From positions 1 to 44,305 of the forward strand of contig JAGYMO010000341.1 in the NCBI GenBank assembly GCA_018400255.1: 44,305 nucleotides of DNA, in the 5' to 3' direction. The stretch is from Deltaproteobacteria bacterium. GTDB taxonomy: Bacteria > Desulfobacterota > DSM-4660 > Desulfatiglandales > B25-G16. Below the pieces are notes generated by a model, which made no database searches, had not been told where the DNA came from, and saw nothing but the letters and a program-made list of their open reading frames with translations. The translations under genes were made by a program, and so were the position numbers. This document shows positions 1 through 44,305 of the stretch, in pieces; positions within the stretch are counted from its first letter, which is position 1, and the number at the start of each line of letters is the position of its first letter.

Positions 1-68
1 AACATCGATCCCTAACTCATCACATAGTGCTTTCAGCTGAATGCTTCAGCCTTTAGCCTGAGACCTTC

Positions 69-839
69 TTAAACAGGATGGTTAAAAATAATACTGGAGC
101 AGGTAAGGCCAGCCTCTGCCTTTATAAGTTCTGATATGTCTATCGTTTTAACTGAAAAGCCGAGTTTTTGGAGTTTTTCTGCTGTTTTAGTGAACCCGGC
201 ATGAATATATACATTGTTGCCTATCCGTAGCGTATTTGCCGCCCATGGCTCGCCTTTATCAATGGTGACGATTTTAAAACCTTCGAATTCATTACGGTCA
301 ATCCATTCGGGATTTACAAGCAATGTCTGGTTATCTATTGCTGTGCAGGCAGACTTAAAATGGAGGCAGTCTTTTACAGTGACAAACCTGACAGTATAAC
401 CAAAAGGTTTTAACACGGAGGCGAGGGATTCTGCTCCACGATTATTTGTCCTCGGAGTAATTCCTGCATAGATATTGCTTCCAACCCTCAATACGTCTCC
501 GCCGTCAAGCGTTGAAGGATGTTTAATATGAAAAATATCCCTGTACTTCTTTAATTCTGATTCAACGCCGTTAACCTCCCCTCTTCGTGATTCTGCCCCC
601 ATGTTTGCCATTACTGCCAGTTCATCCACAACAACTGCTGTATCCTCTACAAAGGTTGAATCCGGGTATTCAAGGTTCATGGACATCTCGACTACCTTCA
701 GCCCTTCAGCTCTCATCATACCACAATATCTTTCATGCTGTTTAACGGCACGGTTAAAATCGATTGGTTTTCTGGTAATATAACTCAACTCACATCTGTT
801 TATTTCTGGAGATATTTCATGTGTCAGCGCAATAAGCAT
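69..839 (-). CDS. DDAH/amidinotransferase-superfamily enzyme (dimethylarginine dimethylaminohydrolase-like)
   Basis: 256 aa ORF. The C-terminal 'EAGLTCSSIIF' resembles the catalytic Cys motif (GG.TC.S) of the DDAH/arginine deiminase fold. Overall length fits. Confidence 0.7.
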   Translation of the reverse strand: MLIALTHEISPEINRCELSYITRKPIDFNRAVKQHERYCGMMRAEGLKVVEMSMNLEYPDSTFVEDTAVVVDELAVMANMGAESRRGEVNGVESELKKYRDIFHIKHPSTLDGGDVLRVGSNIYAGITPRTNNRGAESLASVLKPFGYTVRFVTVKDCLHFKSACTAIDNQTLLVNPEWIDRNEFEGFKIVTIDKGEPWAANTLRIGNNVYIHAGFTKTAEKLQKLGFSVKTIDISELIKAEAGLTCSSIIFNHPV

Positions 840-951
840 ATTTAAATCATCCTTACATTTGAGATGACGGAAAGCTAAAATCCTCAGCCCTGCCTGGCAT
901 GATGGTTACAAAAAAAGTTAATCAACTCATATCAACAGGGTTTTATAATTA

Positions 952-1686
952 TTACTGATGTCTAAGATATACAAAAAATTCTTTATTTCCCTTTGCCCCC
1001 TTTATAGGGGATTCCATTTTTCCTAAAACAATCAAACCTGTTTCATTAAAATATTTAATCAAATCATCAACAACCTGCGTTTGTATTCCCTCATCTCGAA
1101 TAACACCGCCCTTCCCTACCATACCCTTGCCTGCCTCAAACTGAGGTTTGATAAGCGCGAGGACGAAGCTGTCACTAGTAAGAAACCTTAATGTTGCTGG
1201 TACAACTATTCGCAGTGATATAAAAGAAACATCAATTACGGCACCATCAATTACCTCATTCACCGATTCTTTTGTCAGATATCTTATATTTGCCCTCTCT
1301 ATCAAAAGAACCCTTGGATCTTTTCTCAAAGACCAAGCTATCTGTCCATACCCTACATCAACGGCAATCACCTTTTTTGCGCCGTGTTCAAGAAGGCAAC
1401 TGGTAAATCCACCAGTAGATGCCCCCACATCTAACATGGTTAACCCATTAACGCTTATCCCAAAATCTCTTAATGCCGCATTTAACTTTATTCCTCCCCT
1501 GCTTGCATACGGATTATCGTTTCCTATTATATGTATTGACGCCAATGGGTTTACAAGCCTACCAGGCTTATCTACAGTTTCGCCATTAACCCTGACCAAG
1601 CCCGCCATAATAATTCCCTGGGCCTTTTGCCTGCTTCCACTTAGCCCCTTTTCAGTCAATAACAAATCAAGTCTTTTTTTATTCAT
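952..1686 (-). CDS. tlyA: TlyA-family rRNA (cytidine-2'-O)-methyltransferase
   Basis: N-terminal S4-like 'RLDLLLTEKGLSGSRQKAQGIIMAGLVRVNGE'. FtsJ-type SAM motif 'LDVGASTGGFT'. 244 aa. Confidence 0.88.
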   Translation of the reverse strand: MNKKRLDLLLTEKGLSGSRQKAQGIIMAGLVRVNGETVDKPGRLVNPLASIHIIGNDNPYASRGGIKLNAALRDFGISVNGLTMLDVGASTGGFTSCLLEHGAKKVIAVDVGYGQIAWSLRKDPRVLLIERANIRYLTKESVNEVIDGAVIDVSFISLRIVVPATLRFLTSDSFVLALIKPQFEAGKGMVGKGGVIRDEGIQTQVVDDLIKYFNETGLIVLGKMESPIKGAKGNKEFFVYLRHQ

Positions 1687-1735
1687 TAGGAGAGCGGCTG
1701 CAATTTAAAGTAAATAAAACGCAAAGGGTGGCATT

Positions 1736-4087
1736 TTACATACACACCTTCCTAACCTGTAGCATATCTGTTTCGCCCATAAATATTCTCCTTATGCCGT
1801 CTTGCATTAAGGTTGTCATACCATCATGTACGGCTTGCTTCTTAATATTTTCAACAGCAGCCCTTTTTTGAATCATCGACTTCATTTCGCTTCCGCCAAC
1901 CAGAAGTTCAAACAAGGCAGCCCTTCCTTTATATCCTGTATTATTACATTTTGGGCAACCCTTTGGTTTATAAAGGGTAATATCATCATTATAAGGTATA
2001 TTCAATGAATCAAAATCACCATTATATTCTCTAACCAACGAGTCATATTCACTCCTGGTTGGGTGATATGGCTCCTTGCAATCTGGACAAAGTGTTCTAA
2101 CCAATCTCTGTGCAAGGATACCCAAAAGGGCATCAGCAAAATTAAAGGGATCCATCCCCATATCTAATAATCGAACAATAGTTTCTGCCGCACTGTTTGT
2201 ATGCAACGTTGAAAATACCAAATGACCTGTCAGGGATGCTTCTATTCCTGTAGAAACTGTCTCCTTGTCCCTCATCTCACCAACCATAATAACGTCTGGG
2301 TCCGCCCTTAAAAATGATCTCATTGCCTCAGCAAAATTAAAACCTATTTTAGGCTTTACCTGAACCTGGCGAAGCCCTTCCTGCGTGATCTCGACTGGGT
2401 CCTCCGCAGTCCAGATCTTTATCTCCGTGTTGTTAATAAAATGTAAGGCTGAATGCAGCGTAGTGGTCTTTCCACTTCCAGTTGGCCCTACTACAAGAAT
2501 AATTCCATAAGGTTTTTTAACTAAGTTAACAAATGAATTATAATCCCTTTCACACATACCCATTTTATTGAGAGATATTGGCCCACCTGTTGCCAGCAAC
2601 CGAAGCACAACATCCTCATTCTGCCCTGAAGTTGGTATTGTGGCAACCCTTAGTTCCAAATCCAGGGGGGCATACCTACTAAATCGTATCTTGCCGTCCT
2701 GTGGAAGACGTCTTTCAGCTATATCAAGATCGCTCATAATCTTAACTCTTGAATTTATAGCATTCTTATATGTGTAAGGTATGGTTTGATAAATTTGGCA
2801 TAAACCGTCAATCCTAAATCTTATAACCTCATCTCCCTTTCCCGGCCTGGGCTCTATATGAATATCGGATGCCCCTCTATTGTATGCATCGATAATCATC
2901 TTATTAACCAATTGCACCACAGCCGAATCTTCCTCCGTGACTCTTTCAAGTTCAAGCTCGTCGTCGTCTTGTTCACCATAGTCTAATTGACCAAGAATAT
3001 CCTCTATACTTCCAGATTTATTCATAAGGCCAGATCTCTTCACATCAAAGAAAAGATCTATCATTTTAGAAATATCATCCCTTAAAGAAACACAGAACTC
3101 AAACTCTTCCCCGGCTATAAGCCGTTTTATTGTATCTTGATCAGGTAAATAATCTGGATTTTCCATTGCAATGACTATCTTATAGTCAGATTGATATACA
3201 GGGACAAAATGATTTCTTCTTAAATATGCCGGCCTAAGGCCTTTTAGCAATTGCCCGGGAATAGCCATCCCTTCATCATATGGAATAAAACGGGTATTAT
3301 AAAATATACTTAGCGACTTACCAATATCTTCCTTCGCTACATGATATTCATTCATAAGAACGTTTTCCACTGTACTTTTTTTCTTTCTCGCCAGGTTAAT
3401 AGCGCTTTCCAAGTCTTTAGATGTAATTACATTGCTAATTATAAGGTAATCAAATCTTGAACGTCTAGCACGTTGTTTCAGCCTATTGTGGTTATAAAAG
3501 GCAATCGCTAAAACCTCGGCTATCTCTATAAGTGATCTCTGATCTTCAGCCGTAAAAGCGTTTCCGTTCGTCTTATTAATAAGCTGGATTACGCCCAAAA
3601 GGTATTTCTTGAATTTTATAGGCGCGGCCAATATCTGTGTTGTTTTGTAGCCTGTTTTTTGATCCCAGCTCATATCAAACATCAATTGAGGGCTAATATT
3701 TTTTAATTCTTCACTATTATAAGCATTTTCGATGTTTGCAATTTTTCCTGTAGCAGCGCAATAGCCGGCAATACTTTTATCGTCAATCGGAACACGAATT
3801 TCGCTTATCTCCTTACCAGTTTTAAACCGTGAAACTATCTCACGATTGACCCTATCGACTACATAGATAGTTAATCGCTCTGAATCAAAAAGGCTTAGGA
3901 CACTTTGCCTTAAGTTAATTAATATGTCATCGATTCCATTAGAAGAGTTTATTTTGTTTGTAATATCATTTAAGCGCCTTGTGAATTGAAGCTCCCTCTT
4001 TAGGGCGTTAATATCAGAGGTTTTTTCTTTTGCACTTTCATCTATTATAAATTTTATTGCATTTGGTTTTTGAGTAAGCATAGGCAA
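1736..4087 (-). CDS. GspE/PilB-family secretion ATPase with N-terminal GAF-like sensory region
   Basis: Walker A 'GPTGSGKTT', Walker B-like 'VIMVGEMRD', 'FSTLHTN', tetracysteine 'CPDC...CPKC'. About 200 aa of GAF-like N-terminus ('SIAGYCAATGKIANIENAY') followed by a T2SSE_N-like segment. Confidence 0.85.
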   Translation of the reverse strand: MPMLTQKPNAIKFIIDESAKEKTSDINALKRELQFTRRLNDITNKINSSNGIDDILINLRQSVLSLFDSERLTIYVVDRVNREIVSRFKTGKEISEIRVPIDDKSIAGYCAATGKIANIENAYNSEELKNISPQLMFDMSWDQKTGYKTTQILAAPIKFKKYLLGVIQLINKTNGNAFTAEDQRSLIEIAEVLAIAFYNHNRLKQRARRSRFDYLIISNVITSKDLESAINLARKKKSTVENVLMNEYHVAKEDIGKSLSIFYNTRFIPYDEGMAIPGQLLKGLRPAYLRRNHFVPVYQSDYKIVIAMENPDYLPDQDTIKRLIAGEEFEFCVSLRDDISKMIDLFFDVKRSGLMNKSGSIEDILGQLDYGEQDDDELELERVTEEDSAVVQLVNKMIIDAYNRGASDIHIEPRPGKGDEVIRFRIDGLCQIYQTIPYTYKNAINSRVKIMSDLDIAERRLPQDGKIRFSRYAPLDLELRVATIPTSGQNEDVVLRLLATGGPISLNKMGMCERDYNSFVNLVKKPYGIILVVGPTGSGKTTTLHSALHFINNTEIKIWTAEDPVEITQEGLRQVQVKPKIGFNFAEAMRSFLRADPDVIMVGEMRDKETVSTGIEASLTGHLVFSTLHTNSAAETIVRLLDMGMDPFNFADALLGILAQRLVRTLCPDCKEPYHPTRSEYDSLVREYNGDFDSLNIPYNDDITLYKPKGCPKCNNTGYKGRAALFELLVGGSEMKSMIQKRAAVENIKKQAVHDGMTTLMQDGIRRIFMGETDMLQVRKVCM

Positions 4088-4529
4088 AGCACCATAATTG
4101 ACGTTAAGGGTGTTAAAATTATCTTTAGAGTAACGAAATAATCATTTTATCTCTTTATGCCTTTAAATAGAGGTCTGCAAAATATAAGCCATATTTGTCA
4201 ATTAGAAGTTTACAATTTATGGAATTTATTATAAATGTTTCCTTTAAATAGTAATTTTATCTGAAATAGTTCAATCTTGTCAAGAGGTACAATTAATCAT
4301 ATTTTAGCCAGGAACACTATTTATTTAATCTAAAAATAAAGATTTATGCACTTTAGTAGTTACCCTTTGTATCTATATATTATGTATCGTCCAGACTTTT
4401 TTATCAAAGCCAATTATGCGACAAACACACAAACGCTTGGCCCTTATAGTAAACCAATCTAATAAATCGGCTTAAAAAACATTAACCTTTAGCATTAAAC
4501 AATATAACCCTGTATTAATTTTTATTAGC

Positions 4530-5168
4530 ATGTTCAATGGAGTAAAAATAAACAAGCATAACCCTCTTTTATTGGCATCTTCCTCCCCAAGACGTAAATC
4601 AATACTCAGACAGATAGGTATTCCGTTTGTAGCAATGAAAAGTAGGTTCAAGGAGCCCATTTATGAAAATTTATCACCCGAGGAAGGAGCTTGTAAGGCG
4701 GCACTTAATAAGTCCAGGGCAGTGCATGAAATTAGAAAAAAGCAATGGGTACTTGGCGCAGACACCATAGTAGTGCTAAATAATGTAATATCCGGAAAGC
4801 CAAAAGATCCAGGGGACTGTCGTAATACACTTAACATGTTACAAGGAAAAGCCCACAATACAATAACTGGCTTTTGCATACTTGATTATAGGGGCGAGAT
4901 AGCACATTTAGAATCAGTTGTAACAAAAGTTAAAATCAAAAAATTAATGGGCGATGAAATAGAGAATTATATAAAAACAGGCGAACCGTTTGGCAAGGCT
5001 GGAAGCTATGCTATACAGGGCATTGGCTCCTTTATGATAGAATACATAAACGGTTCTTACACAAATGTTGTTGGCCTACCCGTCTTTGAAGTTATAAACG
5101 CCCTTGTTAAATGTAGGGCAATTGATGGCTTCCCCTTGATGGAAGATGAAATCAACTACTATCCCTAA
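4530..5168 (+). CDS. maf: Maf-family nucleoside triphosphate pyrophosphatase
   Basis: Contains 'LLLASSSPRRKSIL' and 'GKAGSYAIQG'. The last 5 codons plus stop lie inside repeat copy A. Confidence 0.88.
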   Translation: MFNGVKINKHNPLLLASSSPRRKSILRQIGIPFVAMKSRFKEPIYENLSPEEGACKAALNKSRAVHEIRKKQWVLGADTIVVLNNVISGKPKDPGDCRNTLNMLQGKAHNTITGFCILDYRGEIAHLESVVTKVKIKKLMGDEIENYIKTGEPFGKAGSYAIQGIGSFMIEYINGSYTNVVGLPVFEVINALVKCRAIDGFPLMEDEINYYP

Positions 5169-5385
5169 AAGGGGTAGCTTGAGGGTCAGAGGCACAAAGG
5201 CAGAAAGGCACAGACAGGCCTTTTCCGCTTTGCCCCTTTAGCTCTTAACCAGATAGAATTATTCAACTAAAGTCTTTGCATGTCGGAGCAAAGCGGAAAT
5301 CCCGATCACGGGGTCGAAGATTCCCGACGATACGTCGGGAGAAGGCGAGGGTTTCTCTCCCATTCCTCGAAGGAGACAATAAAAT
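5152..5385 (+). repeat. Dispersed GC-rich hairpin-rich repeat, family 1, copy A (~234 bp)
   Basis: Aligns by eye with 26735-27028. Shared blocks: 'tcaactactatccctaaaaggg', 'gtcagaggcaca', 'cagacaggcc', 'ttaaccagata.aattatt.aactaaa', 'gaaggcgagggg', 'caataa'. Contains several hairpins. Confidence 0.85.
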
Positions 5386-5445
5386 CCACGCTCATTGGCG
5401 CTTAATTATACCGCTTTAAATTTTAATTATAGTTGCAAATGCGAA

Positions 5446-6186
5446 TTATTTAGAATAGGACCTCTGCCTTACTATTTCAGAAAATATCACCCCTGAAGCT
5501 ACCGACACATTAAGTGAATCGATTTGCCCGAAGCCTGGTATGCTTACTATATGATCACATTTTTCTCTCACTATCCTGGCCAAGCCCTTTTCTTCATTTC
5601 CCATTACAAGAGCAACATCTCTTCTCCAGTCAAATTCATAAATACTTGTATTGCTCTCTCCTGAGGCCCCTATTATCCATACATTATTTTTTGCTAATTC
5701 ATCGATTGCCCTCGATAAATTTACTACCCTTGTTACCGGAAGGTGAGCTGAACCCCCAGCTGAAGTTTTATGAACAATATCATTAATACATGCGGACCTA
5801 TCTTTCGGTAATATAAGGCCTTGAACACCAAAAAATTCAGCCGTCCTAATCAGCGCCCCAAGATTACCCGTATCAGTAATATGATCAGCTACAAGAAGGA
5901 GGCCCTTCCCATCGCTTTCAATCGCAGTTGTAATCAATTCATCTAGATTAAAATATCTATAATTTTTTAACAAAGCCACTATGCCCTGATGAGATAAATT
6001 CGGCATTATGCTATCTATGTAAGCCTTATCCTTGAATTTAATGGGTACCCCTTTTTTCTCCGCCAAATCCAGTATCTCCTGAATACGGTGTATTTTCCTC
6101 TGTTCGGCGATCACAATCTCAATTATAGTATTGCCTTTTCTGAGGGTTTCTCTAACTGCATTTATACCTGATACAAAATAAGACAT
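5446..6186 (-). CDS. rlmB: TrmH/SpoU-family RNA 2'-O-methyltransferase (RlmB-like)
   Basis: 246 aa. SpoU motifs 'LVADHITDTGNLGALIRTAEFFG', 'LVMGNEEKGL', 'IPGFGQIDSLNVSVASGV'. Confidence 0.85.
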   Translation of the reverse strand: MSYFVSGINAVRETLRKGNTIIEIVIAEQRKIHRIQEILDLAEKKGVPIKFKDKAYIDSIMPNLSHQGIVALLKNYRYFNLDELITTAIESDGKGLLLVADHITDTGNLGALIRTAEFFGVQGLILPKDRSACINDIVHKTSAGGSAHLPVTRVVNLSRAIDELAKNNVWIIGASGESNTSIYEFDWRRDVALVMGNEEKGLARIVREKCDHIVSIPGFGQIDSLNVSVASGVIFSEIVRQRSYSK

Positions 6187-6342
6187 AATTTAATCAGAGC
6201 TTTGTACAACAGTGGAAATTGAAAAATGGGTATGAATTCTCTATATTTATTATATGCTCCACGTCTGCCAATCGTTTAACCTTATTGTATAAAATAAGTC
6301 CTGTAAAATAGTGGACCAAGCTCTATGTGCCTAATTTATAAG

Positions 6343-6942
6343 CTATAGATGGAATAGTTGTTTAACCAAAGACAGCCTTTTCGTTTTATAGGCCCTGCTA
6401 GAAACAATAACTGCCTTAACTTCTTCAACCGCTTTATCTAAATTATCATTAATGATAATATAGTCATAATCTACACATTGTTGAATTTCCTCCATGGCCT
6501 TGGTAATTCTTAATTCTATATTCTTTTCACCACCCTTTGTCCTCTTTTTTAATCTTTCCTCAAGGGCTTGTATTGATGGCGGTAAAATAAATATCAGCGA
6601 AGAATCAGGGTATCTTGTTTTAACCGCCCTGGCGCCTCGTATATCAAGGTCCATCAAGAGATCCTCCCCTGAAGATAATGCTTTTTCCATGCTTTCAAAA
6701 GAAGTCCCGTAATATTTGCCGTAGACAAAGGCCCATTCCAAAAATTCTCTATTTTCAATCATTTTTTGAAACCCATCCTCATCTATGAAATAATAATGAA
6801 TGCCATGGGCCTCCCCCTTCCTTGGCTTTCTAGTTGTATGCGAGATACAGTACCCTATTGTACTGATATCTTTTTTTACACTATGTATAATTGTGGTCTT
6901 TCCACTTCCGGAAGGTGCAGTTATAATAAAAATATTTCCCAT
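6343..6942 (-). CDS. gmk: Guanylate kinase
   Basis: P-loop 'APSGSGKTT' and 'TTRKPRKGE..G..YYF'. I chose the ATG at 6942 over the upstream TTG at 6951. Confidence 0.92.
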   Translation of the reverse strand: MGNIFIITAPSGSGKTTIIHSVKKDISTIGYCISHTTRKPRKGEAHGIHYYFIDEDGFQKMIENREFLEWAFVYGKYYGTSFESMEKALSSGEDLLMDLDIRGARAVKTRYPDSSLIFILPPSIQALEERLKKRTKGGEKNIELRITKAMEEIQQCVDYDYIIINDNLDKAVEEVKAVIVSSRAYKTKRLSLVKQLFHL

Positions 6943-7098
6943 ATCAACCAATACTCATGCAGAATAATTGAATAAACATAATTTTTTTAATCCATTTTAA
7001 AGAATCAAATAATTTCTCTCAATGTCCGCCAAAGCATTTTAAAGAACAAAAAAATGAAAGATTCTGTATGCAAGAACAAAGGTAAAAAGACAGAAAAG

Positions 7099-7368
7099 CT
7101 AAAACAAGTCTTCATCTCGCAATGAGCCATCAGGAGAAAATCTTTGTGCTATTGTTTCAGATTGAACAGCCGACATTATTACGTGATTGCTATCTGTTAT
7201 TATTACAGATCTAGTCTTTCTTCCTTGAGTCGCATCAATTAATCTTTTCTCATCTCTTGCCTCCTCACGAAGTCTTCGGATTGGCGCAGAAGATGGTGAG
7301 ATTATTGCTACAACCCTTCTCGACACAAGAAAATTGCCAAAACCAACACTGAGTAAATTTGAATCCAT
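7099..7368 (-). CDS. remA: RemA/DUF370-family regulatory protein
   Basis: Contains '[25 protein letters not shown]...[34 protein letters not shown]', closely RemA-like. Conserved yicC-remA-gmk order. Confidence 0.88.
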
Positions 7369-7531
7369 GAATATTTTCTCCTGTTTTCAATTGAATTACG
7401 TTACAAGAAGAATCCCCTTTTCTGTGAATTACTATTCTTGCCAGAAACAGCCCAATAAATACGGTGTTGTTTTTTATAGTACCGTTAAACACGCTGTAAA
7501 TGCTCTCTGAGAATATGCCGGTATTGTATCT

Positions 7532-8413
7532 TTATTCGATATTCTGAATTTGTTCTCTTAATTTCTCCAGTTCCGCCTTCACCTCAACAACAAAGTGGGA
7601 AATGATCGAATCAGAGGCCTTGGAGCCAATTGTATTAACCTCCCTGTTTAGCTCCTGTAATAAAAAATCTAACTTACGCCCTACCGCGTTATCCTGGCTC
7701 ATAAAATATTTAAACTGTTCTAAATGGCTTTCCATTCTGACAAGCTCTTCGGTAATATCAGATTTTTCGGCCATAAATGCTACTTCTTGAGAAAGCCTTT
7801 CGTCATTTATTTCTAAATCTTCAATTAGCTTCTTAATAGATTGGGTTAACTTTTTTGTATATTCTTTAACCGTCTTATTAGATCTTTCCCTTATCCCATT
7901 GATATATCGTGCAATTATCTGCAACCTATTAAAAAAATCTTTTTCTATGGCACTACCTTCATTTTTTCTCATAGTATCAAACGATAGCATGGCCTTTTCT
8001 ATCAAAGCCTTCAAGTCTGGCCATAATTTCTCCATCTCAGGGGTTTCTTCGTTCACAATGATAATATCTTTCAATTGATAAAAATAGGCCAAATCAGGCG
8101 GCTTTTCAAACCCAAGCTCTCTGTTTAATTCACTGAAAATAGTAATATACGACTTTAATAATGGTCGATTTAACTTTAATTGAAAATCCTTTCCAGTGTC
8201 ATTCTTTCTCTGTACTGATACCTCAATTCTCCCCCGTTCAGCCGTTGAAGAAACCATTTCCCTAATTTTTCCCTCTAGCACCTTAAAACTATGAGAAAGG
8301 TGGACAATGATGTCTCTATAGCGATAGTTGACAGACCTTATTTCAACAATAAACCCTTCTTCATCACCTTCTAAAGACTCAGCCCTTCCATAAGCTGTCA
8401 TGCTTTTAAGCAT
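7532..8413 (-). CDS. yicC: YicC-family stress-induced protein
   Basis: Contains 'MLKSMTAYGRA...' and C-terminal 'RKLDFLLQELNREVNTIGSKA'. The ATG at 8413 has a purine-rich SD upstream; the ORF extends to 8440. Confidence 0.88.
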   Translation of the reverse strand: MLKSMTAYGRAESLEGDEEGFIVEIRSVNYRYRDIIVHLSHSFKVLEGKIREMVSSTAERGRIEVSVQRKNDTGKDFQLKLNRPLLKSYITIFSELNRELGFEKPPDLAYFYQLKDIIIVNEETPEMEKLWPDLKALIEKAMLSFDTMRKNEGSAIEKDFFNRLQIIARYINGIRERSNKTVKEYTKKLTQSIKKLIEDLEINDERLSQEVAFMAEKSDITEELVRMESHLEQFKYFMSQDNAVGRKLDFLLQELNREVNTIGSKASDSIISHFVVEVKAELEKLREQIQNIE

Positions 8414-8453
8414 ACTATTATCCCTCTTTTCTATGTTCACAAACTTATTCTAA

Positions 8454-8987
8454 TTAATTCTTTTCCCCTCTTAAGTACGATAAATAATCAGCTCGTAGCG
8501 TATTAAACCAGGCCAAGGCCTTTTCATCTTTATAGTCTGGATACGTCCACGGTAAAGGCTTGAATGATCCAGCATGAAAAACAAGGGTTAAATCCGCATA
8601 TATACCATTTCCCAAATAAATCCTGTGGGTATAATTCTTACCAGTGGCAAGCACTAATCGTTCCAGAGAAATATAACCAGGGTCAATATTTATTTTTCTT
8701 TGCTCGCCGGAAAGGTGCTCATTTTCAATTTTATTGGTTATTAACTTGGCTTCCACTAAAAATTCAGGGTGTTTAAGGTTTTCGAAAGATATGAAGCGCC
8801 TATATAAAGGCCATCCCATTTCCTTTGCATAATATGTAGTCCTGTCAAAGGTAATCTCCTCACTAACCCAGTCAACAATGCCAAAATAGTTTTCAACTTG
8901 TTTAGTTACCTTCGTTATCAGATCTACATCTGCGGAAAACAGGCTGCTTATCAATTTCACCTTCTGTGCGGGTATTGGCTTACTCAC
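8454..8987 (-). CDS. DUF4416-family protein
   Basis: 177 aa. Contains 'FDRTTYYAKEMG' and 'INIDPGYISLERLVLATGKNYTHRIYL', typical of DUF4416. Confidence 0.7.
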   Translation of the reverse strand: MSKPIPAQKVKLISSLFSADVDLITKVTKQVENYFGIVDWVSEEITFDRTTYYAKEMGWPLYRRFISFENLKHPEFLVEAKLITNKIENEHLSGEQRKINIDPGYISLERLVLATGKNYTHRIYLGNGIYADLTLVFHAGSFKPLPWTYPDYKDEKALAWFNTLRADYLSYLRGEKN

Positions 8988-9190
8988 TAACGTACCTTTA
9001 TAGAGTCTATAAGTTGAGCGGAATTATATTCGGCTTCTTTTATTACAATTTTTTCATTCTCTAGATAATTAATTATGTTTTTTTAACATGAAATTAGACA
9101 CAGAAAAAGAATATTTTTATACGTGAATCCAGCGTTGGAGTTCAGGCCGCAACTTTTTTTGCTATGATATCTCTGATAAAACTCCATTTA

Positions 9191-9246
9191 TCCCGACCGC
9201 AGAAAGCCACGGTTTTAACCGTGGATGAATGAGGCTGCGGTCGGGA
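9191..9246. repeat. Nested palindromic element, family 2, copy 1
   Basis: 12-bp outer stem tcccgaccgcag/ctgcggtcggga encloses a 7-bp inner hairpin ccacggt-ttta-accgtgg. The same sequence recurs at 44261-44305. Confidence 0.85.
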
Positions 9247-9498
9247 TGTGGTTCCACGGGCTTGCCCAGGCATCTCCACTCGCATAAATCCATTAAGCAT
9301 GCCTTAGCCAACAATAAGTATACTTGACTTTCTGAAATTATCAATAGCTTTAATTAAATCCTATTAATGTTTATCTATGATTTTATTATTCGTAAGGCTT
9401 AATTAGTTATCATTTTTATTCCTATCTTAACCATACACATAAAAACAGGCGGCCGAAAATACTATGCCCGTCACTTTTTCTCCATTAAGAGGAGTAAA

Positions 9499-9537
9499 CA
9501 AAAAGGGCATCTCCCTAAGCTAAAGAGATGCCCTTTT
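9499..9537 (-). terminator. Rho-independent terminator downstream of cspA
   Basis: 11-bp stem aagggcatctc/gagatgccctt (9503-9513 / 9525-9535), followed by a T-run on the minus strand. Located 23 nt after the cspA stop. Confidence 0.75.
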
Positions 9538-9559
9538 CACAGCAGTACTAACAAATAAC

Positions 9560-9760
9560 CTACATTTTTACAACATTTTTGGCCTTTGGTCCTCTATCAC
9601 TGTCTTCTACTTCAAAACTTACTCGATCACCTTCAGAGAGGGTTTTGAATCCGGACATGTTGATCGCAGAATGATGAACGAACAAGTCATTACCATCTTC
9701 CTGCTGGATAAAACCATATCCCTTTTTGTTGCTAAACCACTTTACTGTTCCTTCTGCCAT
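9560..9760 (-). CDS. cspA: Cold-shock protein (CspA family)
   Basis: Contains '[15 protein letters not shown]' (RNP1) and 'DLFVHHSAI' (RNP2). 66 aa. Confidence 0.95.
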
Positions 9761-9886
9761 AGTATCGACCTCCTTTCACAAATTTTCCATAATGATACCA
9801 AGCCTAAGGTCGCTACTCTGACAAAGGAAGCGATCCTACACAGCATAGCAGACCCATATATATAGCCTAGGCCATTACCGGGATAG

Positions 9887-9916
9887 AACATAGTGCATAT
9901 TCTGATAAAATGTCAA
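9887..9916 (-). promoter_or_regulatory. Candidate sigma70 promoter of cspA with ~115-120 nt leader
   Basis: On the minus strand: TTGACA (9916-9911), 18-nt spacer, TATGTT (9892-9887). A GGAGG SD lies just before the ATG. Confidence 0.45.
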
Positions 9917-9985
9917 GGAAAAATCTACGTTAAAACTAACAAAATATACCCTTATGCATACTCTCCCGCTGGCTCCCCGTATCTT

Positions 9986-12268
9986 TTAAAAAGAAATAAT
10001 TCCAAGTGCCTTTCTTAGTATAACCAAGGCGTCTCCTAAATTAATAATACCATCAGGATCAGGCCGACCGGTGGAATCAAGAGGGGCAACATCCCCATAG
10101 TGCATATCCTCCTGTGTCGGTGTCTCAAGCCCTACGGCGAAGCGAAGGGCTACCAGGGCATCTCCTACATTTACCTGCCCATCCCTGTTTCCAAGTGGTG
10201 CTAAATCACCGCTTGGATAGAGACCTGCACCGTATACTTTAAGTCCCCATGACTGTAAGGTGCCTGAATAAAACTCACTGCCTACATCTTTTACATTGAT
10301 CGTCCAATCACCTCTCGAGTATTCCCCGTAATGGCGCACACTACCAAATCTCCAGTTTTCATATGTATCCGAGTGATTAGAGTTATGTTTTTTTGCAAGT
10401 ATACTTATAGTGCCAGCAGGTGATATAAGGCTAATTTCCAAATCTCCCCAGGAGTTATGGTCCGGCGCTGAAAAATAGATATCTACAAACTCCACTTTCA
10501 AATCATCTTCGATAAAGATAGTGGACGATACACCTGTTGCATCGTTGTTAGGTATCTCAATGTTAGGACTGCGGCTGCTTTCAACTGTTTTCTCAGGAGG
10601 TGCGGAATTCCAAAAAACAGCAGCCTCTATCGCTGCTTTTGCATCAACACGGCCAAAGCCATATTTGTGGTTAATATGATGGCCTGCGCCGTTCATAATC
10701 CAATCATCATCATAAGGATCATTTTTCTCTGCAGTCTCAATAATGATATGTTGTATGTCTCTCCATGTCAATTCAGGGTTCGCCTGCAGCATAAGCGCAA
10801 TGACCCCTGCCAGCAACGGAGCGGATGCCGAGGTTCCACCAAACGTGGATGTATAATTTCCATGATCATCCCCTGGAAACCCTGTAAGATCAGTTGTTGT
10901 CAAACCAAAAGTAAGCGTACCTGCAGGTGCATTTACCATAATATTAGCACCTTCCTCAGAATATATAGCCTTGTCTCCATTTTCAGTTGATGCTGCCGCA
11001 GCAATAGCATATCGAGAGTTTGCATAACCGTCATAATTTGAATTGTCACCAAATTGACCACCGTTTCCTCCAGCCCATATATAAATATTGCCAAGTCCCT
11101 GACGTCCATGTTTCACACAATTTTCAATTGCATCTTCCAATAACTCCCCTGGTCCGTCAAGTACAGGAGACTCAAATATGTAAGAAGGATCTAAAGGACC
11201 CCAACTATTGCTATATATGTCGACTAACTGTGAATTCCTTGAAAGTGACAAAGATTCATAGACATCTGACAGTCCATCTGGAATCCGGTAACCAACTAAA
11301 CCTGCATACGGAGCTGCCCCGCATACACCTAAGTCATTAAATCCTCTGCCTGCAGCGAGACCTGCACAGGAAGTTCCATGATAGTCACTACTCGACACCG
11401 GCGTTGGGTCAGCATCTTCCTCGACATAATCCCAGCATTTATCAGCCAAAACATTCACATACAGGTCCTCATGATCTATTTCCATGCCATCATAATCTAC
11501 AATAGCAATAACCTCATTTTCAGACCCTCTGTAGTTATCCCACACAGATACAATATTTATATCTTCTCCATATGCCCCGTTACCCTGCCCAGTATTTTTT
11601 AAATGCCATTGATCCGGAAAAAGCGGGTCATTAGGTATTGCCCGTTTTCTAGCTTCTCGTATCCAGTGGGGGTATGCATAATTGACAAGACCAGATTCAA
11701 CCAGAATTGAGGCAATATCCAGGGAGTTTAATGGACTATCTGTTGTATACAAAAATGTGTTTTTGGCAAAACCAAACTGTTTTAACCTCTCTAATCCATA
11801 TTCTTTCTCTATCTCTTCGATCTTTCCTCCAGTAAAGAATTGGGGGTACTGTACTATGATCTCATTCACCAGCACCATTTTTCCACCCTCCCATTTCTCC
11901 TTACTCTTATAAAAGACTGGATGCAGTAAACCCTGAGGGGAAACAGCGCGCATCTCTTTTTTTATATCACACATTTTAAAAAACTTAAGATGAGCTATAT
12001 AATTACGTTTTTCAGTTACAACAGCATCAGGATAAAGGTCCTGGACCAAAGACAGCCTGTCTTCTCCCTCATCGGTCTTTCCCAAAACTAGGGCCATTTC
12101 ATCTGTGGCCATCCAAACTCTTTTTTTAATTCCTCTATCATACCAGTATAGAGAATTTTGACTAAATCCGGTGTCAGCCGATCCAGGCTCAACTTCACAA
12201 GGTAATTCCATGTTGCCGTAAAACATTACAAATAATACAACAACTATAAAAAAGGGCACTTGTCTCAT
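9986..12268 (-). CDS. Secreted subtilase, kexin/furin-like (S8B) with P-domain and C-terminal dockerin-like repeats
   Basis: Signal peptide 'MRQVPFFIVVVLFVMF'. Triad contexts 'AIVDYDG', 'HGTSCAG', 'GGTSASAP', and oxyanion 'AGGNGG'. P-domain 'WGDLEISLISPAGT...GDWTINVKD...LQSWGLKVYG'. C-terminal duplicated 'GD.AP...DG.(I/V)N.GDALV.LR'. Confidence 0.85.
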   Translation of the reverse strand: MRQVPFFIVVVLFVMFYGNMELPCEVEPGSADTGFSQNSLYWYDRGIKKRVWMATDEMALVLGKTDEGEDRLSLVQDLYPDAVVTEKRNYIAHLKFFKMCDIKKEMRAVSPQGLLHPVFYKSKEKWEGGKMVLVNEIIVQYPQFFTGGKIEEIEKEYGLERLKQFGFAKNTFLYTTDSPLNSLDIASILVESGLVNYAYPHWIREARKRAIPNDPLFPDQWHLKNTGQGNGAYGEDINIVSVWDNYRGSENEVIAIVDYDGMEIDHEDLYVNVLADKCWDYVEEDADPTPVSSSDYHGTSCAGLAAGRGFNDLGVCGAAPYAGLVGYRIPDGLSDVYESLSLSRNSQLVDIYSNSWGPLDPSYIFESPVLDGPGELLEDAIENCVKHGRQGLGNIYIWAGGNGGQFGDNSNYDGYANSRYAIAAAASTENGDKAIYSEEGANIMVNAPAGTLTFGLTTTDLTGFPGDDHGNYTSTFGGTSASAPLLAGVIALMLQANPELTWRDIQHIIIETAEKNDPYDDDWIMNGAGHHINHKYGFGRVDAKAAIEAAVFWNSAPPEKTVESSRSPNIEIPNNDATGVSSTIFIEDDLKVEFVDIYFSAPDHNSWGDLEISLISPAGTISILAKKHNSNHSDTYENWRFGSVRHYGEYSRGDWTINVKDVGSEFYSGTLQSWGLKVYGAGLYPSGDLAPLGNRDGQVNVGDALVALRFAVGLETPTQEDMHYGDVAPLDSTGRPDPDGIINLGDALVILRKALGIISF

Positions 12269-12292
12269 CTTACCTCTTAAACATAATCTTTA

Positions 12293-12322
12293 ATTATACC
12301 TATCATGCTAATCCATTTACAA
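12293..12322 (-). promoter_or_regulatory. Candidate sigma70 promoter of the S8 protease gene
   Basis: On the minus strand: TTGTAA (12322-12317), 18-nt spacer, perfect TATAAT (12298-12293). An 'aagaggtaag' SD precedes the ATG at 12268. Confidence 0.5.
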
Positions 12323-12532
12323 ACTCACGCCGAAGGAAAACAGTGGTAAAGAATAAAATTGGCCTGACCTTATTAGCTGCCAATGGGGTTCGGAATCTAA
12401 GATGCAGGGCGCTGCTTCTCTATAAAATTACCGATACAGGCCGCTAGTCATGACATTAACCACTACAGTATCCAGGAAAAGCGAATTACCGTAAATTAAA
12501 CTATTAGTTAAACAAAAATCTCTGTTTCATTG

Positions 12533-14116
12533 TTAAACTTTAGACTTTGATGTGTTAGACGGGAACTTAAACACCTCTCTTATAGACAATACTTCTTCAC
12601 TACCTAGTAGTTTTGCCGAGACAAAATATATAGCAACACCAGAGGATATAGTGATCGATAGGCCTATTATTAACGTCAGCGTGCTTTGGACAATATAATT
12701 CCCCAAAACTTCTGAATAGATAAGATATATAAAAACACCCATAACCATAGATGATATAAATGATCTTGCCATGGAACGTAAAATTACCATCCCTTTAATT
12801 CCATTTAATCTATTATGCAACAAAAAAATAAGCATTAACAACTGGAGAGTTGATGCAAGAGAAAGAGCCAGGGCAAGCCCACCGTGTTTTAGAGGACCCA
12901 TGAGTATAAGAGAAAAGATAACATTAAAAATCATCGCAATTGCAGCTACCTTTGCTGGTATTTTTGTATTCTGCAGCGAATAAAAGGCGGATACAAAAAT
13001 TCTAAGCCCCGCGAATGAACACAATCCCAAGGAGTAATAAGCAAGAGCCTTGGCAGTCATAAGGGTGCTGAAAGAACTAAATGCCCCTCTTTCAAATAAC
13101 AACTTGACTATAGGCTCTCTTAGAACAATCAGGCCTACCATTGAAGGAATTGTTATAAACATAGTAAGTCTCATAGCATGCGATAATGTGTCTTTTAACA
13201 TATCAATTTCACCTTTTGATGCCTCTCTTGATAAGGAAGGTAAGACAGCGGTGCTGATTGCTATGGCAAAAACCCCCAAGGGAAACTGAACAAGTCTGTC
13301 AGCGTAATAAAGGTAGGAGATACTTCCCTCCCGTAAAAAAGATGCTAATAACGTTCCAATTAACTGATTAATTTGATAAATTGCCGAGCCAAATATTGTT
13401 GGAACCATAAGCACTAATATTTTTTTCAGTGCTGGATGTCTTATGTTCCATTTTGGAGCAAATGACATGCCTTTATTTACTAAAAAGGGGATCTGCAAGG
13501 CCAACTGAAGAAATCCTCCGCCTATAACACCAATAGCCAAACCTGCTGATGGGATCTTCATATGTGGTGCTAAAAAAATAAGCGCTGCGATCATAGAAAG
13601 ATTTAAAAAAATAGGAGCAGCTGCAGGTGCTGAAAAATGTTTGAGGGAATTCAAGACGCCACTGAAAAAAGATAAAAGACTAACGAGAAATATATAAGGA
13701 AACATTATTCTGGTCAAAAAAACAGCGAGGTAATACTTTTCACCTAAACCACCAAAACCAGGTGCAATAATTCGTATAAGAAATGGGGAAAAAACAATGC
13801 CAATAATTGTGAAAGATGTTAGGATTATAGTCATGACAGTTAAAACAATTTGCGCAAGATAGATAGCTTCATGTTTAGATTTTCTTTGAAGGTACTCGGT
13901 GAAAACAGGTATGAATGATACTGAAAACGATCCTTCGGCAAACAATCTTCTGAAAAGATTTGGTATACGAAAGGCAACAAAAAATGCGTCCGCAACCAAA
14001 CCCGAGCCGAAAAAATTTGCTATAAGAATATCTCTTGCTAAGCCCATAACCCTGCTAAGAAAAGTGAAGATACCAACTACCCCGGCAGCTTTAGTAACAA
14101 GTTCATTCTCTTTCAT
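12533..14116 (-). CDS. murJ: Lipid II flippase MurJ (MviN)
   Basis: Polytopic. Contains 'SRVMGLARDILIANFFG', 'ADAFFVAFRIPNLFRRLFAEG' and 'YYADRLVQFPLGVF'. I chose the ATG at 14116; a TTG at 14134 would overlap the rpsT promoter. Confidence 0.92.
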   Translation of the reverse strand: MKENELVTKAAGVVGIFTFLSRVMGLARDILIANFFGSGLVADAFFVAFRIPNLFRRLFAEGSFSVSFIPVFTEYLQRKSKHEAIYLAQIVLTVMTIILTSFTIIGIVFSPFLIRIIAPGFGGLGEKYYLAVFLTRIMFPYIFLVSLLSFFSGVLNSLKHFSAPAAAPIFLNLSMIAALIFLAPHMKIPSAGLAIGVIGGGFLQLALQIPFLVNKGMSFAPKWNIRHPALKKILVLMVPTIFGSAIYQINQLIGTLLASFLREGSISYLYYADRLVQFPLGVFAIAISTAVLPSLSREASKGEIDMLKDTLSHAMRLTMFITIPSMVGLIVLREPIVKLLFERGAFSSFSTLMTAKALAYYSLGLCSFAGLRIFVSAFYSLQNTKIPAKVAAIAMIFNVIFSLILMGPLKHGGLALALSLASTLQLLMLIFLLHNRLNGIKGMVILRSMARSFISSMVMGVFIYLIYSEVLGNYIVQSTLTLIIGLSITISSGVAIYFVSAKLLGSEEVLSIREVFKFPSNTSKSKV

Positions 14117-14125
14117 AAAAAAACC

Positions 14126-14154
14126 TTGACACAATTGTTGTATTAGTTTAATGT
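14126..14154 (+). promoter_or_regulatory. Candidate sigma70 promoter of rpsT
   Basis: TTGACA (14126-14131), 17-nt spacer, TAATGT (14149-14154). AGGAGG lies at 14175-14180, 7 nt before the TTG start. Confidence 0.5.
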
Positions 14155-14187
14155 CTCACGGATATTCAGAATTTAGGAGGTAAAAAT

Positions 14188-14499
14188 TTGGCAAATCATA
14201 AATCAGCCATTAAAAGGGACAGGCAAAATAAGGCAAAGAGGTCAATTAATATTGCCTATAAGACTAAGGCTAAAAATGCCGTAAAAAAAGTCAGGCTTGC
14301 TATAGCAGATAATAAAATAGAAGATGCACACCTGTTCCTTAATGAAGCTACTTCTATTCTTCATAAAATTAAATCTAAAGGAATAATACACAGGAATACT
14401 GCAAACAGAAAAATATCTAGGTTAGCAGTGCATTTAAATAAGGCAGCTACTACAGCTTCTCGGGAAAACAAAGACGAAATATCAAGTTCTCCAAAATAA
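14188..14499 (+). CDS. rpsT: 30S ribosomal protein S20
   Basis: Contains 'ANHKSAIKRDRQNKAKR'. TTG start with a strong SD. About 15 aa of C-terminal extension overlaps the holA 3' end. Confidence 0.9.
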   Translation: MANHKSAIKRDRQNKAKRSINIAYKTKAKNAVKKVRLAIADNKIEDAHLFLNEATSILHKIKSKGIIHRNTANRKISRLAVHLNKAATTASRENKDEISSSPK

Positions 14500-15469
14500 T
14501 ATCTCCTTTTGAGCCACTTTTGATTAATTCGTCCGCCTTGTAAATATGGCCCAATGACGCATAAAGCTCATTCTCTTGCCATAATTTTCCCTGTGAGATA
14601 CATTTTTTTATTACAAAGTCAGGTAAATGTCTCAATTCTTGGGCCATATTTTCCTTATCCCTACCCAGCCCTGTCAAAGGTTTAGCTGCCAAAATCAGCC
14701 TAATCTGTCGTGCTAGCATGTGCAAAAGGCCTAACAATTTGCTAGTATCTCTTCCTTGTGTATCAAAAAACCTGTTTAAGGCCTCAGAAGAGTGAGATGC
14801 ATCCCTTTCAAATAAATAATCTATTAATTCAAAAATAGTAAAAAGTTTGCTAAAAATAGCCAATTCTTTGATCTCTTCAATGCCAATATTTCGCTTTGGA
14901 TACCTTATTGATAATTTTACTATCTCATTATAAATATCTCTCAAATTATTACCAATCGTTTGATAAAGAAAAGCGGGCACATCTTTTTCCAGAATCAGCC
15001 CTTCATCTTTTGCACGCTTTCGTATCCAGACATATAGTTGCTGCTCTGTTAATTTCTTAAAATTTACTGCCCTTTCAAGCCCTTTAAGCTTTTTAAAAAA
15101 TTTACTTCTCAAATCCATCTTTTCCGATAGCCATATGATGCAAGTTGAATCTACTGGATTATCAAGATAATCTGAGAATATACCCAAGTCAGCTTGACTA
15201 AATTTTTCAGTATCTCTAACAATTATAAGTCTATGGGAGGACATAAAAGGAATTGACCTTGCCCTGCTGAGTAATTCATAGGCTGAAACCTCTCCGCCGT
15301 AAAAGGTCTCTAAATTAAAATCTCTCGCTGATGTGGAAATAAGACCATCTTTTATCTTTTCAAGGGTTACCTCGATCCAAAATTCTTCGGAACCATAAAA
15401 TAGATAGAATGGTGCAATGGACTTATTTCTTAAAGAGTCTATAACGCTGTCGGGCGATAAATCCTGCAT
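14450..15469 (-). CDS. holA: DNA polymerase III subunit delta
   Basis: 339 aa. N-terminal 'PFYLFYGSEEFWIE'. Conserved leuS-lptE-holA order. Confidence 0.78.
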   Translation of the reverse strand: MQDLSPDSVIDSLRNKSIAPFYLFYGSEEFWIEVTLEKIKDGLISTSARDFNLETFYGGEVSAYELLSRARSIPFMSSHRLIIVRDTEKFSQADLGIFSDYLDNPVDSTCIIWLSEKMDLRSKFFKKLKGLERAVNFKKLTEQQLYVWIRKRAKDEGLILEKDVPAFLYQTIGNNLRDIYNEIVKLSIRYPKRNIGIEEIKELAIFSKLFTIFELIDYLFERDASHSSEALNRFFDTQGRDTSKLLGLLHMLARQIRLILAAKPLTGLGRDKENMAQELRHLPDFVIKKCISQGKLWQENELYASLGHIYKADELIKSGSKGDIILENLIFRLCFPEKL

Positions 15470-16053
15470 CAGAACCTCTCCATAGTGTTTGAATAGATTC
15501 TTTTTGCTAAGCTGCTAGCTATTGATGTGAATGCCTGACGCTGATTGTGAAGTGTGCTGAGAGGATCTGTTCCAGCCTGAAAACGTGCCTTTTCAGTAAG
15601 TTTTAAATCCTCCCATATTATTTTCTCCGTCCTCGCATCTTCTAATTTCACGTCTATCGTTACCTTTAGTTCTCTCACGTTTGTAACTTTTTCTGTAGAA
15701 TTATAGCCGTGTATGCTCTGCCTTAACACAGAATAGGATAATGGGGCTGTTTTTATGGAATATATTTGGCAGTATAAAATACCCTGAGCCTCGTCTTTTC
15801 CAACAATCTTTACCTTGGAATGCGCAATGAACTCGTTTCGAACTATCCTTGTCAAATCACCTTCCACCCCCATAAAAGAAGATGGGCTGGAAAGAATGGG
15901 GATGGCTATTGATTTGAGTTTCTTTCCTATTGAGCCATCAGCAGCCCTAAAGTGATAGCCGCAGCTAAAAACGGCAGCCAATAAGATCCATAAAAATATG
16001 TAGTTAATAGTTTTACAGGCCTTTGACTTTTTTCTTTGAGTTAAATGGCTCAT
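15469..16053 (-). CDS. lptE: LPS-assembly lipoprotein LptE
   Basis: Lipobox-like 'AAVFSCGYHFR', ~190 aa, positioned between leuS and holA. Confidence 0.72.
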   Translation of the reverse strand: MSHLTQRKKSKACKTINYIFLWILLAAVFSCGYHFRAADGSIGKKLKSIAIPILSSPSSFMGVEGDLTRIVRNEFIAHSKVKIVGKDEAQGILYCQIYSIKTAPLSYSVLRQSIHGYNSTEKVTNVRELKVTIDVKLEDARTEKIIWEDLKLTEKARFQAGTDPLSTLHNQRQAFTSIASSLAKRIYSNTMERF

Positions 16054-16219
16054 ATACGCAGCAAAGTCCAGAATAATTCAAAAGCTTTTAAATTTACAAA
16101 TCACTGATTCGGGTTATATTAAAGGCTACAATAATTATTTTAATTTTTATACTTCCAAAAATAAGGGGTATGCTATTTTAAAGAGAGGAATCAGATGTCA
16201 GTGAGATAGGCTATATAAG

Positions 16220-18799
16220 CTATATAACTATGTTTACCAGTTTATCCGGAACAACTATAACCTTTTTAATTGCTTTTTCTTCGATAAATTTTCGCGTCCT
16301 TTCATCTGATAATGCCATATTTTCCATTTCTGTTTTATTTAATGAAACCGGGGCATCCATCCTGCTTCTTACCTTTCCATTTACCTGTATAACAATTACA
16401 CAGGTTTCCTTTTCAAGAAACTCTTCTCTATGCTGAGGCCATGAAAATTCAACTAAGCTGCTTTTATACCCTAACTCTCTCCATAATTCCTCTGAGATAT
16501 GCGGCACAACAGGGTTTAAAAGGACAATCATGTTTTCTACAGCCTCTTTGACGACAGACCAGTCGGATTCATTTAATTCTTTCTCACTGTTAATTAGCTG
16601 ACTTATCTTATTAAATAATTCCATGATTGCGCTAATAGCTGTATTAAAATGAAATCTCTCTTCGATATCCTCAGTCACCTTCTTTATAGTGAGATGTATC
16701 TTTCGATACATATCTTTTAAGTAGGGTGGAAGAGATGAAAAATTCTCGCAACGATTGCTATTTTTTATGTTATCGCTGTTTTCAGTCACTATACGCCATA
16801 CCCTGTTAAGAAATCTCCAGGAGCCTTCCACACCTTCATCATTCCATTCAAGGTCCCTTTCTGGTGGAGATGCAAATAAGCAAAACATCCTGACTGTGTC
16901 TGCACCATATTTTTCAATTAATTTTTGGGGGTCTAATACATTCTTGGTAGATTTAGACATCTTTATTGAAGGCCCAACTTCAACCTCAGCTCCGCAATAA
17001 ATACATTTCCCATCTTTTACCTGTTCTGGAAAGAGGTAACCATGTTTTTCACATTTCAATGTCTCTTTGCAGACCATTCCCTGTGTTAAAAGATTAGTAA
17101 AAGGCTCATCGATTTCTAGATAACCCAAATCCCTGAGTACCCTTGTATAAAATCTAGAATAAAGCAAGTGCAATATAGCATGTTCGATTCCACCTATGTA
17201 TTGATCTACAGGCATCCAGTATAAAACCTTTTCTTTATCAAAAGGGCCGCTATCATATCTAGGAGATGTAAATCGGTCAAAATACCAGGATGACTCAACA
17301 AAAGTATCCATTGTATCTGTCTCTCTTCTTGCTTTTTGACCGCATTTTGGGCATGGTGTCTCATAAAAAGAGGCTTCATAAGATAATGGAGATTTTCCCC
17401 CCTCTTTAAGGTCTAAGTCAAGAGGAAGGACTACGGGCAATTGATCTTCCGGGACCGGCACTACCCCGCATCTCTCACAATAAACAACTGGTATAGGTGC
17501 GCCCCAATATCTTTGTCTACTTATTCCCCAATCCTTTAGCCGATAGTTTGTTGTTCTATATCCCATACCCTTGTCCTCAAGGTAATCTCCTATTTTTTCA
17601 AGGGCATCCCTGTTTTTTATACCATTAAATTGGTCTGAATTTACTAATATTCCTTCACCTACATAGGCCTCTTCCATTTGATCCTCAACTATTTCACTAT
17701 CTTCCGGCTTTATTACTAACCTTAATGGCAAATCATACTTTTTTGCAAATTCAAAATCCCTTTGATCGTGTGTAGGTACTGCCATAATTGCACCAGTACC
17801 GTATTCATATAAGACAAAATTGGCAATATATATGGGTATTTTTTCATTAGTCACCGGATTTAAACAGTACCTGCCAGTGAATAGCCCCTCCTTAGCGGTA
17901 AAATCAGCCGTTCTCATAAAAGTATCAATCTTAAGGGTTTTTTCAATAAAGGCATCAACCTTATCTTGCTGGTCTGTCCCCCTTGTCATCTTTTTCACCA
18001 TAGGATGCTCTGGGGCAAAACATAAAAAGGTTGCACCAAATAAGGTATCCTGCCTTGTTGTAAAAACCTCTACGGTATAGTCATAATCAATTACAGGAAA
18101 TTTTATTATTGCACCTTGGCTTTTACCTATCCAATTTTTTTGCATCGTCAAAACTTTATCAGGCCAGCCTGGGAGATTATCGCAATAATCAAGCAATTCT
18201 TTTGTATACTCTGTGGTTTTCAGAAACCAGCTGTCCATCTCTTTTAATTCAACCTTCTGATCTGTATGTCTCCAACAGCATCCATCGACAACCTGCTCGT
18301 TGGCCAATACGGTCTGGCATTTATCACACCAATTTACAAAGGTCTTTTTCCTATATGCTAGACCCCTTTCAAACATCTTGAGGAAAACAAGTTGCTCCCA
18401 CTTATAATAGTCCTCCTTGCAGGTTGCCAGCTCCCTGCCCCAATCATAGCTAAACCCCATGCTTTTCAATTGAGACCTCATGTAGTCTATGTTATCGTAA
18501 GTCCATGTAGCAGGATGGGTGTTATTCTCGATAGCGGCATTTTCCGCCGGCATACCAAATGCATCCCATCCCATTGGATGAAGCACATTAAATCCCTTCA
18601 TTCTTTTATATCTAGCAACTACATCTCCAATGGCATAATTTCTTACATGACCCATATGGATTTTTCCTGAGGGATAAGGATACATTTCAAGCAAATAGTA
18701 TTTCTCCTTATTTTTATCTTCAGTTGCCTTAAAACAATCATTCTTATCCCAATAAGTCTGCCATCTCGATTCTATCATGTGAGGATTATATTTTTTCAT
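16220..18799 (-). CDS. leuS: Leucine--tRNA ligase
   Basis: Contains '[14 protein letters not shown]' (HIGH), 'KMSKSTKN' (KMSKS) and a CP1 editing region. ATG at 18799 is preceded by a purine-rich SD; the ORF extends to a TTG at 18826. Confidence 0.95.
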
Positions 18800-18818
18800 C
18801 TCTTTCTCTTTAATGTTA

Positions 18819-19391
18819 TTAGTCAACTTCGATCAAAATCGAATAATCAAAGGTAGGATTAAAATAGGGCCTTACTTCCTTCTCCAAGTTTTTTAAATCA
18901 TTTTTATATTGTTCTTCAATGAGAAAAACAACTTTAAATTCACCTTTTTCTTTTTCATTACAGTAATTGATGAAACTAACTATTAAAGATTTTATCAAAT
19001 CGATATAAATACCTTTCACTATATTTTCACTGGATATAAGTATCAATAAGTCATATAAATACAATTTTTCAAGGGTTGATAATGCCTTCTTTATGGCTAT
19101 ATTTATCACATCCTGCGAATAAGTGTTAATCGACCCTAATCCAAAAAACAATATTTTTTCGGCATTAATCTTTTCTTGAGGTGCGATTAAAAAAACCTCT
19201 TGCTTTTTTCCGGTAAGAAGTTGGTTCTCCCGTAAATACTTCAAATGGTTTTCTAATCTGTCATTTAGCTGTTGAAGGTGGCCACTTGAAAAGGCTTCAT
19301 TCTCAAATAAAAAACCAACTACTGCGTGGTTGTGTAGTTGATTTAAACCCTTACAGGTTAACAATAAATCCACTTTCATTTTATACTGCAT
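18819..19391 (-). CDS. Hypothetical protein resembling the N-terminal (non-catalytic) domain of M17 leucyl aminopeptidases
   Basis: Contains '[11 protein letters not shown]...[13 protein letters not shown]...KILFFGLGS', which parallels the PepA N-domain 'ACIVVGVFE...L.GK.GQ.LLL...RILLIGCGK'. No catalytic domain. An alternative ATG lies at 19379. Packed tightly between the nusB stop and the leuS start. Confidence 0.5.
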
Positions 19392-19830
19392 TTACAGAAT
19401 GATCTTTTAGCATTTCTTTTGGCTCCATTTTTATAGTATTGTATATTTTATCTAATAGGCCATTAATAAATGCACCTGAGTCCTTTCCTCCAAATTTTTT
19501 ACCCAAATCTACCGCCTCATTAATGGATACCTTTGGTGGAATATCATCCCTTTTTAAAAACTCATATATTGCCAATCTTAGTATAGCGCGGTCAACTCTT
19601 CCTATACGCTCTAATCGCCAATTTTTCGATGTTTTATCTATTAATGCATCTATCTCTTTAAGACAAGAAAACACTCCTAATACAAGTTCCCGAGAAAACG
19701 GTTTAATATCCTCAGATGCATCAAAATTATTGCAAACCAAATCAAAGCATTCTTCTGGATTAGTCTTGAAATAATCAAGGCTAAAAAGCACCTTCAATGC
19801 TAGCTCTCTTGATTGTCTTCTCTTGCCCAT
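19381..19830 (-). CDS. nusB: Transcription antitermination factor NusB
   Basis: Contains 'RRQSRELALKVLF', 'LERIGRVDRAILRLAIYE' and 'INEAVDLGKKFG'. Confidence 0.93.
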   Translation of the reverse strand: MGKRRQSRELALKVLFSLDYFKTNPEECFDLVCNNFDASEDIKPFSRELVLGVFSCLKEIDALIDKTSKNWRLERIGRVDRAILRLAIYEFLKRDDIPPKVSINEAVDLGKKFGGKDSGAFINGLLDKIYNTIKMEPKEMLKDHSVNAV

Positions 19831-20055
19831 TTAGCTTTATAACTTTAAGCTCAAAAGTTTATAAAAAATAAACCCATGTTTGGCACATTTTTTCTACTGC
19901 CAAAATAATTTCATTCAAATAAGTTTACTATTTGAGGCACTAATCAATAGGGTTTCACAAAAGTCTTTCAGTGTAGAGAATTGGTTACCTTATGTGATTT
20001 TTTATTGTAAATATCTGAAAACAGAATTCTTTGAAGCCACTATAACCAGGCATGC

Positions 20056-20529
20056 TTAATGCAATGCCTTGTATAAACTTACCATTTCCATTGCAGAGAC
20101 AGCCGCATCCCATCCTTTATTTCCGCTTTTCGCTCCAGCCCTTTCAATGGCCTGCTCTAATGTATCGCATGTAAGGATGCCAAATGTAACTGGGACTTGG
20201 CTCTCAAGTCCTACAGATGCAACCCCCCGAGATACTTGCGAGCTTATGTATTCAAAATGTGGCGTTTCCCCCCTTATAACTGCGCCTAAGCATATAACGC
20301 AATCGTACTTATTGCTTGAAGCTACTTTTTTTGCTACTGCCGCTATTTCAAACGCCCCTGGAACTTTAAAGATAGTCGTTTCCTCCTCAGGCTCTGCTGC
20401 TCCATGTCTTTTTAGCGCATCCAATGCGCCCTCTAGTAATCTTTGACTAATAAAATCATTAAAACGACTAACAATAATTGCAAACTTAATTCCCTTTGCA
20501 GATATCTCCCCCTCAACATAATTGGGCAT
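20056..20529 (-). CDS. ribH: 6,7-dimethyl-8-ribityllumazine synthase
   Basis: Contains '[12 protein letters not shown]', 'VPGAFEI' and '[14 protein letters not shown]'. Confidence 0.95.
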
Positions 20530-20572
20530 GGCAATCCCCCTTATTTAAATTATTCTTCTTGACCTCTAAAAC

Positions 20573-21793
20573 CTATGTAATAGTTTCCTTAGGATTTAAT
20601 GACATTATATGCCCCAGTTTCTCACATTTTGTTAATAAATACTTCTCATTTTCAGGCCGTGGAGGAATCTCAATAGGAACCCTTTCGGTAACTTTTAAAC
20701 CATAACCCTCAAGCCCTATAATCTTTTTGGGATTGTTTGTCATCAATCGCATTTTTTTAACACCTAAACTAACGAGTATCTGCGCCCCTATACCATAGTC
20801 TCTAAGGTCGGGCTTAAACCCCAGCTCTTCATTTGCCTCTACGGTGTCGAATCCCTTATCCTGTAATGCATAGGCCTTTAGCTTATTTATCAAGCCTATG
20901 CCCCTTCCCTCTTGTTTCAGATAGATAAGAACTCCTAAACCCTCCTGGTTTATCATCTCAGCAGCCTTTTTCAACTGATCCCCGCAGTCACACCTACGAG
21001 AGCCAAAAACATCCCCTGTAAGGCATTCTGAATGAACCCTAACCAATATCTCCTTCTCAGGGTCAATCTCTCCCTTTACAAGCACTAGATGCTCACTTTT
21101 ATCTATCTCATTTCGAAAGCCTAGTGCCTTAAATTCTCCATAAGGAGTGGGTAAAATCGTCTCCGCGTCTTTGTGTACAAAAGATTCATTTCTTATTCTA
21201 TAGGCAATAATATCAGCAACAGTAGCAATTTTTAGATCATGTTTTTTAGCGAACTTATCTAAATCAGGTCTTCTGGCCATCGTACCATCTTCATTCATAA
21301 TCTCGCAGATAACACCTGCCGGTTTTAATCCTGCAAGCCTGGCTAAATCAACAGACCCCTCTGTTTGTCCTGTCCTAAATAAAACTCCCCCCCTTCGTGC
21401 CCTTAATGGGAAGATATGACCTGGCTGGACTAAATCTGATGGTGATGCATTGTCCGCTACCGCGGCAAGAATAGTGTGGGCGCGATCAGCTGCAGATATT
21501 CCTGTTGTTACCCCGCTTGCTCCATCTATTGTCACTGTAAAGGCAGTGTTAAAAGGTGACCTGTTGTCTTGAACCATAAGAGGCAAATTTAATCGTTCCG
21601 CTATCTCTGGGCTAAGGGAAAGACAAATAAGGCCTCTCGCGTACTTTGCCATAAAATTAATTGCTTCAGGGGTAACCTTTTCTGCTGCCATTGTAAGATC
21701 GCCCTCGTTTTCCCTGTCCTCATCGTCTACAAGGATAATTATTTTACCGTTTCTCATGTCTTCAATCACGTCATCAATCTTAGAAATCCCCAT
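20573..21793 (-). CDS. ribBA: Bifunctional 3,4-dihydroxy-2-butanone-4-phosphate synthase / GTP cyclohydrolase II
   Basis: Contains '[11 protein letters not shown]' and '[16 protein letters not shown]'. ATG at 21793 follows GGAGG with a 5-nt spacer; the ORF extends to 21811. Confidence 0.94.
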
Positions 21794-22457
21794 TCTTTCC
21801 TCCAAAGCCATAATTATTCAACATTGACCGGTCTATCCTTGACGGATTTTTATCGCTTATGGCTTTTTTATCATTAATAACAAATTTTTCAATATATTTG
21901 GATATAACGTCCACCTCTATATTCACCCTATTCCCAACTCTGCTCCCAATCATTGTAGTTTCTTTTACAGTCTTTGGAATAATATTTACCTCAAAACAGG
22001 TGTCATTGCATTTATTGATAGTAAGGCTAATCCCATTTACTGCGATAGATCCTTTTTCTATTAAATACGTTCCTATATCTTTTTCAACTTTGACTTGAAG
22101 AAAAAAAGATTTTTCGAGCTTCTGAAATTTTCCTATAATACCTTTACCATCCACATGTCCACTAACAAGATGTCCGCCTAGCCTATCAGACAATCTAAGT
22201 GCCTTTTCAAGATTCACTCTACTGGCTTGCTTCATATCAATCAAGGTGCTTCTTTCCAGTGTCTCTCTGGATGCATCGAAGCAAAATAAGCTCCCCTTAA
22301 CACTCGTTATAGTCAGGCAAACACCATCAACAGCGATGCTGTCTCCTTCCTTACAGTCAGAAAAAAATGCGGGCATCTTAATAGTAAAGTTTGACTCTGA
22401 ACCGTACTTATGGATATTTTTTATTTCCCCAATTCCTTGAATAATTCCGGTAAACAT
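21780..22457 (-). CDS. ribE: Riboflavin synthase
   Basis: Contains '[10 protein letters not shown]' and an internal duplication ('[10 protein letters not shown]' / '[10 protein letters not shown]'). Confidence 0.94.
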
Positions 22458-22526
22458 AACATATACACTAAGATAATAGCTTTATGAGTTTTATAACCTT
22501 ATTTTTATATGCAATAAAAGTAAATC

Positions 22527-23627
22527 TTATTTCAGAGGATATGCCTCTATCATTATATCATCATCAAATATTCTCACTTTTTTGAAATTCAGTCGATAAC
22601 TCTTTTCTATCATATCACAACCTTTTCCCCTCATAAATGGAATCCCATCGCCCCCACCTAATATCTTTGGTGCAAAAAATAAATAAAACTTGTCTGCAAC
22701 ATCGCCTCTAATTATAGAACTATAAATTCTTGCACCCCCCTCTACTAACACAGATCCTAGTGGAATTGTTGATAGCCTGTCAAATAAATCTAACATATCC
22801 ACCTGACCGTTTTTAAGTTCGCACTGAATAACCCTGGCACCAAGGTTTTCTATGCGCCTTATTTTTGCCCTATCCACATTACTACCTGATGCTATAATGG
22901 TCAAGTGAGCAGCCTCCGAGTTAAAAACATTGCTGCTCAAAGGTGCCCTTAAATGCGTATCAACAACTATCCTAAAAGGATGAGATACACTTTTTTTTCT
23001 CATGTAAGGCGTTAATTTCGGATTATCGGCTATTACAGTCTCCACTCCAACTAAGATGGCTCCTGAATGTTCTCTAAGCTTGTGAACAAATCTTCGTGAT
23101 TTTTGGTCGGTTATCCACTTTGAATCTCCCTTTTCTGTTGCTATCCAGCCGTCTAGTGTCATGGCAACCTTTACTGCTACAAAAACCTTTCCCTCAACTA
23201 CGTTCTTTATATAAACCTCGTTTAACGCAGAACATTCTTCCTCCATAACACCACACCTTACTTCCAGTCCCTTTGATTGAAGAAATTCACAACCTCCTCC
23301 GGTTACGCCCTTGTTCGGATCTTTAATGCCTACAACAACCCTGGATACACCACTATCCAGAATAGCCTTTGTGCATGGTGGTGTCCTGCCGTAATGGTTG
23401 CAAGGCTCTAAATTTACATACATTGTAGACCCCCGTGCACCCTCGCCGACCTTTGACAAGGCATCTACCTCCGCATGCTTCATTCCAGCCTTCTTATGAT
23501 AGCCTGAGCTAACAATCCTTCCATCTTTCACCAAAAGAGCCCCAACAACTGGATTTGGAAATGTGGATCCAAGTCCCTTTTTTGCCAAAGAGATAACCTT
23601 TTTCATAAACCTTTCATCGTTATCCAT
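22527..23627 (-). CDS. ribD: Bifunctional diaminohydroxyphosphoribosylaminopyrimidine deaminase / 5-amino-6-(5-phosphoribosylamino)uracil reductase
   Basis: Contains 'HAEVDAL', 'PCNHYGRTPPC' and a C-terminal reductase domain. Confidence 0.94.
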   Translation of the reverse strand: MDNDERFMKKVISLAKKGLGSTFPNPVVGALLVKDGRIVSSGYHKKAGMKHAEVDALSKVGEGARGSTMYVNLEPCNHYGRTPPCTKAILDSGVSRVVVGIKDPNKGVTGGGCEFLQSKGLEVRCGVMEEECSALNEVYIKNVVEGKVFVAVKVAMTLDGWIATEKGDSKWITDQKSRRFVHKLREHSGAILVGVETVIADNPKLTPYMRKKSVSHPFRIVVDTHLRAPLSSNVFNSEAAHLTIIASGSNVDRAKIRRIENLGARVIQCELKNGQVDMLDLFDRLSTIPLGSVLVEGGARIYSSIIRGDVADKFYLFFAPKILGGGDGIPFMRGKGCDMIEKSYRLNFKKVRIFDDDIMIEAYPLK

Positions 23628-23801
23628 TGCTTATGAATCCTTGGAAATATTTTTAGAATTTATCATGATCAGGTTGGCGTAAAAGTTTTTTGTAGATATA
23701 ACAGGTGGGAAAATATATTTTTAACACTATTTATATATTCTATGCCGCCAGCAAGTCCCTATATTTGTATCAGCCAAAGTATAATCTAATATCAAAAAGG
23801 C

Positions 23802-24272
23802 CTATAGACCTTCTTTGCCTCTTTCGTCAAGAAGGTCTTTTAACTCTGTCATAAACTCATTTATATCTTTAAATTGCTTATAAACAGATGAAAATCTGAC
23901 ATATGCAACATCATCCCATTCTTTTAGTTTCTCAATAACCTTTTCCCCTATATCAGAACTATTTATCTCCCTAAAGCCGCTTTGTTGAAATATTTGAGGT
24001 AAAGAATCAACAAATTCATCTATGTCATTGGTACTTATCGGTCTTTTCTGGCAGGCCTTTTGAATCCCAGATCTAATTTTTTCTAAATTAAACCTCTCTC
24101 TTCTACCATCCTTTTTCACCACCATTGGTAAAGCTGATACTACCTTTTCATAGGTGGTAAAACGTTTTCCGCAATTAAGGCACTCTCTGCGTCTTCTTAT
24201 CATCAAGTTATCTTTACTTAGCCTGGAGTCAACCACCTTGTTTTTTATATCTCCACAAAACGGACATTTCAT
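23802..24272 (-). CDS. nrdR: Transcriptional repressor NrdR
   Basis: Contains 'MKCPFCG...[12 protein letters not shown]' (Zn ribbon) plus an ATP-cone. Confidence 0.95.
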
Positions 24273-24715
24273 ATAGCTAACCTTTCAATTTCTATGTTTG
24301 CTTCGGCGATCATCTCATCTGCCAAGGCGTCTGGATAACCCTCTAAATAATAAATCTTTTTTATACCTGCATTTATAATCATCTTTGAGCAAATAATGCA
24401 GGGTTTATGCGTGGAGTAAAGAACAGTATCTTTAGTGCTAACACCATAGTATGCGGCTTGAATGATCACATTCTGCTCTGCATGGAGTCCTCTGCATAAC
24501 TCATGTCTTTCGCCTGACTTTATGCCCAATTTCTCCCGCAGACAACCAGTCTCTTCACAATGTCTTATACCAGTAGGTGCACCATTGTATCCAGTTGCAA
24601 TTATTCTTTTATCTTTTACTAATACGGCACCAATATTTCGTCTTAGACATGTTGACCTTTTAGATACCAGTTTTGCAATTGTCATAAAGTACTCTGACCA
24701 GGAAGGCCTTGTCAA
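24269..24715 (-). CDS. dCMP deaminase (ComEB-type cytidine/deoxycytidylate deaminase)
   Basis: Contains 'HAEQNVI' and 'PCIICSKMI'. 4-nt ATGA overlap with nrdR. Confidence 0.9.
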
Positions 24716-24857
24716 TGAATATCTCCAATATAAAAAATCTTCATAAAATTTTAAACGCCTATTGCATTTCGGTCCATACTCGTATTAGCGCAGCTATGGA
24801 AATTGAAATCTGTATTCATAAAAGTTGAGAAATTTAATCCTAATCGAGTTAAAAAAT

Positions 24858-26087
24858 CTAAACTAAAGGGAATTGCCTGCAAAGAGAATGAACCATTGAT
24901 TTGATATCTCCAAGAACCTCGCTATTATGAGGGCTTTCCAGCACAGAGATGATCCATTCCGCTATTCTCTTCATTTCTCTTTCTTTCATACCTCTTGTAG
25001 TTAAGGCCGGCGTACCTAATCTAATCCCGCTTGTCACCTTCGGCCCCTTTCCGTCAAAAGGGATAACATTCTTATTTAACACTATCCCTGCTTTTCCCAG
25101 GATTTCCTCTGCCTCAATTCCAGTAAGCCCTGTATTACTGAGATCTACTAATATTAGGTGATTATCTGTGCCGTCAGTTACAATTTTTAGGCCATGTTTA
25201 GATAATTCCTCAGCAAGCGTCTTTGCGTTACCTATAACCTGTTTTTGATATTCTTTGAACTCTTGGCTCATTGCCTCTCTAAACGCCACTGCCTTAGCAG
25301 CAATGACATGCATTAAGGGACCGCCCTGAGTTCCAGGAAAGACTTGGCTGTCAATAATTTTCGAATATTTTTTTTTCGCAAGGATAAAGCCGCCGCGTGG
25401 TCCCCGCAAGGTCTTATGCGTAGTGCCAGTGACAAAATCGGCATACGGGACAGGTGAAGGATGCAAATCCGCCGCTACCAAACCAGCAATATGTGCCATG
25501 TCAACGAGTAAATAGGCGCCAACATCTTCCGCAATGTCCTTAAATTTTTTGTAGTCAATAGTCCTGGGATAAGAACTTGCGCCAGCAACAATAAGTTTAG
25601 GTCTGTGAGATTTTGCCTGAGATTCAATCTGGTTAAAGTCTAATAAATAGGTCTCGTTGTCCACACCATAAAAAAAGGCTTTGTATAATTTACCGGAGAA
25701 GTTGGAGCTGCTCCCATGGCTTAAATGCCCCCCATGTGTCATATCCATTGACAAAATTGTATCCCCTGGATTTAAGAAACCAAAGTATATGGCCATATTG
25801 GCTTGGGTACCTGAATGAGGCTGAACGTTGGCATACTCCGCATTGAAAACCTGTTTAGCCCTATCTATAGCAAGATTTTCTATGACATCTACATATTCAC
25901 AGCCACCGTAATATCTTGCCCCTGGATATCCTTCTGCATATTTATTTGTTAGCACACTGGCCTGGACATCAATGATTTCTCTGCTCACATAATTTTCCGA
26001 GGCAATCATTACCAGGGTGCCTCTTTGTCGCTCCGCTTCTCTCTCTATAGCTATAGAAATCTCGGGATCGATTTTTTCTAAACTCAT
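24858..26087 (-). CDS. glyA: Serine hydroxymethyltransferase
   Basis: Contains '[12 protein letters not shown]' and 'ASENYVS'. Confidence 0.96.
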
Positions 26088-26134
26088 GAAAACTCCAGTG
26101 ATTTTACCCTTATTAAATTTTTAATTACCTTACT

Positions 26135-26569
26135 CTACCAATCTTCGATTTTATCTAAACGTCTTTTGTGGCGACCTCCCTCAAAATTTGTCTGTAAAAA
26201 GAGATCTACCATCTCAAATGCCAAGCCATCCCCCAAAACCCTTCCGCCGAGGGCAAGTATATTGGCATCGTTATGTTTTCTGCTAAATTTAACTGTATAG
26301 AGATTATGACAAAGTGCAGCCCTTACGTTTCGGTGTTTATTTGCAACTATCGACATACCGATACCTGAGCCACATATTAAGATACCCCTTTCGAATTTCC
26401 CCTCGGAGATATTTTTGGCTACATGATGAGCAATAATAGGATAATCAACCGGCTCTCGGTTAAAAACACCTGCGTCCTCAACTAAAAACTCGTTTCTCTC
26501 AAACAAAAAGGTCCTTATTTTCTCTTTCAAATCAAATCCGGCATGGTCAGAGCCTATAATTATATTCAT
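26135..26569 (-). CDS. rpiB: Ribose-5-phosphate isomerase B
   Basis: Contains 'IIIGSDHAGFDLKE' and 'ICGSGIGMSI'. Confidence 0.93.
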   Translation of the reverse strand: MNIIIGSDHAGFDLKEKIRTFLFERNEFLVEDAGVFNREPVDYPIIAHHVAKNISEGKFERGILICGSGIGMSIVANKHRNVRAALCHNLYTVKFSRKHNDANILALGGRVLGDGLAFEMVDLFLQTNFEGGRHKRRLDKIEDW

Positions 26570-26734
26570 TGTTTCTCTTTTTAAAATCTAATTACAATAC
26601 ATATATTATATATCTTTGGCGTTTTCTTTGGTTAGAGATCGTATTTAAAAAAAAAGTTGACTATGAATAGAAAAATCATGGTAACAAAAAAGGGTACTAC
26701 ATTATTATATCTACCTAATTAAAAATATTACACG

Positions 26735-27028
26735 TCAACTACTATCCCTAAAAGGGATAGCTTGGGGGTCAGAGGCACAGAGGTACCGAGTTTTTGAGAC
26801 GCATTATTTCTTATTTGTGCCTGCCTGTACGATGCACCTGTCTGCGTGCTGACACGCACAGACAGGCGCAGACAGGCCTTTGCCACTTTGCCCCTTAACC
26901 AGATAAAATTATTAAACTAAACTCTTCGCGTGTCGAAGCGAAGCGGAGATCCCGCCTGCGGGGTAACGGATCCTCCTGAGCGGGGAAGGCGAGGGGTTTT
27001 TCCATTCCCCGAAGAAGGCAATAAGATT
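26735..27028 (+). repeat. Dispersed GC-rich hairpin-rich repeat, family 1, copy B (~294 bp, with a ~70-80 bp copy-specific insert)
   Basis: Same orientation and same ordered blocks as 5152-5385. The extra segment at about 26784-26856 overlaps a bulged 12-bp hairpin (26837-26866). Confidence 0.85.
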
Positions 27029-27074
27029 TTACTTTTTTAAAAAATAGTTGAAAATAATAAAAATTTCCTATGCA

Positions 27075-28316
27075 CTAGGGACTAAATTCTTTAAAAATTA
27101 ATGTACAATTGGTGCCACCAAACCCGAAAGAATTAGACATTACTGTCTTAACGTCTGCTTTTCTGGCCTTATTTGGAACATAATCGAGATCACATTCAGG
27201 ATCTGGGAATTCATAGTTTATGGTAGGAGGGATTAGATTATTGTTAATTGTTAAAATAGAGTATATAGCCTCTACTGCCCCTGTGCCTCCCAGTATATGA
27301 CCTGTCATAGACTTTGTTGAGCTAACAGGCAACTTATATGCATAATCACCAAACACGGACTTTATACCCTTAGTCTCAGATAAATCGTTTAGCTGCGTAC
27401 TAGTTCCATGTGCATTTATACAATCAATTTGTGTTGGTTCTAAGTGAGCGTCCTTTAGTGCTTCTTTCATACAAGCACTTGCACCCTTTCCATCAGGGTC
27501 TGGGGCTGCCACATGATAGCCATCTGAAGACATCCCGTATCCAATTATCTCAGCGTAGATATGCGCACCCCTATCTAAGGCATGGTTCAATTCTTCAAGT
27601 ATAATAATAGCTCCACCCTCTGATATTATAAATCCATCCCTTTCTTTATCAAAAGGCCTTGATGCTTTCTGAGGCTCATCATTTCTAGTAGACAATGACT
27701 TCATTGAGATAAAACCGCCCAGGGCCAAAGGTGTCAAAACAGCCTCTGTTCCACCAGTTATCATTGCGTCGGCAGCTCCACGGCTGATTATCTTAAATGA
27801 TTCACCAATCGCATGAGAACTCGCAGCACACGCTGTTACAATAGCGCTGTTTGGCCCCCTTACCCCAAATTCAATAGAAATTTTACCAGGCGCCATGTTA
27901 GCAATTATCCCCGGTATAAAAAAGGGACTTATTCTTTTTGGTCCTTTTTCTAATAGGAGCTTATGAAAATGCTCGATAGTGCTTAATCCACCCAACCCTG
28001 AGCCTGTTACACAGCCTACACGATGTTCATTCTCTGAAGTTATTTTCAACCTTGAATCCTCTATTGCCATACGCGTTGACGCTATGGCATAATGGATAAA
28101 TATATCAAGATGCCTGACATCTTTTGATGAAAGAAAATCTTCAGATCTAAAATTCTTAACCTCTCCAGCTATCTTAGATGAAAAAGCAGATGTGTCAAAT
28201 TTAGTGATAAGTCCTATCCCGGATTTTCCCTCTGAAACGGCTTGCCAGTTCTCTTCAACACCAATACCCAACGGCGTCACCATTCCCAAGCCTGTAATGA
28301 CAACTCGCCTATCCAT
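27075..28316 (-). CDS. fabF: 3-oxoacyl-ACP synthase II
   Basis: Active-site contexts 'TACAASSHAIG', 'NAHGTST' and 'SMTGHILG'. Confidence 0.95.
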   Translation of the reverse strand: MDRRVVITGLGMVTPLGIGVEENWQAVSEGKSGIGLITKFDTSAFSSKIAGEVKNFRSEDFLSSKDVRHLDIFIHYAIASTRMAIEDSRLKITSENEHRVGCVTGSGLGGLSTIEHFHKLLLEKGPKRISPFFIPGIIANMAPGKISIEFGVRGPNSAIVTACAASSHAIGESFKIISRGAADAMITGGTEAVLTPLALGGFISMKSLSTRNDEPQKASRPFDKERDGFIISEGGAIIILEELNHALDRGAHIYAEIIGYGMSSDGYHVAAPDPDGKGASACMKEALKDAHLEPTQIDCINAHGTSTQLNDLSETKGIKSVFGDYAYKLPVSSTKSMTGHILGGTGAVEAIYSILTINNNLIPPTINYEFPDPECDLDYVPNKARKADVKTVMSNSFGFGGTNCTLIFKEFSP

Positions 28317-28341
28317 CCCCCAGCCTCCTGATTATATGAAC

Positions 28342-28575
28342 TTAGCTCTTATTACTTTCAATATAGTCAATAGCATCCTGGACAGTGATTATTTTTTCAG
28401 CCTCATCATCTGATATGGAAATATCAAATTCCTCCTCTAGCGCCATAATCAATTCTACCTGATCAAGGGAATCTGCACCTAAATCATCGACAAAGGATGC
28501 CTTCGGGACTACATCCTCCTCTTTAACCTCTAACTGCTCACAAATGATCTTTTTTATTTTCTCCTCAGCTGACAT
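28342..28575 (-). CDS. acpP: Acyl carrier protein
   Basis: Contains '[20 protein letters not shown]'. ATG at 28575 lies 9 nt after GGAGG. Confidence 0.95.
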
Positions 28576-28611
28576 ATACACTTACCTCCGTAAAGTTTTT
28601 ACTAATTATAA

Positions 28612-29352
28612 CTACATATAAAGGCCACCATTTATATGGATAACTTGCCCCGTAATATAATTTGCACTGTTAGATGCCAGCCAATAAACCACCTCAGCTA
28701 CATCCTCAGGTTCACCCATTCTTTGCATAGGAATTTGCGATATAAATGCCTCCTTAACCTTATCAGGAAGCTTTTCCGTCATCTCTGTATTTATAAAGCC
28801 TGGGGCTACGGCATTAACAGTTATCCCCCTTCCGGCAAGCTCTTTTGCGGAAGTCTTTGTTAAACCGAGAATCCCTGCCTTTGATGCTGAATAGTTTGCT
28901 TGGCCTATATTTCCAATCTCCGCGACTACAGAAGAGATATTTATGATTTTACCACTCCGAGCTTTAATCATTGACCTGACTATAGATTTGGTACAGTTAA
29001 AAACACCCTTAAGGTTAACAGCCAAAACCTGATCCCATTCGTTCTCGGACATTCTCATTAAAAAAGCATCCCTTGTTATGCCGGCATTGTTCACTAGCAC
29101 ATCTACCTTACCGTAATTTTTGATTATTTGATCAAAGAATTGCCCTACATCCTTTAAAGATGAGACATCTAACTTTTCCGCGGCTGCCTCCACACCCATT
29201 TCATGCAGTAAATCCAGTGTGTTATTTGCAGCAAAATCATCAGGATCATAATGGGCTATAATAATTATGGTGTTCTCTTTTGCAAACCTCAGCCCTATCG
29301 ACCTTCCAATACCTCTTGATCCTCCCGTTATTACGACTACCCTTTTAGACAA
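28612..29352 (-). CDS. fabG: 3-oxoacyl-ACP reductase
   Basis: Contains 'ITGGSRGIG', 'NNAGI' and 'YSASKAG'. Confidence 0.92.
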   Translation of the reverse strand: MSKRVVVITGGSRGIGRSIGLRFAKENTIIIIAHYDPDDFAANNTLDLLHEMGVEAAAEKLDVSSLKDVGQFFDQIIKNYGKVDVLVNNAGITRDAFLMRMSENEWDQVLAVNLKGVFNCTKSIVRSMIKARSGKIINISSVVAEIGNIGQANYSASKAGILGLTKTSAKELAGRGITVNAVAPGFINTEMTEKLPDKVKEAFISQIPMQRMGEPEDVAEVVYWLASNSANYITGQVIHINGGLYM

Positions 29353-29625
29353 CGTAACTCCTTTTTTTACCTATCTATTTTTTCGTAAATCACATATACC
29401 TTCATGCTGTTTAAAATTCATAAAATAAAGGGTGAAATCTAAAAATTTCTTATTCATCATAAGCCTCTATTTTTTGAGAAAATACCCTTTATCCCAATTT
29501 TATTCCTTCCTTTTTTTAAAAATACAAAACCAAGGTATATATAAAATTAAACCTCTTGCATCTAAAAGCTTCTCTTTACTCAAAGGTCTTTTGAATACAT
29601 GAGGCATTCTATTTATTGTAGCTAT

Positions 29626-29808
29626 TTACTCTTTTTCAACATGAATCACGCTTTCACCATTATATGTTCCGCAGTTCATGCAAACATGGTGCGGCAAGAC
29701 AGGCTCATGACATTTTGGGCAAAATGATACATTTGGCATTGTAAGATGATGATGAGATCTCCTCTTATCCCTTCTTGACTTTGATTTTTTCTTTTTAGGT
29801 ACTGCCAT
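29626..29808 (-). CDS. rpmF: 50S ribosomal protein L32
   Basis: Contains 'MAVPKKKKSKSRRDKRRSH' and 'CPKC...CMNCG'. Confidence 0.95.
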   Translation of the reverse strand: MAVPKKKKSKSRRDKRRSHHHLTMPNVSFCPKCHEPVLPHHVCMNCGTYNGESVIHVEKE

Positions 29809-29823
29809 ATTTAATTTCCTCTC

Positions 29824-30318
29824 TTATTTTATTGTATTCAGCTTTTTTGCGCATGAACAAGTTTCAAAATTTAAATTACATCCACAAACAGGGCAAAGCC
29901 CTTTACAATTAACACTGCATATTGTCTTCATTGGGGTATTTAAAATAATCTGCTCTTTGATTATCTGATCAATATATAAGTAATTTCCATCTATAAAAAT
30001 GAGGTTAAGATCTTCCTCTGATAATTTAATGTCCAAGTCCCCCGCATATGGTGTTACTGATAGGAAAAATTTAAAGTTTGTTGACAGTGGCTTGTCATAA
30101 GGTTCAAGGCACCTATCACATCTCAATTTTAACGTCGTGGATAAAGCGCCTTCCACCGCAACCTTTTTTGCAAAATAATGTAACTTTATCCAACCAGACA
30201 AAGGCATAGAAAGCCCTATAATGTGGTCATTTTTAAAATCTGGATTCCACCAATCAGGACTAAAATTAAATTCTATATATTTACCGTCTGGGGGAATATT
30301 TGTCAAATCTATTTTCAT
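29824..30318 (-). CDS. yceD: YceD/DUF177-family protein
   Basis: Lies upstream of rpmF. Contains 'CDRCLEPY' and 'CKGLCPVCGCNLN..TCSC'. Confidence 0.88.
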   Translation of the reverse strand: MKIDLTNIPPDGKYIEFNFSPDWWNPDFKNDHIIGLSMPLSGWIKLHYFAKKVAVEGALSTTLKLRCDRCLEPYDKPLSTNFKFFLSVTPYAGDLDIKLSEEDLNLIFIDGNYLYIDQIIKEQIILNTPMKTICSVNCKGLCPVCGCNLNFETCSCAKKLNTIK

Positions 30319-30470
30319 TTATTAATTCGTCAATAAGACTTCAACCCATTAAAAATAGATAAGCTTTGCTTTTATATCCAGCAACCCCTTTTGTCAAGAA
30401 AATTTCTTCTAAATTTCTTCTATTATCAATACTTGAACTGCTTAAAGGAAAGTAGTAATATTACTATAAA

Positions 30471-31061
30471 ATGAAAACAAGACAGGTATTCGAAAGATAT
30501 GACAGAACTATTGTTAGCCCTATAACTCCACTCAAATATTGCCCTCAATGTGGCAAAAAATTCGATTTGGTACCCCTGGAAAAAGGCTATCGACTGGAGT
30601 GCAAGAGTTGTAGATTTATCTTATACAAAAATCCCTATCCAGGGGTCGTTGTGTTAATAAATGATCATGAGAAAATATTACTAGGGAAAAGAGCTAAAAA
30701 CGTATTTGAAGGGGGAAAATGGAGCCTTCCCGGAGGTTTCATTGAATTTGAGGAAGATTTTTTATCTGCCGCACACAGGGAAATAATGGAAGAAACCGGG
30801 CTCTCAATAAAAATTACATCAATTTTAAATGTAGTCTCAAACTTTTTTTCCCCGGAATTGCATACTATTGTTATTGTCCTTCTCGCCGAGAAGCAAACTG
30901 GTAAGCCAATACCTGGGGATGACATGGAGGAATTAAGCTGGTTTAGCATTTCAGACCCGCTTCCCGACATGGCATTTGAGGCGGATAAGGAAATAATAAA
31001 CAGGTATTGTAAAACAAAAATAAAAGGCATACCTGTAGACCCTGACTATGCCTTTTTATAA
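30471..31061 (+). CDS. NUDIX hydrolase with N-terminal zinc ribbon
   Basis: Zinc ribbon 'CPQCGKKF...CKSCRF'. Nudix box 'GGFIEFEEDFLSAAHREIMEETGL'. Confidence 0.85.
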   Translation: MKTRQVFERYDRTIVSPITPLKYCPQCGKKFDLVPLEKGYRLECKSCRFILYKNPYPGVVVLINDHEKILLGKRAKNVFEGGKWSLPGGFIEFEEDFLSAAHREIMEETGLSIKITSILNVVSNFFSPELHTIVIVLLAEKQTGKPIPGDDMEELSWFSISDPLPDMAFEADKEIINRYCKTKIKGIPVDPDYAFL

Positions 31062-31120
31062 AACATTTTATCTTATCTCAATTTTTAAAATCCTTAGAAT
31101 TGATTAAGGAGGTAGTTATT

Positions 31121-31924
31121 ATGATACGAGAGCCAATAGTAGCGAACCAATTCTATCCCGGAATAGAAAAAAACCTTAAAGAAGACATTGCCAAAAGGCT
31201 TCTAAACAGAGAAAAAAGAGAAAGAGTACTTGCCTTAATAGCCCCTCATGCCGGCTATGTATATTCCGGAAACGTTGCGGGCGCAGTTTATTCCAAGGCA
31301 GAAATCACAGATGATGTTATAATTATGGGCCCCAACCATCATGGAATAGGCAATCCATTTGCAGTTATGGGGAATGGGGAATGGAAAATGCCCGGTGGCA
31401 ACATACAAATAAATGAAAGACTTGCCAGCCTCCTGGTCGAAGAATCAAAATGGTTATCTTCCGACAACCAGGCTCATATTCAAGAGCATTCAATTGAGGT
31501 ACAATTGCCATTCATTCAATATGTTAACCCACACATTGAATTTGTCCCAATAGTCTTTGGCAGGGCGGATTTTGAGGTATGCCAGGAAATAGGGTTATCT
31601 ATCGCAAGAGCAATAAATAGATATGGAAAACCTGTTGTCATAGTCTCTAGCACTGATATGACACATTATGAATCCCAGGAAAGCGCTAAGCAAAAAGATA
31701 AATTGGCCATAGATAAAGTCCTTGCATTAGACCCTGCTGGTCTTCTTGAAACAGTCAGTAATAATAACATATCTATGTGTGGCGTAATCCCAACAACAAT
31801 AACGTTAGTTGCGGCCATAGAGCTCGGGGCCGGAAAAGCAACCCTTATAGATTATGCTACCTCAGGAGATGTTAGCGGAGACTATAGCTATGTTGTAGGT
31901 TATGCAGGCTTTATAATCCAATAA
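31121..31924 (+). CDS. Memo-like protein (AmmeMemoRadiSam system protein B family)
   Basis: Contains 'REPIVANQFYPG', 'APHAGYVYSG', 'HSIEVQLPF' and 'STDMTHY'. ATG at 31121 follows AGGAGG; the ORF extends to a TTG at 31100. Confidence 0.85.
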   Translation: MIREPIVANQFYPGIEKNLKEDIAKRLLNREKRERVLALIAPHAGYVYSGNVAGAVYSKAEITDDVIIMGPNHHGIGNPFAVMGNGEWKMPGGNIQINERLASLLVEESKWLSSDNQAHIQEHSIEVQLPFIQYVNPHIEFVPIVFGRADFEVCQEIGLSIARAINRYGKPVVIVSSTDMTHYESQESAKQKDKLAIDKVLALDPAGLLETVSNNNISMCGVIPTTITLVAAIELGAGKATLIDYATSGDVSGDYSYVVGYAGFIIQ

Positions 31925-32002
31925 ATTTCCTTTTAATAAACATCATTACATATTTTTAATGCACTATTAGTAGAGGCATTTTTGAATTATTACCATTAAA
32001 TG

Positions 32003-33250
32003 CTACATTCCAAATTTCACATGCACCTCTTTAACAAACATATATACTATTGCCCCTATGGCAGTGGCAAAAAAACATAACCCGAACGCAAAGGAAAAGG
32101 CCTCAGGGGGAAGCTGTCCTTGAAAAGGTGGAAATTTTTCAATAATTACGCCCATTACATGCTGAAAAAAGCCGGCCCCGGCCATAGTAAAGAAATTTAC
32201 TGCACTCATAGCGGTTCCGCTAATAGCAACAGGTAACAATTCCTTAATACTTGCATACATAATCATACTGGAGGAATTCAAGAAGCCCATAAAGAAAAAC
32301 ATTGCCCCCAACATTAAAAGAGAAGGCTTTTGGACAAAGCCTGTCAAAGGGAAGATAAAAATACTATAAAGAGACATGGCAGCCGCTGCTACAACCTTTC
32401 TATTTTTGAACACCTTGTCAGATAGAGCGCCTATAATAGGACCTCCTATAATAAAACCTAACGGGAACAACATCAGGAATTCTCCCCTGTCAATAAGGGA
32501 GATCTGGTGAACATGTTCCAGATAAGGACCAGCCCAAAGGCCGGCTATGGAAACATATGTTCCGTATCTAGCAAAGGCAGATATTGCTATAAGCCAAAAA
32601 GACGGAAGCCTAACAACAGACAGTATGCCACCTAACGACTCCTTCAGTAAGTTCTCCTTAGATAACAAAGGTGAATCCATGTCCTTAGGTTTATTCGGAT
32701 CATCATTCACTATAATATATACAAGGCTAGTAATAATGAGATGGACAAGAGCTATTAAAAGAAAGGCGTTTCTCCACCCCATTAAACCTACGGCAAATGC
32801 AAGAGGTGCCGTCGCCAGGATATTTCCCAATGTACCGATGGACAGTATAACGCCTGAGATGGTAGTAAAGGCATACGGGGAAAACCAAATAGAGATAAGT
32901 TTATAGGTACCCATAAGCGCACATGCCATACCTACCCCTATTAAGGCCCTGCCAATTAATGCCATTAAAAGTGAATTTGAAAGGGCAAAAACTACTGCAC
33001 CAACTATCCCAAGGCTTGAAAGGAACAATATCAGCCTCCTGGCTCCAAAGATGTCTAGAGCTGCTCCCATTGGAATCTGAACCAAGGCAAACGCATAGAA
33101 AAAAATAGAGCTTAAAAACCCCATGTCTTCGGCGGTAAGCGAAAGGTCGCGCATAAGATCAGATGCAATCACAGCGGAAGTAACCCTATAAAACTGAGAG
33201 AGCAGAAACAAAAGTGCAAGGGGAGATAACATCAAAATTTTTTTATTCAT
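32003..33250 (-). CDS. MFS transporter
   Basis: 415 aa, about 12 hydrophobic segments. The loop motif 'GAALDIFGARR' resembles MFS motif A. Confidence 0.8.
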   Translation of the reverse strand: MNKKILMLSPLALLFLLSQFYRVTSAVIASDLMRDLSLTAEDMGFLSSIFFYAFALVQIPMGAALDIFGARRLILFLSSLGIVGAVVFALSNSLLMALIGRALIGVGMACALMGTYKLISIWFSPYAFTTISGVILSIGTLGNILATAPLAFAVGLMGWRNAFLLIALVHLIITSLVYIIVNDDPNKPKDMDSPLLSKENLLKESLGGILSVVRLPSFWLIAISAFARYGTYVSIAGLWAGPYLEHVHQISLIDRGEFLMLFPLGFIIGGPIIGALSDKVFKNRKVVAAAAMSLYSIFIFPLTGFVQKPSLLMLGAMFFFMGFLNSSSMIMYASIKELLPVAISGTAMSAVNFFTMAGAGFFQHVMGVIIEKFPPFQGQLPPEAFSFAFGLCFFATAIGAIVYMFVKEVHVKFGM

Positions 33251-33553
33251 TATTATCCCTACTAATCAATGATAAAATAATATTTATAACGCCTACCTGT
33301 ATGGAGAGGTTTAGAAAAAAACTATATGCCCCGCCTGGCTGTCTTTTCAAATCTTCTTTTTAGAATAATGCCCTTCAAAACACTTTCCTGATGATAGTCT
33401 TTTTTTTGCCTTATGTTTAAATCGCTTTTATTTGCTCTATTACAATCCATATCCTTTTTTATGTATTTTGCCTGCAAAGCCGCTCATTACTATCGCTAAA
33501 AAGAGCAATGCCATAGGCGCACGTGTTATACGTTTATGAATAAGCATCAAGGC

Positions 33554-34390
33554 TCAATACTCAAGTATTAAGCCTACCCCAACTTCCTTGATATTAGAAA
33601 CCTTTGACAGCTCAATCTTCGATTTAAGGTCTGTGCAATGACATGCATGAACTGATTCAGGGCGAAGAGATTTAAAATACTGTGAAGTTCCTTCCATCTG
33701 CTCTTTAGAAGGCTTCAGCAAATGAAATCCACCTATGACATCAATAACTCTTTTGTCTCCACATATCTTTTTTGCGTATTCTACAATATTGCAGATTCCG
33801 GCATGAGAGCACCCTGTTATTATGATTAATCCATTAGGCGTTTTATAGGCTAAAGCGGAATCATCATAGAGGAAATCATCCTTTTCAACACCGTTTTCAA
33901 GGACTTTTCCTATTGTGTTCTTAGTCTCAAAGTCATGAAATCTATCAATTTCGCCTAAAAAGATCAAACGTTCTGTCAAATTAATGGGCTCTTTGCTTAA
34001 TTTAAGATTAAAATACCCGGAAAGCTTATCTTCCGTCAGCAGGGAGCCTATTTCAGGCAAATTATCAATTTTTTTTGTTAAAAATGTCAATGGATGAGCT
34101 ACAAGGGTGGGCTTATTTACCTTTAATCCTTCTATCATCCCTTCAGTGTAAAGCCTCAAAAGCGGCATAAGTCCCCAGGTATGATCCAAATGGCCATGAG
34201 ACAGAACCAAGAAGTCCACATCGAGCAGATCAATGGCAAGTTTTTTTGCGTTCATTATAAATGCGTCTGAATAGCCCACATCAAATAAAATCTTCTTGCC
34301 TTCTTCCTCAATGAGATAGGAAACTCCCGGCTCACCAATGAAATACCTGTCAATAAGCGTATTATTGTCAATGAGCACTGTTAATTTCAT
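33554..34390 (-). CDS. MBL-fold metallo-hydrolase
   Basis: Contains 'LSHGHLDHTWG'. ATG at 34390 follows GGAGG; the ORF extends to 34450. Confidence 0.82.
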   Translation of the reverse strand: MKLTVLIDNNTLIDRYFIGEPGVSYLIEEEGKKILFDVGYSDAFIMNAKKLAIDLLDVDFLVLSHGHLDHTWGLMPLLRLYTEGMIEGLKVNKPTLVAHPLTFLTKKIDNLPEIGSLLTEDKLSGYFNLKLSKEPINLTERLIFLGEIDRFHDFETKNTIGKVLENGVEKDDFLYDDSALAYKTPNGLIIITGCSHAGICNIVEYAKKICGDKRVIDVIGGFHLLKPSKEQMEGTSQYFKSLRPESVHACHCTDLKSKIELSKVSNIKEVGVGLILEY

Positions 34391-34981
34391 CGTAATTTTC
34401 CTCCTGTACAAAATAATAGCGACAAATAAAGAACAAAAGCGCACAAGCACAAAAATATCTGCCTCTTTCTCCTCTTCCTAAACTATTACATATTATAGCC
34501 AGACCTCCCTGCCTTCATATAGTTCATCGAAATGACTTGAAAGAGCACCTTAAAAAAACAGTTTTAACCTTTATTTGCATAGCCATATAGTTATTTATTA
34601 TCTGATACAAAAAAACCACTAATAAAACATCCGTAAATTATTGGACATAATGACTCACCTGTACTATTCTAATAGTTATGCTAAAATAAAAATTCTCATA
34701 TGGATAAATAAAATAACAATAGAAATACTTTGCCTTATAACACATTAATTGGTAGTGTTACATTAATGGAAGATTACGAATCGATAAAAAAACCTTGCTA
34801 CTACACCTTCCCAAATCCCTTATAAAAAACCAATGCCACAGGAAAACATCTGGTATTTGCAATTGGCAAAACGTGGCATTGTTAACAACCAAAAATTATC
34901 ATTTTTAAAGACTGAACAAAACTATTTATTTAGTGCTTTGTTGCACAATATACTCGCACAAATTTCAGAAGGAGAAAATAG

Positions 34982-36022
34982 ATGAGAGTGATTGATTTAC
35001 GCAGTGACACTGTTACACTGCCAACCCGGGAAATGCGAGAGGCAATTTATCATGCCGAGCTAGGTGATGATGTGTATGGTGAAGACCCATCAACAAAACG
35101 CCTCGAGGAAATGGCAGCAGACATCACTGGAAAAGAAGCAGCATTGCTTGTTCCCAGCGGTACAATGGCAAACTTGACCTGTGTGCTTACTCATTGTGCC
35201 CGTGGCGAAGAGGTGATTCTTGGCGATAAATCCCACATATTTTTAAATGAGGCTGGAGGTATCTCAGCCCTTGGAGGTGCGCAGGTACATACTATCTACA
35301 ATCAGCCGGATGGAAGTATGCTCCTAAAAGACATCGAGGCGGCTATCCGTAACGATAATATACATTACCCACGTACAAGATTGGTTTGTATAGAGAATAC
35401 CCATAATAGATGTAATGGTTCGCCTCTGAGCCCTGATTATGTAAATTCTGTGGTAGAACTTGCCAAAAATTATGGCCTCTCGGTACATCTAGATGGAGCT
35501 CGAATATTTAATGCTGCTATAGCCTTAGGAGTAACAGTTGAAAAATTAACTCATGGTGTTGACTCAATCATGTTCTGCCTTTCTAAAGGTCTCTCGGCGC
35601 CAATAGGCTCAATTATTTGTGGTTCCCATAAATTTATTTCTAAGGCAATTCGGACTCGTAAGATATTAGGGGGAGGCATGCGCCAAACCGGCATTATTGC
35701 AGCGGCAGGTATTATATCCCTTGAACAAATGGTGGAAAGATTATCGGAAGACCATATTAATGCGTATAAATTGGCCGAGGGTATTGCACAAATAGCAGGC
35801 TTATCAATAGATGTTTCAAAAATAAAGACCAACATTTTATATTTTGACCTTACAAATCATCACCTAAATACGGATGATTTAGTGAAAAAATGTGGCCAAA
35901 AAGGTCTTATGTTTTTGCCCACAGGTCAATCACGTTTTCGTATGGTAACTCATTATGGCATTACCTCAGAGGATATTGACGACTCGTTAGCTACTCTACG
36001 TGATGTAATGGGTGCGGAATAG
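34982..36022 (+). CDS. ltaE: Low-specificity L-threonine aldolase
   Basis: Contains 'DLRSDTVTLPT', 'GDDVYGEDPS', 'VPSGTMANL' and the PLP-Lys context 'CLSKGLSAPIGS'. Confidence 0.88.
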   Translation: MRVIDLRSDTVTLPTREMREAIYHAELGDDVYGEDPSTKRLEEMAADITGKEAALLVPSGTMANLTCVLTHCARGEEVILGDKSHIFLNEAGGISALGGAQVHTIYNQPDGSMLLKDIEAAIRNDNIHYPRTRLVCIENTHNRCNGSPLSPDYVNSVVELAKNYGLSVHLDGARIFNAAIALGVTVEKLTHGVDSIMFCLSKGLSAPIGSIICGSHKFISKAIRTRKILGGGMRQTGIIAAAGIISLEQMVERLSEDHINAYKLAEGIAQIAGLSIDVSKIKTNILYFDLTNHHLNTDDLVKKCGQKGLMFLPTGQSRFRMVTHYGITSEDIDDSLATLRDVMGAE

Positions 36023-36105
36023 GCAACAATTAATCGTTGCTTTTGTGGGATACATAATCAGGCTAAAAATTCAGCTTGTAAAAAGACAGTATAAAGGAAT
36101 TTTTT

Positions 36106-36840
36106 GTGAACAAAAAAATAAACAATCTCCTTGTATCTCTCATTTGTTTAATAACAGCTCCCTTTTCTTCTCATGTAGAAGCAGAGATATTGGATCATAA
36201 TATAAAAAACATTGCAGATGGCTTTTTTTTGACTGCTACGTTTTCTTTGGGCTGATTTTGGGGACCTGATTCCCGGTTCGGGGCTATCGATGGTGTTATC
36301 AGGACACGAGTGGGATATACAGGGGGAGATAAAAAGAACCCTACGTATTACAACTTAGGTGATCACTCTGAGGCTCTGCAAATTGATTATAATCCGACTA
36401 AAATTTCTTATGAAAGATTGCTGACTATTTTTTGGAAAACCCATGACCCTGGCATAAGACCAATGTCAAGGCAATATTGGCCTGCAATTTTTTATCATAA
36501 TGAGGAGCAAGAAAGGCTGGCCTTTAAAGCAAAAAAATTTGAAGAGATTAAAGCAAAAGGGGAAATTTATACTAAAATATTTCCTTTAACTAGATTTTAC
36601 TTAGCGGAAAACTATCACCAAAAATATATGGTCAGGCATCATACCGAAATTATTGAGCAACTTGAAGCAATATACCCTTCTGCCGAAGAATTTATAAATT
36701 CAACACTTGTAGCCCGCATAAATGCCTATCTCGGCGGCTTCATGGCGCTTGAAGAGCTTCAATCACAGATACGTATTTATGGCCTTTCAAAACAAAGAAC
36801 AGAGAATTTGCTTCGCGCCATAAGCAAGGCCAAAAAATGA
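36106..36840 (+). CDS. msrA: Peptide-methionine (S)-S-oxide reductase MsrA, candidate selenoprotein (TGA 36253-36255 read as Sec), with predicted signal peptide
   Basis: The computed ORF (36310-36840) starts at 'VGYTGG', downstream of the active site. The same frame upstream reads 'ATFSLG-TGA-FWGPDSRFGAIDGVIRTR', so TGA replaces the Cys of the MsrA 'GCFWG' motif. The frame stays open back to GTG 36106, 6 nt after 'aaaggaa', giving 'NKKINNLLVSLICLITAPFSSHVEA'. Confidence 0.65.
36265..36303 (+). promoter_or_regulatory. Candidate bacterial SECIS-like stem-loop downstream of the in-frame UGA
   Basis: Outer stem cctgat (36265-36270) / atcagg (36298-36303). Inner hairpin (u)cccg-guu-cggg(g) at 36271-36283, with its apical GUU loop about 20 nt after the UGA. 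Confidence 0.35.
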
Positions 36841-36851
36841 GCTATATTTAA

Positions 36852-36889
36852 CCCAGATTATGCAGCGGATGGCTACTGCATAATCTGGG
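36852..36889. repeat. Palindromic hairpin element, family 3, copy 1 (downstream of msrA)
   Basis: Perfect 14-bp stem cccagattatgcag/ctgcataatctggg with a 10-nt loop. Shares the 'ttatgcag...ctgcataatct' core with 40049-40088. No T-run follows. Confidence 0.8.
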
Positions 36890-37003
36890 ATAAACATATG
36901 TCACGATATCTAGAAAGATACTGCATGTCTGAGGCTTTAGAAAACATCATATCAATTGTCCATCCTGACCTAAAAAAGTAACAAAAATTAGAAAACAGCA
37001 ACC

Positions 37004-37032
37004 TTGACAACCTTTCTCTATAGTGTTAATTT
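37004..37032 (+). promoter_or_regulatory. Candidate sigma70 promoter of glyQS
   Basis: TTGACA (37004-37009), 17-nt spacer, TAATTT (37027-37032). Confidence 0.4.
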
Positions 37033-37071
37033 CCCACCACAATTTAGTCTAACATGAAATTGAGGATCTTT

Positions 37072-37944
37072 ATGACATTTCAAGAATTGATTATGTCTCT
37101 AGAAAAATTTTGGGCCCGGCAAGGCTGTGTTATTCAACAGCCATATGATATTGAAGTAGGGGCAGGCACTTTCCACGTTGCAACTCTTCTTAGGGTTATA
37201 GGCCCTGAACCATGGTCTGTTGCCTATGTTCAACCTTCAAGAAGACCAACAGATGGCAGATATGGAGAAAACCCAAACCGGCTTGGTCACTACTATCAAT
37301 ATCAAGTCATTTTGAAGCCGTCCCGCTTAGATATACAGGATTTGTATTTAGAAAGCCTTAGGGAGCTTGGAATAGATCCCTTAGAACATGACATAAGATT
37401 CGTGGAAGATGACTGGGAATCTCCCACTCTTGGAGCGTGGGGTGTGGGCTGGGAGGTATGGCTCGATGGTATGGAAATTACACAGTTTACATATTTTCAA
37501 CAAGCTGGTGGTATTGATTTAGACCCAATCCCTATTGAAATAACATACGGGCTAGAAAGAATTTCCATGTATCTGCAGGATAAAGAAAATGTCTATGATA
37601 TTATGTGGAATGATACAATTACATATGGTCATGTGCACAAGACCGGTGAAAGGGAGGGATCCGTTTATAATTTTGAACTGGCAGATGTGGAAATGCTTTT
37701 TTCCCTATTTAATATGTACGAACGTGAATCAAAAAGAATCAGTGAGAAGGGTATTGTTTTGCCGGCATATGACTATTGCCTGAAGTGTTCCCATATATTT
37801 AATATATTGGACGCAAGAGGCGCTATAAGCGTAACAGAGAGAACATCCTTCATTGGAAGAATAAGAGAACTGGCGAATTTATCAGCTAAGAATTACCTTA
37901 AACAGAGGGAAGAGCTTAGCTTTCCCTTACTAAAAAAACTATAA
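37072..37944 (+). CDS. glyQ: Glycine--tRNA ligase alpha subunit
   Basis: Contains '[18 protein letters not shown]', '[18 protein letters not shown]' and '[10 protein letters not shown]'. ATG at 37072 follows 'gagga'; the ORF extends to 37054. Confidence 0.95.
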
Positions 37945-37976
37945 TTTTAACGTTTATTTGAGATGGTTTACAGAAA

Positions 37977-40049
37977 ATGAGTGACTTAATTTTGGAGATT
38001 GGAACAGAGGAAATACCATCAGATTATCTTGATAATGGGCTGAAGGAACTAGAAAGAATTTCTGGGCAATACCTCGAAGAGAATAGAATTAATTTTTCCG
38101 AAGACATAGTAACATATGGGACCCCAAGACGTCTAATCTTATCAATTAAGGGTCTTTCGCCAATGCAAGGCAATCTGGAGCGTGAAGTAATAGGCCCTCC
38201 TAAAAACATAGCTTACGATGAAAACGGAGGTCCCACTAAGGTAGCTATAGGATTCGCAAAAAAGAATAACGTATCGGTTAGCCAACTGGTATCAGTAAAA
38301 ACCAAAAAAGGAGAATATGTTGCTATTAATAGCGTTATAGAAGGTAAACCTGTGGCTGAAGTACTTTCTGCCATTCTACCTGAAATAATAAGATCTATTC
38401 CATGGCCGAAATCCATGAGATGGGGTGATGTTGGGTTTTTATTTGTGAGGCCAATTCACTGGATAATGGCAATGCTTGACGAGGAAGTCGTTCCATTTGA
38501 GCTTGCCGGTATTATTAGCGAAAATATCACCTACGGCCATAGGTTTATGTCATCAGGGCCTTTAAAGGTCAAGAATGCGAATGATTATTTTAAATTGATA
38601 AGGAAGGCCAATGTAATAATAAAATTTGAGGAAAGAAAAGAAATAATTGCTAAGGATGTTGAAAGCTCCTGTGCCTCTGTATCCGGTTTTCTACTAAACG
38701 ATGACGAGCTTCTTTCAACTGTAACAAATATGGTAGAGTATCCTTATACATCCTTAGGCAGGTATGATCACCGTTTTCTTGAACTCCCTGAAGATGTCCT
38801 TATTACTGCTATGCGGAAACATCAAAAATATTTTTCTGTTGTGGACGAAAAAAGGAATCTTATGCCTTACTTTGTAGCAGTTAATAACACGAAACCAAAG
38901 AGTGACTCCTTAGTTAGTCATGGCCATGAAAGGGTACTAAATGCACGCCTTTCAGATGCAAAATTCTTTTTTCAGGAAGACAGGAAAAGATCCCTTTCTG
39001 ATAGATTTGAAGAGCTCAAGAGTGTTATATTCCATCAAAAATTAGGAACATTGTACGATAAAGTCGCACGGTTTACAAGGCTTGCTGAATATTTAACCGA
39101 AACAATTGGATCAGAAAATATTGAAAATGTAAAACAGGCCTGTAAACTATGTAAATGCGATCTTGTTACTTTGATGGTATCAGAATTCCCTTCTCTTCAG
39201 GGAACTATGGGAGAAATATATGCAAAACTTGATGGAAACCCAAAAGAGGTCTGCCTTGCCATATCTGACCATTACCTGCCTGTACAGGCTGAGTCTAATC
39301 TTCCTGAATCGCTAATAGGTTTAATCGTAGGTCTTGCAGATAGAATGGATACAATAATAGCGTGTTTTGCCGCAGGCCTTGAACCAACTGGAACCGCCGA
39401 TCCCTATGCCCTGAGACGGAAGTCCTTGGCTATCATTAGACTGATAAGGGTAAAAAAAATTAAAATATCCATACGGCATTTCATTGAAATTTCATCGAGC
39501 ATCTTAAACGAAACTATAAATTTTGATGCAAAAGAAATTAATGAAAAGGTTTTCAATTTTATTAGAGATCGTTTTAAATACATGCTCTCAAATGAGGGAA
39601 TTCCCTTAGATTATATTGATGCGGTGATTTCCGAAGACTTTAGTTTTTTACATCAGATAGACAAAAAAATTGATGCGCTCAGACAATTCCGTAATTCTTC
39701 AAAAAATTTTGAATCCTTAGTTCTATCCTTCAAAAGAATTATAAATATTTTAAAGGGGTTTGACAACGCCTTTGTTGTAAAACCTGCTCTATTTGAAAAC
39801 AATAGTGAAAAAGACTTATGGAATGCTTTTATCTCATCAAAGGAAAGTGCTGATCACGAAATAACAATGGAAAATTATCTTAAGGCTCTGAATACAATAG
39901 CAAGGCTAGCTGAACCGATCGACAATTTTTTTAATGAAGTAATGGTTATGGCAGAAGATGAAAATGTAAAGACAAACAGGCTTTCAATGTTGAGAGAAAT
40001 AAGCAGTCTTTTCATCAAGGTAGCTGATTTTTCAAAATTTACGGTATAA
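37977..40049 (+). CDS. glyS: Glycine--tRNA ligase beta subunit
   Basis: 690 aa. Contains 'LILEIGTEEIPS', 'YGTPRRL' and 'DPYALRR'. Confidence 0.95.
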   Translation: MSDLILEIGTEEIPSDYLDNGLKELERISGQYLEENRINFSEDIVTYGTPRRLILSIKGLSPMQGNLEREVIGPPKNIAYDENGGPTKVAIGFAKKNNVSVSQLVSVKTKKGEYVAINSVIEGKPVAEVLSAILPEIIRSIPWPKSMRWGDVGFLFVRPIHWIMAMLDEEVVPFELAGIISENITYGHRFMSSGPLKVKNANDYFKLIRKANVIIKFEERKEIIAKDVESSCASVSGFLLNDDELLSTVTNMVEYPYTSLGRYDHRFLELPEDVLITAMRKHQKYFSVVDEKRNLMPYFVAVNNTKPKSDSLVSHGHERVLNARLSDAKFFFQEDRKRSLSDRFEELKSVIFHQKLGTLYDKVARFTRLAEYLTETIGSENIENVKQACKLCKCDLVTLMVSEFPSLQGTMGEIYAKLDGNPKEVCLAISDHYLPVQAESNLPESLIGLIVGLADRMDTIIACFAAGLEPTGTADPYALRRKSLAIIRLIRVKKIKISIRHFIEISSSILNETINFDAKEINEKVFNFIRDRFKYMLSNEGIPLDYIDAVISEDFSFLHQIDKKIDALRQFRNSSKNFESLVLSFKRIINILKGFDNAFVVKPALFENNSEKDLWNAFISSKESADHEITMENYLKALNTIARLAEPIDNFFNEVMVMAEDENVKTNRLSMLREISSLFIKVADFSKFTV

Positions 40050-40088
40050 CCAAGCTTATGCAGCAGGCACCTGCTGCATAATCTTGGT
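40049..40088. repeat. Palindromic hairpin element, family 3, copy 2 (fills the glyS/mltA convergent gap)
   Basis: The arms accaagcttatgcagcagg / cctgctgcataatcttggt form a 19-bp stem with one mismatch and a 'ca' loop. The element spans exactly from the glyS stop to the mltA stop. Confidence 0.8.
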
Positions 40089-41282
40089 CTAAGAATCTGG
40101 CTTCATAACCAGAAAATACATCTCACCAAAATGTTTCAGATGCCCTGCAACTATTTCTGCATCAAGGCCGTTACCCCAAAAGATATCCGCCCTCCCGGGT
40201 CCTTTTATGGCGCCACCAGTATCCTGATTAAACAAAAACCGGGAAAATTGGACCCAGTCTTTTATATTTCCGTCATTTCCAATGACAGGTCTTTGGCATT
40301 TGATGTAAACAAGTGCTCCTTTTGGAAATAAATTGCTATCAACCGCAAGGGATCTTCCGGCGGTTAAAGGTACATTAATGCTACCTACAGGCCCGTCATC
40401 ATTTATTTCAAAAAATACATAAGAAGGGTTATGGTTGAGTATATCTCTTTTTTTATCAGGGTGATCAGTCAAAAAAGAACTTATTGTCTGAAGGGTGAGA
40501 TCTTCTCTTTTTATGTATCCTTTTTCTATCATATATCTTCCTATGCTTTTATAAGCATGTCCATTTGAGGCACTATAACCGACATTTAACCATTCTCCAT
40601 TAGTAAGTTTTATAATACCTGAACCCTGTGTTTGTAATACGGCTATATCAAATGGGTCCTTTAACCAGGCTATTTCCAGGTTCTTATCTTTAAAGGCGTC
40701 CCCTTCCGCTATATCCTTTCTTTTATAATATGGAACAACCTTTTTACCATTTATCCGACCCATAAGTCTCTGCCCAGCCCATTTAGACCGAAAAAGCCCT
40801 AATTCAATATTTAATAAATCATCCGGCCTTCTATAAATCGGATATTTATAAACAGAATTACATTCGGTGCTTCCATCAAAGATTGGTTCATAATATCCTG
40901 TAAACAAAATTTTACCGTCACTACTTACTCCGCTAGCCTTGTAAAGAAGAAACCTTTTTCGTAGTTCTTTGTTAAGAGATTGATTGCTCGGATTCTTTTG
41001 AATAATTCGCAAAAAGGTCTCATGGGACTTCCTAATATGCTCTATGGAAAAAATATCAGGCCCAAAATAAAAGACATTTTCATCACCAAGGCGATCAAAA
41101 TACGTCATGCTTCTTTCGGCTGCCAAAACCAGAGAGTCTTGATCGAGGTCATCCTTAAATTCTGGCCACAGGTACCGTACTTTTTTTAAAGGGCTTTTAC
41201 TTTCCTTTACAGTAATTGGATAACAGGAAGCTATAATAAAGGCCACCACAACTGCGAATATATTTATATATCTCTTAGCCAT
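40089..41282 (-). CDS. mltA: Membrane-bound lytic murein transglycosylase A
   Basis: Lipoprotein-like N-terminus 'FIIASCYP'. MltA and 3D domain motifs 'GYYEP' and 'DTGGAIKGPGRADIFWG'. Confidence 0.88.
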   Translation of the reverse strand: MAKRYINIFAVVVAFIIASCYPITVKESKSPLKKVRYLWPEFKDDLDQDSLVLAAERSMTYFDRLGDENVFYFGPDIFSIEHIRKSHETFLRIIQKNPSNQSLNKELRKRFLLYKASGVSSDGKILFTGYYEPIFDGSTECNSVYKYPIYRRPDDLLNIELGLFRSKWAGQRLMGRINGKKVVPYYKRKDIAEGDAFKDKNLEIAWLKDPFDIAVLQTQGSGIIKLTNGEWLNVGYSASNGHAYKSIGRYMIEKGYIKREDLTLQTISSFLTDHPDKKRDILNHNPSYVFFEINDDGPVGSINVPLTAGRSLAVDSNLFPKGALVYIKCQRPVIGNDGNIKDWVQFSRFLFNQDTGGAIKGPGRADIFWGNGLDAEIVAGHLKHFGEMYFLVMKPDS

Positions 41283-41644
41283 GAAAAAAGGTTACATTAA
41301 TTATTGTAAAAAAACAAGATCGGTTTTTTATTTAACTAAAACCATATTTCTTATAAAAAAAATTATAACTTGCTTTATAAATTTTAACTCGCTACCAAAT
41401 CCAATATATTCACCATCGTTTTTAACGCACTATAAAGTAGAAGCTAAAAATTCATACAAAAAGGTTGACAATATTTAAAATATGGAAAATCAATACTACA
41501 TACAGCCTTTTAGTTAGACCTTTGATATCAGGTGTTTTTTGTTTTATCATTATAAAGAGCTAAAACGTAAGTAAAATAATGTTTATAGAACTAATTTATT
41601 AGCTTTATTCAATAATCTATTAAAATATCAGGAGCTTTAGAAAA

Positions 41645-43210
41645 ATGTGGACTAAAGAGTTAGAGGAATTAGATAAAAGAAAAAAACGTGCGTATGGATT
41701 AGGGGGTGGAAAAAATATAGCCAGGCAGCACGAGCAGGGAAAAATGACTGTTCGGGAGCGCATTGACTTTTTAGTTGATAGAGGTTCCTTCGAGGAGCGT
41801 GGTATTTTGAGCGGCCTCCCTGCATACGATAAGAAAGACGAGGATAAACTTCTCGATATAGTTCCATGCCCTTTTATTATGGGCATTGCCAAGCTTGACA
41901 ATAGAAAAATAGCAGTTCATGGCGATGATTTTACTATAAAGGGTGCATCTGTTGGAAGGATGTATAAGGCCAAGAGAGGCTATTTTATCAAAATGGCGCG
42001 CTCGTTAAGGCTTCCTATAATTAGGCTTATTGAGGGTGCAGGAGGATCAATAAAGGAGATAATCCAAATAGGGTATACTGAGCTGCCATCTGGAAATCTT
42101 GAGGGAACACAACATGAGGTAGAGGCCATGTCTGAAATCCCTATAGTATCGTTGGGGTTTGGGGCTATAGCCGGTCTGGGCGCATTGTTTATGGTAAAAA
42201 GCCATTTTTCCATTATGGTAAAAGAAAAATCGCAGGTTTTTGTTGGCGGCCCTCCACTCGTTAAATCTGCAACTGGTGAAGATCTAACCAAAGAGGATCT
42301 AGGTGGATACAGGATTCATACCCGCATATCCGGCGTCGTGGACAACGAGGCAAAAAATGAAGAAGATGCCTTGCTGCAGGCAAAAAATTTCCTCTCTTAT
42401 CTACCCTCTAATGTTTGGGAAATGCCTCCAGCAAATTATGAAAAAACCGACGATCCACAGAGAAGGGAAGAGGAGCTGATCAAGATTATCCCTAAGGATA
42501 GTAGAAAGCCCTATGATGTGAGAAAGATTTTACAATTGGTTCTAGACAAACATTCAATTTTTGAGATAGGGAAATATCAAGGTAGATCCCAGATAACGGC
42601 ACTCGCACGATTAAATGGGTACCCGGTAGGTGTCCTTGCCAATGATCCAAGGTTTATAGCCGGCTCATTTAACTATGATGTTGCAGAGAAATTTCAGCGC
42701 TTTATTGATATGTGTGATACATTTCATTTACCCATTATAAACTTTTCGGATCAACCCGGCTTTACAATTGGCAAAAAAAGCGAAGAACATGGCACGATCC
42801 GTAAAGGTGTTAGGGCAAGCTTTGCGATAATCCAAGCCACTGTACCTATAGCTGTAATATATCTACGCAAATGTTTCGGTGTTGCCGGGGCAGCCCAAAG
42901 GACAGCAATGCAATTTAGCTGGCAATATGCCTGGCCTTCCGCTGTATGGGGCAATATACCTGTTGAGGGTGGCGTCTACGCAGCTCACCGTAAAGACATT
43001 GAATCATCACAAGACCCCAAAAAATACCTCAAAGAGTTAGAGGAAATGTATAAAAACATAGCATCACCCTTTCGCACGGCCGAAGCATTTGGAATAGAAG
43101 ATATAATTGATCCAAGGGATACAAGAAGCCTTCTATGTAATTGGGTAGAGTCGGCGTATGATATTGAAAAAACTAACCTGGGGCCGAAAAAAAGAGGCAT
43201 GAGGTGTTAG
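41645..43210 (+). CDS. Acyl-CoA carboxylase carboxyltransferase subunit (propionyl-CoA carboxylase beta / methylmalonyl-CoA decarboxylase alpha family)
   Basis: 521 aa. Contains 'QHEQGKMTVRERIDFLVDRGSFEE', 'GGSIKE' and 'FIDMCDTFHLPIINFSDQPGF'. Confidence 0.88.
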   Translation: MWTKELEELDKRKKRAYGLGGGKNIARQHEQGKMTVRERIDFLVDRGSFEERGILSGLPAYDKKDEDKLLDIVPCPFIMGIAKLDNRKIAVHGDDFTIKGASVGRMYKAKRGYFIKMARSLRLPIIRLIEGAGGSIKEIIQIGYTELPSGNLEGTQHEVEAMSEIPIVSLGFGAIAGLGALFMVKSHFSIMVKEKSQVFVGGPPLVKSATGEDLTKEDLGGYRIHTRISGVVDNEAKNEEDALLQAKNFLSYLPSNVWEMPPANYEKTDDPQRREEELIKIIPKDSRKPYDVRKILQLVLDKHSIFEIGKYQGRSQITALARLNGYPVGVLANDPRFIAGSFNYDVAEKFQRFIDMCDTFHLPIINFSDQPGFTIGKKSEEHGTIRKGVRASFAIIQATVPIAVIYLRKCFGVAGAAQRTAMQFSWQYAWPSAVWGNIPVEGGVYAAHRKDIESSQDPKKYLKELEEMYKNIASPFRTAEAFGIEDIIDPRDTRSLLCNWVESAYDIEKTNLGPKKRGMRC

Positions 43211-43307
43211 GCCATTTTCGTCAAATATAGTACAGTATAGAATAAAATTTATAATTTTTCTCCTTTATTATAAACATGGTCCTTATAGATAATCAGCAGG
43301 AGTCATA

Positions 43308-43876
43308 ATGGCATTTGAAGAAATTATAAAAGAGCTTAAAGAAAAGCGTCACCAAGCACTTCAAATGGGTGGTAGAAATTGCAACCTAAAATTGACCCAC
43401 TTCAACAACCCAATTTTGACCCACCCTTAATTTGAACAAAAAATATCTATTACCAAAAAAGCTATTAGTTTTTTTGCCACAACCAAGCATTCCTGAATGG
43501 GGTTACTCATGCCCTGGATAAAATGATCAGCTTCCTTTGCCTGTGTGATTCATATAACATTCCGTTGATATTCTTTCATGACACCCCTGGTCATATGGTG
43601 GGAAAAGAGGCGGAGCGAAAAAAGCTAGGCGCCAAGATGGTGAATGCACTCCAGGCCCTTTTCCAGGTTACAGTTCCTAAAATTGCTATCATTATACGTA
43701 AGAGTTTTGGCCGGGCCACAGTTAATATGTGCGGAATGGGTGGCGGCCCTGATTTTTTTGTTGCATGGCCTACTGTAGAGATTGGATTTATGGATCTCCT
43801 CATTGCTACAGATGTAGTATTTGACAATTTGTCTGAGAACGATAAAACGAATGAGGTAAAAATTAGTTTAATCTAA
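43308..43876 (+). pseudogene. Decayed paralog of the carboxyltransferase gene (N-terminal ~23 codons plus a ~125-codon C-proximal fragment; internal deletion and 3' truncation)
   Basis: ATG 43308 follows 'aggag'. 'MAFEEIIKELKEKRHQALQMGG' parallels 'ELEELDKRKKRAYGLGGG' of the intact copy. The frame then runs into unrelated sequence and stops at 43428. ORF 43523-43876, 'ISFLCLCDSYNIPLIFFHDTPGH...VPKIAIIIRKSFG', parallels 'FIDMCDTFHLPIINFSDQPGF...VPIAVIYLRKCFG'. Confidence 0.75.
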
Positions 43877-43929
43877 AGTATTTTGCCTGCTGTGCCGATT
43901 AATGAGGGTAGATATATGGAGGATTTTTA

Positions 43930-44151
43930 ATGGACATAATAGTTGGAGGTCCAGGCTCTGTCACCATGGATTCCTCAGAGGGTAATAACTTTAGCCCTCT
44001 GAAAAGGAAACCAAAAAAGGAAAGACGGAAAAATAAACAGGACAGACGAGAAAGTGTAAGGGAAGGCATATTTGTTTCTCTTTCTGTTAAAAACGATAGG
44101 CGCACCTTAAGGGATAGGAGAAAGGCAGATTCTTCAGATAAAAATACATAA
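43930..44151 (+). CDS. Hypothetical small, highly basic protein with RRK/DRR repeats
   Basis: GGAGGA (43918-43923) lies 6 nt before the ATG. 73 aa, containing 'KKERRKNKQDRRESVREG...NDRRTLRDRRK'. The overlapping 118-aa antisense ORF looks spurious. Confidence 0.45.
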   Translation: MDIIVGGPGSVTMDSSEGNNFSPLKRKPKKERRKNKQDRRESVREGIFVSLSVKNDRRTLRDRRKADSSDKNT

Positions 44152-44260
44152 AAGAGCCTATAAGCCCTATTAAAGTCAAAACTAAATGATACCATAAAAA
44201 GGCTGTTATTCCACCTTCTCTCAGCCCTCACGCAATTTCTTAAATTTTGTTCCAAATTTA

Positions 44261-44305
44261 CCCCGACCGCAGAAAGCCACGGCTTTAGCCGTGGATGAAT
44301 GCGCC
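44261..44305. repeat. Nested palindromic element, family 2, copy 2 (truncated by the window end)
   Basis: The sequence 'cccgaccgcagaaagccacggctttagccgtggatgaatg' matches 9192-9231 except for a compensated pair in the inner stem. Confidence 0.8.

Follow-up and report, generated by a model that had tools for sequence, protein, structure and literature searches.

Two GC-rich, hairpin-dense segments in the 44,305-nt stretch of DNA analyzed here (hereafter, the window) belong to a large family of repeats that are very probably non-autonomous, PATE-like derivatives (102-435 bp when complete) of a compact IS200-group insertion sequence (IS) of the IS200/IS605 family. The evidence comprises the anatomy of the repeats, their target, the lack of terminal inverted repeats (TIRs) and target site duplications (TSDs), presence/absence polymorphism, tnpA-bearing elements in which both ends have homologs, and covariation in guides and hairpins. 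The window represents contig C341 of a 2.54-Mb MAG from an uncultivated, sulfate-reducer-like bacterium (G000; 393 contigs, 89.6% complete), whose closest named relatives are uncultured Desulfobacteraceae/Thermodesulfobacteriota MAGs.

Borders and anatomy of the two window copies

A sequence-only reading of the window had described positions 5152-5385 (copy A) and 26735-27028 (copy B) as co-oriented copies of one element, and pairwise alignment (A1) bore this out with 76% column identity and a 75-nt insert in copy B relative to copy A. The ranges identified the right segments but were a few bases too long, reaching into and past the target ATAA; refined borders, obtained from the whole-family alignment together with empty sites, are 5151-5378 for copy A (228 bp) and 26734-27020 for copy B (287 bp). 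The GC-rich islands and the hairpins CTATCCC-TAAAA-GGG(G/A)TAG and CCCG-N-CGGG pointed out in the same reading were both found in the sequence, and its degenerate tandem motifs are present as the arms of a long imperfect hairpin of 9-mers (GGCACA[AG]AG), the number of which differs among copies. It was also right that the element has no TIR, no TSD and no ORF; neither window copy contains an ORF of 80 aa or more, and the ORF at 4530-5168 reaches 17 nt into copy A. Single-strand folding compared to dinucleotide shuffles gave z = -4.2 for copy A and z = -3.8 for copy B.

In both copies, the transposon top strand is the minus strand of the window. Copy A (minus strand) was classified as a non-autonomous IS200-type element based on the family alignment, the flank logo and end homology to tnpA-bearing IS. 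Its right end (RE; 5151-5181, minus strand), delimited by alignment to IS right ends, contains a cleavage-site motif at 5151-5154 (plus-strand ATCA, i.e., TGAT; the family consensus is TGAC), the RE hairpin CTATCCC-TAAAA-GGGGTAG at 5159-5177 (minus strand) and a guide at 5178-5181 (plus-strand CTTG, i.e., CAAG). The cargo (5182-5272) comprises the long imperfect hairpin of GGCACA[AG]AG-type 9-mers (5182-5245) and an AT-rich linker (5246-5272). The left end (LE; 5273-5378, minus strand), delimited by alignment A4 to IS left ends, has hairpin arms at 5273-5279 and 5344-5351 that are split by a 64-nt insert of CCCG-N-CGGG units (5280-5343), followed by a guide at 5352-5355 (plus-strand TTTC, i.e., GAAA; consensus AAAA) and a terminal hairpin at 5356-5376, the element ending at 5378. 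The adjoining ATAA at 5379-5382 is the target remnant, which reads TTAT in transposon orientation and is located 5' of the LE cleavage site; the copy A target AA^ATAA is completed by AA at 5149-5150, as judged from the flank logo and empty sites.

Copy B (minus strand), which is not present at the orthologous site of the sister species G001, has its right end at 26734-26764 (minus strand), with GTCA (i.e., TGAC) at 26734-26737, the RE hairpin at 26742-26760 and a guide at 26761-26764 (plus-strand CTTG, i.e., CAAG). A palindromic module at 26817-26877 is found in copy B and not in copy A. The left end of copy B (26923-27020, minus strand) is degenerate, with LE arms at 26923-26929 and 26988-26996 separated by a 58-nt insert, a guide region at 26997-27000 and an eroded terminal hairpin; the target remnant ATAA follows at 27021-27024. 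As the LE hairpin loops are interrupted in both copies (inserts of 58-64 nt) and the terminus of copy B is eroded, copies A and B may be immobile fossils.

Size, distribution and composition of the family

The statement that the repeat is present twice holds for the window alone; a BLAST search of the genome found 56 family loci, all outside long ORFs and 26 of them at contig ends. Far from being limited to the two window copies, a case that the sequence-only reading had entertained, the family is large and polymorphic between relatives, with more than 30 matches in the same-genus sister species G001 and fewer in G003 and G004. Other genera of the taxonomic family carry mostly lone internal modules, and a related 5' end also occurs in G009 and G023. 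Exact-pattern scans with the element 5' end found nothing in genome contigs or metagenome contigs. The element 5' end weakly resembles a CRISPR repeat, and no CRISPR arrays were found in the genome.

All copies share one layout, starting with (G)TCAACTAC, a hairpin and GCTTGAGG and ending with GGCGAGGGTTTTTCTCCCATTCCCCGAAGGAGACA, and the middle of complete copies is a variable mosaic of hairpin modules. One such module, GCCTG(C/T)CTG..CGCAGACAGG (26817-26877 in copy B), stands alone in other genera (L033, L034, L036, L037, L039) and is therefore probably a nested small repeat, separate from the element. Some copies (G000 C392:2170-2330, C307, C359 and C189; G001 L177, L181 and L184) contain an internal module of approx. 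135 nt (CCCTGGCCCAGACCTGGCATTGCGACAAAC...GGGACGGGGAGGGCAGGC). In G002 and G003, the GCCTG(C/T)CTG..CGCAGACAGG module adjoins fragments resembling a four-helix-bundle (23S rRNA IVS-type) gene. That the conserved GGCACA[AG]AG-repeat hairpin, in which the core of the loop is conserved as well, serves as a functional payload and not as filler is conceivable but improbable.

Copies are often located exactly at gene ends because the target AAATAA contains TAA; for example, the empty form of the C392 site reads ..ttt aaa taa.., where the target includes the gene stop. Genome-wide, the upstream ORF runs 17-27 nt into the element at no fewer than six copies. In such cases, the original stop codon gives way to one from the element and the ORF becomes a few codons longer, as illustrated by the maf-like ORF (4530-5168, plus strand), the last five codons and TAA stop of which come from the copy A RE (5152-5168). 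The spacer downstream of maf is an insertion hot spot.

Both ends are shared with tnpA-bearing IS200-type elements

A metagenome scan with the element 3'-end (LE) motif yielded 50 loci. Eight of these 50 loci have an ORF of 145-149 aa after the LE motif, on the strand opposite to it, and an RE homolog beyond the ORF. The encoded protein shows the motifs ..SHTVYDIKYHIVWITKYRKP..KDHVHIFVSVPP..WARGYFVASSGNVTDE..KYIEQQ.. and scored 153-155 bits against the NCBIfam model transpos_IS200 (cut-off 55). The tnpA copies are intact at L211, L221, L231, L233, L240 and L249 and degenerate at L213 and L236. Full tnpA-bearing elements are 551-565 bp long, with 554-565 bp for those measured end to end (L221, L231, L240 and L249), and their layout in transposase orientation, with slashes at the element borders, is TTAT/TGTCTCCCTCGGGGAATGGGAGAAAAACCCTCGCCTTTAGGCGAAGACTTTAGTAGGCTTGCGGT-ATG..tnpA..TAG-..CCAAAG-CTACCGCC-TTCA-GGCGGTAG-TAGTTTAC/TT.

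When reverse-complemented, the window element matches the IS left end with its 3' end (alignment A4) and the IS right end with its 5' hairpin end (alignment A5). In copies whose LE hairpin is intact, the first 58 nt show few differences from the IS left end. In the IS copies, the LE and RE hairpins have a common apex, CGCC-TTYA-GGCG. The tnpA-bearing contigs belong to unrelated organisms. Of the identity proposed in the sequence-only reading, the repeat family with conserved hairpins is thus retained; in place of a structured ncRNA, a REP-like repeat or a protein-binding module, the evidence favors a PATE of the IS200 type.

Two other candidate origins were rejected. IS200-like tnpA copies at G001:C358:5149-5541 (L069) and G004:C143:2082-2465 (L070) have unrelated ends and an in-frame TGA; they represent another IS200 subgroup with the motif ..HTLWHCQYHIVWVPKYR.. 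An origin involving TnpB or omega-RNA was ruled out, as no TnpB domain was found in five genomes of the genus.

Insertion sites and mobility

Insertion sites of copy B and of the copies on C78, C320, C392 and C285 are empty in G001, with flanks that are 83-94% identical, and the copy A site is empty in G002 and G003 (spacers of 63-82 bp). A site on G000:C329 is itself empty and is occupied by a 197-bp copy in a 95%-identical metagenome strain (L216:4357-4553); L245 carries an almost identical 197-bp copy at a different locus. The near-identical 197-bp copies and the strain-level polymorphism establish recent mobility in the population. The copy A site in G001 (L054, G001:C248:5398-5752; orthologous to 5146-5461) holds a different insert of 355 bp that is rich in CACAGAT-type repeats, which resemble the cargo of elements with the same left end (L219, L250).

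Comparison of empty (..CAAATAAC..) and filled (..CAA[GTCAAC...GGAGACA]ATAAC..) sites does not require a duplication, and the A-counts at empty sites leave no room for one; the copy B junction, which may shift by 1 nt, was read pairwise, the multi-genome alignment being too gappy. The element termini, GTCAACTAC... and ...GAAGGAGACA, are not reverse complements of each other, and there is therefore no TIR. With dissimilar ends and empty sites without duplication, the earlier judgment that the repeat is not a classic TIR/TSD MITE was well founded.

A flank logo (40 left and 46 right flanks) shows AA before the element and ATAA after it, with no conservation further out. TTAT (plus-strand ATAA) was found in 39-42 of 46 flanks and at 66 of 77 LE junctions, and the tnpA-bearing copies have the same target, with flanks AA^ATAA. 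At least 31 of 40 flanks have TT on the 3' side of the insertion point, as compared to 11% of all TTAT in the genome. As a T at +1 is common to both junctions (LE and RE) and the target, the TT preference after the cut suggests a preference of the nuclease itself; it goes beyond what the 4-nt guide rule predicts.

Covariation of guides, cleavage sites and hairpins

The association between guides and cleavage sites was assessed with the IS608 pairing scheme of Barabas et al. 2008, in which position -1 reportedly pairs with G4, -2 with G3 (as A.A), -3 with G1 and -4 with G2. At the RE, the guide/cleavage-site pairs were CAAG/TGAC (n = 25 PATE ends), AAAG/TTAC (n = 4, on tnpA-bearing copies) and TAAC/TAAG (n = 1 IS copy); at the LE, the pair was AAAA/TTAT (n = 66). 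Every RE and LE combination satisfies the scheme, with compensatory changes between combinations at -3/G1 (G.C, T.A, A.T) and -1/G4 (C.G, G.C, T.A). Pairing of guide and cleavage site is a property of the IS200/IS605 family, where covariation between them is a sign of active elements (PMC10055086). The covariation observed here places the cuts at TTAT^T on the left side of the element and at TGAC^T on its right side.

The RE hairpin, i.e., the 5' hairpin of the window copies and the putative transposase-binding hairpin by homology, also covaries. In a set pre-filtered for at least 6 of 7 paired positions, its outer five pairs showed 14 double-change cells as compared to 3.8 ± 1.5 in shuffles (0 of 500). 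An unfiltered census found the RE inner stem to be CC/GG or GGC/GCC, each self-complementary, and the IS copies add GCC/GGC. Judged from these alignments, the compensatory variation in the RE hairpin is real.

The compensated stem that the sequence-only reading had singled out (5274-5279/5288-5293 in copy A vs. 26924-26929/26938-26943 in copy B) does differ in sequence as described but finds no support across the family. Among 47 copies, the pair in question was C-G in 33, C.A in 7, T.G in 3 and T-A in 1 (copy A only), where approx. 0.7 T-A would be expected by chance, and there was one double change as compared to 10 single changes. The pair CTTTGC/GCAAAG vs. CTTCGC/GCGAAG is thus no evidence for selection. 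This stem is located where extra hairpin units entered the LE hairpin loop.

Source of the transposase and alternative explanations

A tblastn search found no cognate tnpA in G000, and no tnpA with these ends was found in 34 species representatives of the taxonomic family, where the matches were distant paralogs with different ends, the best of them 48% identical. Since the MAG is 89.6% complete and breaks at repeats, the absence of tnpA carries little weight; given the recent mobility in the population, a transposase must be present now or have been present formerly, and incompleteness of the MAG is the simplest explanation for the missing gene.

The genome does contain two RAYT-like Y1 genes, at C22:1161-1973 (271+ aa) and C314:216-1346 (377 aa), the products of which match Pfam Y1_Tnp and Bac_DnaA_C and reach 67.8 bits against NCBIfam REP_Tyr_transpos, below the cut-off of 80. 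One could hypothesize that the elements are kept mobile without a canonical IS200 TnpA, through cross-mobilization by these RAYT-like Y1 proteins with their fused DnaA-C-like HTH; we consider this improbable, but if true, it would connect PATEs of IS200 origin to domesticated systems of the REP/RAYT type. A related alternative is that the repeats are REP/BIME-like mosaics which are serviced by the genome's own RAYT-like Y1 proteins (Y1_Tnp plus DnaA-C-like HTH) and not by a canonical IS200 TnpA. The presence of two such proteins in G000, the lack of a cognate tnpA in G000 and the family representatives, and the modular, mosaic nature of the elements, some modules of which occur alone in other genera, are consistent with this alternative. 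However, tnpA-bearing IS200-type elements have homologs of both element ends at their own termini, and the asymmetry of LE and RE and the TTAT target are typical of an IS and not of REPs. Moreover, ten Y1-type gene loci from the genus, of which eight are of the long RAYT-like type, have no element end in their flanks, and the number of Y1 genes does not follow the number of elements; G003 has about 20-22 Y1_Tnp matches, many of the long RAYT-like type, and few full elements, whereas G000 has two matches and 56 loci. Servicing of REP/BIME-like mosaics by RAYT-like proteins thus appears quite improbable as the origin of the family.

A second, REP-like repeat in the same genome, a 44-nt nested hairpin (GCGCATTCATCCACGGCTAAAGCCGTGGCTTTCTGCGGTCGGGG), occurs at 9191-9246 and 44262-44301 of the window and at C197:17192-17235 of G000. 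This hairpin has at least 15 near-identical copies in G001, and it could be the real partner of the RAYT-like genes.

A role as structured ncRNA genes or cis-elements, with hairpins kept for RNA function, would fit the hairpin density of the copies and the covariation of the RE hairpin. In addition, on the plus strand, the LE hairpin and the TTTTT after it look like an intrinsic terminator that includes G.U pairs, and the left end of Salmonella IS200 yields regulatory RNAs (PMC4513863). Against RNA function, Rfam gave 0 matches at gathering thresholds in the whole window, and matches on both copies at E ≥ 1 (E up to 10) were at chance level. The genome-wide census found no rule for element orientation relative to neighboring genes, the stem proposed by the sequence-only reading does not covary, and the 197-bp master copy (L216) has no promoter-like site, with the RE hairpin as the only feature flagged as terminator-like. 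Presence/absence polymorphism with exact borders likewise argues against it, and covariation between guide and cleavage site only makes sense for transposition. Overall, we regard RNA function as very unlikely to account for the family. Simple local duplication or a classic DDE-type MITE, to which the presence of just two co-oriented copies in the window might point, has next to no probability, as it is refuted by the census (56 loci genome-wide) and by junctions without TIR or target duplication.

Proposed mechanism

For the preferred reading as IS200-group derivatives, the mechanism outlined here is modeled on IS608; its chemistry, the trans action of TnpA and the place of the tnpA gene are inferred. 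In transposon orientation (window minus strand), the layout is TTAT/LE ... cargo hairpins ... RE/TT. The LE consists of the terminal hairpin, the guide AAAA and the hairpin CCCTCGCC-TTTA-GGCGAAGA, which resembles a bidirectional terminator, and the RE of the guide CAAG, the hairpin CTATCCC-TTTTA-GGGATAG and a linker/cleavage motif TAGTTGAC. A Y1 HUH transposase (TnpA), supplied in trans, would bind both subterminal hairpins on single-stranded DNA and would be directed to the cleavage sites by their base pairing with the 4-nt guide on the 5' side of each hairpin. The top strand would then leave as a circle, with the donor resealed scar-free, and the circle would be pasted 3' of TTAT, ideally at TTAT^TT, without target duplication.

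Implications

Recognition of the family explains approx. 56 intergenic GC-rich islands in the MAG, accounts for 26 of its 786 contig ends, explains several odd gene C-termini, including that of the maf-like gene, and calls for caution in annotating such islands as ncRNA. It also provides a naturally occurring series of covarying guides and cleavage sites at IS200/IS605 ends, in which three matching combinations are represented. The tnpA-only IS of approx. 555 bp and its abundant, recently mobile 197-bp derivative may offer a minimal substrate for single-strand transposition assays.

Metagenome contigs that are 92-97% identical to the MAG (L216, L224, L241, L245, L246, L252, L254 and L255) were found in the Ga0180432-Ga0180434 study series and a few other samples. 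Some metagenome contigs bridge gaps between MAG contigs across element copies; L246 joins C78 and C224, and L252 joins C218, C121 and C253.

Comparison with known systems

IS608 of Helicobacter pylori carries tnpB and targets TTAC. The family described here resembles IS608 in its subterminal hairpins, each with a 4-nt guide located 5' of it that pairs with the cleavage site. The IS608 left-end pair AAAG/TTAC is used by the IS copies here, but at the right end. Unlike IS608, the family targets TTAT, has a strong TT preference after the cut and places the RE cleavage motif 8 nt from the hairpin. Because the parent is tnpA-only (IS200 group), no omega-RNA or TnpB is involved.

REPs are palindromes of 20-40 nt that cluster around a single-copy RAYT gene. 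Small intergenic hairpin repeats, mosaic arrays and Y1 HUH proteins as movers are common to REP/BIME-RAYT systems and the present family, and RAYT-like genes are found in the genome; on the other hand, the family has a distinct LE and RE that match tnpA-bearing IS, and the element is absent from the flanks of the RAYT-like genes.

As in IS200 of Salmonella and other Enterobacteriaceae, the autonomous relatives carry a single Y1 tnpA, with a terminator-like left-end hairpin between an A-run and a T-run just upstream of it. IS200, at 707 bp, has been called the smallest fully autonomous IS known (PMC4513863); the autonomous relatives described here, at 551-565 bp, are approx. 150 bp shorter. Their end sequences have no relation to the ones found on the IS200-like copies of G001 and G004.

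The closest comparison is with palindrome-associated transposable elements (PATEs), which are defined within the IS200/IS605 family as derivatives that retain the ends only (PMC7290912, PMC10055086) and for which examples have been described in Haloquadratum walsbyi (PMC3119063), Halanaerobium (PMC7290912) and Geobacillus stearothermophilus (PMC10055086). The family differs from these in being a new sequence family, in uncultured Desulfobacteraceae-like bacteria, and in its unusually variable mosaic cargo, with 9-mer-repeat hairpins and nested palindromes, one set of which is located in the LE hairpin loop. It shares with PATEs the lack of an ORF, the retention of LE and RE hairpins, the lack of TIR and TSD, insertion 3' of a fixed tetranucleotide, the high copy number and presumed mobilization in trans by TnpA. 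Overall, the repeats represent a new sequence family of an already known kind, i.e., PATE-type derivatives of the IS200 group, and leave the known workings of these elements unchanged.

Follow-up and report, generated by a model that had tools for sequence, protein, structure and literature searches.

An msrA gene of an uncultured Desulfobacterota lineage with an in-frame UGA, very probably a selenocysteine codon, at the catalytic position

The window (the whole stretch of DNA analysed here, 44,305 nucleotides) contains an msrA frame interrupted by a TGA codon, which raises the question of whether this codon ends a truncated gene or is decoded as an amino acid. The sequence-only reading had proposed that the TGA replaces the catalytic Cys codon of MsrA and encodes selenocysteine (Sec). 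A characterized enzyme with which this proposal can be compared is CoMsrA, the MsrA of Clostridium (Alkaliphilus) oremlandii OhILAs, a native selenoprotein with Sec at position 16 and no Cys, which needs its helical domain (PMC4479559, PMC4333827). Read directly, the window sequence holds a single reading frame from a GTG at 36106 to a TGA stop at 36838-36840, and the in-frame TGA at 36253-36255 is its sole interruption. The translation across this codon is VNKKINNLLVSLICLITAPFSSHVEAEILDHNIKNIADGFFLTATFSLG*FWGPDSRFGAIDGVIRTRVGYTGG..., while the list of open reading frames splits the msrA frame in two, a 49-aa piece at 36106-36255 and a 176-aa piece at 36310-36840 that begins with VGYTGG. The start position is backed by a relative, L206, which has an ATG at the equivalent codon. 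The features of the gene are as follows.

36094..36098, forward strand: Shine-Dalgarno-like AAGGA, 7 nt upstream of the GTG start, read directly
36106..36840, forward strand: putative complete msrA coding sequence of 244 codons, with Sec as codon 50 and the stop TGA at 36838-36840, based on the frame, domain matches, CoMsrA alignment and active-site residues
36253..36255, forward strand: UGA proposed as selenocysteine, catalytic U50 in the motif G-U-F-W-G, based on conservation and CoMsrA alignment
36310..36840, forward strand: 176-aa open reading frame from gene callers, an artefact of annotation whose GTG start corresponds to Val69 in the full protein
36838..36903, forward strand: inverted repeat at the stop codon, with a perfect 14-bp core CCCAGATTATGCAG / CTGCATAATCTGGG, a 10-nt loop and 28-nt arms that are 86% complementary

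The inverted repeat probably acts as a hairpin at the end of the transcript; a terminator scan made no call at 36838..36903 because no T-run follows the repeat. Read-through of the msrA stop TGA, beyond which 46 codons are open, was considered and rejected, as L206 shows no conservation of the extension.

When the TGA was translated as Cys, the protein matched the Pfam family PF01625 (PMSR) from residue 43 with 137.1 bits (cutoff, 23.7) and TIGR00401 (msrA) with a score of 122.5 (cutoff, 108.1). The nearest PDB structures were those of CoMsrA (4LWJ, 4LWK, 4LWM, 4U66, 7C13, and 4W8C; E value, 1.7e-56), and the phmmer alignment ran gap-free over 199 residues, from 43-241 of the window protein against 9-207 of the chain, with 44% identity overall (catalytic domain, 51%; helical domain, 27%). 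The TGA at 36253-36255 aligns with the catalytic Cys16 of the C. oremlandii MsrA U16C crystal forms, so that the placement of the codon at the catalytic Cys in the earlier reading (…TATFSLG-U-FWGPDSRFG…) was borne out. This position is Cys in 58 database homologues and TGY in 21 related DNA loci. Judged by the residue list of PMC4333827 (a Tyr/Glu/Tyr oxygen pocket and a His/Tyr methyl pocket), the active-site set of the window protein is complete, comprising G49-U50-F51-W52-G53, Y81, E89, Q123, Y124, H171, and Y174. The protein has no Cys residue after its predicted signal peptide and hence no resolving Cys; since neither it nor CoMsrA has any other Cys, both belong to the 1-Cys type. The helical domain of CoMsrA spans residues 145-209 and corresponds to Pfam PF20939 (MsrA_helical). 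The ungapped alignment to chain residue 207 shows that the window protein carries this C-terminal domain, and the Pfam model, which is recorded for many homologues, gave no match at an E value of ≤0.01 in the window protein itself.

The catalytic codon is strongly conserved as TGA among relatives. In 76 readable GTDB species loci it was TGA in 74, TGC in one, and TGT in one; an unbiased DNA pattern scan of metagenomes (120 matches) found TGA in 100, TGT in 15, and TGC in 5, and TGG occurred in neither set (0/120 and 0/76). The TGA loci span at least seven phyla, and coding sequence is conserved in frame on both sides of the codon. The taxa among the GTDB loci were Desulfobacterota, Chloroflexota, Nitrospirota, Syntrophomonadaceae, Spirochaetes, Actinobacteria, and Calditrichaceae. 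Thus, orthologues carry TGA rather than signs of decay, and the frame conservation that the sequence-only reading had noted on both sides of the codon held across them. Altogether, 172 distinct related sequences had TGA at the catalytic codon, and the ETATFALG motif upstream of it is kept in frame among relatives. L206, which is 73% identical to the window gene, keeps the ATG start, the TGA, and identical hairpin codons, and a 3-codon indel upstream of the TGA preserves the frame. Synonymous identity between the window and L206 was 8/8 in the hairpin codons and 93/131 elsewhere, a difference that is suggestive but not significant. In the CoMsrA-type clade, the Sec codon is the majority state among environmental anaerobes (83 to 97% of the sampled loci).

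Bacterial Sec insertion calls for a SECIS element shortly past the UGA, and the sequence-only reading had pointed to a small hairpin there with CCCG at 36272-36275, GUU at 36276-36278, and CGGG at 36279-36282, enclosed by CCUGAU (36265-36270) and AUCAGG (36298-36303). All of these segments were found at these positions, and they form part of two elements.

36268..36288, forward strand: putative SECIS core hairpin, based on pairing and covariation, the contrast between TGA and Cys forms, frozen synonymous sites, and energies
36265..36270 with 36298..36303, forward strand: lineage-specific outer helix (CCUGAU and AUCAGG) enclosing the SECIS hairpin, based on folding energies

The upper stem pairs 36271-36275 with 36279-36283 (U-G, C-G, C-G, C-G, and G-C) and is capped by the apical loop GUU at 36276-36278; a 2-nt bulge (36284-36285) and three lower base pairs (36268-36270 with 36286-36288) complete the core. 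TGA forms share a hairpin located 12 nt past the UGA, with the consensus GACUCCCG-GUU-CGGGAGUC and G24 and U25 in the loop. RNAalifold applied to 73 sequences did not recover this helix and returned a weak, different consensus (-1.04 kcal/mol); therefore, we used the explicitly named helix with controls instead. In the named register 77% of cells were paired, compared with at most 62% in slid registers, and the covariation score was 0.231, compared with 0.117 in shuffles, none of which reached 0.231 in 500 trials. Changes on both sides were seen at pairs 18-32, 19-31, and 23-27; at the last of these, Phe is encoded by UUC alongside Arg CGG and by UUU alongside Gln CAG. The median in-register stem was 5 bp in the 172 TGA sequences versus 1 bp in the 21 Cys sequences, a comparison set that is small and mostly from another sub-clade. 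Third-position entropy in columns 21, 24, and 30 was 0.24, 0.13, and 0.56 bit in TGA forms, whereas the same columns in Cys forms, as well as flanking fourfold sites, had about 1.8 bit. Loop G24 was present in 169 of 172 TGA sequences, and U25 was invariant in the 73-sequence alignment. In the window, the core codons are rare choices, with UCC, CGG, UUC, and GGG accounting for 14%, 6.6%, 16%, and 18% of the codons in their respective synonymous families (genome GC content, 38%), and synonymous resampling of the window sequence gave P values of 0.038 for energy and 0.02 for the stem.

The published bSECIS model (PMC13188914, Fig. 2) specifies a loop of 3 to 9 nt, an upper stem of 4 to 16 bp, G in the first two loop positions, a distance of 16 to 37 nt from the UGA, and a minimum free energy (MFE) of -7.5 kcal/mol or lower. 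The geometry of the window element fits this model, with a 3-nt loop starting with GU, a 5-bp upper stem, and 20-nt spacing; the apical loop becomes GGUUC if the closing pair opens. Its energy depends on the folded span, with the hairpin alone at -5.3 to -6.8 kcal/mol against the -7.5 threshold and the hairpin with the outer helix at -10.9 kcal/mol. The outer-helix pairs had probabilities of 0.53 to 0.56 in the ensemble. L206 also has the outer helix, and its MFE fold (-13.9) includes the consensus upper hairpin, but the helix is not conserved family-wide. Constraining the window fold to the core pairs gave an MFE of -12.3 kcal/mol versus -12.6 kcal/mol for the free fold. The window hairpin is among the weaker ones, with 4 in-register pairs and core-pair probabilities of about 0.24 in the unconstrained ensemble, and the plain MFE of 36253-36312 was not better than that of shuffled sequence (z = +1.15), so the support for the hairpin comes from comparative data and not from single-sequence thermodynamics. 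No Rfam family covers the hairpin, and the window had no Rfam match at the gathering threshold. Because it is built from codons for D-S/A-R/Q-F-G-S, the hairpin sequence is specific to the MsrA family. The SECIS interpretation of the earlier reading was upheld by a hairpin that fits the geometry of the published model and covaries in TGA forms, and that Cys forms lack.

Taken together, these data indicate that 36106-36840 very probably encodes a full-length 244-residue selenoprotein MsrA of the CoMsrA type and not a truncated protein, a reading drawn from sequence comparison. Alternatively, the UGA might be read without selenium, either by a near-cognate tRNA (Trp or Cys) or under a genetic code that assigns UGA to an amino acid, and we regard this as very unlikely. 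Several family proteins in databases do show Trp at the catalytic position, and at first sight they form a third class (21 of 120 protein matches). This class proved mostly an artefact: four of the five 'Trp' proteins checked against DNA have TGA and were called under a UGA=Trp code. In a similar manner, an apparent second in-frame stop in L209 arose because the wrong code had been applied across its natural TGA stop. A sense-UGA code is also at odds with the window itself, in which TGA is the ordinary stop of 4 of 36 open reading frames, including that of msrA, and splits no other gene; apart from the TGA at 36253-36255, none in the window bridges two open segments of a genuine coding frame. 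Moreover, Trp could not act as a nucleophile, and a conserved G-U-loop hairpin at canonical spacing is a requirement of SelB-dependent decoding.

That msrA is a pseudogene, killed by a nonsense mutation that leaves a 176-aa remnant or no product, appears highly improbable, although gene callers and public annotation treat the gene as truncated and no Sec machinery is visible in the window. The TGA recurs in 172 distinct sequences of many phyla, flanked on either side by conserved coding sequence, and close relatives show no frameshifts or extra stops upstream of it. The upstream part of L206 shows signal-peptide-like evolution, in which the indel stays in frame and the start is kept. Synonymous sites past the TGA are frozen in TGA forms only. 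A 176-aa remnant would lack the catalytic residue. As the sequence-only reading had anticipated, public annotation truncates the gene, and close relatives are deposited as 'peptide-methionine (S)-S-oxide reductase' of 176 to 184 aa (including MBN1226885.1).

The locus might instead yield two products, an exported 49-residue peptide and an independently initiated, noncatalytic MsrA-like fragment of 176 residues. Both open reading frames exist mechanically, and GTG 36310 is usable as a start. However, this codon is Val69, an invariant internal residue of RTRVGY in all homologues and not a conserved start, and the stretch from the TGA to 36310 (FWGPDSRFGAIDGVIRTR) is coding sequence under strong conservation. 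The N-terminal strand of CoMsrA that bears the GCFWG motif belongs to its active site (PMC4333827). We therefore consider separate products extremely improbable. Finally, a sequencing or assembly error turning TGC or TGT into TGA, a change of one base from a Cys codon in a contig of a metagenome-assembled genome (MAG), has a practically negligible probability, given that four independent SRA assemblies of close relatives (L001-L004) retain the identical TGA, that close relatives from NCBI, JGI, ENA, and Logan were all called as truncated forms of 176 to 184 aa, and that such an error would not produce SECIS-type codon usage around the TGA.

The window gene thus almost certainly joins a known, experimentally proven selenoprotein family, with the TGA as its selenocysteine codon. 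Selenium incorporation has been demonstrated for the homologue CoMsrA (PMC4479559), and a 2026 review describes the GUFWG/H motif class of bacterial Sec-MsrA (PMC13188914). In the proposed mechanism, the UGA at 36253-36255 would be decoded as Sec while the hairpin 12 nt downstream offers its apical G24/U25 (36276-36277) to SelB and Sec-tRNA(Sec), with the ribosome positioned on the UGA. The U50 selenolate would then attack the sulfoxide of Met-S-O, with the oxygen held by Y81, E89, and Y124 and the methyl group held by F51, W52, H171, and Y174. The reaction would release Met and leave a selenenic acid that would have to be regenerated by an external thiol reductant. The source genome would be expected to encode SelA, SelB, SelC, and SelD, and a Sec-MsrA in the window organism implies that the organism has the Sec-decoding trait. 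The window contains no tRNA genes, and there were no sel genes among the 30 annotated neighbours in it; 60 related loci contained no tRNA-Sec, only tRNA-Glu and tRNA-Met.

Once the UGA is decoded as Sec, the enzyme is whole, with both an active site and a predicted signal peptide.

36106..36183, forward strand: predicted Sec-type signal peptide MNKKINNLLVSLICLITAPFSSHVEA, with putative cleavage after VEA, assigned heuristically

The N terminus is Lys rich, its hydrophobic core spans 13 residues and reaches a Kyte-Doolittle maximum of 2.84, and positions -3 and -1 are occupied by small residues. Homologues have lipoboxes or twin-arginine motifs at the signal-peptide site, and a hydrophobic N-terminal segment was present in about 75% of 163 readable TGA loci. 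The predicted signal peptide suggests that the window MsrA is exported and that the mature enzyme resides outside the cytoplasm. We give an even chance to the broader proposal that this is a periplasmic or membrane-tethered 1-Sec MsrA, lacking a resolving Cys, that repairs oxidized Met residues of the cell envelope in strict anaerobes and needs an extracytoplasmic reductant. CoMsrA accepts glutaredoxin as its reductant but not thioredoxin (PMC4479559); an exported enzyme would need an extracytoplasmic reductant because glutaredoxin, the only known reductant of this enzyme type, is cytoplasmic. No Trx, DsbD, or CcdA gene adjoins the window msrA, and none was a recurrent neighbour of Sec-msrA within 3.5 kb across 171 loci. 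The recurrent neighbours in these loci were MsrB (14 loci) and a two-component system (12 to 15 loci), and the MsrB adjoining Sec-MsrA in the 14 related loci has a lipoprotein signal. If the proposal is correct, the usual natural state in the clade would be an exported Sec form and not a cytoplasmic one like CoMsrA. No description of an exported 1-Sec MsrA came up in the literature read for other aspects of the gene. The presence of export signals on most Sec forms poses a testable question, namely, how the recycling of such a 1-Sec enzyme works outside the cytoplasm.

Overall, the results add a Sec-dependent methionine sulfoxide repair enzyme to an uncultured Desulfobacterota lineage and trace database entries with a false Trp at the catalytic position to the UGA=Trp code. 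The understanding of selenoproteins is unchanged, as earlier publications already cover the Sec-MsrA family together with its structure and catalytic advantage. One known counterpart is the Sec-MsrA of Chlamydomonas reinhardtii, which likewise has Sec in place of the catalytic MsrA Cys. This eukaryotic enzyme depends on the SBP2/eEFSec machinery and on a SECIS located in the 3' UTR, and RNA-level homology with the window gene is not expected. Exported Cys-based Msr systems, such as PilB/MsrAB of Neisseria and MsrAB2 of Streptococcus pneumoniae with CcdA/Etrx, also repair Met sulfoxide outside the cytoplasm, using fused or dedicated thioredoxin-like partners. These systems use Cys, whereas the window protein would use Sec, and Sec-MsrA loci are without the recurrent Trx, DsbD, or CcdA neighbour. 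At the RNA level, the minimal SECIS element of Escherichia coli fdhF begins 11 nt past the UGA and exposes G23/U24. Like it and the bacterial SECIS consensus, the window element is a stem-loop directly past the UGA inside the coding region, with a small apical loop that has G and then U first and with no fewer than 4 bp in its upper stem; unlike the consensus, the window hairpin alone lies above the -7.5 kcal/mol threshold.

Further parallels come from bacterial Sec-MsrA. The deltaproteobacterial Sec-MsrA listed in 2006, for example, that of Syntrophobacter fumaroxidans (Zhang et al., PMC1794560, Table 3), and the GUFWG/H class represent the same phylum-level group and active-site motif as the window protein. 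Syntrophobacter-related genomes (L021, L024, L029, and L030) have the same TGA and hairpin. The window lineage differs in being uncultured and AT rich (38% GC) and in having a weaker upper hairpin and an extra outer helix. CoMsrA has Sec or Cys at the same position of G-U/C-FWG, and its residues Y47, E55, Q89, Y90, H137, and Y140 correspond to Y81, E89, Q123, Y124, H171, and Y174 of the window protein; both enzymes have the extra C-terminal helical domain. CoMsrA is a cytoplasmic protein of 209 residues from a Gram-positive host and starts 15 residues before Sec, whereas the window protein belongs to a diderm, represented by a Desulfobacterota MAG, and its N-terminal extension of 49 residues includes a predicted signal peptide.

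Translation of the window sequence gave one frame from GTG 36106 to the stop codon TGA 36838-36840, with a sole interruption, the TGA at 36253-36255, around which it reads ...LTATFSLG*FWGPDSRFGAIDGVIRTRVGYTGG...; an in-frame TGA with MsrA sequence on both sides was thus present exactly as the sequence-only reading had given it. The computed ORF list breaks this gene into a 49-aa ORF and a 176-aa ORF, and the start of the latter, GTG 36310, falls within the VGYTGG motif. The prediction that such a gene would be annotated as a truncated msrA was borne out by the public entries of the cluster, which are all 176 to 184 aa long (e.g., MBN1226885.1). With Cys set at the TGA, the 244-residue protein matched Pfam PMSR from residue 43 with 137 bits (cutoff, 23.7) and also matched TIGR00401. 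AAGGA lies 7 nt upstream of GTG 36106, and the 73%-identical related locus L206 has ATG at the equivalent codon, which fixes the start of msrA. Residues 43 to 108 also gave a weak partial match to positions 147 to 199 of NCBIfam NF041383 ("VPGUxxT family thioredoxin-like (seleno)protein, type 2"; 28.7 bits, far under the cutoff of 275), which hints at an MsrA-like segment in that selenoprotein family.

In relatives with 95% identity, represented by four independent assemblies, both the TGA and the frame were retained. Scanning of GTDB species-representative genomes yielded 80 loci at 44 to 57% identity, 76 of them readable, and the codon was TGA in 74, TGC in one, and TGT in one; these loci span Desulfobacterota, Chloroflexota (Dehalococcoidia and Anaerolineae), Nitrospirota, Syntrophomonadaceae, Spirochaetes, Actinobacteria, and Calditrichaceae. 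An unbiased scan of metagenome DNA for the pattern G-x-F-W-G-P-D-x-x-F-G, with TGN at x and the first base fixed as T, which places AGA outside its reach, gave 120 matches (TGA, 100; TGT, 15; TGC, 5; TGG, 0). The ETATFALG stretch before the TGA was conserved in frame in both the GTDB and the metagenome loci, and the signal-peptide region of L206 has diverged, with a 3-codon indel, and is still in frame. The comparison of ortholog codons that had been proposed as a check therefore came out in favor of the proposal, with TGA predominating and the frame conserved upstream. An msrA inactivated by a nonsense mutation cannot explain this pattern, being at odds with a TGA and a conserved frame across relatives and with the in-frame indel of L206, nor can two independent ORFs, which do not agree with the in-frame conservation before the TGA. 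An assembly error cannot account for the same TGA in four independent assemblies and in other relatives. A reassigned genetic code was excluded, because TGA ends 4 of the 36 ORFs in the window, including msrA itself, and splits no other window gene. From these comparisons, the TGA at 36253-36255 is very probably the selenocysteine (Sec) codon of a whole MsrA gene, and we infer that Sec is inserted there. Two Sec-msrA copies with identical sequence around the TGA (L043 and L061) were found 133 kb apart on one contig, CAVZNY010000007.1, of a delta-proteobacterial MAG.

Of the protein-database matches, 21 carried Trp and one carried Arg in place of the catalytic residue. Five of the Trp cases (GWFWGPD) were examined, and in four of them the DNA has TGA:
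L207, 995-1711, gene of database protein P0008
L208, 1501-2184, gene of P0025
L209, 135-992, gene of P0003
L210, 113-769, gene of P0034
The database sequences of these proteins disagree with the translation of their own DNA, and thus they were evidently called, on short contigs, under a UGA=Trp code; in L209, the natural TGA stop was also read through by the caller, giving a false C-terminal extension. Genuine TGG (Trp) occurs in L005 (6160-6162) and genuine AGA (Arg) in L211 (the codon preceding FWG in the gene at 769-1470). Each is one base from TGA, both loci retain a hairpin of the SECIS type, and the L005 protein is 71% identical to that of L016, a TGA-bearing locus; these rare variants are probably inactive alleles or read errors. 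A third class of MsrA with Trp at the catalytic site was rejected, given that most cases checked were TGA and that genuine variants were rare.

The hairpin downstream of the window TGA has the core UCC CGG UUC GGG and the following parts:
36271-36275 with 36279-36283, upper stem of 5 bp
36276-36278, apical loop GUU
36268-36270 with 36286-36288, lower 3 bp, past a 2-nt bulge
36265-36270 with 36298-36303, outer helix
The four core codons are rare: their shares of the respective synonymous families in the window are 14%, 6.6%, 16%, and 18%, and synonymous resampling of the window gave P values of 0.038 for energy and 0.02 for the stem. The bacterial SECIS (bSECIS) model specifies a loop of 3 to 9 nt, a stem of 4 to 16 bp, G within the first two loop positions, a distance of 16 to 37 nt from the UGA, and an MFE of ≤ -7.5 (PMC13188914). 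The window hairpin lies within this geometry (3-nt loop opening with GU, 5-bp stem, 20-nt spacing), and its standing against the -7.5 limit hinges on which span is folded: -5.3 to -6.8 kcal/mol for the hairpin alone and -10.9 with the outer helix. In the folding that the sequence-only reading had proposed, a fold held to the core pairs gave -12.3 kcal/mol and the free MFE was -12.6; folding of this one sequence would not by itself have picked out the hairpin and outer helix. The hairpin and outer helix are nevertheless real, as judged from the unconstrained MFE fold of L206 (-13.9), which has the consensus upper hairpin, and, for the hairpin, from covariation in the family.

The TGA-containing sequences share the consensus UGAUUCUGGGGnCCnGACUCCCGGUUCGGGAGUC (U of UGA = 1), with columns 16 to 23 pairing with 27 to 34 around the loop G24-U25-U26. 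Across 73 distinct GTDB sequences, 77% of cells were paired in this register, compared with at most 62% in slid registers, and the covariation score was 0.231, compared with 0.117 ± 0.011 in shuffles (as high in 0 of 500). Both sides changed at three pairs, 18-32 (CG, UA, AU), 19-31 (UA, GC), and 23-27 (GC, 48; AU, 14), and at the last an amino acid change (Arg CGG/Gln CAG) is tied to a synonymous one in the next codon (Phe UUC/UUU). The in-register stem had a median of 5 bp in 172 distinct TGA sequences (at least 5 bp in 66%) and of 1 bp, with 5 bp reached by none, in 21 Cys-codon sequences, a small set partly of another sub-clade. Third-position entropy at stem columns 21, 24, and 30 was 0.24, 0.13, and 0.56 bit in TGA forms; Cys forms, like the flanking four-fold sites, had about 1.8 to 1.9 bit. 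These patterns reflect RNA-level selection coupled to the TGA.

The window, an NCBI MAG contig of 44,305 bp (38% GC), carries housekeeping genes of the kind ordinary in diderm bacteria (LptE, MltA, MurJ, LeuRS, the riboflavin operon, SHMT, and FabF/FabG), with the order ltaE-msrA-glyQ-glyS around msrA, and near-identical database proteins carry the organism names "Deltaproteobacteria bacterium" or "Thermodesulfobacteriota bacterium." Within the 44 kb there was no tRNA, no Rfam match, and no selenium-metabolism gene among the annotated genes. Two repeats flank msrA:
36023-36040, palindrome GCAACAATTAATCGTTGC, one base past the ltaE stop codon and followed by TTTTG
36838-36903, inverted repeat beginning exactly at the msrA stop codon (arms of 28 nt with 86% complementarity, a perfect core of 14 bp, and a loop of 10 nt)
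The first is possibly a small terminator between ltaE and msrA, and the second is likely a transcript-end hairpin, though without a T-run; the 46 open codons past the msrA stop show no conservation in L206.

Among the neighbors of Sec-msrA in 171 related loci (up to 3.5 kb away), with functions assigned by eye from sequence, an MsrB carrying a lipoprotein signal of its own adjoined the gene in 14 loci (in most of these immediately downstream and in the same orientation), an OmpR-type response regulator was found in 15, a sensor kinase in 12, and a molybdopterin-oxidoreductase-like protein, possibly MsrP-like, in 4 (neighbor examples: L022, 3730-4873; L020, 888-1626; L078, 4375-5872). No recurrent Trx, DsbD, or CcdA gene was seen in these loci, and neither MsrB nor a two-component pair is present in the window.

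The best PDB matches (4LWJ, 4LWK, 4LWM, 4U66, 7C13, and 4W8C; E = 1.7e-56) are Sec-to-Cys crystal forms of the MsrA of Clostridium oremlandii (CoMsrA). CoMsrA is natively a selenoprotein and is classed as 1-Cys type; Sec occupies its catalytic site, it has no Cys, it depends on its helical domain, its Sec form is 20-fold more active than the Cys form, and its reductant is glutaredoxin, not thioredoxin (PMC4479559, PMC4333827). Window residues 43 to 241 align without gaps to chain residues 9 to 207; identity is 44% over the whole, 51% within the catalytic domain, and 27% within the helical one. The alignment with homologs bore out the assignment of the TGA to the Sec of the G-U-F-W-G motif, and all the CoMsrA active-site residues listed in the literature are kept (G49-U50-F51-W52-G53, Y81, E89, Q123, Y124, H171, and Y174). 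Like CoMsrA, the window protein has no Cys past its signal peptide. Bacterial Sec-MsrA with a "GUFWG/H" motif appears in a 2026 review (PMC13188914), and Sec-MsrA was listed in 2006 for the deltaproteobacterium Syntrophobacter fumaroxidans (PMC1794560 Table 3). Given this homology, the shared active site, and the earlier listings, the window gene belongs, as far as sequence can tell, to a selenoprotein family already known and validated by experiment, and the value of the finding is mainly a corrected annotation for an msrA called short.

The window protein differs from CoMsrA in having 49 residues before Sec, compared with 15. These residues begin with a Lys-rich N terminus, contain a hydrophobic core of 13 residues, and include VEA, a motif typical of signal-peptidase sites, and a heuristic reading of these features leads us to infer that the enzyme would be exported. 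A strongly hydrophobic N-terminal segment was found in 121 of the 163 readable TGA loci, and 33 of these 121 have a lipobox Cys (e.g., L007, L016, and L018), and several other TGA loci have twin-arginine motifs such as NRRSFMKLLG (e.g., L038, L048, L129, and L165). A conserved IPPIDxxAP linker usually lies upstream of the catalytic domain; in L044 and L047, the in-frame sequence directly upstream of it looks not like a signal peptide but like the end of an HMA-like (heavy-metal-associated) domain (…TVTFDPTEIKVEKMVEALKRAGTYRGTA), which might reflect either a fusion or a separate gene lying upstream in frame. With about three quarters of the genes encoding a hydrophobic N terminus, and some a lipoprotein or Tat signal, the question of an exported 1-Sec MsrA is raised, and these signals suggest that most Sec-MsrA enzymes of the clade may be exported, unlike the characterized cytoplasmic CoMsrA.

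Follow-up and report, generated by a model that had tools for sequence, protein, structure and literature searches.

The window, a stretch of 44,305 nucleotides that covers positions 1 to 44,305 of contig JAGYMO010000341.1 from a Deltaproteobacteria bacterium (assembly GCA_018400255.1), carries a complete msrA gene whose features are collected in Table 1. Because the reading frame opens at 36082, after a TAA at 36079, and the first start codon within it is GTG 36106, this GTG is the earliest possible start. Six T separate it from a Shine-Dalgarno-like motif, and the start that the original prediction had placed here, with 'aaaggaa' upstream, is upheld. The translation runs (M)NKKINNLLVSLICLITAPFSSHVEA, continues beyond the predicted cleavage site with EILD..., reads the in-frame TGA as U within the motif GUFWG and ends at a terminal TGA at 36838.

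Table 1. Features of the msrA locus, in coordinates of the window
Feature	Position	Strand	Remarks
Shine-Dalgarno-like 'aaaggaa'	36093..36099	+	AGGA core 36095-36098, 7 nt 5' of the start; read from the sequence
msrA gene, complete	36106..36840	+	244 codons; Sec is codon 50; terminal TGA stop included; translated with TGA = U
Predicted Sec-type signal peptide	36106..36183	+	residues 1-26; sequence features, low pLDDT, leaders in relatives
Linker EILDHNIKNIADGFFL	36184..36231	+	residues 27-42; aligned with the family 'IPPID...' segment; low model confidence
In-frame TTG, codon 29	36190..36192	+	sole plausible internal start for a cytoplasmic form; no good Shine-Dalgarno upstream
MsrA catalytic domain	36232..36648	+	residues 43-181; Pfam match and gap-free alignment to 4LWJ, offset 34
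TGA read as selenocysteine, U50 in GUFWG	36253..36255	+	homologous to Cys16/Sec16 of CoMsrA; TGA in 66 of 77 loci
SECIS-like hairpin GAUUCCC-GGUUC-GGGGCUA	36268..36286	+	begins 13 nt past the last UGA base; family covariation
GTG start chosen by gene callers	36310..36312	+	yields a truncated 176-aa product; not the real start
C-terminal five-helix domain ('atypical tail')	36643..36837	+	residues ~180-244, after ENYHQKYM; phmmer, AlphaFold, Foldseek

The TGA-spanning frame is, as had been proposed, a real gene. The Pfam PMSR match (7.5e-40, residues 43–181) runs across TGA 36253, and the 49 codons upstream therefore belong to the gene and are not open by chance. A 95%-identical relative, found in four independent assemblies, keeps the start, leader, TGA and hairpin alike. 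The sole Cys codon of the 244-residue product is that of Cys14, inside the hydrophobic core of the leader, and none follows residue 26; with Cys14 as the only Cys, no resolving Cys is possible after residue 26, which bears out the claim that the mature part is free of Cys. The terminal TGA 36838 was also considered as a read-through codon, with the frame open for 46 more codons that include two Cys, and then a 14-bp hairpin; this was ruled out, as the 95%-identical relatives diverge fully 28 nt past the stop and the frame closes after 19 codons. A promoter and terminator scan returned nothing on the plus strand.

Ten neighbouring ORFs were scanned, giving FabF, FabG, YceD, NUDIX, Memo, MFS, metallo-beta-lactamase-fold, threonine aldolase, MltA and carboxyltransferase proteins, and GlyQ and GlyS were recognised near msrA by sequence alone. 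A periplasm is to be expected in this organism because MltA is encoded in the window. The assembly comprises 2.54 Mb in 393 contigs at 40% GC and is 89.6% complete.

Probable selenocysteine decoding of codon 50

A scan with the family alignment, using one genome per species, retrieved 80 loci. The scan loci, the metagenome loci and the window together provided 77 loci with a readable catalytic codon, which is TGA in 66, TGT or TGC in 10 and TGG in one; once four near-identical relatives were set aside, 73 loci remained, with 62 distinct selenocysteine (Sec) sequences. Homologues annotated with a 'GWFWG' motif were considered as true Trp variants, and four of the five checked proved to have a TGA that the gene caller had rendered as W. 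Locus L028 has a real TGG at the catalytic codon and has lost the TGA.

A hairpin 3' of the UGA is common to the 62 Sec sequences, with alignment columns 16–22 pairing with columns 28–34 around a GGUUC loop. It covaries with a score of 0.238, which none of 500 shuffles reached (0.107 for shuffles); covariation is maximal at the unshifted register, and at pairs 18–32 and 19–31 both sides change in 17 and 19 sequences, respectively. In Cys-type homologues the stem is mostly absent, with one to three of the seven pairs present in most. The window copy forms five of the seven family pairs (three G-C, one U-G and one A-U), which is the commonest count in the family, and its mini-hairpin energy is −5.3 kcal/mol. 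Shuffled sequences fold as well as the 68 nt that follow the UGA (z +1.1), and an Rfam scan of the window gave no match. Because the window hairpin is modest and these 68 nt fold like shuffles, the case for a SECIS element stands on the family and not on this one sequence.

The genome also encodes SelA (605 bits), SelB (382 bits) and tRNA-Sec (70 bits), each over its cut-off, together with two copies of selD, each with its own in-frame TGA. With this machinery and the covarying hairpin, decoding of UGA50 as Sec is well supported, and from both we infer that Sec is actually inserted at this codon.

Gene callers annotate the locus differently, treating TGA 36253 as a true stop. Such a reading would make the locus either a decayed msrA or the source of just the 176-aa product from GTG 36310, and the TGG that stands in place of the TGA at L028 would fit it. 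That product, however, has neither the catalytic motif nor the first strand, whereas the domain match runs over the TGA, 62 distinct homologous sequences carry TGA at this codon along with a covarying hairpin, the Sec machinery in the genome is complete and the family is that of an experimentally proven selenoprotein (PMC4333827, PMC4479559). A true stop thus seems to us hardly credible. The same practice of cutting the gene at the TGA explains why database entries of 176–184 aa are without the catalytic residue and the leader, and these truncated annotations hide a whole group of predicted exported selenoenzymes.

Catalytic domain and C-terminal fold

The point of reference is CoMsrA of Clostridium (Alkaliphilus) oremlandii OhILAs, a '1-Cys type' enzyme of 209 residues with one Sec and no Cys. 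Its active site cannot do without a C-terminal domain of five helices that other MsrA structures do not have, and it is recycled by glutaredoxin and not by thioredoxin, partly by way of an intermolecular bond that joins two catalytic residues (PMC4333827, PMC4479559). The window protein belongs to the same family. It matches PF01625 (PMSR) with 137.1 bits (cut-off 23.7) and TIGR00401 with 122.4 bits (cut-off 108.1), and it is the sole PMSR match in its genome. In a phmmer comparison with PDB sequences, residues 43–241 align gap-free to CoMsrA residues 9–207 (4LWJ, 4U66; E 1.7e-56). The motif GUFWG occupies residues 49–53 (U50, F51, W52), and Y81, Y82, E89, R122-Q123-Y124, H171 and Y174 align with CoMsrA Y47, Y48, E55, R88-Q89-Y90, H137 and Y140, whose catalytic roles have been named (PMC4479559); every residue named as catalytic for CoMsrA is conserved in the window protein. 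Pfam finds no thioredoxin domain in it.

The original prediction had regarded the roughly 70 residues after ENYHQKYM as an atypical tail, and had called for a profile alignment and a structure prediction, both of which were carried out. On its own, PF20939 ('Selenoprotein MsrA, helical domain') gives a weak match to the window protein (E 0.055, 13.7 bits against a cut-off of 23.7), but it is recorded for many homologues, and the family motif IYP...F(I/V)NST.A.R.N.Y..G....L.......GLS is present in the window tail too. An AlphaFold model built on 50 homologues (pLDDT 88.8) places five helices in the tail, at residues 180–189, 193–197, 200–209, 215–225 and 229–243. Confidence is above 95 from residue 41 on (above 88 in the tail helices) and about 50 over residues 1–40, which do not pack on the fold. 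In Foldseek, the model matches 4LWJ and 4LWL with a TM score of 0.96 and an rmsd of 1.4 Å over all 205 target residues, whereas ordinary MsrA structures match the catalytic half only.

Neither of the two oddities that had been noted is therefore one. The five-helix domain is the published hallmark of the 1-Cys selenoprotein MsrA (4LWJ, PF20939, PMC4333827), and the missing resolving Cys, which had been taken as an anomaly, is a defining feature of the 1-Cys CoMsrA family (PMC4333827). We conclude with high confidence that the window protein is a CoMsrA-type Sec-MsrA. Some members of the family carry a Cys far towards the C-terminus (C[AS][IT]P), at a position short of which the window protein ends.

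The leader and predicted export

The N-terminal extension has the signal-peptide features that had been reported for it, with textbook n-, h- and c-regions. A positively charged n-region (MNKKINN, +2) is followed by an uncharged h-region of 11 residues (LLVSLICLITA; mean Kyte-Doolittle hydropathy 2.84) and by a c-region (PFSSHVEA) that presents a predicted cleavage site between V24-E25-A26 and E27, with V at −3, A at −1 and Pro19 at −7. The sequence thus combines the positive n-region, the core of 7–15 residues and the small residues at −3 and −1 that define a Sec-type signal peptide, and the acidic segment after the core fits an N-in, C-out orientation. A simple test of n- and h-regions, which the window N-terminus passes, is passed by 8.5% of the genome's ORFs of at least 200 aa.

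Relatives of the window protein provide a broader view. By a plain hydropathy criterion, 41 of the 62 Sec-type loci have a hydrophobic N-terminal extension, and three further loci that fail this criterion carry leader motifs, namely a Tat motif in L055 (TRRAFL), a Tat motif with a lipobox-like Cys in L037 (NRRSFMK) and a lipobox in L093, which brings the total to 44 of 62, or about two thirds. Clear lipoboxes (for example, LAGC, LVGC, IAAC and IAGC) occur in at least 12 Sec-type homologues and RR motifs in two. Maximum-likelihood analysis groups the window protein with five other deltaproteobacterial sequences in a supported clade (96/93), every member of which has a leader, and a second clade of eight Thermodesulfobacteriota sequences, which includes that of the cultured Desulfosarcina alkanivorans PL12, is leader-bearing throughout. 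Eight of the ten Cys-type members are leaderless, a Sec/export trend (Fisher p ~0.003) that ignores phylogeny and comes from a search whose query was itself an exported Sec protein. At the level of sequence, the leader is real, and it is conserved in the clade.

Exported Msr enzymes are, moreover, normal in this lineage, since the usual Msr in the genus, family and order is an MsrAB fusion of ~370 aa with the motif GCFWC and a signal or lipoprotein leader. The premise that canonical MsrA is cytoplasmic is consequently too simple here, where leader-bearing MsrAB proteins are found at all three ranks and most Sec-type homologues have leaders as well. The Sec-MsrA gene itself has a patchy distribution: leader-bearing orthologues with 52–53% identity are present in four genomes from other genera of the family (G012, G015, G017 and G020), and the four other genomes of the window's own genus yielded none, one of them having different genes upstream of glyQ. 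The window genome also encodes a selenoprotein of the OS_HP2/DUF1573 family with a leader (NF041425, 112.6 bits).

On this evidence, there is a good probability that the protein is targeted outside the cytoplasm, and we slightly favour a soluble protein released by cleavage after A26. The type of leader is uncertain because Cys14 sits at a lipobox-like position. If the N-terminal segment were not cleaved by signal peptidase I, and served as a signal anchor or carried a lipidated Cys14, the enzyme would remain attached to the inner membrane, on its outer face, as anchor- or lipoprotein-like members of its own clade suggest (L034 with 'LLTSC'; L033 and L054 with long, uncleaved-looking helices), and in the G015, G017 and G020 orthologues the core is directly followed by a Cys (LSIC, LFFC and LYAC), equivalent to SLIC in the window protein. 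As a lipobox, however, the window sequence is poor, with Ile at −1 and six or seven hydrophobic residues ahead of Cys14; this Cys lies nearer to the N-terminus than is usual in lipoproteins; and the 11-residue core leads to a good V-E-A/E site with Pro at −7. We judge tethering unlikely.

Export has a cost for the cell as the assembly describes it. Neither an MsrB nor a second MsrA was found in the assembly (89.6% complete), and if its only Msr were periplasmic the cytoplasm would have none, which counts against export. Together with the lack of DsbD/CcdA in the genome, this would suit a different start, the internal TTG 36190 (codon 29), used alone or besides GTG 36106. Its product would stay in the cytoplasm as a CoMsrA-like enzyme, with glutaredoxin or thioredoxin to recycle it, and would resemble short cytoplasmic homologues with the catalytic residue at positions 22–33. 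Yet TTG 36190 has no convincing Shine-Dalgarno sequence to set against the AGGA before GTG 36106, the 95%-identical relative keeps the leader, as do all members of the window's clade, and the MsrAB proteins of the same genus bear leaders although the genus is without DsbD. We consider initiation at the TTG improbable.

The reading that we prefer, and hold to be likely, is that of a CoMsrA-type Sec-MsrA with a single redox Sec50, no resolving Cys and an obligatory helical domain, exported by means of a 26-residue Sec-type signal peptide. SelB would recode UGA50 at the GGUUC hairpin, the Sec translocon would carry the precursor across the inner membrane, and cleavage after VEA26 would release a mature enzyme of ~218 residues. 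In this bacterium, a diderm member of the Thermodesulfobacteriota, that enzyme, its active site presumably held together by the C-terminal helical domain, would repair Met-S-sulfoxide in proteins of the periplasm or envelope. An outside thiol donor would be needed after every turnover to reduce the selenenic acid or, as in CoMsrA, an intermolecular diselenide.

Reductant supply and known systems

The original prediction had seen no DsbD/CcdA- or MsrQ-like partner nearby, and had proposed a genome-wide look for periplasmic thiol-redox partners. No redox partner is encoded among the ten neighbouring ORFs scanned, and the DsbD/CcdA membrane domain (PF02683) has no match elsewhere in the assembly, so that the local observation extends to the genome. 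The domain is also without a match in all five genomes of the genus and in one neighbouring genus (G005), against 31 of 41 genomes positive overall and, by a count from the table, 30 of 35 once the genus and G005 are set aside. Neither PF02683 in the genome nor a fused thioredoxin, the marks of a DsbD/CcdA-dependent system like that of PilB, was thus found. With no DsbD/CcdA in genome or genus, an exported enzyme would be left with no obvious electron source.

Among hosts of the family at large, DsbD_TM is present in 36 of the 42 other hosts whose Sec-MsrA bears a leader and in six of eight hosts of leaderless forms, and an association of the domain with exported forms was accordingly rejected. 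As 36 of 42 hosts have the domain and the genus is without it, CcdA/DsbD is likely to be the general electron source, with this genus as an exception; in most hosts of exported Sec-MsrA the donor would probably be a thioredoxin-like protein fed by CcdA/DsbD, a module absent from this genus. Gene order at the 73 homologous loci reveals MsrB alone as a recurrent neighbour (13 loci), with neither CcdA nor a thioredoxin recurring.

When the genome was crudely screened for CxxC or Sec proteins with leaders, a candidate did emerge, a lipoprotein (C332:6905-7492) whose thioredoxin domain resembles DsbD-gamma/DsbH, directly followed by a NapH-like membrane protein of 277 aa with two Fer4_5 motifs (C332:7633-8466). 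The pair recurs at 86–92% identity in two of the four other same-genus genomes, and the best matches of the lipoprotein in other genera are the C-terminal domains of full-length DsbD. Because it is conserved in the genus and resembles these domains, the pair is a candidate replacement for DsbD, a role that we propose from sequence.

A bolder proposal would be that exported forms, whether Sec-type, lipoprotein or Tat, predominate in CoMsrA-type Sec-MsrA of anaerobes, and that the genus uses a new, DsbD-independent reducing route. We regard this combination as rather unlikely. Selenium might be favoured in exported forms if a selenenic acid is recyclable outside the cytoplasm, and the route in this genus may use the thioredoxin lipoprotein and the NapH-like 4Fe-4S protein (C332:6905-8466) as one candidate, or may consist of direct reduction by sulfide or small thiols as another.

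By itself, the msrA gene of the window is nothing unusual within a family already known; what makes it interesting is where its product is predicted to go and the partner that is missing. If export is true, envelope methionine-sulfoxide repair in many strict anaerobes would be performed by an enzyme that depends on a single selenium atom. What reduces the enzyme outside the cytoplasm is a concrete and testable question, because the sole studied relative is cytoplasmic and glutaredoxin-dependent, and the genus sharpens it, having leader-bearing Msr enzymes with no DsbD/CcdA found.

Comparison with known systems places the protein closest to CoMsrA (PDB 4LWJ-4LWM, 4U66, 4W8C; PF01625 and PF20939), to which the whole mature window protein is 42–44% identical and with which it shares Sec in GUFWG, the lack of any other Cys, the same catalytic residues and the same five-helix domain (TM 0.96). 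CoMsrA, however, is leaderless (Sec16), cytoplasmic and served by a clostridial glutaredoxin, whereas the window protein has 34 additional N-terminal residues that correspond to a signal peptide and linker.

Neisseria PilB is a Trx-MsrA-MsrB protein that receives its electrons from DsbD. PilB and the leader-bearing MsrAB proteins resemble the window protein in predicted extracytoplasmic repair of Met sulfoxide by an MsrA fold (TM 0.54–0.55 for the MsrA domain of PilB), but they are Cys enzymes (GCFWC in the MsrAB of relatives) fused to MsrB and, in PilB, to Trx as well. The window protein, by contrast, stands alone as an MsrA, with a single Sec and a helical domain, and its genome gave no DsbD_TM match. 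MsrPQ pairs a methionine sulfoxide reductase, a periplasmic molybdoenzyme, with a membrane partner linked to quinol; the job is the one proposed here, periplasmic repair of Met sulfoxide, but the enzyme family and the electron route are different and there is no homology.

Periplasmic selenoproteins have precedents of their own. MccSep of Geobacter sulfurreducens is one for which experiments have demonstrated both signal-peptide cleavage at residue 25/26 and residence in the periplasm (PMC13510729). MccSep, the OS_HP2 family and SaoB resemble the window protein, a predicted periplasmic selenoprotein, in their Sec-type leaders, but they are a multihaem polysulfide reductase, a DUF1573 protein and an ABC-transporter binding protein, respectively, with unrelated folds and chemistry, and none is an Msr. 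A 2026 review of prokaryotic selenoproteomes describes MsrA with GUFWG/H without reference to signal peptides or the periplasm, and in the searchable literature we found no mention of export signals on Sec-MsrA. Overall, a selenoprotein MsrA with a structure, exported Msr enzymes and periplasmic selenoproteins with cleaved leaders are all already known, and the new part is the predicted export signal on a Sec-MsrA.

A candidate periplasmic reducing route

Because no DsbD/CcdA membrane domain was found in the window's genus, reducing power for an exported enzyme such as the predicted selenocysteine-containing MsrA (Sec-MsrA) could possibly reach the periplasm by an alternative route, a gene pair encoded elsewhere in the same genome. 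In it, a lipoprotein whose thioredoxin domain is DsbD-gamma/DsbH-like is followed directly by a NapH-like membrane protein of 277 aa with two Fer4_5 motifs, and the pair is also kept in two genomes of the same genus.

Features discussed here, in the window, its own genome (contigs C58 to C332) and other genomes
Feature	Location	Strand	Details
Hairpin	window 36852-36889		perfect, 14 bp; -25.9 kcal/mol; just 3' of msrA stop
Thioredoxin lipoprotein and NapH-like gene pair	C332:6905-8466		outside window
OS_HP2 (seleno)protein	C159, start at offset 322 on reverse strand	minus	ORF of ~343 codons; NCBIfam model match
selD (selenophosphate synthetase), copy 1	C283:18314-19234		one in-frame TGA
selD, copy 2	C158:5881-6792		one in-frame TGA
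ORF with internal TGA	C58, from 5023	+
MsrA homologue	L028:7396-8175		JGI metagenome contig
Sec-MsrA and Cys-type MsrAB fusion	G012:C3:94897-96823	one strand	both with leader; other genus, same family

The msrA 3' region and variation among homologues

Relatives that are 95% identical share with the window just the first 28 nt after the msrA stop, with unrelated sequence beyond, so the hairpin that lies there is, on this comparison, a strain-specific insertion or replacement rather than a conserved terminator. No T-tract terminator was found 3' of msrA in the window.

One homologue, on contig L028, has an export-type leader with the lipobox LTSC and an intact SECIS-type hairpin (7/7 pairs), and its catalytic codon is a genuine TGG (Trp). 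This looks like a recent change from TGA, which should inactivate the enzyme; the TGG could also be a sequencing error. Some other family members are fused to MsrB: in an Anaerolineales MAG (L044) a leader is present and MsrB precedes MsrA, and in five proteins of ~400 aa (P0033, P0045, P0081, P0086 and P0111) MsrA and its C-terminal helical domain come first and MsrB after. Within the window's genus, MsrAB occurs in three genomes (G001, G003 and G004) and Sec-MsrA in the window's own, never both together; in G012, of a different genus, the two lie ~1 kb apart.

Further in-frame TGA codons in the genome

The C159 product is a DUF1573 protein with a leader and an in-frame TGA within 'KPDUGCS', and it scores 112.6 bits against the OS_HP2 model, above the cut-off of 100 bits; after Sec-MsrA, it is a further probable exported selenoprotein of the genome. 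SelD, in duplicate, is probably a selenoprotein itself. The C58 ORF encodes a signal peptide and a single CxxCH before a TGA at codon 66 ('SEGEGUGG'), beyond which the frame runs on into a multihaem cytochrome c of ~380 aa. This TGA may mark the border between two genes or encode Sec, and its position is unlike that of Sec325 in Geobacter MccSep.
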